In this document: piece after piece, positions 1-33,906 of the stretch | Layout: each line of letters begins with the position of its first letter | How positions within the stretch are numbered: the stretch's first letter is position 1 | From: an uncultured Muribaculaceae bacterium | GTDB lineage: Bacteria > Bacillota_I > Bacilli_A > RF39 > UBA660 | Reading direction: 5' to 3' | Assembly: GCA_964617705.1 (NCBI GenBank) | Contig: CAZTXU010000002.1 | Coordinates: 1 to 33,906 of the forward strand | Length of the DNA: 33,906 bases | Made by a program: the position numbers and the translations under genes | The notes under the pieces: generated by a model | What the model was told of the DNA's origin: nothing | The model's database searches: none | What the model saw: only the letters and a program-made list of their open reading frames with translations

Positions 1-432
1 ATAAAAAATTAAGTCAAAACCAGTCTTACTAAGTTCATTAATAAACAAATCTTTACAGGTATAAGTAATTGATTTACCATTTGAATCTTCTTGACAAGAT
101 TTAATAACTAAATCATACCACTTGTTTTTCCAGAAACATTTAACTTTTCTTTCATTGACCAATAACCCAAGCATTGGATTTTGTTCTTTTTCACCAGTTT
201 CAGTATTAATAAATTGATAATACATTTTAAAGGTAAGAGTATTTGTACCATTAATATTACTTACTAATTTTGGTTCAGTCGCGCGCCACTGAGCAGTCAT
301 GGTATCAGAGCCTATAACAGCAATTTTTCTTTCTTCATAATGTTCTGGAATTAAATTTTCTCCCTCTCCCTGAGCAGATACTATATAATCTTCCCAAAGA
401 CTAATTTCATATTTATCCTTTTTTATGCTCAT
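1..432 (-). CDS. Tail-associated protein (Tal / minor structural protein), N-terminal 144 codons only; the 3' end runs off the left edge
   Basis: Minus-strand ATG at 432-430 lies 8 nt after GGAGG (rc of 441-445). I translated it by hand and it stays open for all 144 codons to position 1. It lies immediately downstream of Dit, the canonical Tal position. It is missing from the ORF track because no stop codon falls inside the window. Confidence 0.5.
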   Translation of the reverse strand, partial: MSIKKDKYEISLWEDYIVSAQGEGENLIPEHYEERKIAVIGSDTMTAQWRATEPKLVSNINGTNTLTFKMYYQFINTETGEKEQNPMLGLLVNERKVKCFWKNKWYDLVIKSCQEDSNGKSITYTCKDLFINELSKTGFDLIFY

Positions 433-448
433 TTATTAAGCCTCCATT

Positions 449-1336
449 TTAATAATAAAGATAATCATACTCTATTTTTACGCAGTTCGCGCCAACTGAT
501 AATAACTGACTTTCACCAGTTGGTATTTTAAAAAAATCTCCACTTGTAATAAATTTATTATATAAAGTTCCAGTAGGTTGGAAATTTTCATCACAGCCTT
601 CTATCAAATTTGCTTTACTATTAATTCTAATATAAGTATCTGTAACATTATCATTAGAGTTAAAATCAAAACTTAAAATATTTGAATCTATATATATTCT
701 ACTTAATTCAGCCAAAGAAGTTCTTGCATAATAAGCGAAAAAGTCTGTTTCTAAATCTCCAGGATTATATAGATTTATAGTGGTACCAGTTCTATCATAA
801 CTTCCCTGTGTAGATAATAAACCACTTGCGTCTGCCCATTCTTCTTTATTTGAATCAGTATATTCTGACAAATATTTTTTAGTACAGCGCGCAAATGGAA
901 AGTAGGCAATAAATTGTAAAGAACCCTCGCCCTTATATACTCTATTTACTATTATTTCGCCATTATTTTTTGTTATATTATCAAAACAAATAAACTTTAA
1001 TGTTGGTATGCTACTCGTTTTTACCATATATGTTTTATATGGAGCCTCATCAAATACTAATGGATGTATTTGTTTATCACCCAACCATTGTTTTAATTGT
1101 CTAAATTGTGTTTCAGTTAATTCATCTGTAGCAACTGAAATCGAAATTTGTCTTTGTGTATAATTACTTCCGAAATAATATGTTCCATCTCCTCCAGGTA
1201 TTTGTACTGTTTTATCAGTAGAAGTGGGAAGTAGGTTTTCATTAAACCTACTCCCATCACTTGTTCTTATAATACCCATATCTGAAGAATGGACTCCATT
1301 AAAAGTAAAACCAATAAAGTCTCCACTTAAAGCCAT
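449..1336 (-). CDS. Distal tail protein (Dit, siphovirus tail family)
   Basis: 295 aa. The N-terminus (FIGFTFNGVHSSDMGIIRTS...LLP) and the central LVFDEAPYKTYMVK stretch resemble siphovirus Dit proteins. The gene follows the tape measure gene directly, and there is a GGAGG RBS upstream. Confidence 0.7.
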   Translation of the reverse strand: MALSGDFIGFTFNGVHSSDMGIIRTSDGSRFNENLLPTSTDKTVQIPGGDGTYYFGSNYTQRQISISVATDELTETQFRQLKQWLGDKQIHPLVFDEAPYKTYMVKTSSIPTLKFICFDNITKNNGEIIVNRVYKGEGSLQFIAYFPFARCTKKYLSEYTDSNKEEWADASGLLSTQGSYDRTGTTINLYNPGDLETDFFAYYARTSLAELSRIYIDSNILSFDFNSNDNVTDTYIRINSKANLIEGCDENFQPTGTLYNKFITSGDFFKIPTGESQLLSVGANCVKIEYDYLYY

Positions 1337-1349
1337 TCTCAGGTCCTCC

Positions 1350-4300
1350 TTATCTCAATAAGTTTATTGCATTTACATTACGATAACGAGCATCATTATT
1401 GATTTCTTCTTTAATTTTCTGAATCATTTTTTCTACATCGTAATCATTAGCAATTTCTTCTACTGTTATGTGGAAATCATAATAGTTGTCTCCACTATTT
1501 TTTGTTTTAGTTGAATTTCCTTTTAAAATATCCGAAAGTATATCCTTTAATACAATAAAGTTTTGTGTATCTTTGGAATTTAAAACTAATTCAGGTTTAG
1601 ATTTAGTACCATCTAACCAAGCTATACCCGTATAATCTGCTAATCCACCACTAGCATAAGCCTTATATTTACTTGATAAAGTAGCATTTCTCGTATTTGG
1701 ACCATAATATCCATCTACCGTTACACCAATAGCTCTTTGCAAAATTTTGACCGCATTTTTAGTGTTATTACCATAAATTCCATCAACTTTTAATCCTGTA
1801 CCAAAAGCCGCATTTAATGCTTGTTGTAAATATTTAACCTCATTTGCTGGCATTTGAGCTTGTGGTCTAGCATAAGAATTAATTTTTGCAAAATAACCAG
1901 TTTTAGGTGCTGGAGGAGGAGTAGTATTAGTATTATTAGCTGGTTTAGGACTTAAATCTTTATTTGTAGTAATAGTATTGCTATTTATATCAGCTTTAGC
2001 AATATCAGAACCAGAAATTGTTACTTTACCATTAGACCAAGTGTCATTACTAGAATTATAGCTCATTCCAGTATATTTTTTTCCTTTGGCATCAGTTAAA
2101 GTATATTTATCTCCTTTATACATACTATCTGCCGCAGCTAATTCAGGACTACCAGAATTTCCCTTATTCCATAATTCATTCCATTCTTTCATTAAAGAAA
2201 TTTTTTCAGCTTCGGTCTTATCATTAAAATCTTGAATTTCTTTCCATAATGCCATAGCTTCTGATTTATTCATAGATTCAATAATATTATTAAAATAATC
2301 ACTACTTTGCCAATAATCGAGTTGAGCTTGCATTAAATCTATTTGTTTTTGACGAGCCTCAGCTGCTTCCTCATTTTGTTTGCTTAATCTATCAACTTCT
2401 TGATCAATTAAAGTATCACTATACGATTCACGAGCATCAGCTAGTTCTTCTTCAAGTTGTTTAATTTCTAAATCATTAGCACCAGATGTATCTCTGCGTA
2501 AAAATGCCAATCTTGCTTCTTTTTCAGCAATATCTTCCTCAGTTTTTGTATTATCTCTTATTTGTCTTTCTAAATCTATTGATTCTTGAATACCATTTAA
2601 AATTTTATCATTTGAATCACTAATAGTATTGTTTAATTCACTTAATTCGTCAATTTGCATTTGATATTTTTCAACCAAAGCATCTTTAAGAGTTGTAATT
2701 AATTCAATTCGTGCTTCAAGTTGAGTATCAATTATTTCTATAATTGAATCTTCAATTTCTTCTAAAGCATCTTGAGCTTCTTCTAATTCACTAGAAATTG
2801 ATTCAAGATAACTAATATACTCTTCTACCGCCGAGCCTTGTTCAGCATCTTGTCCTTGTAATGCTTCAATAGCACTCCAATTAATTTCAATTTGACCAGT
2901 TGAAGTATTATAAATACCATATTGAGAAATATTACCTGAACCACCTGCTTTAGCATATGCTTCTTGGAAAGAAATAGTTCTTCCTTCCTCAACTGACATA
3001 GTGGCATTAATAGCGTTTTGAAGTTGTTTTTGTTTTCCAGAAATTAAGTAATTTTGAGAATCAGCTTGTTGCCTTAAATTAGATAATTGCTGTTTTAATA
3101 ACTTATTTAATTGTTCTGTAGAAGTAGCAGAACGACTAGCTAATTTATTGAATTCTCTTTCTAATTTATTACGTTGGCGAAGAAGTTCGTTAATTTTTTC
3201 GGTGGTATTGTAGAATTCGTCGTAGGGGTTTTTCCAGGTTTTTGTGTCTTCTTCGGATCCACCGCCTCCACCGCCACCTCCTCCACCACTACCACCACTG
3301 GAACCACCCCAGTTGTTAGTGCCAGAACCATCGGTTTTTGTGGCTTCAATTGAATATATCGGAACTTGTTTGAATACTGGACCAGATGGGGTATATCCAA
3401 CAACAATATTTTTATAACCAGTAATGTCCCAATCAAGAGTATATCCCATTCCCTTAATATATTGAGCAACCTGTTCCGCTGTCATTCCTGCATCAATTAA
3501 TTTGTTAATAATATCAGAAACATCAGCGGTACCAGTTAAGGAGAAGTCTTTTCCATCTAATTCAGAAACAATATTCTGTATTTCTGTTGTTTTATTTGCC
3601 ACCTCTGGCAAAGTGCTTAAATATTTATTTGATATGGCTTCACCAATTTTTCTAAAAGCTTCTGCGCCAATTTCTCCACCTTGCTCTAACTGTTCAAATA
3701 ACTCTTTGTTTTGCTCTACAAAATCAGTTGTAATTGAATCACCAAAAACTTTTTTTGCAGAATCAGTTATACGTTCGAGCGCAGCATCATATTTACCACC
3801 GCTGTCTTTTCCAGCTTTGAAAGCTTCAATGTTTTCATCTAAGGTAGAATTTAATTTATCTTGAGCTTTTTCTGTGTTTCGAGTATTAATGAGTAATTGT
3901 TTAAGATGATTGTCACTTATATCAAGTTCTCTACCGTTTTCTTTTAAGAACCTTTTAGTTCTTTCATACTCAACATTCAATCCTTTTTCAGAAGCTATTT
4001 GTGCGTCTAATGCGCGCGTCATAGCATTTATTTCTGCTATTTTGTTTGCTCCTTCTTGGTTCGCACCCTCTTTTAAAGCACCAATGTAATCAATGTTTCC
4101 AACTGAATCAGGAGTAAGATTTGAATATTTAAAATCTAACTGATCTTTAATAAATTGTTCATTATTTGCTCTATTTTCGTCTGCAACTCTACCTTGAATA
4201 CCCCAATTGCTTTCAAGATAGGTTTTTACCTTATTGAACAATTGCTGTTTTGAAAATTCAGATGCTACAGTATTCTCTGGGAGAGCTGTTGTTCCACTAG

Positions 4301-7300
4301 CAAATTGAGAAAGGAAACCAAGATCTCCCTCTGCAAATTCTCCTTCTTCAAGAGCGCCATTCTGTATTTTATCTAAAATTTCTTCAGTAGTTAATTTTTG
4401 TCCGCCAAACTGCCACGTTTTACCTTTTGTTTCTGCGATAAAACCTTCTATACTATCAGCATTAGTAACTTTTTCATTCAAATCGCCCTGCATTTCGCCT
4501 AAAATACTCGCAACATTTCCATCAAGGGAACTGAGTAAATTCTCCAACGGCGCAATATAAGTATATTCATCAATACCAGTCCAAACAAAATTACTTGTAT
4601 CAATGCCCTGTGCTTTTAACTTATCTACCTCTTCTTTCGTAAATTTAACTTCTTCATTCTCAATTTTTTCTTCAACTGTTTTTATTGTATCGCTAAGACC
4701 TGTAAGTTTATTCTGTAATTCTTCAAAAGTTAAATTGCGCGATGCCTCGGCACATTCCATAAGGGCTTGAATTAGACTATCGTCTATAACAGCGCCCATT
4801 TCTTCAAGAGATTTGATTGTTTGTTCTATACTGTTTTTGTCGCTGTAATCTGTTGTTGATAAGATTGAGCTTGCGATTTTTTGTTCGTCTGCATTTAAAC
4901 CTTGAGAGTTATATAGTTTTTCGATAATGCTTAATGCTTGTTGAGCATCACCACCACGACCATGTATACCGATTAAGGCATCGGAAAATCCTTTAACTTG
5001 TTCTGCTGAAAAATTGTTTTTATCAATAAACTTATCAAAAGCAGAAAATTCATTACTATCTGCGCCAAAATATTGCTCAAGATTATCAGTAGCAGTCTTA
5101 AATGTTTCTGAACCAAGTAAGATATTATTATAAATTTTTTCAAAATCTATATATTGACTTATCTCTTCCCAAGCCTCTGGTCCTATTACATCAATATATT
5201 CTTTTTTTGCTGCTTTTATATCTTCAGCTGCAATAACACTTTCAAACTCGGCAATATCTTCACTAGTCATTCCTTTGCCTTCAGTAGTCAAAGAGCCGAG
5301 CAAAGCATCAAAATTATTTATATCTTTTGACCCTTTCTCAACAGAAATCTGCAATCCTTCTAACGCGCCAGCTAGTTCTTCCATTTTTGTAGTAAGTTCT
5401 GCTGTAGCATCTTGCGCAGCCAAAATATTTTTAATAGTTTCTTCTGACAGAGACTCATCTTTTAATTGTGCATTTACTTCATCTACCTTCATTCCTTGAG
5501 ATTCAGCATATCGTATTTTCAGATCTTCTGATAATCCCCAACCATAGCTATCAATCTTTTCTTGTATAAGATCTTGATAATCTTTACTTCCACTAACTAC
5601 ATCTTGAGTATATTGTGAAAACTCAGAGTTACTAAGCACATCACTACCAGATATCATTGTAGAATACATCGCTTCTGTGCGAGCATCTTCAGCCAATTTT
5701 GCTGACATGGCAGAAGTAGAAAGTTCATCAAAAGCATCTCCAAGTCTTTGTGTTGAATTAAATACATTTTCAAAAATATCAGAGTTAAAACCTAAATTTG
5801 TAAAGATCTTTTTTGCTTGTTCCTCATTATTTGCTAAGTTTTCAGAATTTATTCCTGCTTCCGCAAGTTTAGCTATAAAATTACCATATTGATCAAAAGT
5901 TAAACCACCAGTATCCATACTTTGACGACCAAGTTCAACAACATTTGTTCCAAACCAGTCCTCTGTAAAGGTTCCTAAAAAAGTGCTAAGATCGTATGAT
6001 AATTGATTTCCCCATTCCCACGCAGCCTCTCGGGCAGGTAGACCTAATCCAAAGAGTTCTCCCTGTCTTTTAGAAAAGATATTTTCAAACTCTATTTCTT
6101 GTTGAAGTCCAGCAACTTGTGATTGTAATGCGTTTTGAGCAATTAAAGAATTTGTAAGTTTATTTTGTTGTCCTTCGAGTATGACTTCAAAACCTTGTTC
6201 TTTAATATTTAAAGCACCGTTTTCGGTAGTATTAATATATTCAGCTAATTTTGGATATTTATTGATTAATTCTAATACTTGCTGATTAATTTCTATTAAT
6301 TTTTCTTTCCATTCAGCAGTGCCTTTAGTTAAACCTTCAAAAGTATTTTGAAGTTCCTCTAATCCAGATTTAGAATCAGCAATTTCCTCCATTGCTGTTT
6401 TCGCTTTTTCCGCTTCATCGCTTAAAGCGGAGATTTGTTCATTTAGTTTTTCTATTTTTGCTTGTTGCCCAAGAGAGTTTATTGCTACTCCAAGCGCTAT
6501 TATCGCTCCAGTAATTGCAACTATAGTCAAAACAATTGGGTTATGTAAAAGTCCTAATAGCGATGCTTGTACTTTTTTAGACATTGACATAAAGATGTTT
6601 CCGACTATTCCCGCAATTGGACCAAGCATCATAAGCACACTGCCAAGCTGTCTAACAGTATCAATGGCTTTTTTATCTGCTCCTACTGCCTCCATTATAC
6701 TCGCAACGCCTTGGAGTGCAAGACCAGCAAGAGTTGCGCCTGTGGATACGGTTTTGAAGCTTGCGGAATATTTTTTTAATTTTACTCCTGCTTTTTCGGC
6801 CTCTTCTCCTGTATATTTAATTTCATAGCCGGTTCCCTCTAAGGCTTGATTAATAGCTTTATCATCAATACCATCTTCAAAAGCTAAAAGCGCAGCAATT
6901 TTATTTTTTACTTCTGGGGGAACAGCCATATTTTTTACTTTTCCCCAAATACTATCTTTGAATTTTTCTATTCCCTCGGGTTTAATATTGGAAAAATCTA
7001 TTTGTTCTAAACCAAAAGAATCAATTTTCTTAATCCCTAATCTCTCTAAAAGACTATTTCCAAAGTCCTTCTTACTTATCTTGTCTATTCCTTCCTCGAG
7101 TCCTTCCCCAAGGTTCTCAGCAACACTCCTACCTGCTCGTTGAGCTTCTTCTTCAGTTACCTTTCCGCCCAATCCAAGCTTTAACTTGGCAAAAATACCA
7201 CCTTTTCCTAAAATGGTTTTTCCTATTTTAAATGCGCCGAACGCCATTCCTAAACTTAAAATACTTTTTGCCAAGCCATTTCCGCCAGAAACTGCGTCTA

Positions 7301-9848
7301 ATATTCCATTAATAGTATTTAAAAAGCCAGTAAGTAAATCAACCGCGCCTTTAATAAATTCATTATTAGCTAATCCCATAACGAATTGATCCCAAGCATT
7401 TTTAAGTTGAGTTAATTTAGCTTCCAAACTATCTAAGGTTTTACTAAACTGTTCTTGGCTCGCGCCAGCACTAGAATATGCTGAATCAACTAACTCTTGT
7501 GTTCGAGCATAATCACTCATCATAGCAATAAAACGGGATTGTTGTCTTGATCCGGCAGCAGTCGTAGCTATATATCTTTGTGTTGTAAAATCAAGAGTAT
7601 CCCATTTTTTAGCCAGTTTGAGTAAAATTTGATCCAAACCCTCTGTGCCAGCAAAGAACTCGTTCATTGAGATTCCAACCGATCTTAAAGCACCTTGAAT
7701 TTTATTTACATCTATTATTTCGCCTTCTTCATCTTCTCCTGTAAGCAAACCTTTATCAACTAAAGATTTAACTTCGGAGAATCTTGCTATGATTGTCTTC
7801 ATAGCTGTACCAGCAGTCTCTGGAGCCTCACGCGTTGTCTCTATTATCTGTGCCAAGAGCGAAGCAGTTGTCTCAAACTCCATATTAGCAGAATTTGCGA
7901 TTGAGGCAGTTTTTGACATGGCAACACCAATTTCGTGAGTGTCCGCCGCAGTAATTGCTGCCAACTTAGAATAAACATCATTAACATTCTGTGCCGATGC
8001 TTCATTTAATTCCATGTTAAAACCACGAAGAGCTGCGGTCATTAAGTTTGTAGATTCAACAGCATCTATATTAGCGATTCTAGCCATTTTCGTGGTTTCA
8101 ATACCAAGTTCCATGGCTTCTTTAGTTTTTAGTCCTTGCTGATAATATAATGTGGTAGAACCATAAAGGTCATTGATAGATGCGCCCAATTTATTCGCTT
8201 CTGAAGCATATCTTGGTAATTGTTCCCACATATCGTTTACAGAGAAATCTGTTACAACAGCAGTCTCTGTCATTGTGGCGTCAAGCTGTTTTACCGTTTC
8301 AAAAGCAGAACGAACTGCTCTTTTGAAGAGTTCTATTGCATTTCCAATAGAGAAAAATTGTAAAACCTGATTATGTAATTGATTTACTTCATCATTAACT
8401 CGTTTAATTTCTTTTGATTGATTACCAGCTTTTAGTATCTCCGCTTGGAGCTGTTCCATATATTCGGATGCCTCATCAGTGTTTAACTGTAAAGATTCTA
8501 ATTCTGTTTTTAATTTTTCAAGCGCGGGGTCATCCAATTTCTGTATAGCATTACGTATTCGTTCAAGTCCTTCGGTAGTTTTAAGCGTATCAGCATCGAA
8601 ATTTAAACTATCATCAATTTTTCCTAATGCTGTTGTTATCTCTTTTAATTCTTCTTCTAGTTTTTTAGCTTCATCAGTATATTTTTGAAGGTCTTTTTCT
8701 TTTTTATTATAAGCTCCTTGTTTTGTATTAAGCTGTTTATCAATATTGGCTAAATCTTTTGAAGCTTGCGCACTTTTCTTTTTTGCTTCAGCCTCTTTAT
8801 TTAATGCATTAATATTATTTTCAATTACTTGTGAATAATCCTTTTCAGATACTCCAAACTCTTCCATAGAAAAACCTTGTTGTTTGAGTTGGTTTGGAAT
8901 ATCTTCATTACTATATTTATTAAAGTTAGATAATACAGCACCAAGTTTTCTTGATTTTTCTAATTCGGCGTTTTTTTCTTTTAAAATCTGTAGCGATTTG
9001 TATTCATTCTCTAGCGTAGCTTGAGCTTGTTCTTTTAATTTAGTGTTTGAATCATATGATTTTGTTCCTTTTCTTGGAGTATATTTTTCCCATTCTGAAT
9101 AGGTTTTTCCTTTATATGTTAATTCATCTTTTTCATTTACGCTTACATTTTTATTAGTTAAAGCCTTAGTTCTAGCTTTCTCCGCCTTGCTTTTAGCTGT
9201 TGTTATATCATGGGTAGTGGCTAATTCATTTTGTTTAGCTTTAATGTTGGTTCTTAAAGTATCTTTTAAGTTTTTTACTGCTTTTGTAGTATCGTTTGCT
9301 GTATCTCTTATTTTGTCATATTCATTAATAATATTCTGATGGTCAAGTTTTTTATTACGTAGCTCATCTATTTCTTTTCCAAGTTCTTGAATATCATTTG
9401 TTGTTTGTGTTATTGAGTTATTTTTTGTGTTTAATTTTCCCCATGTAGCTATAAACTCTTTAAGTTTATCCGATGCTTTATTAACTCTATCATCAAAATA
9501 ATCTGGAAATAATTTTTTAGCATCTTTTGTTGTTAAAGAAGTTAAATCTCCAAATACTCTCTGTATTTCTCTGTATGATTTAACGACATCTTCAGCAGTT
9601 TTTAATGCTTCTTTTCTATTAATAAAGTCTATTTTTTCATTATTTGTGAATTGTCTTAATTTTGAAACTCCATCTTTATACTTGTCAAATAATTTAGAAA
9701 GACTGTTTCCAGCGCCTTTGGTAAAGTCAATTTCCACTTGTCCGCCTTTTTCAAGACCGTTTTTAATACCAGAAACAACTTTATCCATATTTGTCAGTAT
9801 AGCATTTACTTCAAAATCCAAATACATAGTTTTTCTATTGCTACTCAT
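1350..9848 (-). CDS. Tail tape measure protein, 2832 aa, with a C-terminal peptidoglycan-binding repeat
   Basis: It has a TP901-type TMP core (MTETAVVTDF...YYQQGL...AALRGF...TAADTHEIGVAMSK...TAGTAMKTIIARF). Long coiled-coil segments and hydrophobic glycine-rich segments are present. A GGSSGGSGGGGGGGGGGS hinge is encoded at about 3256-3309. A PG_binding_1-like repeat (LKVDGIYGNNTKNAVKILQRAIGVTVDGYYGPNTRNA) is encoded at about 1690-1850. There is a GGAG RBS. Confidence 0.9.
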   Translation of the reverse strand: MSSNRKTMYLDFEVNAILTNMDKVVSGIKNGLEKGGQVEIDFTKGAGNSLSKLFDKYKDGVSKLRQFTNNEKIDFINRKEALKTAEDVVKSYREIQRVFGDLTSLTTKDAKKLFPDYFDDRVNKASDKLKEFIATWGKLNTKNNSITQTTNDIQELGKEIDELRNKKLDHQNIINEYDKIRDTANDTTKAVKNLKDTLRTNIKAKQNELATTHDITTAKSKAEKARTKALTNKNVSVNEKDELTYKGKTYSEWEKYTPRKGTKSYDSNTKLKEQAQATLENEYKSLQILKEKNAELEKSRKLGAVLSNFNKYSNEDIPNQLKQQGFSMEEFGVSEKDYSQVIENNINALNKEAEAKKKSAQASKDLANIDKQLNTKQGAYNKKEKDLQKYTDEAKKLEEELKEITTALGKIDDSLNFDADTLKTTEGLERIRNAIQKLDDPALEKLKTELESLQLNTDEASEYMEQLQAEILKAGNQSKEIKRVNDEVNQLHNQVLQFFSIGNAIELFKRAVRSAFETVKQLDATMTETAVVTDFSVNDMWEQLPRYASEANKLGASINDLYGSTTLYYQQGLKTKEAMELGIETTKMARIANIDAVESTNLMTAALRGFNMELNEASAQNVNDVYSKLAAITAADTHEIGVAMSKTASIANSANMEFETTASLLAQIIETTREAPETAGTAMKTIIARFSEVKSLVDKGLLTGEDEEGEIIDVNKIQGALRSVGISMNEFFAGTEGLDQILLKLAKKWDTLDFTTQRYIATTAAGSRQQSRFIAMMSDYARTQELVDSAYSSAGASQEQFSKTLDSLEAKLTQLKNAWDQFVMGLANNEFIKGAVDLLTGFLNTINGILDAVSGGNGLAKSILSLGMAFGAFKIGKTILGKGGIFAKLKLGLGGKVTEEEAQRAGRSVAENLGEGLEEGIDKISKKDFGNSLLERLGIKKIDSFGLEQIDFSNIKPEGIEKFKDSIWGKVKNMAVPPEVKNKIAALLAFEDGIDDKAINQALEGTGYEIKYTGEEAEKAGVKLKKYSASFKTVSTGATLAGLALQGVASIMEAVGADKKAIDTVRQLGSVLMMLGPIAGIVGNIFMSMSKKVQASLLGLLHNPIVLTIVAITGAIIALGVAINSLGQQAKIEKLNEQISALSDEAEKAKTAMEEIADSKSGLEELQNTFEGLTKGTAEWKEKLIEINQQVLELINKYPKLAEYINTTENGALNIKEQGFEVILEGQQNKLTNSLIAQNALQSQVAGLQQEIEFENIFSKRQGELFGLGLPAREAAWEWGNQLSYDLSTFLGTFTEDWFGTNVVELGRQSMDTGGLTFDQYGNFIAKLAEAGINSENLANNEEQAKKIFTNLGFNSDIFENVFNSTQRLGDAFDELSTSAMSAKLAEDARTEAMYSTMISGSDVLSNSEFSQYTQDVVSGSKDYQDLIQEKIDSYGWGLSEDLKIRYAESQGMKVDEVNAQLKDESLSEETIKNILAAQDATAELTTKMEELAGALEGLQISVEKGSKDINNFDALLGSLTTEGKGMTSEDIAEFESVIAAEDIKAAKKEYIDVIGPEAWEEISQYIDFEKIYNNILLGSETFKTATDNLEQYFGADSNEFSAFDKFIDKNNFSAEQVKGFSDALIGIHGRGGDAQQALSIIEKLYNSQGLNADEQKIASSILSTTDYSDKNSIEQTIKSLEEMGAVIDDSLIQALMECAEASRNLTFEELQNKLTGLSDTIKTVEEKIENEEVKFTKEEVDKLKAQGIDTSNFVWTGIDEYTYIAPLENLLSSLDGNVASILGEMQGDLNEKVTNADSIEGFIAETKGKTWQFGGQKLTTEEILDKIQNGALEEGEFAEGDLGFLSQFASGTTALPENTVASEFSKQQLFNKVKTYLESNWGIQGRVADENRANNEQFIKDQLDFKYSNLTPDSVGNIDYIGALKEGANQEGANKIAEINAMTRALDAQIASEKGLNVEYERTKRFLKENGRELDISDNHLKQLLINTRNTEKAQDKLNSTLDENIEAFKAGKDSGGKYDAALERITDSAKKVFGDSITTDFVEQNKELFEQLEQGGEIGAEAFRKIGEAISNKYLSTLPEVANKTTEIQNIVSELDGKDFSLTGTADVSDIINKLIDAGMTAEQVAQYIKGMGYTLDWDITGYKNIVVGYTPSGPVFKQVPIYSIEATKTDGSGTNNWGGSSGGSGGGGGGGGGGSEEDTKTWKNPYDEFYNTTEKINELLRQRNKLEREFNKLASRSATSTEQLNKLLKQQLSNLRQQADSQNYLISGKQKQLQNAINATMSVEEGRTISFQEAYAKAGGSGNISQYGIYNTSTGQIEINWSAIEALQGQDAEQGSAVEEYISYLESISSELEEAQDALEEIEDSIIEIIDTQLEARIELITTLKDALVEKYQMQIDELSELNNTISDSNDKILNGIQESIDLERQIRDNTKTEEDIAEKEARLAFLRRDTSGANDLEIKQLEEELADARESYSDTLIDQEVDRLSKQNEEAAEARQKQIDLMQAQLDYWQSSDYFNNIIESMNKSEAMALWKEIQDFNDKTEAEKISLMKEWNELWNKGNSGSPELAAADSMYKGDKYTLTDAKGKKYTGMSYNSSNDTWSNGKVTISGSDIAKADINSNTITTNKDLSPKPANNTNTTPPPAPKTGYFAKINSYARPQAQMPANEVKYLQQALNAAFGTGLKVDGIYGNNTKNAVKILQRAIGVTVDGYYGPNTRNATLSSKYKAYASGGLADYTGIAWLDGTKSKPELVLNSKDTQNFIVLKDILSDILKGNSTKTKNSGDNYYDFHITVEEIANDYDVEKMIQKIKEEINNDARYRNVNAINLLR

Positions 9849-9863
9849 CTTTCTCTCCTTCTA

Positions 9864-9900
9864 AATAAAAAAATCAGCATTAATTAAAATTAATGCTGAC
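9864..9900 (-). terminator. Intrinsic terminator after tail-tube paralog B
   Basis: On the minus strand there is an 11-bp stem, TCAGCATTAAT / ATTAATGCTGA, followed by TTTTTTTATTT. Confidence 0.6.
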
Positions 9901-9906
9901 AAATAC

Positions 9907-10692
9907 TTAAATATCACTATCTATATCATCATTCAAGGAGTATAAATTACAAACATAACTCGTTCCCCTTTCTCCAGTTGGAACTCCCACAGCTTTAAAA
10001 GTTACTGTAGTTGGATCAACATTTCGCCCCAACCTAATAGATAAATCAGACATTAATTTTAATTTTGGTATTTCAAAAATACCAGTTACAGTACGTCCGT
10101 TTGTATCTTCCTTTAATCGCGTTTTTGCCTGTAATTTTAAATATCCACGAAATAGTCTATTTCCTATTTTAATTGCGCTACCACCATTAACATATTCAGA
10201 TTCATATGTAATATAGGTATTAATATAAGGTTCAGAAATAGTAATTTCTTGCCCAGACAAAGTATGTTCAAGTTTTTCTCCAGTCTCTTCGTTATAAACA
10301 AAAGTTTTTCCTACTGGCACTTGTTTTAATTCTATCTTTCCATTTTCATCACTTTCATGATGTTCTCTATGTGTAATTAATATTACCGAATTATTAGGTT
10401 CAAAATCAATTAATTTTGAATTACTTAATAAAGCTAATTGATTTTTTGAAAAAATCCCTTGGGAAAAATTTAATGGAAGTTCTTTTGTTGTTTCCCAAGT
10501 AACTAATTCTCGATTATCAAAACCACCTTGGGCAGCAACATAATTTTTTACTTCATTCAATCCAGCTATTTGAATATTATCAAAAGCAAGAATGACTTCG
10601 CCTTCTTCAATTATTCTTTTCCCAATCTCTATAGGATAAGTAGCTTTTAAAACCACATCATACAATTCCTTCATTCCCATTAAATTTTCCAT
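9907..10692 (-). CDS. Tail-tube-like protein, paralog B (261 aa)
   Basis: It shares motifs with the upstream 261-aa protein: GG..N.EL(I/V)TW...KE, FS...LA.L and a C-terminal IPK.K..S......DP(S/T)T. It occupies the slot between the major tail protein and the TMP. It has a GGAG RBS and its own terminator. Confidence 0.45.
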   Translation of the reverse strand: MENLMGMKELYDVVLKATYPIEIGKRIIEEGEVILAFDNIQIAGLNEVKNYVAAQGGFDNRELVTWETTKELPLNFSQGIFSKNQLALLSNSKLIDFEPNNSVILITHREHHESDENGKIELKQVPVGKTFVYNEETGEKLEHTLSGQEITISEPYINTYITYESEYVNGGSAIKIGNRLFRGYLKLQAKTRLKEDTNGRTVTGIFEIPKLKLMSDLSIRLGRNVDPTTVTFKAVGVPTGERGTSYVCNLYSLNDDIDSDI

Positions 10693-10705
10693 AAATTTTT
10701 CTCCT

Positions 10706-10736
10706 TAAATAAAAAGCGGAGGATTTCCTCCTCCGC
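10706..10736 (-). terminator. Intrinsic terminator after the major tail protein gene
   Basis: On the minus strand: GCGGAGGA-ggaaa-TCCTCCGC followed by TTTTTATTT. Confidence 0.7.
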
Positions 10737-10747
10737 CTATCTTGTTT

Positions 10748-11533
10748 TTAGCCCTCTGGCTCAAAATCATATTTTACTAATTGCATCATTTTTCCGTCTT
10801 TTGGACGAAGAACTCTAAGGTTCATGGAAAATGTAGAAGGATCGCCTTCGGCTTCCATTGTTAAGGTTACTTCAGATTGAACTTTAGCCTTAGGTATAAT
10901 AAACTGGAAGAATTCATCTTCACCTGTATTTTCAGAACGAGCATAAGTGTCACCAGTAACATAATAGGTTCTAGGAAATTTTTCGGCATTAATATCAATT
11001 TTTAATGCATGTGTTACAGGTAAAGAAGCCTTAGCATAAACTGCCTCTTCAGTCCAACCGCCAGTACCAGGGCTGGCAGAATCTCCAGTCGTAGCATCAG
11101 CATAAACAGTTTCGCCATTAGCATTTATTTTATAATATTTAATATCTGTTAATTTAGATACTGGGAACTTCTGTTCACCATGAGTAAATTCAGTAGGCGT
11201 ACTGGTCATACCATCAATGTTCCAAGTTTTTATAATACCAGTAGTAGTATTATCTATACCATTATCATCGCCAAACATCATAGCCATTGATTTAGCTGAG
11301 AATAGAGCATCTTCAAGTATAACAGTAATTTCTTTACCATAATCCCAAGTAATTAGTTCTGGGTTACCTTTTCCACCACGAGTAGAAGTATTTTCACCAG
11401 TCTGTTCAATAGTAGAAACTTTTAAAGTATCAAGATAAAGTACGGGTTCACCGATGCTTCCATCTGACTGAATTTTATAAAATGTTACGTCCGCAACTTC
11501 CTTAATACCATATCTATCAAGAATACTTGTCAT
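10748..11533 (-). CDS. Major tail (tube) protein, paralog A (261 aa)
   Basis: It has a strong GGAGG RBS and a GC-rich terminator directly downstream, the pattern of a highly expressed structural gene. It lies upstream of the TMP and is homologous to the next ORF. Confidence 0.55.
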   Translation of the reverse strand: MTSILDRYGIKEVADVTFYKIQSDGSIGEPVLYLDTLKVSTIEQTGENTSTRGGKGNPELITWDYGKEITVILEDALFSAKSMAMMFGDDNGIDNTTTGIIKTWNIDGMTSTPTEFTHGEQKFPVSKLTDIKYYKINANGETVYADATTGDSASPGTGGWTEEAVYAKASLPVTHALKIDINAEKFPRTYYVTGDTYARSENTGEDEFFQFIIPKAKVQSEVTLTMEAEGDPSTFSMNLRVLRPKDGKMMQLVKYDFEPEG

Positions 11534-11554
11534 TTATATAGCCTCCTATATATA

Positions 11555-12307
11555 TTAATCTTTATCTAAATCCCTAATCCAATATTTTAGTTTTACATTT
11601 TTTGCACCAGCTAGCATGCTTTTTATATCAACTTCATATTTTTCTTTAGCTTGATATGTTTCCATAATCGCCGATACAGAAGCGTAACTTATCTCTCCGA
11701 TATTAAGTGGAGTAATACCTAAGCCCATACAACAAATTGAAACTAAAGTTGTGCTAAGAGGAATTCCATTTTTCTTTGCTTTTATTTTATCACGCAATCT
11801 CGCCTTAGCTTTCATTCGTTTAATACGAGGATTTTCATTAGGATCGGGAAGTTCTTGAATTTTTTCTCCAATACTTTGTCTTAATAAATTCTGAAATTTA
11901 AAAAAATTTGTTTCATTAAGTATTGGAAGTTCATCTATATTATTAATAGTCTTTAGTTTTTTTTCTAAATTACCTATTATAACTATTTTTTGTTCTATTA
12001 AAAAAGTTACTTCCTCATGTATAAAAAATCTAAATCCTTCTTTAGCCAACAATTCAATTTTTTTATCTTGAGCAATAGAATTAAATAAAAATTCAAGTGG
12101 AGTTGGAATTTTATCAATTTTAAATTCTTTATTTTTATTTTTCTTTTCTTCAATATCATCTTCAATATCTTCTTGTGATGACATTAATAATTTTCTAAAA
12201 ATTGGAAAATAAGATTGAGTTATAACTTCTTTAACAGTTGGTGGATATATTTTTACTCCTTTTTCAAAATTTAATGGAGCATTAATAAAAACTTGTTCAT
12301 TAATCAT
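11555..12307 (-). CDS. Hypothetical virion/tail-module protein (250 aa)
   Basis: I moved the start to the ATG at 12307 (MINEQVF...), which overlaps the upstream stop in an ATGATTAA arrangement. The longer ORF-track start would overlap the upstream gene by 77 nt. No recognisable motifs; there is a basic KRMKAKARLRDKIKAKK patch. Confidence 0.5.
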   Translation of the reverse strand: MINEQVFINAPLNFEKGVKIYPPTVKEVITQSYFPIFRKLLMSSQEDIEDDIEEKKNKNKEFKIDKIPTPLEFLFNSIAQDKKIELLAKEGFRFFIHEEVTFLIEQKIVIIGNLEKKLKTINNIDELPILNETNFFKFQNLLRQSIGEKIQELPDPNENPRIKRMKAKARLRDKIKAKKNGIPLSTTLVSICCMGLGITPLNIGEISYASVSAIMETYQAKEKYEVDIKSMLAGAKNVKLKYWIRDLDKD

Positions 12308-12791
12308 AAGTAGTAATATTAAAATACATTTCGTAACAAGACATTTCATCGGTAAGGAAATTAATTTCAAATCCACCAGTTGACATTTTACCTAAACCGT
12401 TAATTATTTTACCATCTAAACTTTTTTCTATTTCACTCATAATAAGAAAAGGTCTTAAACTATCACTTTTCATTATCCATTGAGTTAAAGGAACAAATAC
12501 TTCAAAATTTAATGAAATATTCCGAAATTCATCATTAGTAGATATTTTACTACCTTTTACTACTCTAAAAGCAATAACAGATTTAGCTGTTTCGCGCGGT
12601 GTGAGTCTTGGAACGATTTTTATAAGTTTTTCAAAAACTTCTTCTTTAATTATATCTTTTGTAATATCTGGTTGAGATAAAGGATCTTTATCAGTATAAT
12701 ATAATAATTTTAATAATGTCTGATTTGCCAATAATCTTTTTACAATTAATTGTAAATTTTCGCCCATTTCTTGTAATTTTCTAACAGCCAT
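12300..12791 (-). CDS. Putative neck / tail-completion protein (163 aa)
   Basis: I moved the start to the ATG at 12791 (MAVRKL...), 9 nt after GGAGG. The call rests on size and position between the connector genes and the tail tube. The function is inferred from position only. Confidence 0.4.
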   Translation of the reverse strand: MAVRKLQEMGENLQLIVKRLLANQTLLKLLYYTDKDPLSQPDITKDIIKEEVFEKLIKIVPRLTPRETAKSVIAFRVVKGSKISTNDEFRNISLNFEVFVPLTQWIMKSDSLRPFLIMSEIEKSLDGKIINGLGKMSTGGFEINFLTDEMSCYEMYFNITTYD

Positions 12792-12792
12792 A

Positions 12793-13515
12793 TTATTCTC
12801 CTCCATTTAACCAGAAAAATTCATCTTTTGAATCACCTGGTTGTTGTTGAGGTGCTGGTGTTAAATCATATTCGTAAGTAGGATCAACAGTTACATATTC
12901 TACACCTGGTGTTGATTGTATATCATAACCAGTTACACGATATTGCTCTTTAAGCTCTCCCGTACCTATTTCCAAATAATCATCTTTTTTAATTTTAGGT
13001 GTTGTTGGCATTACAAAAAAGCTCATTTTAAGATTTTCTGCATAGATAGTATCCATTCTACTTCTTGAACGAATTTCATCTTTTAACATATTATCTTCTT
13101 GACCATACATATATGCCCAAGATTCTTGCTGAGAACCATCGCGCGCAGTCCAAGTAAGATAATGTGTCATTTTTAACACTATATATCTATTATATCCACT
13201 TGCCTTTATATCTTCTAAATAATAAACCAACCAAGGTTTTTTTATTTTATCTTTATCTGGAATCATTAAAATGGTTCCATTTGGCATATTAACATTTGTT
13301 TTTGTAAGTAAATATTGTAGAGTTTGAGTTTCATCTTGTTTATATTTTTCTAAACTACCAGCAACTTCTTCATCTTTAAATAAGAAATCAACTCTATAAA
13401 TAGTTTTTAATAAATATAAATCAAATAATTCTTCTCGTTCTCTTTGAATACGAGATTGATAATCTAAACCATATCTATTAACTCTTTTTTTATAAATATC
13501 TTCAAAATATCCCAT
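12793..13515 (-). CDS. Hypothetical head-tail joining module protein (240 aa)
   Basis: The ORF-track start at 13542 is a TTG inside the upstream gene. The ATG at 13515 forms a TAATG stop/start overlap with the upstream gene, which suggests translational coupling. Confidence 0.5.
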   Translation of the reverse strand: MGYFEDIYKKRVNRYGLDYQSRIQREREELFDLYLLKTIYRVDFLFKDEEVAGSLEKYKQDETQTLQYLLTKTNVNMPNGTILMIPDKDKIKKPWLVYYLEDIKASGYNRYIVLKMTHYLTWTARDGSQQESWAYMYGQEDNMLKDEIRSRSRMDTIYAENLKMSFFVMPTTPKIKKDDYLEIGTGELKEQYRVTGYDIQSTPGVEYVTVDPTYEYDLTPAPQQQPGDSKDEFFWLNGGE

Positions 13516-13778
13516 TAGTTTTTCCCTAATAGACTCATACAATCAAAAACTGTTGAGCGAAAATATTCATATTTTAAATAACGAAGTGAGCTTAGTTTAA
13601 AATAAAGAATGTAATAATTAATTGTTCGGCGCTCTTCTGGATAGCCATATAATTCAATAAGGATTGAATCTAAAAATTTCTCCCATTCTCTATTTTTTTC
13701 TCTCTCACAAAGAAGACCATATAATTTATTTTTTAGCTTGTTGTTATAGCCTTCTTCCATACCACACGCGAATAACAT
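13515..13778 (-). CDS. Hypothetical small structural-module protein (87 aa)
   Basis: There is a TAATG stop/start overlap with the upstream gene at 13778. It sits in the same operon frame arrangement as its neighbours. Confidence 0.45.
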   Translation of the reverse strand: MLFACGMEEGYNNKLKNKLYGLLCEREKNREWEKFLDSILIELYGYPEERRTINYYILYFKLSSLRYLKYEYFRSTVFDCMSLLGKN

Positions 13779-14206
13779 TAATTATTCCCCGCGAGATTAC
13801 TATATTTAAATGGCTTGCCTTTAATAGAACGATAATAAATTCTTTCTAATTTTAAAGCATTATATTTTTCTGCTTCTAAAAGTTGATTAAATTTATCTAA
13901 TAAATTTGCTTGAGAAAAATCTCTTTCTTCATATAAAGGTTTTACATTTTCCCAAGTTAAAATTGTTCTATTTAACCACTCACACTTCATATAACAAGCT
14001 AATATTTGAATTTCTTCGTTATCTAAATCATTAATAAAACCATTATCATCTCTATCCAAAGATATTCTTGGGAACTTAAACCAAGAAATAGCTCCTTCTA
14101 AGATACCTTTAAGATCTTGAGAAACCTCTTCTTCTGTCCAGTTAACCCACTCATCTTCTAACATTTTTACAAGAAAAGCATCATATACTTTCTGGTAAGG
14201 AGTCAT
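13778..14206 (-). CDS. Putative head-tail connector/adaptor protein (142 aa)
   Basis: It has a GGAGG RBS. Its size and its position two genes after the capsid gene are typical of gp6/gp15-type adaptors. Assigned by position, not by motif. Confidence 0.4.
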   Translation of the reverse strand: MTPYQKVYDAFLVKMLEDEWVNWTEEEVSQDLKGILEGAISWFKFPRISLDRDDNGFINDLDNEEIQILACYMKCEWLNRTILTWENVKPLYEERDFSQANLLDKFNQLLEAEKYNALKLERIYYRSIKGKPFKYSNLAGNN

Positions 14207-14208
14207 AA

Positions 14209-14688
14209 TTAATCCTCCTTATTTTTCCTATTTAATTGAATCATTGACATAGCATTTAGTCCAGTAACTTTTTCAAGAAATTCAGCTTTGTCGAAAGTAA
14301 TAGTTTCTTTTTGTACAGCATAATCAACCAAATTTTTTGCTTGTTCAATAGATAATTTTTTAACATTTTCTTTAAATTCGTGTAAAGGCATAACTGTTAA
14401 ATATCTATTTAGCTGTTTTTCATCTAATACGATAATATTTACAGGTTCTGTGGCTTCTTCTGGTTCAAGACCAATTTCCTTTTTAATATCCATATCTTCT
14501 ATATATAACATACCAGTTCTAAACATATACTCTGAACCTGGGTCATACATAATATCCTGTAAAAGTTCTTTATCAATTTTTTGTCTTTGTCCCTTTCTCG
14601 TCCATTCTTTCTTAAAACGTAAATCTGGTAAATAAATACCAACTACACCATTAACTGTACTAATTACTGTAACCATTTCTTTTTCCAT
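14209..14688 (-). CDS. Hypothetical protein (159 aa), first gene after the capsid terminator
   Basis: A clean ORF with a GGAGAAAAG RBS. No recognisable motif. Confidence 0.5.
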   Translation of the reverse strand: MEKEMVTVISTVNGVVGIYLPDLRFKKEWTRKGQRQKIDKELLQDIMYDPGSEYMFRTGMLYIEDMDIKKEIGLEPEEATEPVNIIVLDEKQLNRYLTVMPLHEFKENVKKLSIEQAKNLVDYAVQKETITFDKAEFLEKVTGLNAMSMIQLNRKNKED

Positions 14689-14715
14689 AATCTTTTCTCC
14701 TTTTATCTCCTTATA

Positions 14716-14748
14716 TTAAAATCAAGGAGGAAGGATTCCTTCCTCCCC
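14716..14748 (-). terminator. Intrinsic terminator after the major capsid gene
   Basis: On the minus strand: GGAGGAAGG-aat-CCTTCCTCC followed by TTGATTTTAAT. Confidence 0.7.
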
Positions 14749-14765
14749 GTAGTCTTTATCTATAA

Positions 14766-15812
14766 TTATACTCCATAGGGATTATCATATGTTTGAGTAA
14801 TTCCAGTATTCTGATAAATACCCCAGTTATAATGTGTAAGAATTGCACAACCCATCTTTTTATAAGCATGAATTTCCATAGAATTATCTCTATTTGTGAA
14901 GTCATGAATCTGAGTAGCACCCTCAAGAACAACTTTAACAACCTTTTCTTTTCCAGCAGGTAGAACATAAGCTAACTGAGGATCAATCCAGGTCTTATCA
15001 TTGTTTTCATCAATAAATGACTGAGGAATTTGAACAATAGGTGTGCCACGGAAAATATTAATATAACCAGTATTATGGATTGCTTCAATATCCTGTGGAG
15101 AATATACGCCTTGGTAGTTTGTACCTACAGGAACAATTGCATCCGCACCCATCGCTGCGACAAATTCTGGTGGTGCAAAAATTACTGCACTTGAACCATA
15201 AGCTCTTACAACATTAACAAGTTTTACCATATCTTCTGCTACGAATGTATTCTTAGAAACTAAATTTACAGCAGGACGAGCAGTAGCAGAAATAGCAGCT
15301 TTTAGGGCTTTCTGAACCTGTACAAATACGGCATCTGTTAAACCTGTTGTAATAATATCCATGATATCAGCCATATCTTCGGCTCCATCAAGGAAACGTT
15401 CAAAATCAATAGTAGCAGCTCCACCAACAGCCATTACTGGTACTTCGAAAGTTTCGTTATCTAAACGGAAAGTTTCATAAACACCAGAAAGACCAACTTG
15501 TGTTAAGAATTTCTTCGCGCGGTTTTTGCCAACACCTTTTTTAAATAAAGCTTTATCGCCTTGTCTTACAACTTGTACTTCAGCGAACATTCCTAAAGCA
15601 CTAATAACTTTATTAGGAACTATTTCATCAGCGGTTTGAATTATAATATCATAAATATCATAACGATTTCTCATAAATTCATTAACAGAAGAAGCTAATC
15701 CTCTCATTTCTTCACGAAGTGCTTCATCTACATTTTCAACGCTGAAGTTAGCTGGCGCAGTATGTTTAGCAGCATGTAATGCTAATTCTTTAATTTCTTT
15801 AATTGTAGCCAT
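14766..15812 (-). CDS. Major capsid protein (348 aa, HK97-fold class presumed)
   Basis: It has an AGGAGG RBS and a strong terminator downstream. It is visibly richer in G+C and Ala/Val/Gly than its neighbours. It sits in the canonical portal, scaffold, capsid order. Confidence 0.75.
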   Translation of the reverse strand: MATIKEIKELALHAAKHTAPANFSVENVDEALREEMRGLASSVNEFMRNRYDIYDIIIQTADEIVPNKVISALGMFAEVQVVRQGDKALFKKGVGKNRAKKFLTQVGLSGVYETFRLDNETFEVPVMAVGGAATIDFERFLDGAEDMADIMDIITTGLTDAVFVQVQKALKAAISATARPAVNLVSKNTFVAEDMVKLVNVVRAYGSSAVIFAPPEFVAAMGADAIVPVGTNYQGVYSPQDIEAIHNTGYINIFRGTPIVQIPQSFIDENNDKTWIDPQLAYVLPAGKEKVVKVVLEGATQIHDFTNRDNSMEIHAYKKMGCAILTHYNWGIYQNTGITQTYDNPYGV

Positions 15813-15827
15813 TATTCTAACCTCCTA

Positions 15828-16394
15828 TTACGCACCAATAACTTGGAATTTAATACCAAGCTGGCCATCTGGCATTGTTGTCTTTTGAATAACTAAAAGC
15901 TTGATTCCAGTAGTTGGAGCGGTTGCAGAAACTAGAATAGAACCGTCAGCAGACTGAGTACCATAAAGCTTAGTTGTCTTAATCTTACCAAGAGCTTCAA
16001 TAAATTTATCCTCTGTTGTCCATGTGCTATCTTTCTCTGAATCATAGCTTACGCAATTTGTTGTAAATTTATCACCAATTGCAAGATAGCCAATACGGGG
16101 ATAAAATCCATCTTTTATAGTTAATTTAAAATTCTTTAAAGCATTAGCCCTTTCATCATACATATGTTCAGAAGTATAATTTAATCCAACTGGACAAACT
16201 TCTGATGCATCAGGCATTCTTACTGTGCCTGCTACTTTATCAACAGCAAGTAACATTCCATTTTCAGCAGGAAGTGTTTCAAAATCAGTAGCATCTAATG
16301 CACATTGAGCTTCGACACGACCATCTCTACGGAAGGCTACATTATTTAGCTCTAACTGGCCAAAGCCTTCAATTGTTAATCTTTTTTGTGCCAT
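15828..16394 (-). CDS. Accessory head protein (decoration or scaffold-associated), 188 aa
   Basis: I moved the start to the ATG at 16394 (MAQKRL...), 9 nt after GGAGG; the ORF-track start overlaps that RBS. It lies between the scaffold-like gene and the capsid gene. The function is a guess from position. Confidence 0.3.
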   Translation of the reverse strand: MAQKRLTIEGFGQLELNNVAFRRDGRVEAQCALDATDFETLPAENGMLLAVDKVAGTVRMPDASEVCPVGLNYTSEHMYDERANALKNFKLTIKDGFYPRIGYLAIGDKFTTNCVSYDSEKDSTWTTEDKFIEALGKIKTTKLYGTQSADGSILVSATAPTTGIKLLVIQKTTMPDGQLGIKFQVIGA

Positions 16395-16409
16395 TATATT
16401 ATCCTCCAA

Positions 16410-17777
16410 TTATTTTTTATATTTTGCTAAAATTGCCTCAATACCAGTATTTGGTGTATCTTTTGGAAGATATTGAGGAGTCTTTGTAAATACTTCTAAA
16501 TTAGTTTTCTTCAATTCATAAGCAAGTTCTTTATCTAATTCAGTTGCAGAACTATATTCAGAAATTTTAGATTTATAAGAATCAAGAATTTCATTATTTA
16601 GTAGCTCTGAATAAGAAGCAATAACTTGTTCTTTTTCTTGAGTTTCAACACTATTTTTATAGTCTTTTAATGTTTCTAATTCATTTGTTAAAGTAGAAAT
16701 TTGTTCTTGCGCATTATTATAATTTTCTACGCTTGTATCTCTTTCCGTTGTTAAAGTAGATACTGTATTATTTAGCTCTTCAATTTTTGTGCTAAATTCT
16801 GAATTTTGTTGTTTAATAGTATCAATTTCTTGAATATTTTCATCAATTTTTTCGTAAGTTCCACCATTAAACGCTCTTAATGCTTCAAGTGCAGTTTTTT
16901 CTTCTTCTGTAACATCAATTACATAACATTTCTTGCGTGCACCTAATTCTATACTATCTGTTTCATCATTCTTTGTATAATAAACACGTTCATAGCTTCC
17001 GGCTTCATAACTATATACTAAAGCATAATCATCATAAATATCAAGAATAGTATAAGTAATTTCCCAATTACTTTCTTCAGTATATTTATCATTTAGGAGA
17101 ACCCAGATTGCATCATGTTTCTGACTATCAGAAAGTTTAAAATTTAATTTTGTCATTTCTGACTTGCCTCCTTTAATATTAGAATCTAAAGAATATTTTT
17201 CTAATTTCTTAATTGCATTTTTTAAATCATTATAAAATGTGAAAAAGGCTGCGCCTTCAAAACAAGGTTCTACATCATCACCAAGAATTTGTAATCCAAG
17301 AAAACAGCCATCTTCAAATTTATATAATTTTTTGCCATTTATTATTGCCCAATCACCCTTAATAGATGGTTGATATAATTCCATAGATTGAGATTTTCCA
17401 ACTATTTGAGAGGCTTCTTCATATAAGGCGGTGAAAATATAAACATCACAACAAGCATACTCTCTTTCTATCTCATCTTCATCTAAATGTTTCTCCCAAG
17501 AAAAATTTGGATTTTCTGGAACTATACCATATATACGACCTAAATCACGTTTTAATCCATGGTCAGTATAATCTTCATCAAAATTATCATATATTCCTTT
17601 AACTGGAGTATATGGTAAGCTACTAATAAGTTTTTGAGCAAACTCATCTGTTATATAAGTACCATTTCTATTTTCATACTTATAAAAAATTCGGCATCTT
17701 GCTTTTGAAAGAACTGGATTTAATTCTTTTAAATTCCCATAAATTGTAACCGGAAACTCTTTAATAATATCACCCAT
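16410..17777 (-). CDS. Scaffolding-like protein (455 aa): N-terminal globular domain plus C-terminal coiled coil
   Basis: The C-terminal third is heptad-rich (IEELNNTVSTLTTERD...ISTLTNELETLKDYK). The gene lies directly after the portal gene, with an ATGA-type overlap at 17777. Confidence 0.4.
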   Translation of the reverse strand: MGDIIKEFPVTIYGNLKELNPVLSKARCRIFYKYENRNGTYITDEFAQKLISSLPYTPVKGIYDNFDEDYTDHGLKRDLGRIYGIVPENPNFSWEKHLDEDEIEREYACCDVYIFTALYEEASQIVGKSQSMELYQPSIKGDWAIINGKKLYKFEDGCFLGLQILGDDVEPCFEGAAFFTFYNDLKNAIKKLEKYSLDSNIKGGKSEMTKLNFKLSDSQKHDAIWVLLNDKYTEESNWEITYTILDIYDDYALVYSYEAGSYERVYYTKNDETDSIELGARKKCYVIDVTEEEKTALEALRAFNGGTYEKIDENIQEIDTIKQQNSEFSTKIEELNNTVSTLTTERDTSVENYNNAQEQISTLTNELETLKDYKNSVETQEKEQVIASYSELLNNEILDSYKSKISEYSSATELDKELAYELKKTNLEVFTKTPQYLPKDTPNTGIEAILAKYKK

Positions 17778-19288
17778 TATTCAGAACCTCCTTGATCATC
17801 TAACGATTCTTCATTTTGTAATGTTTTTGGAGATTTTTCTTCAGCACTTTTTTCTGGCGCGCCTGGTTCATTTGAATTAGCGCTTTGAGTATATGCTGAA
17901 TTTAATGGTTTTAACTTATCTCCTAATTCTAATAAATTATTTTCTAAATCTTTTATATTATTTAAATCTCTTTGTGACATTCCTAAAGCCAATGCTGGCA
18001 TTATGAAACTATAACCACTTTGAGCTAATTTAAATGTATCAGTTATATATGTAGATTCATTATAATATGTAATTGGAAAAATCATATATTTAAATCTAAC
18101 ATTTGTATTAGAATATAATTTATTAATTAAATTAGTAATAAATACAGAATATTTATTCGCTAAAACCATCATTAGGGCGGTATCATTTTTTATTGAGGTT
18201 TCTATTGATAAATTACCAGTAGCAGCAAATATTTGGCCACTTACACCGCCCTCATAATAAATATTTTGAACCATTTTATCTAAATTATTAGATACTGAAT
18301 CAGCAGTTGTTTTAGATATAATTGAATCTACATCTGCATAAGTAGTTAAAACAGAAACATTTTTATTTTGTTTCATCATTCTAACAGTGCCTTCATGAAT
18401 TTCTGCTGCTTCTTCTGGTTCAAATAGCAATCCCCCATCTTGCAAATGAGGAATTTTTTGCACAATAATTTTTCTTATCTCTTCTAAATCACGCTCGCGC
18501 TCTGTCTCTACTGCTTCATCATATTGAATAGTTGCTGGTATGACATTCAAAAATAATGGTCTCCCATCAAAAAATGGAAAACATACTCCTATATCAGATG
18601 GAATTTTCATCCAAGGAGTAGATTCTTTACCTTCTCTCCAACGTTTAAAATATTTTGAAATTACATTAGGATATAAGGATAAGGCTTCATTTCTTGTTGG
18701 AATATCTGTAATTGTTAAAAAATAACTGACATTAAATTCAACTATATCATTACCTTGAATATCTTTAAAACGAGAACAACAATATCCGCTTGGTAAATCT
18801 AAAAGAGCAAATGATTTTTTATCTAATGTTTGAATTACACCGTAATAAGCCCCATCAATTAATGCTTTTGTAGAACAATTTGTAAGCATTACTGGTAAAG
18901 ATAGTCTTTCTACAAAATCTATTGCATTATTATACTTTTTTGAAATAAAAGGATTAGAGAGATTTTTACCGTTTGCTGGATTAGGAATAAGCATACCGGC
19001 ATATTTCAAAAGAGTAGCATAATAAATTAAAATTCTTTTGTAAAATCCATCTTTATAGAAGTAATTACGAGAAAGTTTTTGTTGTTCTTCTAAAGAACCA
19101 GATTGAATAATTCTATCTATTTCTTCTGGTTTATAATCTTTAACTTTCGTAATATATCTACGTGAACTATATGGCGGATCCCAAGCTCTTTCATTAGTAG
19201 AAATCATTTTATCTTGTGCGCGCTTGAAGGAGGCTAAATCAAAAGTAGACTTTACTGCTTCATTTTGATTATTTATTTGATTATTCAT
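17777..19288 (-). CDS. Portal protein (503 aa)
   Basis: It lies immediately downstream of the large terminase. Its size and acidic C-terminal tail are typical of portals. Assigned mainly by synteny. Confidence 0.6.
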   Translation of the reverse strand: MNNQINNQNEAVKSTFDLASFKRAQDKMISTNERAWDPPYSSRRYITKVKDYKPEEIDRIIQSGSLEEQQKLSRNYFYKDGFYKRILIYYATLLKYAGMLIPNPANGKNLSNPFISKKYNNAIDFVERLSLPVMLTNCSTKALIDGAYYGVIQTLDKKSFALLDLPSGYCCSRFKDIQGNDIVEFNVSYFLTITDIPTRNEALSLYPNVISKYFKRWREGKESTPWMKIPSDIGVCFPFFDGRPLFLNVIPATIQYDEAVETERERDLEEIRKIIVQKIPHLQDGGLLFEPEEAAEIHEGTVRMMKQNKNVSVLTTYADVDSIISKTTADSVSNNLDKMVQNIYYEGGVSGQIFAATGNLSIETSIKNDTALMMVLANKYSVFITNLINKLYSNTNVRFKYMIFPITYYNESTYITDTFKLAQSGYSFIMPALALGMSQRDLNNIKDLENNLLELGDKLKPLNSAYTQSANSNEPGAPEKSAEEKSPKTLQNEESLDDQGGSE

Positions 19289-21088
19289 TTATTGTCCTCC
19301 TGAGAAGAACACTAATTTACGTTGAGTACCAGTGTTTCCAAATCTTCTTCTTTGTTTTTTATAGGCTTCTTCTTCGATTTCTTTAATTCTCCAAAGTCCA
19401 TAAGCAAAAGCAGAATATTTATCTTTTGGAAATCTTGAATTAATTTGTTCCAAAGTAATATCAAGACCAGTTCCAGTACGTTTAAGGCGCAAGTTAGCCA
19501 TTTCTTCAAAAAGTTTAGTAGTCATTTCGTGAGGAAGAAGTCTTATAACTCTTTGTTCTAAAGTCATTTTCTGACCAATTTTAGTCGCCATTAAAGCATT
19601 TTTTGCTTCTTGTTCCTTAATTAAAAATCTTATCATTCCGCTATTAATTCTTGAATATGCGTTACCGTGAATTTTTGAATTTAAAGTACCATTTGCTTTA
19701 ATACCGTAAAGAATACAAATTGAATCTTTTGGTTGTATTTTTTTATAGTCGGCATCATTAGTAAAACCATATGCTGGTAAAAGTTCTCCTTTTTCATCCA
19801 TTTGAGTTCTAATCATTTCATCTGCTAAACCAACACCCAAACCATTAGTATCAATTACAACCTCTCTTGGTTGAAAAGCTTTAATGATAGCCTTTAAATC
19901 TGCGGCTTGACGATAAAACGGTTTAGTTTCAGGGGTCCTTCCTAAAACATAAAGATTAACTAATGTAGCATAATATTTTCCACCAACAATGTTAACTCTA
20001 AATACGCATACAACTGTTTGGTCATTTAATCTTCCTACGTCTACTGATAATAAGTAGAATTGATTTGACCCTTCTCTAAAATTCGCGCGCTTTTCGGGAT
20101 TTTTTATTTTACGATATTTTTGTAGTTTATCAAAATTAAACCAAGATTCTTCTGAACCTCCGCTCCATACAGAAAGATATTCTCTTGCAAAAGTTTCTTC
20201 TTGATAGGTTGGAGACATTTTCAATTCTTGAATAAATTGTTTATCAAGCAATCCGTGCATTACTGGCACACGATAGTCGCAACCCCAAACAAAAGCTTTT
20301 TTAGGATTTATAATACTCATTTCTAAACAATCTATTAATTTTTCATAAGAATAAGATGATTTTACGCCAGCAGAAGTCATATATAATTGTTGTTGATTTG
20401 GTTCATTATCATTAACTTCTCCAAGCGCAGTTCTTCGTGATACATTCATTAAAGGTAAAACAACAGAGTTAAGTATTTCGCCATCATGGTCACGAATCTC
20501 ATCTATTAATCCACCATGCCTTCTTCCACCACGTTCAGAGTCAAGCGCGCCAACAACGTCGAAAATAGAACCATTTCGAAATGTTAGTGTTACATAATCC
20601 TTTCCAAAATTACCATCCCCAATAATTTCTTTTTTAAGAAAAGGCAATTTATCCCAAATTTCATAAATTTTATCTTTTGCAATTTTAGCTGATTGGTTTT
20701 TACCTGGCGCGCAAATAAACAATTTTACACCTGGTCTAAACATACATTCTAAATAAAGAGCTAAAATTGAAATAAAGGTTTTTGAAAAAGCACGACAAGC
20801 AGTGCAATAATGATATCTATAACGCATGCATGCGCGCAAGAAAATCCTTTGAAAAAAGAATAGTGAAAAGTTTGATTCTTCAGGAGTAATTAAATCAATA
20901 AAAATATCTGGATAAGCACTAAAGAAATTAGCATATTTTTTAAATAATTCTTCATGTTTAAGCAAATATTCTTCTGTAAGAATAACTCCTTTTTCAAGTT
21001 CTACTCCCTCTTTATAGTGGCGCTGAACCTGAGAATTTAAGTCATCGATATCACAAGCAATTAATTTAATTGGCTTATTCATCTTCAT
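19289..21088 (-). CDS. terL: Terminase large subunit
   Basis: It has an ATPase Walker-B-like motif (GGLIDEIRDHDGE) and a C-terminal RNaseH-like nuclease motif (REVVIDTNGLGVGLADE). About 600 aa. Possible starts are GTG 21091, ATG 21088 or ATG 21082, all overlapping the stop of the upstream gene. Confidence 0.85.
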   Translation of the reverse strand: MKMNKPIKLIACDIDDLNSQVQRHYKEGVELEKGVILTEEYLLKHEELFKKYANFFSAYPDIFIDLITPEESNFSLFFFQRIFLRACMRYRYHYCTACRAFSKTFISILALYLECMFRPGVKLFICAPGKNQSAKIAKDKIYEIWDKLPFLKKEIIGDGNFGKDYVTLTFRNGSIFDVVGALDSERGGRRHGGLIDEIRDHDGEILNSVVLPLMNVSRRTALGEVNDNEPNQQQLYMTSAGVKSSYSYEKLIDCLEMSIINPKKAFVWGCDYRVPVMHGLLDKQFIQELKMSPTYQEETFAREYLSVWSGGSEESWFNFDKLQKYRKIKNPEKRANFREGSNQFYLLSVDVGRLNDQTVVCVFRVNIVGGKYYATLVNLYVLGRTPETKPFYRQAADLKAIIKAFQPREVVIDTNGLGVGLADEMIRTQMDEKGELLPAYGFTNDADYKKIQPKDSICILYGIKANGTLNSKIHGNAYSRINSGMIRFLIKEQEAKNALMATKIGQKMTLEQRVIRLLPHEMTTKLFEEMANLRLKRTGTGLDITLEQINSRFPKDKYSAFAYGLWRIKEIEEEAYKKQRRRFGNTGTQRKLVFFSGGQ

Positions 21089-22067
21089 CACCTATATTCG
21101 GATTAAATTCTTCACTTTTCATTAATTCTTCATATCCAGCATTATCATATTCATCTAAATCATATTCTTTATTAGTATCATAGTAATCTTCTAATTCTTT
21201 TGCGCTTTGTAGTGCAGCAACACGTCTATCTATTTCTTCAGAAATACCGGTTTCATTTGTATATAAACGTTGAGTAAAATTCTGAATATTTTTCATAGTT
21301 TCATCAACTATATCTCGTGTTACATTATCATAAAATTTATTTTTCCATCCGCGCTTTTCCAACCAGCGAAATAATTCTCCAACTGAATCAAAATCAGTAG
21401 CATTTTTAACATTTTTAGGAGTAAATTCGGCAGTTTTAACTAATTTATCATAACTTGTTAATAATTTATCAAAATCAGCGCCTTCCCTAATACGAGAGTC
21501 TATTTCAAAAGAAATTTTACAAATTTTTTGGGCTTGGTCTACTTGTAAAGCGCCATTAACATTTTGCGTTGCAAGTAAGCCAGTATATAATCCTTCAAGG
21601 TATACTAAATCTTCATCGGCATAATTACCGCCCCATTTTTCTCTTAGCTTCTTAAATTTCTCATCGCGCAATTTAGGTAATTCATCTTCAATTAGTCCAA
21701 CTTCTTTTAAATTTTTAAATTGTTCGTAGTAGCTATCCCAGCCTAAGCCTTCATATTCTTCACCTTGAAAAATGGTAGCATAAGTAGAAAATAAACTATC
21801 TTCATCAGTCATTTCCTTCAAACGTTCCCATTCTTTAGGAATAAAAGGAATATCAGCATATTGACAAATTTTATCAACATCGCGCCAATTAAAGTCATTT
21901 TCTTTTAAAAAATTATTTAAACAGGTATTGCAAATAGGTAAGTATCCATCTTTAAAAAATATTGAACGACTTGGTGAAAAATTTTCGGGTCCAAATGAAC
22001 CTCCGCAACGGTTACATTTTTTTACAGTAAAACTATAATTATGTTTAATTTTTGGTTCCAATGACAT
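21075..22067 (-). CDS. Putative terminase small subunit / DNA-recognition protein with an N-terminal zinc ribbon (330 aa)
   Basis: It lies directly upstream of terL and overlaps it. The N-terminus carries CNRCGG-x25-CNTC. Assigned by position. Confidence 0.4.
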   Translation of the reverse strand: MSLEPKIKHNYSFTVKKCNRCGGSFGPENFSPSRSIFFKDGYLPICNTCLNNFLKENDFNWRDVDKICQYADIPFIPKEWERLKEMTDEDSLFSTYATIFQGEEYEGLGWDSYYEQFKNLKEVGLIEDELPKLRDEKFKKLREKWGGNYADEDLVYLEGLYTGLLATQNVNGALQVDQAQKICKISFEIDSRIREGADFDKLLTSYDKLVKTAEFTPKNVKNATDFDSVGELFRWLEKRGWKNKFYDNVTRDIVDETMKNIQNFTQRLYTNETGISEEIDRRVAALQSAKELEDYYDTNKEYDLDEYDNAGYEELMKSEEFNPNIGDEDE

Positions 22068-22287
22068 TTTCTTTTTTTACTCTTCTTAAAACAGATAAAA
22101 TTTCTCTACGTTGCTTGCGGGCAAGCGTATTAAATTTATCTATTATATCATTTAATATATCATAAAAATCACGAGTTGTTTTATTTTCTTTGTTTATAAT
22201 ATCAACACATAATACTCGCGCAAGACCAATAAATTCTACTGGTTCAAGTTTGGTAATTAATTCTATTAATTCATTTTTTTTGTTCAT
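22045..22287 (-). CDS. Hypothetical protein (80 aa)
   Basis: It has an AGGAGGAG RBS (rc of about 22290-22300). It overlaps the next gene by 23 nt. Confidence 0.5.
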   Translation of the reverse strand: MNKKNELIELITKLEPVEFIGLARVLCVDIINKENKTTRDFYDILNDIIDKFNTLARKQRREILSVLRRVKKENVIGTKN

Positions 22288-22308
22288 TTATTTCTCCTCC
22301 TAATTGCT

Positions 22309-23625
22309 TTATTTCTTCTGCTGTCTTATTTCCTTATCACAACGTTTACATTGATTTGAAAATCCATCAGAAGAACGAGATTTACGAACAAAATTATCGG
22401 TATTCACAAGTAATGTTTTCCCACAATGCCTACACTTTTTCCAATTTTCTGGATAACATAAATTTTCAATTATCTCTGCGTGTTGGCGCGCGGCTTCATT
22501 AATTTGTGGAATTATTTTTTGTCTAAATATTGTGCTTATATAATTTGCTGTATAGGATTTTCCATATTTTTCATTAATTGTATCTGCAATTAGTTGGTTT
22601 TTATAATGTTTCATTTTCAAGTTCAAGATATCTTTATGAACTGGTGTTAAATATGCTCTGTCTATATAAAAATTCAGCGTGTCCAAAAATTCTGGCGAGG
22701 TCGACATAGTCGTTGCTTCAAGGGAGTCATCTTCTAAATCATAAAAAAGTAATAAAGCCTGATAAACATGTTCTAATTCAGCAAAATTAAAAATTTTTCC
22801 GCTTTGTGTTTCTTGCTTTCGTTTCCAATAAAAAGATATAAGTTGTTTTAATTCTTCTTCAGTAAAATCAGTAGGAATTGGAAATCTATCTATTGGAAAA
22901 AGTTTTGATGTAAATTCATCTTTATACTTTAATCCTACCGGCGCGCACAAAATATCTGAATCCATAGTGGGTGGAAGTACAGGCAGTGTTATCGCTGTTT
23001 CCATACATATAATGGGAGTTATGTATGTATCTCTTAATGTAAATTGTTCTCTTCGCAACTCAACTAACAAATGTCTCAATTTTAAATAATGAAATTGAGA
23101 AAGACTTTTGGCTCGATTTTGAATATGTTGAATTTTTTCTTCTGTAAAAAGTTGTAAGAGTTCAGGACGAGGGGGACTTTTTCGTTTCCCTACTTTTAAA
23201 TCATAAAAATTTAATAAAAGATCTAACTCATCAATTTGTTTCCAAAGTTCCTCTAATCGTTCAAGAACTTCTGAAGAAGCATTTTGTCTCGCCTCTTTAC
23301 GAGAAAATACTACTCGTGTAATTTTTGTACGAGGTTCTTCTGGTTGTTTTATCATAATTTCTGTAAATCCTGGTGCTTCAAGTAAAGCGTCAAGAGATTC
23401 AACTGGTTGTGTGTCCCAAGTTTTATTGCGCGATTCAAGCTGAATTTCTTTGGATTGTTTTACGTTGAGGCCAGTTTTTGGGTCTTTTCCCCAAAGTATA
23501 TAATTTGCCATTGTTTCAAGCTCATTTTCATTTGGCGTGAACCTGAGTGTAGATATATAATTATTTAAAAAGTTTGTTCGTTCAACGGTAGAGTTAAGCG
23601 AAAAATCAAGTTTAAGTCGATTCAA
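22309..23625 (-). CDS. Putative DNA-binding regulator (438 aa): C-terminal sigma-region-4-like HTH plus a zinc ribbon
   Basis: It is the first gene of the leftward operon, with a TTG start 9 nt after GGAG. The segment LTPVHKDILNLKMKHYKNQLIADTINEKYGKSYTANYISTIFRQKIIPQI looks like an HTH of the sigma-70 region 4 or LuxR type. The C-terminus carries CRHCG-x24-CKRC. Confidence 0.3.
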   Translation of the reverse strand: MNRLKLDFSLNSTVERTNFLNNYISTLRFTPNENELETMANYILWGKDPKTGLNVKQSKEIQLESRNKTWDTQPVESLDALLEAPGFTEIMIKQPEEPRTKITRVVFSRKEARQNASSEVLERLEELWKQIDELDLLLNFYDLKVGKRKSPPRPELLQLFTEEKIQHIQNRAKSLSQFHYLKLRHLLVELRREQFTLRDTYITPIICMETAITLPVLPPTMDSDILCAPVGLKYKDEFTSKLFPIDRFPIPTDFTEEELKQLISFYWKRKQETQSGKIFNFAELEHVYQALLLFYDLEDDSLEATTMSTSPEFLDTLNFYIDRAYLTPVHKDILNLKMKHYKNQLIADTINEKYGKSYTANYISTIFRQKIIPQINEAARQHAEIIENLCYPENWKKCRHCGKTLLVNTDNFVRKSRSSDGFSNQCKRCDKEIRQQKK

Positions 23626-23664
23626 GTTAATTATCTCCTTTTAGTTTTTTCTTACCCTATAATT

Positions 23665-23694
23665 ATTATATCACAATAACTACAAATCCGTCAA
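23665..23694 (-). promoter_or_regulatory. Leftward sigma-A-type promoter for the structural operon
   Basis: On the minus strand: TTGACG (23694-23689), an 18-nt spacer, then TGaTATAAT (-10 hexamer at 23670-23665). Confidence 0.55.
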
Positions 23695-23712
23695 ATTTTA
23701 AATATATTTAAT

Positions 23713-23741
23713 TTGAAAAAAATTGAATTTTGAGTTATAAT
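23713..23741 (+). promoter_or_regulatory. Rightward promoter P0
   Basis: TTGAAA, 17 nt, TATAAT. It diverges from the leftward promoter. Confidence 0.55.
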
Positions 23742-23765
23742 ATAAATAGAAAAGGAGGAATAAAA

Positions 23766-23912
23766 ATGAAAGATTTAGGTTTTTTAGGCGGGATAATTTT
23801 AGTGATAGCTTTTATAATTGCTTTGTGTCAGTATGGTGCTGTTATGTTATTGGCGCCGATTGCTATAATTTTTATTTTGATTTTGCTTGTATGTGGTTGT
23901 AAGTTTAAGTAA
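23766..23912 (+). CDS. Small membrane protein (48 aa, two hydrophobic helices)
   Basis: The ATG lies 7 nt after AAAGGAGGAA. The sequence is MKDLGFLGGIILVIAFIIALCQYGAVMLLAPIAIIFILILLVCGCKFK. The ORF-track start at 23730 lies inside the promoter. Confidence 0.6.
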   Translation: MKDLGFLGGIILVIAFIIALCQYGAVMLLAPIAIIFILILLVCGCKFK

Positions 23913-24018
23913 TTGTTTTCAAAATTTTAATTCGTGGGTTTTATGCTCCAGGGGCATTTTTTGCCTTGTGAAAAAAAGCACAATTTTCCTAAAACATACC
24001 CCGCCGATAGGTTTTAGC

Positions 24019-24042
24019 GTGTTAAAGTGTTAAAGTGTTAAA
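24019..24042. repeat. Three tandem copies of GTGTTAAA
   Basis: Read directly: gtgttaaa gtgttaaa gtgttaaa, followed by a degenerate gcgttga. Confidence 0.9.
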
Positions 24043-24141
24043 GCGTTGAGGCAGTTAGTCGTTGTTAAGTTAGGCGAGGATGTTTGTGATTATTTTATCA
24101 ATCAATCGAAAAAATTTTTTTTGAAAAATGAAAGAAAAGTA

Positions 24142-24171
24142 TTGACAATATTTAGACGTATACTGTATAAT
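24142..24171 (+). promoter_or_regulatory. Promoter P1, with a palindrome half-site in its spacer
   Basis: TTGACA (24142-24147), an 18-nt spacer, then TATAAT (24166-24171). The spacer contains TTTAGACGT at 24151-24159. Confidence 0.6.
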
Positions 24172-24230
24172 AAATAATGTCAGGGGGATACATACCCACG
24201 GCAAACACACAAACGAAAGGAAGTAAAACA

Positions 24231-24773
24231 ATGAAAGCAAAAGAGATCAGAAAAGCACTTGAACAGAAATATTTATCTAACCATGCAGATTGTGGGCGTT
24301 ATGGGCGCGCGTTTGAATTACAGTGTGCAAGAACTAAAAGCCGCAAACAGAGCGTTGCAGAACAAAATGAAACAGATGTCCACGTTAAGTTCATCAGCGA
24401 AAACGGCAAGGCTTACTATGTGCCTTGTGAGGCTAAGACCAATGGCGGACGCATTGACGAGTTGTTAAACGGTTCAAAAGCTCAATATGTTATCTATGAC
24501 CTGCACTTTGTACAGAAACACAAGGCAAGCAAAAAGCGCGATGCCTATGATGAATATCGTGACCTTGAACAACCTGTTATTATTCCTAAAGCCTTATTTC
24601 TTGCTAAACTGATTGAGTTTAACGCAATTAAAGCAATCAATAGAAATGGGGAGCTTGACGGCTATGGTATTCAGGTAAGTAGTAAAAAATGGTTTGAGTG
24701 GTTGAGTGATTATCCTGTAAAGTTCGATAACGAAAATGCTTATGAGGTGTGGGAATTTGAGGGTCTTGAATAA
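24231..24773 (+). CDS. Hypothetical protein (180 aa), possible PD-(D/E)xK nuclease fold
   Basis: The ATG lies after GAAAGGAAG. The ORF-track start at 24177 coincides with the predicted transcription start. A D...E-x-K-like arrangement is present (ETDVHV ... CEAKTNGG). The fold assignment is speculative. Confidence 0.55.
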   Translation: MKAKEIRKALEQKYLSNHADCGRYGRAFELQCARTKSRKQSVAEQNETDVHVKFISENGKAYYVPCEAKTNGGRIDELLNGSKAQYVIYDLHFVQKHKASKKRDAYDEYRDLEQPVIIPKALFLAKLIEFNAIKAINRNGELDGYGIQVSSKKWFEWLSDYPVKFDNENAYEVWEFEGLE

Positions 24774-24860
24774 GACCCTCGCCTAACACGGCTCAGCCGG
24801 TATAAGTCCGGCTCTGATGAGCAAGAGCGAAAGCCGAATACAAGAAAGGAATAAACCAAA

Positions 24861-25148
24861 ATGACAAACACACAGAATCTTAGAGCTATTGTTGTAAAGC
24901 TGATGGAAGAAGAACAGAAGCTAAAAGCGGCTTATGAAGAAGTAAAAGAACAGAGTAGCCGTGCCTATAAGAGGATGCTTGTATGGGAAAAAGCCTATAC
25001 TGCAAGCGATGATGATGAGGAAGTGGCACAAATATTCGATGAGGTATATGATAAATATAGCGAAACAGAGGTACAAGTAGAAGCTATTGATGAAGCACTT
25101 GAAGCACTACACAAAGCTATCAAAGCTATTACATGGTTAGTTCTTTAA
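24861..25148 (+). CDS. Hypothetical acidic helical protein (95 aa)
   Basis: It has an AGAAAGGAA RBS. There is no palindrome or clear terminator between it and the upstream gene, so the two are probably co-transcribed. Confidence 0.6.
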   Translation: MTNTQNLRAIVVKLMEEEQKLKAAYEEVKEQSSRAYKRMLVWEKAYTASDDDEEVAQIFDEVYDKYSETEVQVEAIDEALEALHKAIKAITWLVL

Positions 25149-25164
25149 GACCTAACCAAAACGA

Positions 25165-25185
25165 TTTAGACGTGTCACGTCTAAA
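25165..25185. repeat. Early-region palindrome copy 1 (TTTAGACGT GTC ACGTCTAAA)
   Basis: 9-bp arms, 3-nt spacer. 17 nt upstream of the -35 hexamer at 25203. Confidence 0.95.
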
Positions 25186-25202
25186 CAAAATAAAAATAGG
25201 GA

Positions 25203-25231
25203 TTGCAATTAGTGGGCAGGTGTGGTATCAT
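25203..25231 (+). promoter_or_regulatory. Promoter P2
   Basis: TTGCAA, 17 nt, TATCAT, with an upstream TG. Confidence 0.5.
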
Positions 25232-25278
25232 ATATTCAGAGATTAGGATTAGCTGATCCACAAGAAAGGAATAAAACA

Positions 25279-25536
25279 ATGATGTACGCAGAGGAAGCAA
25301 GAAAAATCGCAAAGGAAATAAACGAATACAAGGAAGCCGAAGCTAAGGCTAAGACAATGAGCTATATTGAATCTACTGTTATGCCAGCTATATCCAACGC
25401 TGCAAGCGAGGGCATATATAATACACGAGTTACTCCCTCATGCTGCGCGGATAACTTTATCCTCCGCAGAGAATTGGAGAAGCTCGGATATGAAGTATGT
25501 ATTGAGCGCAATTACATTACAATTATTTGGTCTTAA
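25279..25536 (+). CDS. Hypothetical protein (85 aa)
   Basis: The ATG lies after AGAAAGGAA. The ORF-track start at 25222 lies inside the promoter. Confidence 0.6.
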   Translation: MMYAEEARKIAKEINEYKEAEAKAKTMSYIESTVMPAISNAASEGIYNTRVTPSCCADNFILRRELEKLGYEVCIERNYITIIWS

Positions 25537-25573
25537 CACTGTGAAGTGTTTTTGATAGTTGGTTTTCATTGCT

Positions 25574-25601
25574 GGGAGGGGTCGCCCTCCCTATCCTTTT
25601 T
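25574..25601 (+). terminator. Intrinsic terminator
   Basis: GGGAGGG-gtcg-CCCTCCC followed by TATCCTTTTT. Confidence 0.65.
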
Positions 25602-25611
25602 AGGGGAAAAA

Positions 25612-25632
25612 TTTAGACGTCTTACGTCTAAA
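25612..25632. repeat. Early-region palindrome copy 2 (spacer CTT)
   Basis: 9-bp arms. 17 nt upstream of the -35 hexamer at 25650. Confidence 0.95.
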
Positions 25633-25649
25633 CAAAAATAAAATCGTTA

Positions 25650-25678
25650 TTGACTTTTTGAGAATTTTTTGGTAAAAT
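25650..25678 (+). promoter_or_regulatory. Promoter P3
   Basis: TTGACT, 17 nt, TAAAAT. Confidence 0.5.
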
Positions 25679-25708
25679 TTAATTAAAGAAAAGGAAGGAG
25701 GAACAAAA

Positions 25709-25876
25709 ATGTTCCAAAAATTTAAAGAATTTTTTAAAGATGACTATATCCGTACAAAGCGATTTCGTATTAAACCATTTAGTCTGCTTTGGTGGGTGAT
25801 TCGTGGCGGGCAAGCTATACTTGTAGTAGCTGGGTTTTTTGTATTTTATATGATGATGTGGTCAGTGTTTGCGTAA
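25709..25876 (+). CDS. Small membrane protein (55 aa), absent from the ORF track
   Basis: The ATG lies 7 nt after AAGGAAGGAGG. My hand translation is MFQKFKEFFKDDYIRTKRFRIKPFSLLWWVIRGGQAILVVAGFFVFYMMMWSVFA, with one C-terminal hydrophobic helix. Confidence 0.6.
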   Translation: MFQKFKEFFKDDYIRTKRFRIKPFSLLWWVIRGGQAILVVAGFFVFYMMMWSVFA

Positions 25877-25938
25877 GCTGAAAGTAGAAAAAATTTTATA
25901 AAAAGGAGGAAATTATTTTCTTCTTTTTTGGAATTTTA

Positions 25939-25959
25939 TTTAGACGTCTTACGTCTAAA
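25939..25959. repeat. Early-region palindrome copy 3 (spacer CTT)
   Basis: 9-bp arms (10 bp with the flanking A/T pair). 17 nt upstream of TTGATT at 25977. Confidence 0.95.
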
Positions 25960-25976
25960 TCATTTGAAAATTTCTC

Positions 25977-26005
25977 TTGATTTTTCCGGAATTTTTTGAT
26001 AGAAT
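25977..26005 (+). promoter_or_regulatory. Promoter P4
   Basis: TTGATT, 17 nt, TGaTAGAAT. An overlapping TATAAT lies at 26005-26010. Confidence 0.45.
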
Positions 26006-26060
26006 ATAATTACAGAAAGGGAACAGAGTTCCCGAACAGAGAAAGGAATTTTAGAAAAAA

Positions 26061-26504
26061 ATGAGAATTTATTTTGATATGGATGGAACACTTGCAAATC
26101 TTTATGGTATTGATAATTGGGTAGATAGACTCGAAAGCTATGACAGCTCTGTTTATGAAGAAGCTGAGCCTCTATTTAACTTCCGACAGTTCGCCCGCAT
26201 TTTGAACAAATTACAGGATAAAGGTGTATATATAGGAATTATTTCGTGGAACTCAAAGTGCGGCAATAATAAATATCATGAAGCTGTGAAGATGGCGAAA
26301 AAAAGATGGCTCGCACATCATTTGCCGTCGGTTGTATGGGATGAAATTCACATTGTAAAATATGGCTCGCCAAAGCATTTTAATTGTCAAGATAATTCTG
26401 GAATTTTATTTGATGATAATGAAGATGTGAGAAAATTGTGGGATAAAAGAGGAATGAGTTTTTCCGAAAAAGATATTATAGAAGTTCTTTCAAGACTTCT
26501 TTAA
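26061..26504 (+). CDS. HAD-superfamily phosphatase, 5'(3')-deoxyribonucleotidase-like (147 aa)
   Basis: Motif I is FDMDGTLA (DxDxT). There is a Ser/Thr motif (IISWNS), a downstream Lys, and an acidic motif (LFDDNEDV). The size fits capless or NT5C-like HAD enzymes. Confidence 0.6.
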   Translation: MRIYFDMDGTLANLYGIDNWVDRLESYDSSVYEEAEPLFNFRQFARILNKLQDKGVYIGIISWNSKCGNNKYHEAVKMAKKRWLAHHLPSVVWDEIHIVKYGSPKHFNCQDNSGILFDDNEDVRKLWDKRGMSFSEKDIIEVLSRLL

Positions 26505-26533
26505 TATAAAATTCCTTTTCTTGTGTGGGGAAG

Positions 26534-26562
26534 TCGGGACAGAAATGTCCCGATTTCTTTTT
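26534..26562 (+). terminator. Intrinsic terminator
   Basis: TCGGGAC-agaaat-GTCCCGA followed by TTTCTTTTT. Confidence 0.7.
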
Positions 26563-26571
26563 GGAATTTTA

Positions 26572-26592
26572 TTTAGACGTTTAACGTCTAAA
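26572..26592. repeat. Early-region palindrome copy 4 (spacer TTA)
   Basis: 9-bp arms. 17 nt upstream of TTGAAT at 26610. Its left flank, TTTTTGGAATTTTA, is shared with copy 3. Confidence 0.95.
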
Positions 26593-26609
26593 TTTTATTT
26601 AAGTTGGGG

Positions 26610-26638
26610 TTGAATTTTTAGAATTTATTTGATATAAT
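26610..26638 (+). promoter_or_regulatory. Promoter P5
   Basis: TTGAAT, 17 nt, TGaTATAAT. Confidence 0.55.
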
Positions 26639-26672
26639 TTAAGTACAGTAAAAGAAAAGGAGAAAAAGAAAA

Positions 26673-26849
26673 ATGATAAGAGAAGAAAGATTAAAGATAT
26701 TAGAAAAACTTGAAAAAATTAAATGTCCTATTTGTGGAATGGAGTTAGAAGATTTATTAGAATATGATACAACTTCCGAAGAATGGGAACATAATTACCG
26801 TTGCCCTAATTGTTTAATAGATATTAGTATAGAAGAAGATTGTTATTAA
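26673..26849 (+). CDS. Small zinc-ribbon protein (58 aa), absent from the ORF track
   Basis: The ATG lies after AAAGGAGAAAAAG. My hand translation is MIREERLKILEKLEKIKCPICGMELEDLLEYDTTSEEWEHNYRCPNCLIDISIEEDCY, containing CxxC-x21-CxxC. Confidence 0.55.
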   Translation: MIREERLKILEKLEKIKCPICGMELEDLLEYDTTSEEWEHNYRCPNCLIDISIEEDCY

Positions 26850-26869
26850 GAAAAGGAGAATTAAAAAAA

Positions 26870-27094
26870 ATGAAAATCAATGATAATCGTGAAAAAGTAA
26901 TGCAATCTTTTAGATCTATTCTTCGCATTGGAGAAATTTTTGAATATGCGAATAAAATTTATATGACGGTTATAGATGTCGCCGATGATGATGGTAACTG
27001 TTATAATGTAGTTTGTCTAAACGATGGAGAGTTTGCCTATTTTAATAACGAGCAAGTGCAAGTCTTGAATAATGTTGCACTTGAAATTCATTAA
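26870..27094 (+). CDS. Hypothetical protein (74 aa)
   Basis: The ATG lies after AAAAGGAGAA. The ORF-track start at 26840 overlaps the preceding gene. Confidence 0.6.
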   Translation: MKINDNREKVMQSFRSILRIGEIFEYANKIYMTVIDVADDDGNCYNVVCLNDGEFAYFNNEQVQVLNNVALEIH

Positions 27095-27113
27095 AGCGGA
27101 GAAATCCGCTTTT
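27093..27113 (+). terminator. Intrinsic terminator
   Basis: AAGCGGA-gaaa-TCCGCTT followed by TT. Confidence 0.6.
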
Positions 27114-27117
27114 CAAG

Positions 27118-27136
27118 TTAGACGTATTACGTCTAA
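27118..27136. repeat. Early-region palindrome copy 5 (8-bp arms, spacer ATT)
   Basis: TTAGACGT ATT ACGTCTAA. On the nominal 21-bp frame it lies 17 nt upstream of TTGACT at 27155. Confidence 0.9.
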
Positions 27137-27154
27137 ATTTTCTAAAAATTATTA

Positions 27155-27186
27155 TTGACTATAAAATCAAGATGTGGTATTATAAT
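27155..27186 (+). promoter_or_regulatory. Promoter P6
   Basis: TTGACT, 17 nt, TATTAT, overlapping a TATAAT. Confidence 0.5.
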
Positions 27187-27267
27187 ATTGCAAGGGGGAC
27201 AGGAACTCCCGAAAATAAAAAGGGTTGCGACCAACGCAAAGTCGAAAGACGGAAAGAAAGGTATATC

Positions 27268-27612
27268 ATGACAAACAGAGAATTTTACAACGCTATTGCT
27301 AATGGAACAATGACTGATGAAATCAAGGCTTTTGCTGAGGAGGCAATTACAAAAATGGATGAACGCAACGCAAAGCGTAATTCTAAACCCTCTAAAACTG
27401 CAATTGAGAACGAACCCATTAAAGAAAAAATTGTAGAGTTTATTACACAAAGAAACGAGTTCTGTATTGCAGGTGCTATTGCCGAGGTTCTTGAAATTTC
27501 TACCCAGAAAGCAAGTGCCCTTTGTAGGCAGTTGGTTGCCGATGGTAAGTTGGTAGAAAAAGAAGTGAAAGTTCCCAAACAGGGAAAACGTAAAGCATAT
27601 GGACTTGAATAA
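27268..27612 (+). CDS. Winged-helix-like DNA-binding protein, paralog A (114 aa)
   Basis: The ATG lies after GAAAGAAAGG; the ORF-track start at 27172 lies inside the promoter. The C-terminal half, ISTQKASALCRQLVADGKLVEKEVKVPKQGKRKAY, looks like a recognition helix plus a beta wing. It is clearly homologous to the 32516-32869 product. Confidence 0.55.
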   Translation: MTNREFYNAIANGTMTDEIKAFAEEAITKMDERNAKRNSKPSKTAIENEPIKEKIVEFITQRNEFCIAGAIAEVLEISTQKASALCRQLVADGKLVEKEVKVPKQGKRKAYGLE

Positions 27613-27616
27613 AATT

Positions 27617-27642
27617 AGAGGGATTTATCCCTCTTTTTTTTT
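27617..27642 (+). terminator. Intrinsic terminator
   Basis: AGAGGGAT-tt-ATCCCTCT followed by eight T. Confidence 0.75.
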
Positions 27643-27653
27643 AGAAAAAAACA

Positions 27654-27674
27654 TTTAGACGTTATACGTCTAAA
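27654..27674. repeat. Early-region palindrome copy 6 (spacer TAT)
   Basis: 9-bp arms. 6 nt upstream of TTGACT at 27681. Confidence 0.95.
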
Positions 27675-27680
27675 AAAAAT

Positions 27681-27709
27681 TTGACTTTTAGATAAATTTA
27701 TGTTATAAT
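27681..27709 (+). promoter_or_regulatory. Promoter P7a
   Basis: TTGACT, 17 nt, TGtTATAAT. Confidence 0.55.
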
Positions 27710-27757
27710 AGTAATAGATAAAAAGGAAAAAGAATATAAAAAGGAAATAAAAAAGTA

Positions 27758-27786
27758 TTGACAAACTAAAAATAGTGTGCTATAAT
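27758..27786 (+). promoter_or_regulatory. Promoter P7b (second tandem promoter for the same gene)
   Basis: TTGACA, 17 nt, TATAAT. Confidence 0.55.
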
Positions 27787-27818
27787 AATACTGTAATAAG
27801 GAAAGGGAGGTAGCATAT

Positions 27819-28169
27819 ATGGCAACTTCAAATAAAAAATTAAACGATGAATTGAGAAACAGGTATCTTGAAGTGTTGAAAACTATTTTTGATGAAAGTG
27901 GCGAGGAGGTTTTAATTACAGGTACAAATGAAATTTGCCTCCCTTGTGTGGATAGCGAACAAAATGATAAATTTATTCAAATTGTGGTAAAAGTTCCCAC
28001 AGGTTCGCGAGATGGTGACGCTTTTGATGGTTATAGTTTAGCAGAGGAATTTAAGATTAAACAGGAATTGAAAGCAATTAAAAAGAAAGAAGATGCAGAA
28101 AAGAAAGCAAAAAAAATTGAACGTGATAAAAAATTGCGTGAAAAGAAAGAGAAAGAAAAGGAAGAGTAA
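27819..28169 (+). CDS. Hypothetical protein with a Lys/Glu-rich C-terminal tail, paralog A (116 aa)
   Basis: It has an AAAGGGAGG RBS. It shares the motifs FDE, (I/V)VVKVP, DG..GY.L.EE and a KAKKI..DK..RE.KEKEKE tail with the 30082-30399 product. Confidence 0.65.
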   Translation: MATSNKKLNDELRNRYLEVLKTIFDESGEEVLITGTNEICLPCVDSEQNDKFIQIVVKVPTGSRDGDAFDGYSLAEEFKIKQELKAIKKKEDAEKKAKKIERDKKLREKKEKEKEE

Positions 28170-28186
28170 TCTTCCTTTTTAATATA

Positions 28187-28207
28187 TTTAGACGTAATAC
28201 GTCTAAA
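28187..28207. repeat. Early-region palindrome copy 7 (spacer AAT)
   Basis: 9-bp arms. 7 nt upstream of TTGACA at 28215. Confidence 0.95.
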
Positions 28208-28214
28208 TAAAAGA

Positions 28215-28243
28215 TTGACATCCTCCGCGCGAAGTAGTATAAT
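28215..28243 (+). promoter_or_regulatory. Promoter P8
   Basis: TTGACA, 17 nt, TATAAT. Confidence 0.6.
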
Positions 28244-28277
28244 TGTCTTAACAAAAGAAAGAAAGGAAACAAATCAA

Positions 28278-28580
28278 ATGACCACAAAATTTTTTAAGAC
28301 AACCGATAAACAGAATTTTTATACTTTGTATGTATGCGACATTGAAACTCCAATTCCTACAATGGAAGAAATTGTAGAGCGCAGAAAACTTTCTCCATAT
28401 TGTAAAACTGATACAGTGGAAGAAATTACAAGAGAAGAATTTTTAAAACTCCATAACGAACTTCTCATCGAACTTTCTGATAGCGCGGGCGACATGATTA
28501 ACTGGGCGCCAAATTATGGACTGCTTACCACTTGGGAATGGTGGGAATCAACAGAAGAAATGGAAATGTGTGAGGATTAA
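28278..28580 (+). CDS. Hypothetical acidic protein (100 aa)
   Basis: The ATG lies after AAAGAAAGGAAAC. The ORF-track start at 28215 is the TTG of the -35 box. Confidence 0.6.
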   Translation: MTTKFFKTTDKQNFYTLYVCDIETPIPTMEEIVERRKLSPYCKTDTVEEITREEFLKLHNELLIELSDSAGDMINWAPNYGLLTTWEWWESTEEMEMCED

Positions 28581-28599
28581 ATCCTCATACATTTTAAGT

Positions 28600-28620
28600 T
28601 TTAGACGTAATACGTCTAAA
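28600..28620. repeat. Early-region palindrome copy 8 (spacer AAT)
   Basis: 9-bp arms (10 bp with the flanking pair). 7 nt upstream of TTGACA at 28628. Confidence 0.95.
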
Positions 28621-28627
28621 AAACGTG

Positions 28628-28656
28628 TTGACATATCATACGTATTGTGATACAAT
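28628..28656 (+). promoter_or_regulatory. Promoter P9
   Basis: TTGACA, 17 nt, TGaTACAAT. Confidence 0.55.
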
Positions 28657-28687
28657 TGTCTTAACAAAAGAAAGGAATTTAAAAATT

Positions 28688-29152
28688 ATGTTAGTATCTT
28701 TTATCTTTTTTAATATCTTAAATGTAGTAATTCAAACAATAAAATCTATTGTAACGATTAAGTGTAATAAATGGGTTGCCGCAGTTGTAAATGCTGTTGC
28801 TTATGGGTTATATACTTATATTGTAGTATTGACCGCCAGTGATTTAGATTTATGGTTTAAGATTATCACAGTAGCACTTGCTAACTTAGTTGGTGTGTTC
28901 ATTGTAAAATGGATTGAAGAAAAGAAAAGAAAAGAGATGTTATGGAAAGTTGAATTTACAATTAAAAAAGAATTTTTAAAAAATGTTAAAACTCTTTTAA
29001 CTCTTGTAAAAGTTCCTCACAGTTATATTGAAATTGGGAAAAATGTAATTGTAAATGCGTATTGTGCGACAGGCAAAGAAAGTGAAAGCGTTAAAGAAAT
29101 TATTAAAAAGTATAATGCAAAGTATTTTGTAAGTGAAACAAAAATTTTATAA
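28688..29152 (+). CDS. Integral membrane protein, UPF0316/DUF2179-like architecture (154 aa)
   Basis: The N-terminal half has about three hydrophobic helices (LVSFIFFNILNVV..., AAVVNAVAYGLYTYIVVL, ITVALANLVGVFIV). A soluble C-terminal domain follows. The layout matches the B. subtilis YebE-type family. The ORF-track start at 28625 lies in the promoter. Confidence 0.5.
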   Translation: MLVSFIFFNILNVVIQTIKSIVTIKCNKWVAAVVNAVAYGLYTYIVVLTASDLDLWFKIITVALANLVGVFIVKWIEEKKRKEMLWKVEFTIKKEFLKNVKTLLTLVKVPHSYIEIGKNVIVNAYCATGKESESVKEIIKKYNAKYFVSETKIL

Positions 29153-29157
29153 ATTGA

Positions 29158-29186
29158 AAAGAGACTCTTAACAGGGTCTTTTTTGT
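29158..29186 (+). terminator. Intrinsic terminator
   Basis: AGACTC-ttaaca-GGGTCT (one G-U pair) followed by TTTTTT. Confidence 0.55.
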
Positions 29187-29196
29187 ACTTCCACGA

Positions 29197-29217
29197 TTTA
29201 GACGTTTTACGTCTAAA
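29197..29217. repeat. Early-region palindrome copy 9 (spacer TTT)
   Basis: 9-bp arms. 17 nt upstream of TTGCAA at 29235. Confidence 0.95.
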
Positions 29218-29234
29218 TATTTTTTATTTTACTA

Positions 29235-29263
29235 TTGCAATTCATATTTACTTGTGATATAAT
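29235..29263 (+). promoter_or_regulatory. Promoter P10
   Basis: TTGCAA, 17 nt, TGaTATAAT. Confidence 0.55.
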
Positions 29264-29306
29264 TTAGATAATCCCGAAAGGGAAAATAAGAAAGGAATTT
29301 TATAAA

Positions 29307-29972
29307 ATGAAAATCGACAACAGAAAATCTTATTATCTCACAATTGACACCGAAACCGCAAACAATCTCGACAACCCTATTGTCTTTGATATTGGCGGCG
29401 CGGTGCATGACAAAAAAGGAAAAGTGCTTGAAACATTTTCTTTTATCATTAAAGAGGTATTTTACGAAATGCCTGAGCTGATGCAAGAATGTTTTTACCT
29501 TGTCAAAATTCCGCAATACAACGCGCAAATTTACAAAGGCGAACGAAAAGTTGTTAGCCTTTACGAGGCAAAAAAGCATATTGATGAATTATGTAAAAAA
29601 TACCATATAAAAGCAATTATCGCACACAATGCCCGTTTTGACTATCGAGCGACAACCACAACACAAAGATATTTGACTTCTTCAAAATATAGATACTTCC
29701 TCCCCTATGGCGTGGAATTGTGGGATACATTGAAAATGGCACAAGATACCATTTGTAAGCAACAAAGCTATATTAACTGGTGTGTTAAACATAATTACAC
29801 AAAGAAAAACGGCGCGCCGAGGGCAACAGCGGAAATCCTATATAAATATATTACAGGTGATAATGATTTTGTTGAAAGTCACACAGGGCTTGAAGATGTG
29901 CTAATTGAAAAAAAAATTTTTGCACATTGTATGCGTCAGCATAAAAAAATGAGGAAAAATGTTTGGGAATAA
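29307..29972 (+). CDS. DEDDh (DnaQ-like) 3'-5' exonuclease (221 aa)
   Basis: Exo I is LTIDTETAN, Exo II is IIAHNARFDY and Exo III is HTGLEDV (H-x4-D). Confidence 0.7.
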   Translation: MKIDNRKSYYLTIDTETANNLDNPIVFDIGGAVHDKKGKVLETFSFIIKEVFYEMPELMQECFYLVKIPQYNAQIYKGERKVVSLYEAKKHIDELCKKYHIKAIIAHNARFDYRATTTTQRYLTSSKYRYFLPYGVELWDTLKMAQDTICKQQSYINWCVKHNYTKKNGAPRATAEILYKYITGDNDFVESHTGLEDVLIEKKIFAHCMRQHKKMRKNVWE

Positions 29973-29995
29973 TCCCAGACATTTTTCAAAACTTA

Positions 29996-30016
29996 TTTAG
30001 ACGTGATACGTCTAAA
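29996..30016. repeat. Early-region palindrome copy 10 (spacer GAT)
   Basis: 9-bp arms. 7 nt upstream of TTGACA at 30024. Confidence 0.95.
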
Positions 30017-30023
30017 TTTATTA

Positions 30024-30052
30024 TTGACATTAGTACGTAAATGTAGTAAAAT
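30024..30052 (+). promoter_or_regulatory. Promoter P11
   Basis: TTGACA, 17 nt, TAAAAT. Confidence 0.55.
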
Positions 30053-30081
30053 GATTATAGTAAAAGAAAGGGGTGTTTATT

Positions 30082-30399
30082 ATGAAGGTAGCAATGGCAA
30101 ATGCTATTCGTGAACACTATATCAAGGCAGTTTGTTCTCTCTTTGATGAAGAAGATTGTGGTATGACTACTTCCAACTCTTTCAATTTCCCTATTGTGTG
30201 GGAAGGCGAGGAGGGTTGGGTCGAGGTCATTGTAAAGGTTCCTAAGTATGATGGGGATGAGGGTTATGCACTTCGTGAAGAATACGAAATGAAGTGCAAG
30301 GAACGTGCCGAAAAGGCGAAAGCGCGAGCCGAAATCAAGGCAAAGAAGATTGCCAAAGATAAAGCGCGCAGAGAGGCAAAAGAAAAAGAAAAGGAGTAA
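30082..30399 (+). CDS. Hypothetical protein with a Lys/Glu-rich C-terminal tail, paralog B (105 aa)
   Basis: The ATG lies after AAAGGGG. It is homologous to the 27819-28169 product (see that entry). Confidence 0.65.
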   Translation: MKVAMANAIREHYIKAVCSLFDEEDCGMTTSNSFNFPIVWEGEEGWVEVIVKVPKYDGDEGYALREEYEMKCKERAEKAKARAEIKAKKIAKDKARREAKEKEKE

Positions 30400-30412
30400 T
30401 CCTTTTCTTTTT
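30388..30412 (+). terminator. Intrinsic terminator overlapping the stop codon
   Basis: GAAAAGG-agtaat-CCTTTTC followed by TTTTT. Confidence 0.6.
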
Positions 30413-30420
30413 CAAAACAG

Positions 30421-30441
30421 TTTAGACGTCTTACGTCTAAA
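30421..30441. repeat. Early-region palindrome copy 11 (spacer CTT)
   Basis: 9-bp arms. 17 nt upstream of TTGACA at 30459. Confidence 0.95.
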
Positions 30442-30458
30442 TAAATTTTAAGTTGATA

Positions 30459-30487
30459 TTGACATTTTAGTTAAGATTTGATATACT
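30459..30487 (+). promoter_or_regulatory. Promoter P12
   Basis: TTGACA, 17 nt, TATACT. Confidence 0.55.
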
Positions 30488-30534
30488 ATAATTGTTCCAA
30501 GGGGAACGAAATAAAAAAAAAGGAATTAGAAAAA

Positions 30535-30999
30535 ATGTATAATTATGTAGTATCAATTAGAGATTATAAAACAGATGAACCTATCGCACTCAAAGAGGGA
30601 GAAACAAAAAATACACCCTCTAATAGATTTAAACAAATTTGTAAAGTAGATGCAAAAAAATATTTTGATAGAGAAGTATATATTGAACTTCTTTATCTTA
30701 TTGGTGGTGATTATGAAAAAGCAACTGCCCGACTTATTGAAGATACTTTTCGTCTTTACTTTCTTAAAAAATTTGGGATTGATAAAGTTTTTAAGAGAGA
30801 TTATTTTCTTACTCATAATCTTCCGAAAGAATATGATGTTGAAAAAGAGATAGAAGATATTAAAAATTTAATCTTACCTTTTAGCGGTTCTGGGGCAAAA
30901 TTGCTTTTTACTGCGAAACCCAATTATATAAGTAATATTTATTGTGAAAATAAATCAATGGCAGTTTTCAAAACTTGGGAAAAAATGGGAATTGAATAA
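30535..30999 (+). CDS. Hypothetical protein (154 aa)
   Basis: The ATG lies after AAAGGAATTAG. The ORF-track start at 30478 lies in the promoter. Confidence 0.6.
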   Translation: MYNYVVSIRDYKTDEPIALKEGETKNTPSNRFKQICKVDAKKYFDREVYIELLYLIGGDYEKATARLIEDTFRLYFLKKFGIDKVFKRDYFLTHNLPKEYDVEKEIEDIKNLILPFSGSGAKLLFTAKPNYISNIYCENKSMAVFKTWEKMGIE

Positions 31000-31013
31000 T
31001 TCCCCTTTTTTTT
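30987..31013 (+). terminator. Intrinsic terminator overlapping the stop codon
   Basis: GGGAATT-gaat-AATTCCC followed by C and eight T. Confidence 0.65.
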
Positions 31014-31022
31014 AAAAAATAT

Positions 31023-31043
31023 TTTAGACGTTTTACGTCTAAA
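31023..31043. repeat. Early-region palindrome copy 12 (spacer TTT)
   Basis: 9-bp arms. 7 nt upstream of TTGACA at 31051. Confidence 0.95.
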
Positions 31044-31050
31044 TAATTGT

Positions 31051-31079
31051 TTGACAAATTAGTTTTAATTTGATATACT
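31051..31079 (+). promoter_or_regulatory. Promoter P13
   Basis: TTGACA, 17 nt, TATACT. Confidence 0.6.
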
Positions 31080-31127
31080 AATAATAACAAAAGAAAGAAA
31101 AATAAAAAAGATTAAAGGAGGCACAAA

Positions 31128-31307
31128 ATGATTATCAATATGAGTATTGAATACAACGAAAAAGAAAAAGAGTTGTATATTGCAGAAGAAAGTTCAAGTG
31201 GTTGTATTTATTCACACATTAAAAAAGAAGATATATCAAATTATGTAAAAAATTATATTGATGATTTTCTTTTTTATGATAAAGATGAATATGAGGAGGA
31301 AGAGTAA
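31128..31307 (+). CDS. Small acidic protein (59 aa), absent from the ORF track
   Basis: The ATG lies 7 nt after AAAGGAGG. My hand translation is MIINMSIEYNEKEKELYIAEESSSGCIYSHIKKEDISNYVKNYIDDFLFYDKDEYEEEE. Confidence 0.55.
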   Translation: MIINMSIEYNEKEKELYIAEESSSGCIYSHIKKEDISNYVKNYIDDFLFYDKDEYEEEE

Positions 31308-31424
31308 ATGATGAGTTTATATGATTTGATTGAGGGTATGTTAGAACTGCTTGGAACTATTTACTATACTGGCGCGATGACAATAGAGGAAGAAAAACTT
31401 CTTAACAAGTATGAAGAAGTATAG
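31308..31424 (+). CDS. Possible micro-protein (38 aa)
   Basis: The ATG directly abuts the upstream TAA (GAGGAGGAAGAGTAAATG provides an SD-like run). The translation is MMSLYDLIEGMLELLGTIYYTGAMTIEEEKLLNKYEEV. Confidence 0.35.
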   Translation: MMSLYDLIEGMLELLGTIYYTGAMTIEEEKLLNKYEEV

Positions 31425-31461
31425 TATAATTATTACGAAAAAGAACTTAGGAGTGAAGAAA

Positions 31462-31641
31462 ATGAGAATTGAAAAAAGAGAAATGATTTTTCTTTCACAA
31501 GAAGAAAGGGATACTTGGGATGTTTTTGACAAAATTTTAGAAGGAATTGAAGGAGAAACTAACGATCCATACATTATTGACACTATCTGTGAAATTACTG
31601 ATCATTTATCAGACTTATGGGAATTAGTGGAGGTTGAATAA
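31462..31641 (+). CDS. Small acidic protein (59 aa)
   Basis: The ATG lies after TAGGAGTGAAG. The ORF-track start at 31411 overlaps the previous ORF. Confidence 0.55.
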   Translation: MRIEKREMIFLSQEERDTWDVFDKILEGIEGETNDPYIIDTICEITDHLSDLWELVEVE

Positions 31642-31668
31642 AAGGACTTAACAAAGTCCTTTTTTTTA
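31640..31668. terminator. Bidirectional intrinsic terminator
   Basis: AAGGACTT-aaca-AAGTCCTT is flanked by an A-run on the left and TTTTTTATT on the right, so it is usable from either strand. Confidence 0.7.
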
Positions 31669-31679
31669 TTTATTTTAAT

Positions 31680-31698
31680 TTAGACGTATTACGTCTAA
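31680..31698. repeat. Early-region palindrome copy 13 (8-bp arms, spacer ATT), with no promoter beside it
   Basis: TTAGACGT ATT ACGTCTAA. No TTGACA-type box follows on either strand. Confidence 0.9.
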
Positions 31699-31922
31699 TT
31701 AAGGGATTTCTCGGAATCGAACCGATATATCTTGCGCGCAGACCATAACCATTATGTCTCCCCGAGAACTCAGAAATCAAATAGATTTTTTTCGGCGTTC
31801 CGTCTTTGTTCTCTCAGTAAAGAAATTGGCTTTGTTTTAGAGAAATTACCTTTAAGGACTTTTCCGTTTGGGTCACTCTTGGCGCCTCCTGCTCCTGCTT
31901 TGTCGTCCACCAACCTTTACTG
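31699..31922 (-). ncRNA. Candidate promoter-driven non-coding transcript ending in a tRNA-like T-arm fragment (function unknown)
   Basis: It lies downstream of a consensus minus-strand promoter. No ORF here has a well-spaced SD apart from a 17-codon micro-ORF. The 3' part reads ...TCGGTTCGATTCCGAGAAATCCC on the minus strand, a T-loop consensus. It is G+C-richer than the flanks. The boundaries are approximate. Confidence 0.3.
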
Positions 31923-31929
31923 TAGTTAT

Positions 31930-31958
31930 AGTATAACAAAATTTATATTTATTGTCAA
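31930..31958 (-). promoter_or_regulatory. Leftward promoter of the inverted cassette
   Basis: On the minus strand: TTGACA (31958-31953), 17 nt, TGtTATACT (-10 hexamer at 31935-31930). Palindrome copy 14 lies 7 nt upstream in that orientation. Confidence 0.6.
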
Positions 31959-31965
31959 CAGATGA

Positions 31966-31986
31966 TTTAGACGTATTACGTCTAAA
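31966..31986. repeat. Early-region palindrome copy 14 (spacer ATT)
   Basis: 9-bp arms (10 bp with the flanking pair). It serves the minus-strand promoter. Confidence 0.95.
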
Positions 31987-31996
31987 TTTTATTTTT

Positions 31997-32232
31997 GTCA
32001 AATTTTTTCTTTTTGTCAAATTCTACGACGTTGCCGGCGCGACGTCAAATTTTATGCGTTGTCAAATTTTAATAAACCAGCTACAAACCAGCTACACCAG
32101 CTGTCAAATTTTGAATCAGCTGCGAAATCAGCTACAAATAAAAATTTGACGTACAATCTCTTTATATTTATATTTCCCCTTTTATTTTAACACAAATTAA
32201 GCTGGATTTCAAATTATTAGAGCTGTCAAATT
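31997..32232. repeat. Iteron cluster: seven copies of (T/C)GTCAAATT plus five or six copies of CAGCT(A/G)C; candidate replication origin or protein-loading site
   Basis: GTCAAATT occurs at 31997, 32015, 32044, 32061, 32103 and 32225, with an inverted copy at 32143-32150. CAGCT cores occur at 32079, 32090, 32099, 32118 and 32130. CGACGT appears twice, flanking GCCGGC, at about 32026-32046. No credible ORF is present. Confidence 0.5.
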
Positions 32233-32264
32233 TAAAATCTACTTAAATAAAAAAACTTTAAAAT

Positions 32265-32293
32265 TTGAAAATCTTTTAAATTTTAGTTATAAT
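32265..32293 (+). promoter_or_regulatory. Twin promoter A
   Basis: TTGAAA, 17 nt, TATAAT, then ATATATAGAAAATGAGAAAGG. Near-identical to twin B. Confidence 0.5.
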
Positions 32294-32384
32294 ATATATA
32301 GAAAATGAGAAAGGGTGGTGCTAAGCTCCTTTGTGATTGTGGCACCTTAATGCACGAGTAGTTAAGGGGTCGTCGCCCTAAAAT

Positions 32385-32413
32385 TTGAAAAAAAATAAAA
32401 ATTCAGCTATAAT
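32385..32413 (+). promoter_or_regulatory. Twin promoter B (drives the 32516 gene)
   Basis: TTGAAA, 17 nt, TATAAT, then ATATATAGAAAGTGAGAAAAGG. It lies exactly 120 bp downstream of twin A. Confidence 0.55.
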
Positions 32414-32515
32414 ATATATAGAAAGTGAGAAAAGGAAAAATAAGTTCCTATTCATAAAAAACAAAACAAATCTAATTGGCGCCTACCGCCTTACAGTAGG
32501 AGAAAGAGGATTATT

Positions 32516-32869
32516 ATGACGAAGAGAGATTTCTATGTAGCAATCGCAAATGGTGAGATGAATGACGAAGTAAAGGTTGCTGCCGCAGAGTACATCGCAA
32601 AAATGGATGAGGCAAACGAGAAACGCAAGCACACTCTGTCCAAGAAACAGGAAGAGAATGAAGCAATCAAGGCAGAAATTCTGGGACACCTTGATACCGA
32701 AGCAAAAACTGCTACGACTATCGGAGAGCTGATGGGTATTTCTACGCAGAAAGCGTCGGCACTGCTTAGACAGCTTGTAAATGACGGCAAGGCTACTGCA
32801 ACCGAAGTTAAGATTCCGAAGAAGGGTACTCAGAAAGCTTATATCGTAAATTTTTCACATGAAAACTGA
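32516..32869 (+). CDS. Winged-helix-like DNA-binding protein, paralog B (117 aa)
   Basis: It has a GGAGAAAGAGG RBS. MTKRDFYVAIANGEMNDE...ISTQKASALLRQLVNDGKATATEVKIPKKGTQKAY aligns along its whole length with the 27268-27612 product. Confidence 0.6.
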   Translation: MTKRDFYVAIANGEMNDEVKVAAAEYIAKMDEANEKRKHTLSKKQEENEAIKAEILGHLDTEAKTATTIGELMGISTQKASALLRQLVNDGKATATEVKIPKKGTQKAYIVNFSHEN

Positions 32870-32899
32870 ATACCCAAAATCTAAAAAAGACACTTAAAG

Positions 32900-32925
32900 G
32901 TAGGAGAGAAATCTCCTACTTTTTA
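32900..32925 (+). terminator. Intrinsic terminator
   Basis: GTAGGAGA-gaaa-TCTCCTAC followed by TTTTT. Confidence 0.7.
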
Positions 32926-32944
32926 TATATGTGGAGGAAAAACA

Positions 32945-33469
32945 ATGTGGAAACCAATATATAGTTTTGAAGATTATTTAATAAATGAAATCGGGCAAAT
33001 TAAATCTTTAAAAACAAATCGGATTTTGTCTCAACGATATGACTTGAAAGGGTATTTAATAGTTAGCTTAACTAAAAATAAAAAACAAACTACTAAATCA
33101 GTTCATAGGTTGTTAATGGAAACTTTTAATCCCTGCGATGGAATGAAAGAACTGACTGTCAATCACATTAATCATATTAAAGATGATAATCGTTTAGAAA
33201 ATCTGGAGTGGATGTCTAATAAAGACAATGTAAAAGAAGCCTACAAAGCTGGACTCCATAAAAATAAACATAAAGGTGGTAATAATAGATTACCAGTTCG
33301 TTGTATAGAAACACAGCAAATTTATTCAAGTAATGCAGAAGCAGCGCGGGCTGTGGGAATTAAATCTTATGGGAAAATTGGAGTAGCAGCAAAAGATCAA
33401 ACAAAAACTTGTGGAGGATATCATTGGGAATATTTAGATAAAACTGAATATAAAAAATTAATAAGATAA
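32945..33469 (+). CDS. HNH homing endonuclease (NUMOD4-like N-terminus, HNH_3 core, C-terminal NUMOD1/IENR-like HTH), 174 aa
   Basis: The N-terminus is WKPIYSFEDYLINEIGQIKSLK. The HNH core is VNHINHIKDDNRLENLEWMSNKDN. The C-terminal HTH-like segment is VRCIETQQIYSSNAEAARAVGI. It has a GGAGG RBS. Confidence 0.8.
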   Translation: MWKPIYSFEDYLINEIGQIKSLKTNRILSQRYDLKGYLIVSLTKNKKQTTKSVHRLLMETFNPCDGMKELTVNHINHIKDDNRLENLEWMSNKDNVKEAYKAGLHKNKHKGGNNRLPVRCIETQQIYSSNAEAARAVGIKSYGKIGVAAKDQTKTCGGYHWEYLDKTEYKKLIR

Positions 33470-33485
33470 TTTTTTTGGAAAAAAA

Positions 33486-33516
33486 GAGAGAGAGCATTCA
33501 GCCCTCTTTTTTTTTG
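33486..33516 (+). terminator. Probable intrinsic terminator
   Basis: GAGAGC-attca-GCCCTC (one mismatch) followed by nine T. Confidence 0.45.
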
Positions 33517-33757
33517 AAAATTTTTTGGAAAATTCTCTCTCTCTTTTTTTATATTATTTAAAATTTGATTTGGGTTGAAATTTAGCGCAGGAACATTTTT
33601 AGACCAAAGAATGACTTTTTACATCTTTTCACAACGAAAGCAATATTTCCACATTCAGTGCCGACCAAAATGATACTCTGACATACTGCGCACGCCTTCG
33701 CCTATGTTGTCGCACCAGCTCCACTGTCATGACTACCGAGATAACGTATATATTTTT

Positions 33758-33906
33758 ACGTATACGTTTTACTTGTACGTCCTGTGTACAGTTAGATGTC
33801 CTAAACGTATACGTTTTACTTGTACGTCCTGTGTACAGTTAGATGTCCTAAACGTATACGTTTTACTTGTACGTCCTGTGTACAGTTAGATGTCCTAAAC
33901 GTATAC
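33758..33906. repeat. 47-bp tandem direct repeat, 3 full copies plus a partial copy cut by the window edge
   Basis: The unit is ACGTATACGTTTTACTTGTACGTCCTGTGTACAGTTAGATGTCCTAA, at 33758-33804, 33805-33851 and 33852-33898, with 33899-33906 starting a fourth copy. All copies are identical. Confidence 0.95.

Follow-up and report, generated by a model that had tools for sequence, protein, structure and literature searches.

A helically phased interrupted palindrome as a putative operator in the early region of uncultured gut and rumen phages

The 33.9-kb stretch of DNA analysed here (the window) raises the question of why a single interrupted palindrome should recur, almost unchanged, between the genes of a phage early region, and of what might read it. 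The palindrome, TTAGACGT-N3-ACGTCTAA, spans 21 bp and is present in 14 copies, found only at 25165-31986 (Table 1). A search of the window with the pattern TTAGACGTNNNACGTCTAA returned 14 exact matches, no further copy was found elsewhere in the window with two mismatches allowed, and 100 dinucleotide shuffles yielded no match. These results bear out an earlier note on this DNA, which had counted 14 copies, had not seen the motif in the structural operon, and had described arms of 9 bp in 12 copies and 8 bp in two around a spacer that is always 3 nt long and free in sequence. The two copies with 8-bp arms are copy 5, which starts with G, and copy 13, which ends with T. The heptamer TTAGACG occurs 31 times in the window against an expectation of 2.3, and just two of these 31 fall in the structural region.

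All 14 copies are intergenic, and each of copies 1-13 is preceded, at a variable distance, by a hairpin that closes the upstream gene. A plus-strand promoter of the TTGACA/TATAAT type lies downstream of 12 of the 14, with a gap between palindrome and -35 hexamer of 17 nt (copies 1-5, 9 and 11), 7 nt (copies 7, 8, 10 and 12) or 6 nt (copy 6). To this extent the copies lie after a terminator and before a promoter in the gap classes originally described, but the description fails at the end of the array: for copy 13 a promoter was found on neither side, and the 7-nt gap ascribed to copy 14 holds only for a strong minus-strand promoter, the plus strand offering no credible one (TTGTCA...CAAATT, 8/12). 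The further claim of one palindrome per early transcription unit was too strong, as six promoter-like sites lack a full palindrome (23713, 24142, 27758, 31402, 32265 and 32385), the one at 24142 having a lone half-site.

Table 1. Palindrome copies and associated features of the window
Feature	Coordinates	Strand	Loop	Promoter	Gap to -35 (nt)	Remarks
First early promoter	24142..24171	+		TTGACA-18-TATAAT		half-site TTAGACG 24152-24158 in spacer
First early gene	24231..24773	+				180 aa; fast-evolving family
Copy 1	25165..25185		GTC	TTGCAA-17-TATCAT 25203-25231	17	
Copy 2	25612..25632		CTT	TTGACT-17-TAAAAT 25650-25678	17	
Copy 3	25939..25959		CTT	TTGATT-17-TAGAAT 25977-26005	17	
Copy 4	26572..26592		TTA	TTGAAT-17-TATAAT 26610-26638	17	
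Copy 5	27117..27137		ATT	TTGACT-17-TATTAT 27155-27183	17	8-bp arms
Copy 6	27654..27674		TAT	TTGACT-17-TATAAT 27681-27709	6	
Copy 7	28187..28207		AAT	TTGACA-17-TATAAT 28215-28243	7	
Copy 8	28600..28620		AAT	TTGACA-17-TACAAT 28628-28656	7	
Copy 9	29197..29217		TTT	TTGCAA-17-TATAAT 29235-29263	17	
Copy 10	29996..30016		GAT	TTGACA-17-TAAAAT 30024-30052	7	
Copy 11	30421..30441		CTT	TTGACA-17-TATACT 30459-30487	17	
Copy 12	31023..31043		TTT	TTGACA-17-TATACT 31051-31079	7	
Copy 13	31679..31699		ATT	none		8-bp arms; left flank of inserted minus-strand cassette
Minus-strand cassette	31700..31965	-				promoter, 46-47-aa ORF, tRNA-like T-arm; identical palindromes flank
Copy 14	31966..31986		ATT	minus strand, TTGACA-17-TATACT 31958..31930	7	other side: TTGTCAAATTT iterons

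The palindrome recurs about 700 times across more than 55 contigs of uncultured phages, and, as in the phage of the window, it precedes nearly all early promoters in dozens of relatives from gut and rumen. No copy was found in 50,697 GenBank phage records and a literature search found no relevant paper on it, which is consistent with the initial impression that the element is undescribed. In 81 IMG/VR stretches and the window there are about 490 exact and 620 near-exact sites (480, 124, 9 and 9 sites with 0, 1, 2 and 3 mismatches), many of them from related contigs and hence not fully independent, the TTAGACGA subtype above all; the relatives are about 110 kb each and were read as fragments. 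Across them the 7-bp arm cores are invariant, with about 2 bits at each TTAGACG/CGTCTAA position in a matrix of 420 promoter-oriented sites, and the 3-bp centre is free and AT-rich. The distances to the -35 hexamer, whose tabulation over related phages the earlier note had suggested, cluster in relatives and window at 6-9, 16-19, 26-29, 36-41 and 49-52 nt, that is, in classes one helical turn apart, and are quantised at 7-8, 17-18, 27-28, 38-39 and 49-50 nt with a period near 10.5 bp; for gaps of at least 12 nt (n=164) a Rayleigh test gave R=0.74-0.77 at 10.5-11 bp (p ~1e-40). Most of the sites scored as promoter-less have a weaker TTGCAA..TAATAT promoter at a gap of about 8. The symmetric variant TTAGACGA-N3-TCGTCTAA shows gaps of 11, 22 and 31-32 nt, with the same period and a shifted phase. 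Collinear relatives have palindromes of other types that are placed identically with respect to the -35 hexamer. The phages L202-L204, which lack the motif and are the closest to the window's backbone (91% nt identity, 94% for a 438-aa protein), have a different palindromic element exactly in the place of copy 6, and differ from the window in their intergenic elements and first gene.

The first early promoter is distinguished by its lone half-site, and the homology with L202 stops at 24150, inside this promoter region. About 20 phages have such a half-site either in the spacer of the first early promoter or 7 nt upstream. In a phage with the TTAGATGT palindrome the first early promoter is TTGACATCTAAT, which contains the half-site CATCTAA; the half-site thus changes together with the palindrome. 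The comparative sites, the helical gap classes and the half-sites support the notion, already put forward in the earlier note, of a dimer operator held on one face of the helix and defining a regulon. Judging from these sequence patterns, we give a probability of about 0.68 to the palindrome being the putative operator of a phage-encoded, two-fold symmetric, sequence-specific DNA-binding protein.

The two winged-helix paralogs previously proposed as the binder were rejected as the specificity factor, as homologues with 95-96% identity are encoded by L202-L204, phages without the palindrome at their early promoters. The early regions yielded no classical DNA-binding protein that is both conserved among the motif phages and confined to them. 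The first early gene belongs to a family present in 34 of 47 motif contigs and at every examined motif locus that covers the junction, and in none of 16 non-motif contigs, six of which cover it; contigs retrieved by the first-gene protein alone contained palindromes in 21 of 21 cases. The family shows a conserved, PD-(D/E)xK-like signature (E29..D49..E67-x-K69..Q148), and its product resembles, weakly and below threshold, PDDEXK_9, EcoRV, MvaI, RecE and a phage PD-(D/E)XK nuclease. As a high-confidence structural model of the protein (pLDDT 93.6) gave no significant fold match, its nuclease fold is putative at most. This nuclease-like product is the most likely binder, an attribution that we make tentatively and at somewhat below even odds; the binder could instead be another linked gene outside the loci read. 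Counting against the first-gene product is the strong divergence of its family, whose members share 16-38% identity in phages with an identical 16-bp site, which would be unusual for a sequence-specific reader; and the retained catalytic-type E..D..(E/D)xK signature points to a working nuclease more than to a protein with a regulatory role alone.

In a rival explanation, the palindromes would be cut or nicked by a site-specific PD-(D/E)xK endonuclease encoded by the first early gene, comparable to interrupted-palindrome restriction enzymes or PD-(D/E)xK homing endonucleases, with breaks driving recombination and one-gene cassette exchange between co-infecting phages and with regulation being secondary. 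The strict co-occurrence of the palindrome with a family that keeps E..D..(E/D)xK..Q and the weak nuclease similarities of its product fit this explanation, as do the homology blocks between the window and its relatives, which start or stop at palindromes (24150, 26593, 27118, 28182/28220, 28600 and 31964). Also in its favour, the minus-strand cassette between identical copies is absent from the relative L135, which has one palindrome at that place, and neighbouring sites share their central triplet in slight excess (131 vs 117 +/- 6 in shuffles, p ~0.02). However, the triplet excess is slight, no fold could be assigned with significance, and the explanation accounts neither for distances to the -35 hexamer that step by 10.5 bp through five turns nor for the half-site inside the first promoter. 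With 14-25 target sites in the phage's own genome, such an enzyme would, moreover, be self-destructive unless regulated or limited to nicking, and we regard this explanation as unlikely.

It is more improbable still that the phages exploit the operator of a host transcription factor, as phi29 exploits host Spo0A, with palindrome types reflecting different hosts. The motif is indeed identical in phages that span 29-51% GC and have very different gene content, no conserved classical DNA-binding protein specific to them turned up in their early regions, and single copies stand beside genes in scattered bacterial genomes (e.g. one conserved Paenarthrobacter site). Yet the motif is absent from phages close to the window (91% nt identity over structural genes, 96% for the winged-helix protein), and a host factor leaves its strict link to one phage gene family unaccounted for. 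Among the genome-scan matches listed, all those with multiple copies and free AT-rich spacers are short phage-like contigs in gut bins, and the Patescibacteria sites listed belong to another motif, a full 19-mer palindrome centred on CGG/CCG. We know of no match between the palindrome and the consensus operators of CodY, CcpA, Spo0A, LexA, Rex or the Fur family. A purely structural role, in which a hairpin or cruciform would back up termination in both directions, insulate transcription units from supercoiling or act as a promoter of the N4 hairpin type, appears very improbable. The folding as RNA (about -8 kcal/mol) into a 9-bp stem closed by a 3-nt loop, the flagging of several copies by a terminator scan, the location between terminators and promoters, and, in variant lineages, the symmetric and hence compensatory changes at positions 6 and 8 of the arms would all be compatible with it. 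Such a structure would not need 14 invariant bases over some 700 sites in diverged phages, nor does it account for the phasing; no consistent T-run comes after the palindrome, nearly every copy is already preceded by a separate GC-rich terminator, the lone half-site in the first promoter is conserved although unable to fold, the 2832-aa ORF is a tape measure protein and not a virion RNA polymerase, and the absence of a match in an Rfam search also counts against it.

The putative phage operator has partial parallels in known systems. The stoperators of mycobacteriophage L5-type repressors are likewise tens of dispersed intergenic copies of one short operator, all read by one phage protein, but they are asymmetric 13-bp sites, oriented with transcription, that lie in transcribed DNA and block elongation, and are known neither as palindromes nor as elements held in phase with a downstream promoter. 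CRP sites are centred at -61.5, -71.5 and so on, whereas the dyad of the palindrome falls near -53.5 + 10.5n, and the near-consensus promoters found here do not look activator-dependent. CRP-type class I sites and the sites of the phi29 protein p4 resemble the proposed operator in being dyad-symmetric dimer sites upstream of the -35 hexamer that use only positions whole helical turns apart (PMC3100819). The early protein p4 binds inverted repeats, represses the strong early promoters and activates a weak late one; its sites (CTTTTT-N15-AAAATG) are few and need p6, whereas the palindrome forms 14-25 near-identical sites over the whole early region (PMC3100819). The PeSL cassettes of T4-like phages share with this region dense arrays of single ORFans that each combine a stem-loop, a strong sigma-70-like promoter and AT-rich DNA upstream, and their repeats also delimit what has been inserted, deleted or replaced between close relatives (PMC2839356, PMC4122927). 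The PeSL stem-loops are, however, terminators, rich in GC and without a fixed sequence or position, whereas here a separate GC-rich terminator is followed by an invariant AT-rich-centred palindrome phased to the -35 hexamer (PMC2839356, PMC4122927).

The relatives carry YonG_N and YonD_N structural domains, which makes the family distantly SPbeta-like. In the available part of its description, the SPBRE element of Bacillus phage SPbeta, bound by the master repressor MrpR (YopR), is comparable to the palindrome as a short conserved repeat at the promoters of about ten transcription units of the phage, and to the proposed operator in being read by one phage-encoded protein; MrpR, a DNA-enzyme fold (tyrosine recombinase) used as a regulator, may be likened to the candidate binder (PMC10516654). 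SPBRE is a 15-bp element of lysogeny maintenance, whereas the palindrome is a 19-21-bp interrupted one in an apparently lytic early region, and the candidate reader differs from MrpR in its nuclease-like signature with catalytic residues kept; helical phasing of SPBRE to the -35 hexamer was not found in that part of the source (PMC10516654). Among the window's early ORFs, neither an integrase-type nor an MrpR-like protein was seen.

In the operator proposed here, each TTAGACG(T) arm would be read by one subunit, the arm centres lying about one helical turn apart and the AT-rich 3-bp centre not being contacted. The bound dimer would sit upstream of host sigma-70-type early promoters with its dyad near -53/-54, -63/-64, -74, -84 or -95, at the shortest spacing occupying the place where relatives have UP-like A-tracts, and would act on RNA polymerase, most plausibly via the alpha C-terminal domains. 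Near-consensus promoters need no activator, and repression is favoured only slightly over activation. The near-consensus promoters, together with the half-site in or next to the core of the first early promoter, incline us to early shut-off, in which the bound protein would over-stabilise or block the polymerase, like p4 at the early promoters of phi29, and the gene driven from the half-site promoter would be under negative autoregulation; activation of a delayed-early class is possible. The dispersed identical repeats also fall at the edges of single-gene cassettes and, as a side effect, probably serve as recombination junctions.

Scanning the full window with TTAGACGTNNNACGTCTAA returned 14 matches, all within 25166-31985, with none added in the rest of its 33.9 kb at up to two mismatches and none found in 100 shuffles. 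This bears out the earlier note both in its count of 14 intergenic copies and in its impression, gained by eye, that the motif is absent from the structural operon. The unit comes to 21 bp once the flanking T and A are counted, with arms of 9 bp in 12 of the 14 copies (8 bp in copies 5 and 13) and a central 3 bp that varies among them; drawn as a hairpin, it has an AT-rich 9-bp stem (3 of 9 pairs G-C) and a 3-nt loop. All 14 lie between genes, and copies 1-13 each stand, at variable distance, downstream of the hairpin that ends the preceding gene. Twelve are followed by a plus-strand sigma-70-type promoter, and the window promoters match the consensus at 9-12 of 12 positions, mostly with 17-bp spacers and commonly with a TG extension. 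The gap between the 21-mer and the -35 hexamer is 17 nt for copies 1-5, 9 and 11, 7 nt for copies 7, 8, 10 and 12, and 6 nt for copy 6. The previously described gap classes of 17, 7 and 6 nt thus hold for copies 1-12, whereas copy 14, earlier placed before a plus-strand promoter, belongs with its gap of 7 to a strong promoter on the minus strand. Two generalizations had to be given up: copy 13 precedes no promoter, and the notion of one palindrome per early unit fails at the promoter-like sites 23713, 24142, 27758, 31402, 32265 and 32385, where a full palindrome is missing.

Coordinates of palindromes, genes and repeats of the window
Feature	Position	Strand	Description
Structural genes	1-23625	minus	
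Short tandem array	24019-24047		GTGTTAAA, 3.6 copies, upstream of the first early promoter
First early promoter	24142-24171		TTGACA-ATAT-TTAGACG-TATACTG-TATAAT, lone half-site inside
First early gene	24231-24773	plus	180 aa
Winged-helix paralogs	27268-27612; 32516-32869		
Palindrome copy 6	27654-27674		
Paralogous small proteins	27819-28169; 30082-30399		~75-aa N-terminal domain, long K/E-rich tail
Palindrome copy 13	31679-31699		central triplet ATT
Minus-strand unit	31700-31965	minus	267 bp, between copies 13 and 14
Promoter of this unit	31958..31930	minus	strong
ORF of this unit	31913..31770	minus	46-47 aa
Palindrome copy 14	31966-31986		central triplet ATT
Iteron region	31987-32240		five TTGTCAAATTT iterons and AACCAGCTAC repeats, between copy 14 and the second winged-helix gene
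Duplicated units	32228-32420		two similar units ~120 nt apart, each with a TTGAAA-17-TATAAT promoter (32265, 32385) and the conserved leader ..ATATATATAGAAARTGAGAAA.., ahead of the second winged-helix gene
Tandem repeat	33758-33906		perfect 47-bp repeat, 3.2 copies, continuing past the window end

The window is a genome fragment whose closest relatives are contigs of 58-114 kb; no close DNA match was found among GenBank phages, cultured relatives included. Its terminase shares ~45% identity with the terminases of large Gram-positive siphoviruses, and matches to PhageMin_Tail and PG_binding_1 identify a 2832-aa ORF as a tape measure protein that carries a peptidoglycan-binding domain. From 23.7 kb onward there are ~20 small plus-strand genes, each with its own promoter and terminator. 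Most early ORFs have no family assignment; the recognizable products are a 5'-deoxyribonucleotidase-like HAD protein, the two winged-helix paralogs, an HNH endonuclease and a 221-aa protein whose homologue in Enterococcus phage H1 is annotated as an exodeoxyribonuclease (phrog_20187). The paralogous small proteins with K/E-rich tails are kept in relatives with and without the palindrome, and are possibly nucleic-acid binding. Several other repeats accompany these genes. TTAAAG-type arrays occupy the equivalent place in motif and non-motif relatives alike (L202, L203, L209 and L219), the iteron region is a likely replication origin, with a palindrome beside iterons in at least nine related loci, and the duplicated units could be either small RNAs or leaders that have been duplicated. 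The region around the terminal tandem repeat is 89% conserved in L203.

Beyond the window, a scan of IMG/VR recovered 476 exact sites in 81 stretches of ~55 contigs (17-139 kb, 29-51% GC) that have structural and early genes in common with the window, at 4-26 copies per related contig as against 14 here. In the single-species genome collection, among the matches listed, those with multiple copies and a free AT-rich spacer are all on short phage-like contigs, assigned by binning to genomes from ruminants or the gut. Across 420 sites oriented by their promoters, the outer seven arm bases carry ~2 bits each, the inner arm pair is a distal T in 95% and a promoter-proximal A in 83%, and the center is free and AT-rich. 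The mismatch spectrum is very steep, with 480, 124, 9 and 9 sites at 0, 1, 2 and 3 mismatches, respectively. The GenBank phage records searched contain no copy of the palindrome, and a search of the literature for its sequence or an equivalent element found nothing relevant.

Tabulating the -35 distances in related phages, a check proposed in the earlier note, showed the arrangement to be both recurrent and helically phased. Gaps cluster at 6-9 nt (248 sites), 16-19 nt (82 sites), 26-29, 36-41 and 49-52 nt, with class centers at 7-8, 17-18, 27-28, 38-39 and 49-50 nt; for gaps of at least 12 nt (n=164) the Rayleigh statistic is R=0.74-0.77 at periods of 10.5-11 bp (p ~1e-40). Sites initially scored as lacking a promoter mostly have weaker TTGCAA...TAATAT promoters at a gap of ~8. 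Given a spacer of 17 bp and transcription starting 7 nt past the -10 hexamer, the dyad centers fall near -53/-54, -63/-64, -74, -84 and -95. Two independent contigs from other databases, retrieved by protein, show no gaps other than 7, 17 and 27 nt. Ten related contigs use a symmetric variant, TTAGACGA-N3-TCGTCTAA, at gaps of 11, 22 and 31-32 nt, that is with the period of the main type and a phase shifted by 3-4 bp, these contigs being so closely related that they represent few independent samples. The helical phasing is real and general.

The promoter of the first early gene holds a lone half-site. In ~18 other motif phages one promoter likewise has a lone TTAGACG or CGTCTAA directly past the -35 hexamer, and this is always the first early promoter, adjoining the homologue of a 438-aa gene; the TTAGACGA subtype instead has a lone CGTCTAA 7 nt upstream of the -35 hexamer. 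On contig 3300045988_133431, where the repeated palindrome is TTAGATGT-N3-ACATCTAA, the first promoter is TTGACATCTAAT and holds the matching variant half-site. In non-motif relatives, half-sites of their own elements are not evident in the first promoters. As a half-site is unable to form a hairpin and nonetheless covaries with the palindrome, it argues for a protein reader.

The candidate binders named in the earlier note, the winged-helix paralogs, are rejected since homologues, up to 96% identical, are present in all 16 of the non-motif loci. Nor are they suitable specificity determinants, as their homologues are 95-96% identical in L202-L204, close relatives in which the palindrome is found at 0 of ~14 early promoters. 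In collinear alignment these relatives have copy 6 swapped for GAGTTAGTcattGCTAACT-GGCGCCGGGCG-GTTAGTgtatGCTAACT at an equal distance to the same promoter, and elements of other relatives are GTTAGTT-N2-AACTAAC, TTGTTAA-N4-TTAACAA, AATATAT-N-ATATATT, or CCCGGGCG together with UP-like A-tracts. Repeated upstream elements in L202-L204 and the close or distant relatives L206, L208-L212 and L218 also include GTTAGT-type palindromes, TTAGATGT-N3-ACATCTAA, CCCGGGCG boxes and TGTGA..ACA boxes; L202 additionally has a gene for an AbrB-like protein, absent from the window.

The widely conserved early proteins are all found in motif and non-motif loci alike, with the product of the first early gene as the sole exception. 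Its family HMM detects a member in 34 of 47 motif contigs, in every examined motif locus that covers the junction, and in the TTAGATGT phage, and none in 16 non-motif contigs; in the six of these that cover the junction, the first gene is a different small one with the signature E..GD..[QS][VI]K. Conversely, all 21 contigs retrieved by the first-gene protein alone contain palindromes. The non-motif L202 group has the backbone most similar to that of the window (91% nucleotide identity up to 24150, the -35 hexamer of the first promoter, where the homology stops), which indicates that the link between gene and palindrome is not a simple clade effect. Clustering of all ORFs from motif and non-motif loci yielded, as motif-specific early genes, only this family and antisense artefacts.

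The first-gene protein was not found in GenBank phages and has 311 metagenomic homologues. Its subfamilies, only 16-38% identical, retain invariant G22, G25, D49 and K69 and nearly invariant E29, E/D67, Y89, F123, L127 and Q148, in what by sequence appears to be the E..D..(E/D)xK pattern typical of PD-(D/E)xK nucleases. The AlphaFold model is confident (pLDDT 93.6) and has no significant match among PDB and BFVD folds; its weak matches include influenza PA endonuclease, EcoRV, RecE, MvaI and a phage 'PD-(D/E)XK nuclease' (E>0.1 for EcoRV, MvaI and RecE). Pfam PDDEXK_9 scores E=0.057, and searches of Pfam, PHROGs, PDB sequences and the PDB and BFVD folds gave sub-threshold nuclease hints only and no Pfam domain, so that the predicted nuclease fold is a lead and not a result. 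Co-occurrence and the autoregulation-like half-site suggest that the first-gene product might be the reader of the palindrome; given the wide divergence within the family and its retained catalytic-type residues, we put this assignment at slightly under even odds.

Homology blocks shared with relatives begin or end at palindromes or promoters (24150, 26593, 27118, 28182/28220, 28600 and 31964). The minus-strand unit lies between two copies that have the same central triplet, and a goat-colon relative has a single palindrome in its place and no unit. Past its ORF the minus-strand unit has a tRNA-like T-arm, GGTTCGATTCC; neither ARAGORN nor Rfam detected a tRNA or RNA family in or near the palindromes, this unit included, and the unit folds no better than its shuffles (z=-0.7). 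Over all loci, 131 neighboring sites share the central triplet against 117 +/- 6 in shuffles (p ~0.02), so barely above chance that cut-and-paste through central-triplet overhangs was rejected.

We favor the interpretation, at a probability of about 0.68, that the palindrome is an operator for a phage-encoded dimer acting on RNA polymerase. Such a dimer would explain why the arms are invariant and the center is free, why the sites stand only upstream of promoters, why they stay in helical register for five turns with a phase particular to each subtype, why the half-site of the first promoter covaries, and why close relatives have other elements at the same spot. That the palindromes might instead be sites of a site-specific endonuclease driving cassette exchange draws on the PD-(D/E)xK-like signature (E29-D49-E67-x-K69) conserved across the divergent first-gene family, for which Pfam and fold scores are weak; it is unlikely given that the encoding genomes show no avoidance and keep 14-26 intact sites each. 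An operator of a host factor appears more improbable still. Matches abundant in Patescibacteria (CPR) might have pointed to such a factor, but they belong to a distinct 19-mer that is palindromic throughout, TTAGACGTC-S-GACGTCTAA. Many CPR genomes, including Giovannonibacteria, Nealsonbacteria, Wolfebacteria and Saccharibacteria, have several copies each of this 19-mer, commonly with extra complementary flanks and within or between genes, and it looks like a separate repeat family. Least probable is a purely structural hairpin: the 9-bp stem could form one, but the lone half-site cannot fold and still covaries with the palindrome. An intrinsic terminator is likewise disfavored by the AT-rich stem and the lack of a consistent T-run after the palindrome at the 420 oriented sites.

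For the postulated dimer, early shut-off seems slightly more likely than activation, in view of the near-consensus promoters and the operator placed inside the first core promoter. A precedent is p4 of phi29: this early protein, which binds to inverted repeats, is a repressor of strong early promoters (PMC3100819). A more elaborate scheme, which we regard as doubtful, would have the infecting phage first make a small protein whose catalytic signature is of the restriction-endonuclease type. This protein would read the 16-bp-specified interrupted palindrome, which stands in constant helical register ahead of all other early promoters, as well as the half-site in its own promoter, and thereby control the whole early regulon, while the sites would double as junctions for one-gene cassette swaps. 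Protein and site together would form exchangeable specificity types (TTAGACGT, TTAGACGA, TTAGATGT, GTTAGT... and others) that replace each other in near-identical phage backbones, much as immunity groups are exchanged among lambdoid phages.

Among known systems, class I (CRP-like) promoters share a site of two-fold symmetry ahead of the -35 hexamer, here with 8-9-bp arms around a free 3-bp center, and the restriction of sites to one helix face, which is seen in both subtypes. The likeness to class I activation drawn earlier holds in these respects and breaks down at the core promoters, which are weak and activator-dependent in that class and strong here. The nearest concept is that of SPbeta, where the SPBRE element is repeated at ~ten promoters and bound by MrpR, an enzyme-fold protein turned repressor (PMC10516654). 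In both cases a conserved element stands at many phage promoters, but the sequence, symmetry, phasing and candidate reader appear to differ, the difference in sequence being judged from the absence of the palindrome from the GenBank phage records searched. MrpR has a tyrosine-recombinase fold; no integrase-type domain was seen in the 20 early ORFs of the window, itself part of a genome. Relatives do contain YonG_N and YonD_N domains. The PeSL cassettes of T4-like phages couple a strong sigma-70-like early promoter with a stem-loop, flank ORFans at indel boundaries and are shuffled, their stem-loops being variable GC-rich terminators (PMC2839356, PMC4122927); the window is similar in having one gene, one promoter and one terminator per unit and homology breakpoints at repeats, but its palindrome is invariant, fixed in phase and AT-rich, and separate terminators precede it. 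N4-type hairpin promoters also have a short hairpin with a 3-nt loop, and were rejected for want of a giant virion RNA polymerase, the 2832-aa ORF being the tape measure protein. The cultured distant relative Enterococcus phage H1 (OP534061, 91.5-102.7 kb) has the same one-gene-one-promoter layout and no repeated palindrome in its early region. In this phage the -35 hexamer itself makes up the loop of the preceding terminator hairpin in many intergenic regions (e.g. AAAGGGG-TTGACA-ACCCCTTT).

If correct, these proposals would define the early-gene control circuit of a large clade of uncultured gut and rumen phages of ~110 kb, distantly SPbeta-like, in which a single invariant operator serves 14-26 promoters per genome under unusually clean face-of-helix rules across five turns, making it a natural test bed for the position rules of bacterial transcription factors. 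They would also nominate an unannotated family with no structural relative, yet bearing a nuclease-type active-site signature, either as regulators of a new class or as nucleases specific for a 16-bp site, which in either capacity could serve as a tool. A nuclease-fold regulator with exchangeable specificity types is plausible. That close relatives exchange the first early gene along with all of their upstream elements would then point to modular 'specificity types' in the early regions of lytic phages, and to a route by which their cassettes are shuffled.

Follow-up and report, generated by a model that had tools for sequence, protein, structure and literature searches.

A palindrome-bounded optional cassette in a gut siphophage and its candidate structured RNA with a tRNA-like 3′ module

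What is carried by the one cassette that faces the opposite way in an array of small, rightward phage genes? The window analysed here, a 33,906-nt stretch of DNA, contains two palindromes, copies 13 and 14, between which a leftward promoter precedes a segment ending in a tRNA-like sequence. The first-pass annotation had offered three explanations for this segment: a novel structured small RNA, a degenerate or truncated tRNA, or a tRNA 3′-end mimic such as an attP-type core. On balance, the comparisons described below lead us to favour a self-contained optional cassette for a structured non-coding RNA with a tRNA-mimic 3′ module. That the unit is a real non-coding RNA gene we consider probable; that its 3′ part works as a tRNA mimic is a tentative proposal, to which rather more doubt than confidence attaches.

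The phage and its cassettes

The window is part of a large, low-G+C tailed phage (siphophage) of gut origin. Its minus-strand genes encode a 2832-residue tape-measure protein with a lysin domain, a portal, a terminase and the distal tail protein Dit. The portal is 22–30% identical to those of 130–170-kb siphophages of Enterococcus, Brevibacillus and Bacillus, and its matches comprise 64 records, Lactococcus phages included. Near-identical DNA is present in wastewater and in gut metagenomes of pigs and humans, and related, complete-looking contigs measure 105–116 kb. From 24 kb onward, small plus-strand genes follow in a cassette arrangement. The palindrome TTAGACGTNNTACGTCTAA occurs in 14 copies in the window, against none expected by chance, and at the 12 copies other than 13 and 14 the rightward order is gene, terminator hairpin with a T-run, palindrome, 7–25 nt, promoter (TTGACA, 17 nt, TATAAT-like −10) and gene. 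A separate terminator lies 5′ of 11 of these 12 copies.

The features that the first-pass annotation had read directly from the inverted cassette all held up on re-examination. Palindromes 13 and 14, each with ATT at its centre, bracket the leftward promoter and the unit. Seven nucleotides past copy 14 on the minus strand, TTGACA (31958–31953) is followed after a 17-nt spacer by TG-n-TATACT, with the −10 element at 31935–31930 and 11 of 12 bases matching the consensus, and transcription is predicted to start near 31923. Copy 13 has no adjoining promoter, and the transcribed segment is richer in G+C than its surroundings (0.36–0.41 in the unit versus 0.22–0.31 alongside). The parts are, in the direction of the predicted transcript:

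31967–31985, no strand assigned: palindrome copy 14, the upstream cassette boundary; a single palindrome remains here at the empty sites of L019–L023
31930–31958, minus strand: sigma-70-type promoter, 11 of 12 consensus bases, with TG forming an extended −10
31815–31922, minus strand: 5′ domain, a predicted three-way junction, placed with covariance model R1 and the homologue L077
31770–31913, minus strand: open frame of 46–47 codons inside the 5′ and middle domains, most likely untranslated
31764–31814, minus strand: middle segment, with a predicted helix of GAGAAC (31813–31808) and GUUCUC (31769–31764)
31703–31779, minus strand: 3′ tRNA-like module, placed by its conservation, its T-loop and the minimum-energy fold of the isolated domain
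31680–31698, no strand assigned: palindrome copy 13, the downstream boundary, starting 6 nt past the acceptor-like helix
31640–31663, no strand assigned: hairpin AAAAGGACUU-AACA-AAGUCCUUUU, a shared terminator that ends the converging gene at 31411–31641

On the minus strand the last of these reads as a stem, GGACUU/AAGUCC, followed by UUUUAUU, and it is likely that the hairpin also stops the leftward RNA. Host RNA polymerase would then produce a transcript of ∼225 nt if it ended at palindrome 13, or of ∼285 nt if it continued to the shared terminator. RNA-library sequencing runs contain the unit, and also the promoter and flanks, in assembled contigs that carry no strand information. The folding energy of the unit is ordinary (z = −1.2 to +0.6), a search of the window for antisense targets found nothing longer than 13 nt, and the neighbouring proteins gave no tRNA- or RNA-related function with Pfam or PHROGs.

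The 3′ module and its resemblance to tRNA

The tRNA-like elements first noted in the 3′ part, a consensus T-loop, a D-arm-like AGAC–GTCT and two mutually exclusive 7-bp helices, are all present. The T-arm (31725–31711) reads UCGG-UUCGAUU-CCGA, a loop of the consensus UUCRANY closed by G53–C61 (UUCAAUU in variant L002), and the T-loop 11-mer GGTTCGATTCC occurs once in the window (31723–31713) against a chance expectation of 0.04. An acceptor-like GAUUUCU (31778–31772) pairs with AGAAAUC (31711–31705), and a further hairpin spans 31759–31740. The exclusive closing helices are formed by either GATTTCT (31778–31772) or TTCTCGG (31768–31762), each with CCGAGAAATC (31714–31705). Folded in isolation, the domain at minimum energy consists of the T-arm, a single long irregular hairpin and an acceptor-like helix of 7 bp. 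A fold closed by GGGGA/UCCCU is favoured over that helix by ∼5 kcal/mol when the RNA is folded at full length. Because there is hardly any variation in the 3′ domain, it shows no covariation, and its fold is a prediction.

Programs that recognise tRNAs do not recognise this element. ARAGORN in its default, mitochondrial, tmRNA and intron modes returned nothing for the window, and Rfam at gathering scores returned nothing either. With the Rfam threshold relaxed to E = 10, a 601-nt segment gave a sole tRNA-clan match of 8 bits, covering 15 nt of the tmRNA T-arm, and for a 111-nt segment no tRNA, tmRNA, YrlA, tRNA-Sec or other model scored. These model runs, proposed as a check with the first-pass annotation, indicate that the unit is not an ordinary tRNA or tmRNA. 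We rejected a tRNA gene on the lack of an ARAGORN or Rfam cloverleaf, the lack of an anticodon arm and a 10-bp acceptor/T-stem stack (7+3 or 6+4 bp, not 12); a tmRNA on the ARAGORN result, the 8-bit Rfam match to the T-arm only, and the absence of CCA, resume codon and tag frame; and a YrlA or other Y RNA on the absence of an Rfam match, the only GNCGAA being GCCGAAAAAAA, without the closing G. No Ro60 (TROVE) domain was found by Pfam in the 10 early ORFs scanned, the window being part of a genome, and we know of no Ro60 gene near the unit. The description of a degenerate or truncated tRNA thus fails as regards a tRNA, since no models match, and survives in the weaker form of a tRNA-like module.

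The statement that no anticodon arm is present is likewise right for a canonical arm: no 5-bp stem closes a 7-nt loop that has U33 and a purine at 37, the best candidate being a mismatched UUAUG/CGCAA with C at 37. Weak candidates can nevertheless be drawn. RNAalifold draws GUCU/AGAU with a 7-nt loop, and ARAGORN at an 85% threshold gives a mismatched 77-nt 'Gln-CUG' cloverleaf at 31703–31779, a score that proves nothing because random sequence scores alike (0.5 hits per 34 kb of same-composition sequence at the 90% threshold, 14 at 80%). Two other candidate matches were set aside, a 12.5-bit Rfam match to CRISPR-DR26 at 31770–31786, which lies in a variable stretch, and a hammerhead-like CUGA...GAAA motif whose core was a misfit by eye.

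These departures from tRNA raise the most serious competitor to our reading, namely that the RNA is real and its tRNA resemblance functionless, either a decayed phage tRNA relic or a chance T-arm, with the conserved 3′ sequence serving otherwise, for example in binding a protein or a target RNA. The failure of tRNA models to match, a relaxed ARAGORN score within the random range and the 10-bp coaxial stack all point that way, as do the three competing closing helices in the module and the five-arm class-II-like fold, which we rejected at −10.1 versus −17.4 kcal/mol, some 7 kcal/mol above the minimum-energy fold. We nonetheless consider this explanation unlikely. Besides the low chance expectation of the T-loop 11-mer, both the conservation of the module and the occurrence of a second, unrelated mimic argue against it.

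The conservation is seen among the five variants of the unit found in gut metagenomes (the window, L001, L002, L009 and L089). In their alignment the tRNA-like 3′ 76 nt have three variable columns and no indels, whereas the 5′ and middle parts have 28 variable columns out of 150, seven of them indel columns (Fisher p = 0.0018 for the 3′ domain versus the remainder); the promoter has one variable column in 33. Identity to the window in L009, L001 and L002 is 97.5–98.8% over the 3′ 80 nt, compared with 91–96% over the 5′ 148 nt, 90–94% in the promoter and 73–84% in the flanks. A neutral relic would not be expected to form the most conserved 76 nt of its unit. The three changes within the 3′ domain fall in the hairpin loop, in the linker and at T-loop position 57 (G to A), where tRNAs accept either purine.

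The second mimic is found in two related phages, L074 and L086, where an element of 95–99 nt stands right after a 110-residue gene in place of the usual terminator. It folds as a class-II tRNA shape (−50 and −41 kcal/mol) with a covarying D-stem (CGCCCC/GGGGCG versus GUUCC/GGGAC), yet its 'anticodon' hairpin has a loop of only 3–4 nt, and it scores 30 bits on the tRNA-Sec model, under the 47-bit cut-off. The element is unrelated in sequence to the window module, but it too ends 6 nt before a palindrome. Among 1094 palindrome sides searched up to 45 nt upstream, a T-arm-like hairpin was found only at the window unit, at L074 and L086, and as one trivial T-run hairpin; one in L087 was judged incidental. 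Because two unrelated, non-decoding tRNA-shaped elements share this position, the resemblance in the window does not appear to be an accident, and the comparison indicates that predicted tRNA mimics unable to decode recur in this phage group.

The 5′ domain and the coding capacity of the unit

A distant homologue of the 5′ domain, L077 (758–874), was found among palindrome-bearing IMG/VR stretches both by nhmmer and by covariance model R1 (47.8 bits). It shares only the 5′ domain with the window unit and is an ordinary co-oriented cassette in the order terminator, palindrome, promoter, ∼290 nt, terminator, palindrome. Comparison with L077 shows covariation of the three-way junction predicted for the 5′ 108 nt. 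This comprises P1, an 8-bp helix of 31922–31915 with 31822–31815; P1b, GGU (31911–31909) with GCC (31830–31828); P2, GGAC (31908–31905) with GUCC (31859–31856); and P3, a hairpin at 31855–31837. Between the window and L077 all 21 pairs are kept and seven are changed on both sides, five of them among the eight pairs of P1; U-G becomes U-A in P1b, U.U becomes G-C in P2, and one position of P3 appears as G-U, A-U and G-C. No shuffle of 500 reached seven double changes, slid controls gave 0–1, and a helix of P1-like length between the L077 flanks arose in 0.4–1.2% of flank shuffles. The strength of this covariation is limited, as it comes from one distant sequence and a model-fitted alignment; in the four close variants taken by themselves covariation is not significant, 273 of 500 shuffles reaching the observed score.

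The middle segment is less well defined. Its predicted helix, which would enclose small hairpins and an A-run of variable length, is kept by one-sided changes in L002 and has one pair broken in L009, so that the case for this fold is weak.

It is improbable, in our view, that the unit is instead a small protein gene, whether of 34–46 residues with the core SDPNGxVLKGxFSKTKP or in the form of a micro-ORF, MVMVCAQDISVRFREIP, in the 3′ domain. The longest minus-strand frame, correctly described at first reading as 46 codons from a GTG at 31910 with AAAGG 3 nt from the start, is the only open frame, and several observations are in its favour: the core never carries an indel, L009 has lost the upstream frame and gained an in-frame ATG, and the frame shares 12 of 30 residues with that of L077, from which it shows five synonymous codon differences where the other two frames show one and none. 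However, pairing is kept at two of these five sites, which belong to junction helices P1 and P1b, and the L077 frame runs on through promoter, terminator and palindrome, which no real gene here does. There is no ribosome-binding site at a workable distance, AAAGG being only 0–3 nt from the start while nearby true genes have AGGAG-type sites. The N- and C-terminal parts are frameshifted, or the frame restarted, in three of the five variants: in L002 after residue 30 (a shift also seen in variants from three of the first four sequencing runs compared), in L089 on either side of the core, and in L009 by a stop after 10 codons with a restart at a new in-frame ATG overlapping the new stop. All core substitutions that can be placed among close variants change the amino acid.

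Protein searches point the same way. The first-pass annotation had named a conserved homologue of the 46-residue product as evidence against an RNA gene; a search of 5.8 billion proteins yielded two matches, as did a phmmer scan of 1.84 billion representatives, and of these four, three are translations of the same unit (L001, L002 and L089) and the fourth is a repetitive 2285-residue protein. These searches revealed no protein family. The micro-ORF, of 15–17 codons and 3′ of GGGGAG, is open in all five variants, but its first ATG is lost in L001, L009 and L089. The 46-codon frame is therefore most likely not a conserved protein gene, as judged from its pattern of change. With the ORF not conserved, the promoter conserved and the 5′ junction covarying, a novel structured small RNA is the best supported of the three possibilities raised at the outset.

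An optional cassette, its orientation and its relation to known systems

Comparison of related sites shows gain or loss of the unit as a whole at the palindromes, as expected of an optional cassette. At this site in L019–L023, the same iteron flank is followed by a single palindrome and the terminator, with neither promoter nor unit, which is exactly what removal of the promoter, the RNA and the second palindrome would leave. One sequencing-run contig joins 31698 to 31967, and loose ends in sequencing runs place at least four different neighbours downstream of the unit. Relatives that share the neighbouring sigma-like gene (93% identity) or the winged-helix gene (32516–32869, 668 homologues) are mostly without the unit.

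The array of AAATTTGACA iterons at 31990–32240 suggests a further explanation, of lower probability again than a protein gene, in which leftward transcription beside the array is what matters, for instance for opening a replication origin, and the transcribed sequence is largely a passenger. The unit adjoins 8–9 iterons in the window, L001, L009 and L089 (four of the five variants), and in the relatives L011, L013, L016 and L027, which have neither the unit nor palindromes, this slot is occupied by another strong leftward promoter, driving a ∼70-nt hairpin RNA. A passenger would not, however, keep 98% conservation in its 3′ part; L019–L023 lack both promoter and unit at the site, and neither the L002 unit nor the L077 homologue adjoins iterons.

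It had also been suggested that recombination between the palindromes could invert the segment, which would make it a switch that flips promoter and unit. The boundaries are identical palindromes, a flip would bring terminator, palindrome and promoter back into their usual succession, and the L077 homologue is co-oriented with its neighbours. Against this, no flipped unit or strand-changing joint was present in the assembled contigs of eight sequencing runs, the unit in each of the five variants faces away from the protein cassette(s) lying upstream of its promoter, no recombinase was found among the 28 window ORFs scanned against at least one family library, and the polymorphism observed is presence or absence of the whole unit. 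We regard inversion as very improbable. A co-oriented promoter lies downstream of the unit in L002.

The attP-type core, a copy of a host tRNA 3′ end serving for integration, is the least probable explanation of all: it accounts for the resemblance to a T-arm and acceptor 3′ strand, but in a set of 185,579 species with one genome apiece the 21-mer GGTTCGATTCCGAGAAATCCC has only two matches, which lie outside tRNA genes and were judged to be chance, so that no tRNA with this 3′ end was found there, no integrase was found in the window, and the sequence belongs to a promoter-driven unit.

The preferred reading, an optional cassette for a structured RNA ending in a tRNA mimic, implies a possible mode of action. 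Elsewhere, tRNA-like 3′ processing signals are known from mascRNA at the 3′ end of MALAT1 and from phage T4, whose tRNA cluster includes the stable RNAs C and D; in such cases a longer transcript ends in a tRNA-shaped element that is cut by tRNA-processing enzymes, which sets the ends of both products. The window RNA is predicted to resemble these in carrying an element of this shape at its 3′ end. Its module, with a 7-bp acceptor-like helix, a T-arm, one further arm and no anticodon loop, would imitate the acceptor, T-arm and elbow of a tRNA, and host enzymes that recognise this shape would probably bind or cut it. Candidates are RNase P, which could act on the helix from its 5′ side, and RNase Z or the CCA-adding enzyme, which could act from its 3′ side. 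Processed in this way, the RNA would acquire stable, defined ends, and a tRNA mimic of ∼77 nt that cannot decode would be set free. The mimic could serve the 5′ domain as a handle, or act as a decoy that occupies a host factor binding tRNA.

The unit matches no known RNA family. BLASTN of the 451-nt unit against 50,697 phage records gave no match and that of the 92-nt 3′ part gave only T-arm-length matches; exact-pattern searches of IMG/VR found nothing, or four chance hits in unrelated high-G+C contigs. Since the defining features of its known analogues, where tested, are absent from it, the unit represents a new family within a familiar general class of RNA. YrlA-type bacterial and phage Y RNAs are 100–200 nt long and contain a non-decoding module that imitates the D-arm, T-arm and acceptor stem of tRNA, and some are cut by RNase P and receive CCA (PMC4201824). 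The window unit shares with them the plan of a non-coding RNA with one tRNA-imitating module (PMC4201824) but differs in the absence of an Rfam match and of the Ro-binding motif GNCGAAN0-1G, and in having its elements in the normal tRNA order rather than a permuted one. The tRNA-Sec-like 'allo-tRNAs', with 8/4 or 9/3 acceptor/T branches, occur in bacteria and phages, and some have been proposed to be regulatory non-coding RNAs (PMC5389517). Their likeness is to the L074/L086 element, with its 8–9-bp acceptor, long variable arm and 30-bit score against the tRNA-Sec model (PMC5389517); the window module, in contrast, has a 10-bp branch and no variable-arm signature, and neither element has a 7-nt anticodon loop. 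With tmRNA the unit shares a tRNA-like domain of acceptor helix and T-arm with no anticodon arm, and it differs from tmRNA in lacking CCA, a resume codon and a tag frame.

Few phage-encoded small RNAs are known, and almost none come from gut Firmicutes-type phages. The present candidate combines a conserved promoter, a covarying fold, natural carriers and non-carriers, and a strongly constrained tRNA-like module. Since natural variants carry or lack the unit, a comparison of phages of the two kinds could serve as a direct test of its function. A broader proposal, which we consider rather unlikely, is that gut Firmicutes-type phages carry a new modular family of non-coding RNAs on palindrome-bounded mobile cassettes, with a conserved 5′ junction and exchangeable 3′ modules. 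The anticodon-less tRNA mimic would be one such module, and the two unrelated mimics would stand 6 nt upstream of a palindrome by design. This placement could link whatever recognises the palindrome with host factors that process or bind tRNA, and may serve as a decoy against tRNA-directed defences.

The arrangement of the cassettes recalls the promoter-early stem-loop (PeSL) elements of T4-type phages, in which a strong sigma-70-type promoter and a stem-loop lie between small, non-essential early genes (PMC2839356, PMC4122927). Both systems have a repeated promoter/stem-loop motif, and in both this motif delimits the insertions, deletions and replacements by which related phages differ (PMC2839356, PMC4122927). 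In the window, a repeated unit of strong promoter and stem-loop lies between small early genes, and indels or replacements between relatives end at the repeats, as seen in the empty site, the mosaic pattern of identity and the contig joining 31698 to 31967. The differences are that the present phage is a siphovirus with Gram-positive-type hosts, that the palindrome appears to be separate from the true terminator, which comes first, and that one cassette has an RNA in place of an ORF and is oriented the opposite way. PeSL-like cassette shuffling would thereby be extended beyond T4-type phages. The palindrome itself is common in IMG/VR, where it occurs in 59 stretches, and in L074 it is followed by TTTTTT.

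Iteron array and promoters beside the RNA cassette

The cassette for the putative non-coding RNA, bounded by palindrome copies 13 and 14, lies beside an array of iterons in the window:

31990-32240, iteron array, 8-9 copies of AAATTTGACA/G
32027-32046, GC-rich inverted repeat within the array
32265-32413, two near-identical tandem rightward promoters (TTGAAA, 17 nt, TATAAT)

Every iteron contains a -35-like TTGACA, and paired (T/C)AGCTG repeats also occur within the array. It is kept in relatives that carry variants of the unit (L001, L009 and L089), in one with an empty site (L019) and in four that lack the unit (L011, L013, L016 and L027), and in the window and these relatives it adjoins a winged-helix gene (32516-32869 in the window; 668 homologues). 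This stretch probably serves as an origin of replication or binds a regulator. Upstream of the winged-helix gene, the tandem promoters are separated by a G+C-rich segment of ∼90 nt that varies from relative to relative and could be a further small-RNA slot.

The four relatives without the unit are also without palindromes, and in them the slot of the unit is occupied by a strong leftward promoter (TTGACTTGACA ... TGnTATnAT):

L011 3640-3760, minus strand
L013 2400-2500, minus strand
L016 2390-2450, minus strand
L027 2290-2390, minus strand

In each, the predicted RNA from this promoter, ∼70 nt long, includes one extra iteron as well as a GCCCGGGC hairpin; a terminator lies behind it.

Homing-endonuclease-type genes are interspersed with the cassettes in the window and in two of the relatives with unit variants, L002 and L009:

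Window 32945-33469, HNH_3 + NUMOD4 gene
L002 73-387, T5orf172-like gene, immediately upstream of the RNA unit and divergent from it
L009 2662-2976, T5orf172-like gene

tRNA-like elements outside the window

Separate tRNA-like sequences are found in two related phages, L074 and L086, and in L036:

L074 10224-10319 and L086 about 9410-9505, tRNA-Sec-like element, 95-99 nt
L036 about 5990-6090, minus strand, tRNA-like sequence, 96 nt

The L074/L086 element follows a 110-residue gene, standing where a terminator would be, with its 3' end 6 nt before a palindrome. It has an acceptor of 8-9 bp, a covarying D-stem, a long variable arm, a perfect T-arm and an 'anticodon' loop of 3-4 nt; it scores 30.3 bits on the Rfam tRNA-Sec model, under the cut-off, and is not called by ARAGORN at default settings. 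In the L036 sequence the acceptor stem is 8 bp long (GGAGATGG/CCATCTCC), the D-stem has 6 bp and CCA is encoded. This sequence is called His-GTG by ARAGORN at a relaxed threshold only, and may be an allo-tRNA of the 8/4 or 8/5 type.

Palindrome variants and a look-alike hairpin

L089 178-198, 463-483 and 940-960, palindromes
Window 31837-31855, minus strand, hairpin P3 of the RNA's 5' domain (TTAAAGGTAATTTCTCTAA)

All three L089 palindromes read TTAGATG...CATCTAA in place of TTAGACG...CGTCTAA. Such a concerted change of both half-sites in every copy is what one would expect of gene conversion, or of a site bound by a sequence-specific factor that the genome encodes. P3 shares 14 of 19 positions with the palindrome (TTAGACGTAATACGTCTAA), and the spacing is equal; it could represent a degenerate copy of the palindrome or a weak binding site of the same putative factor.
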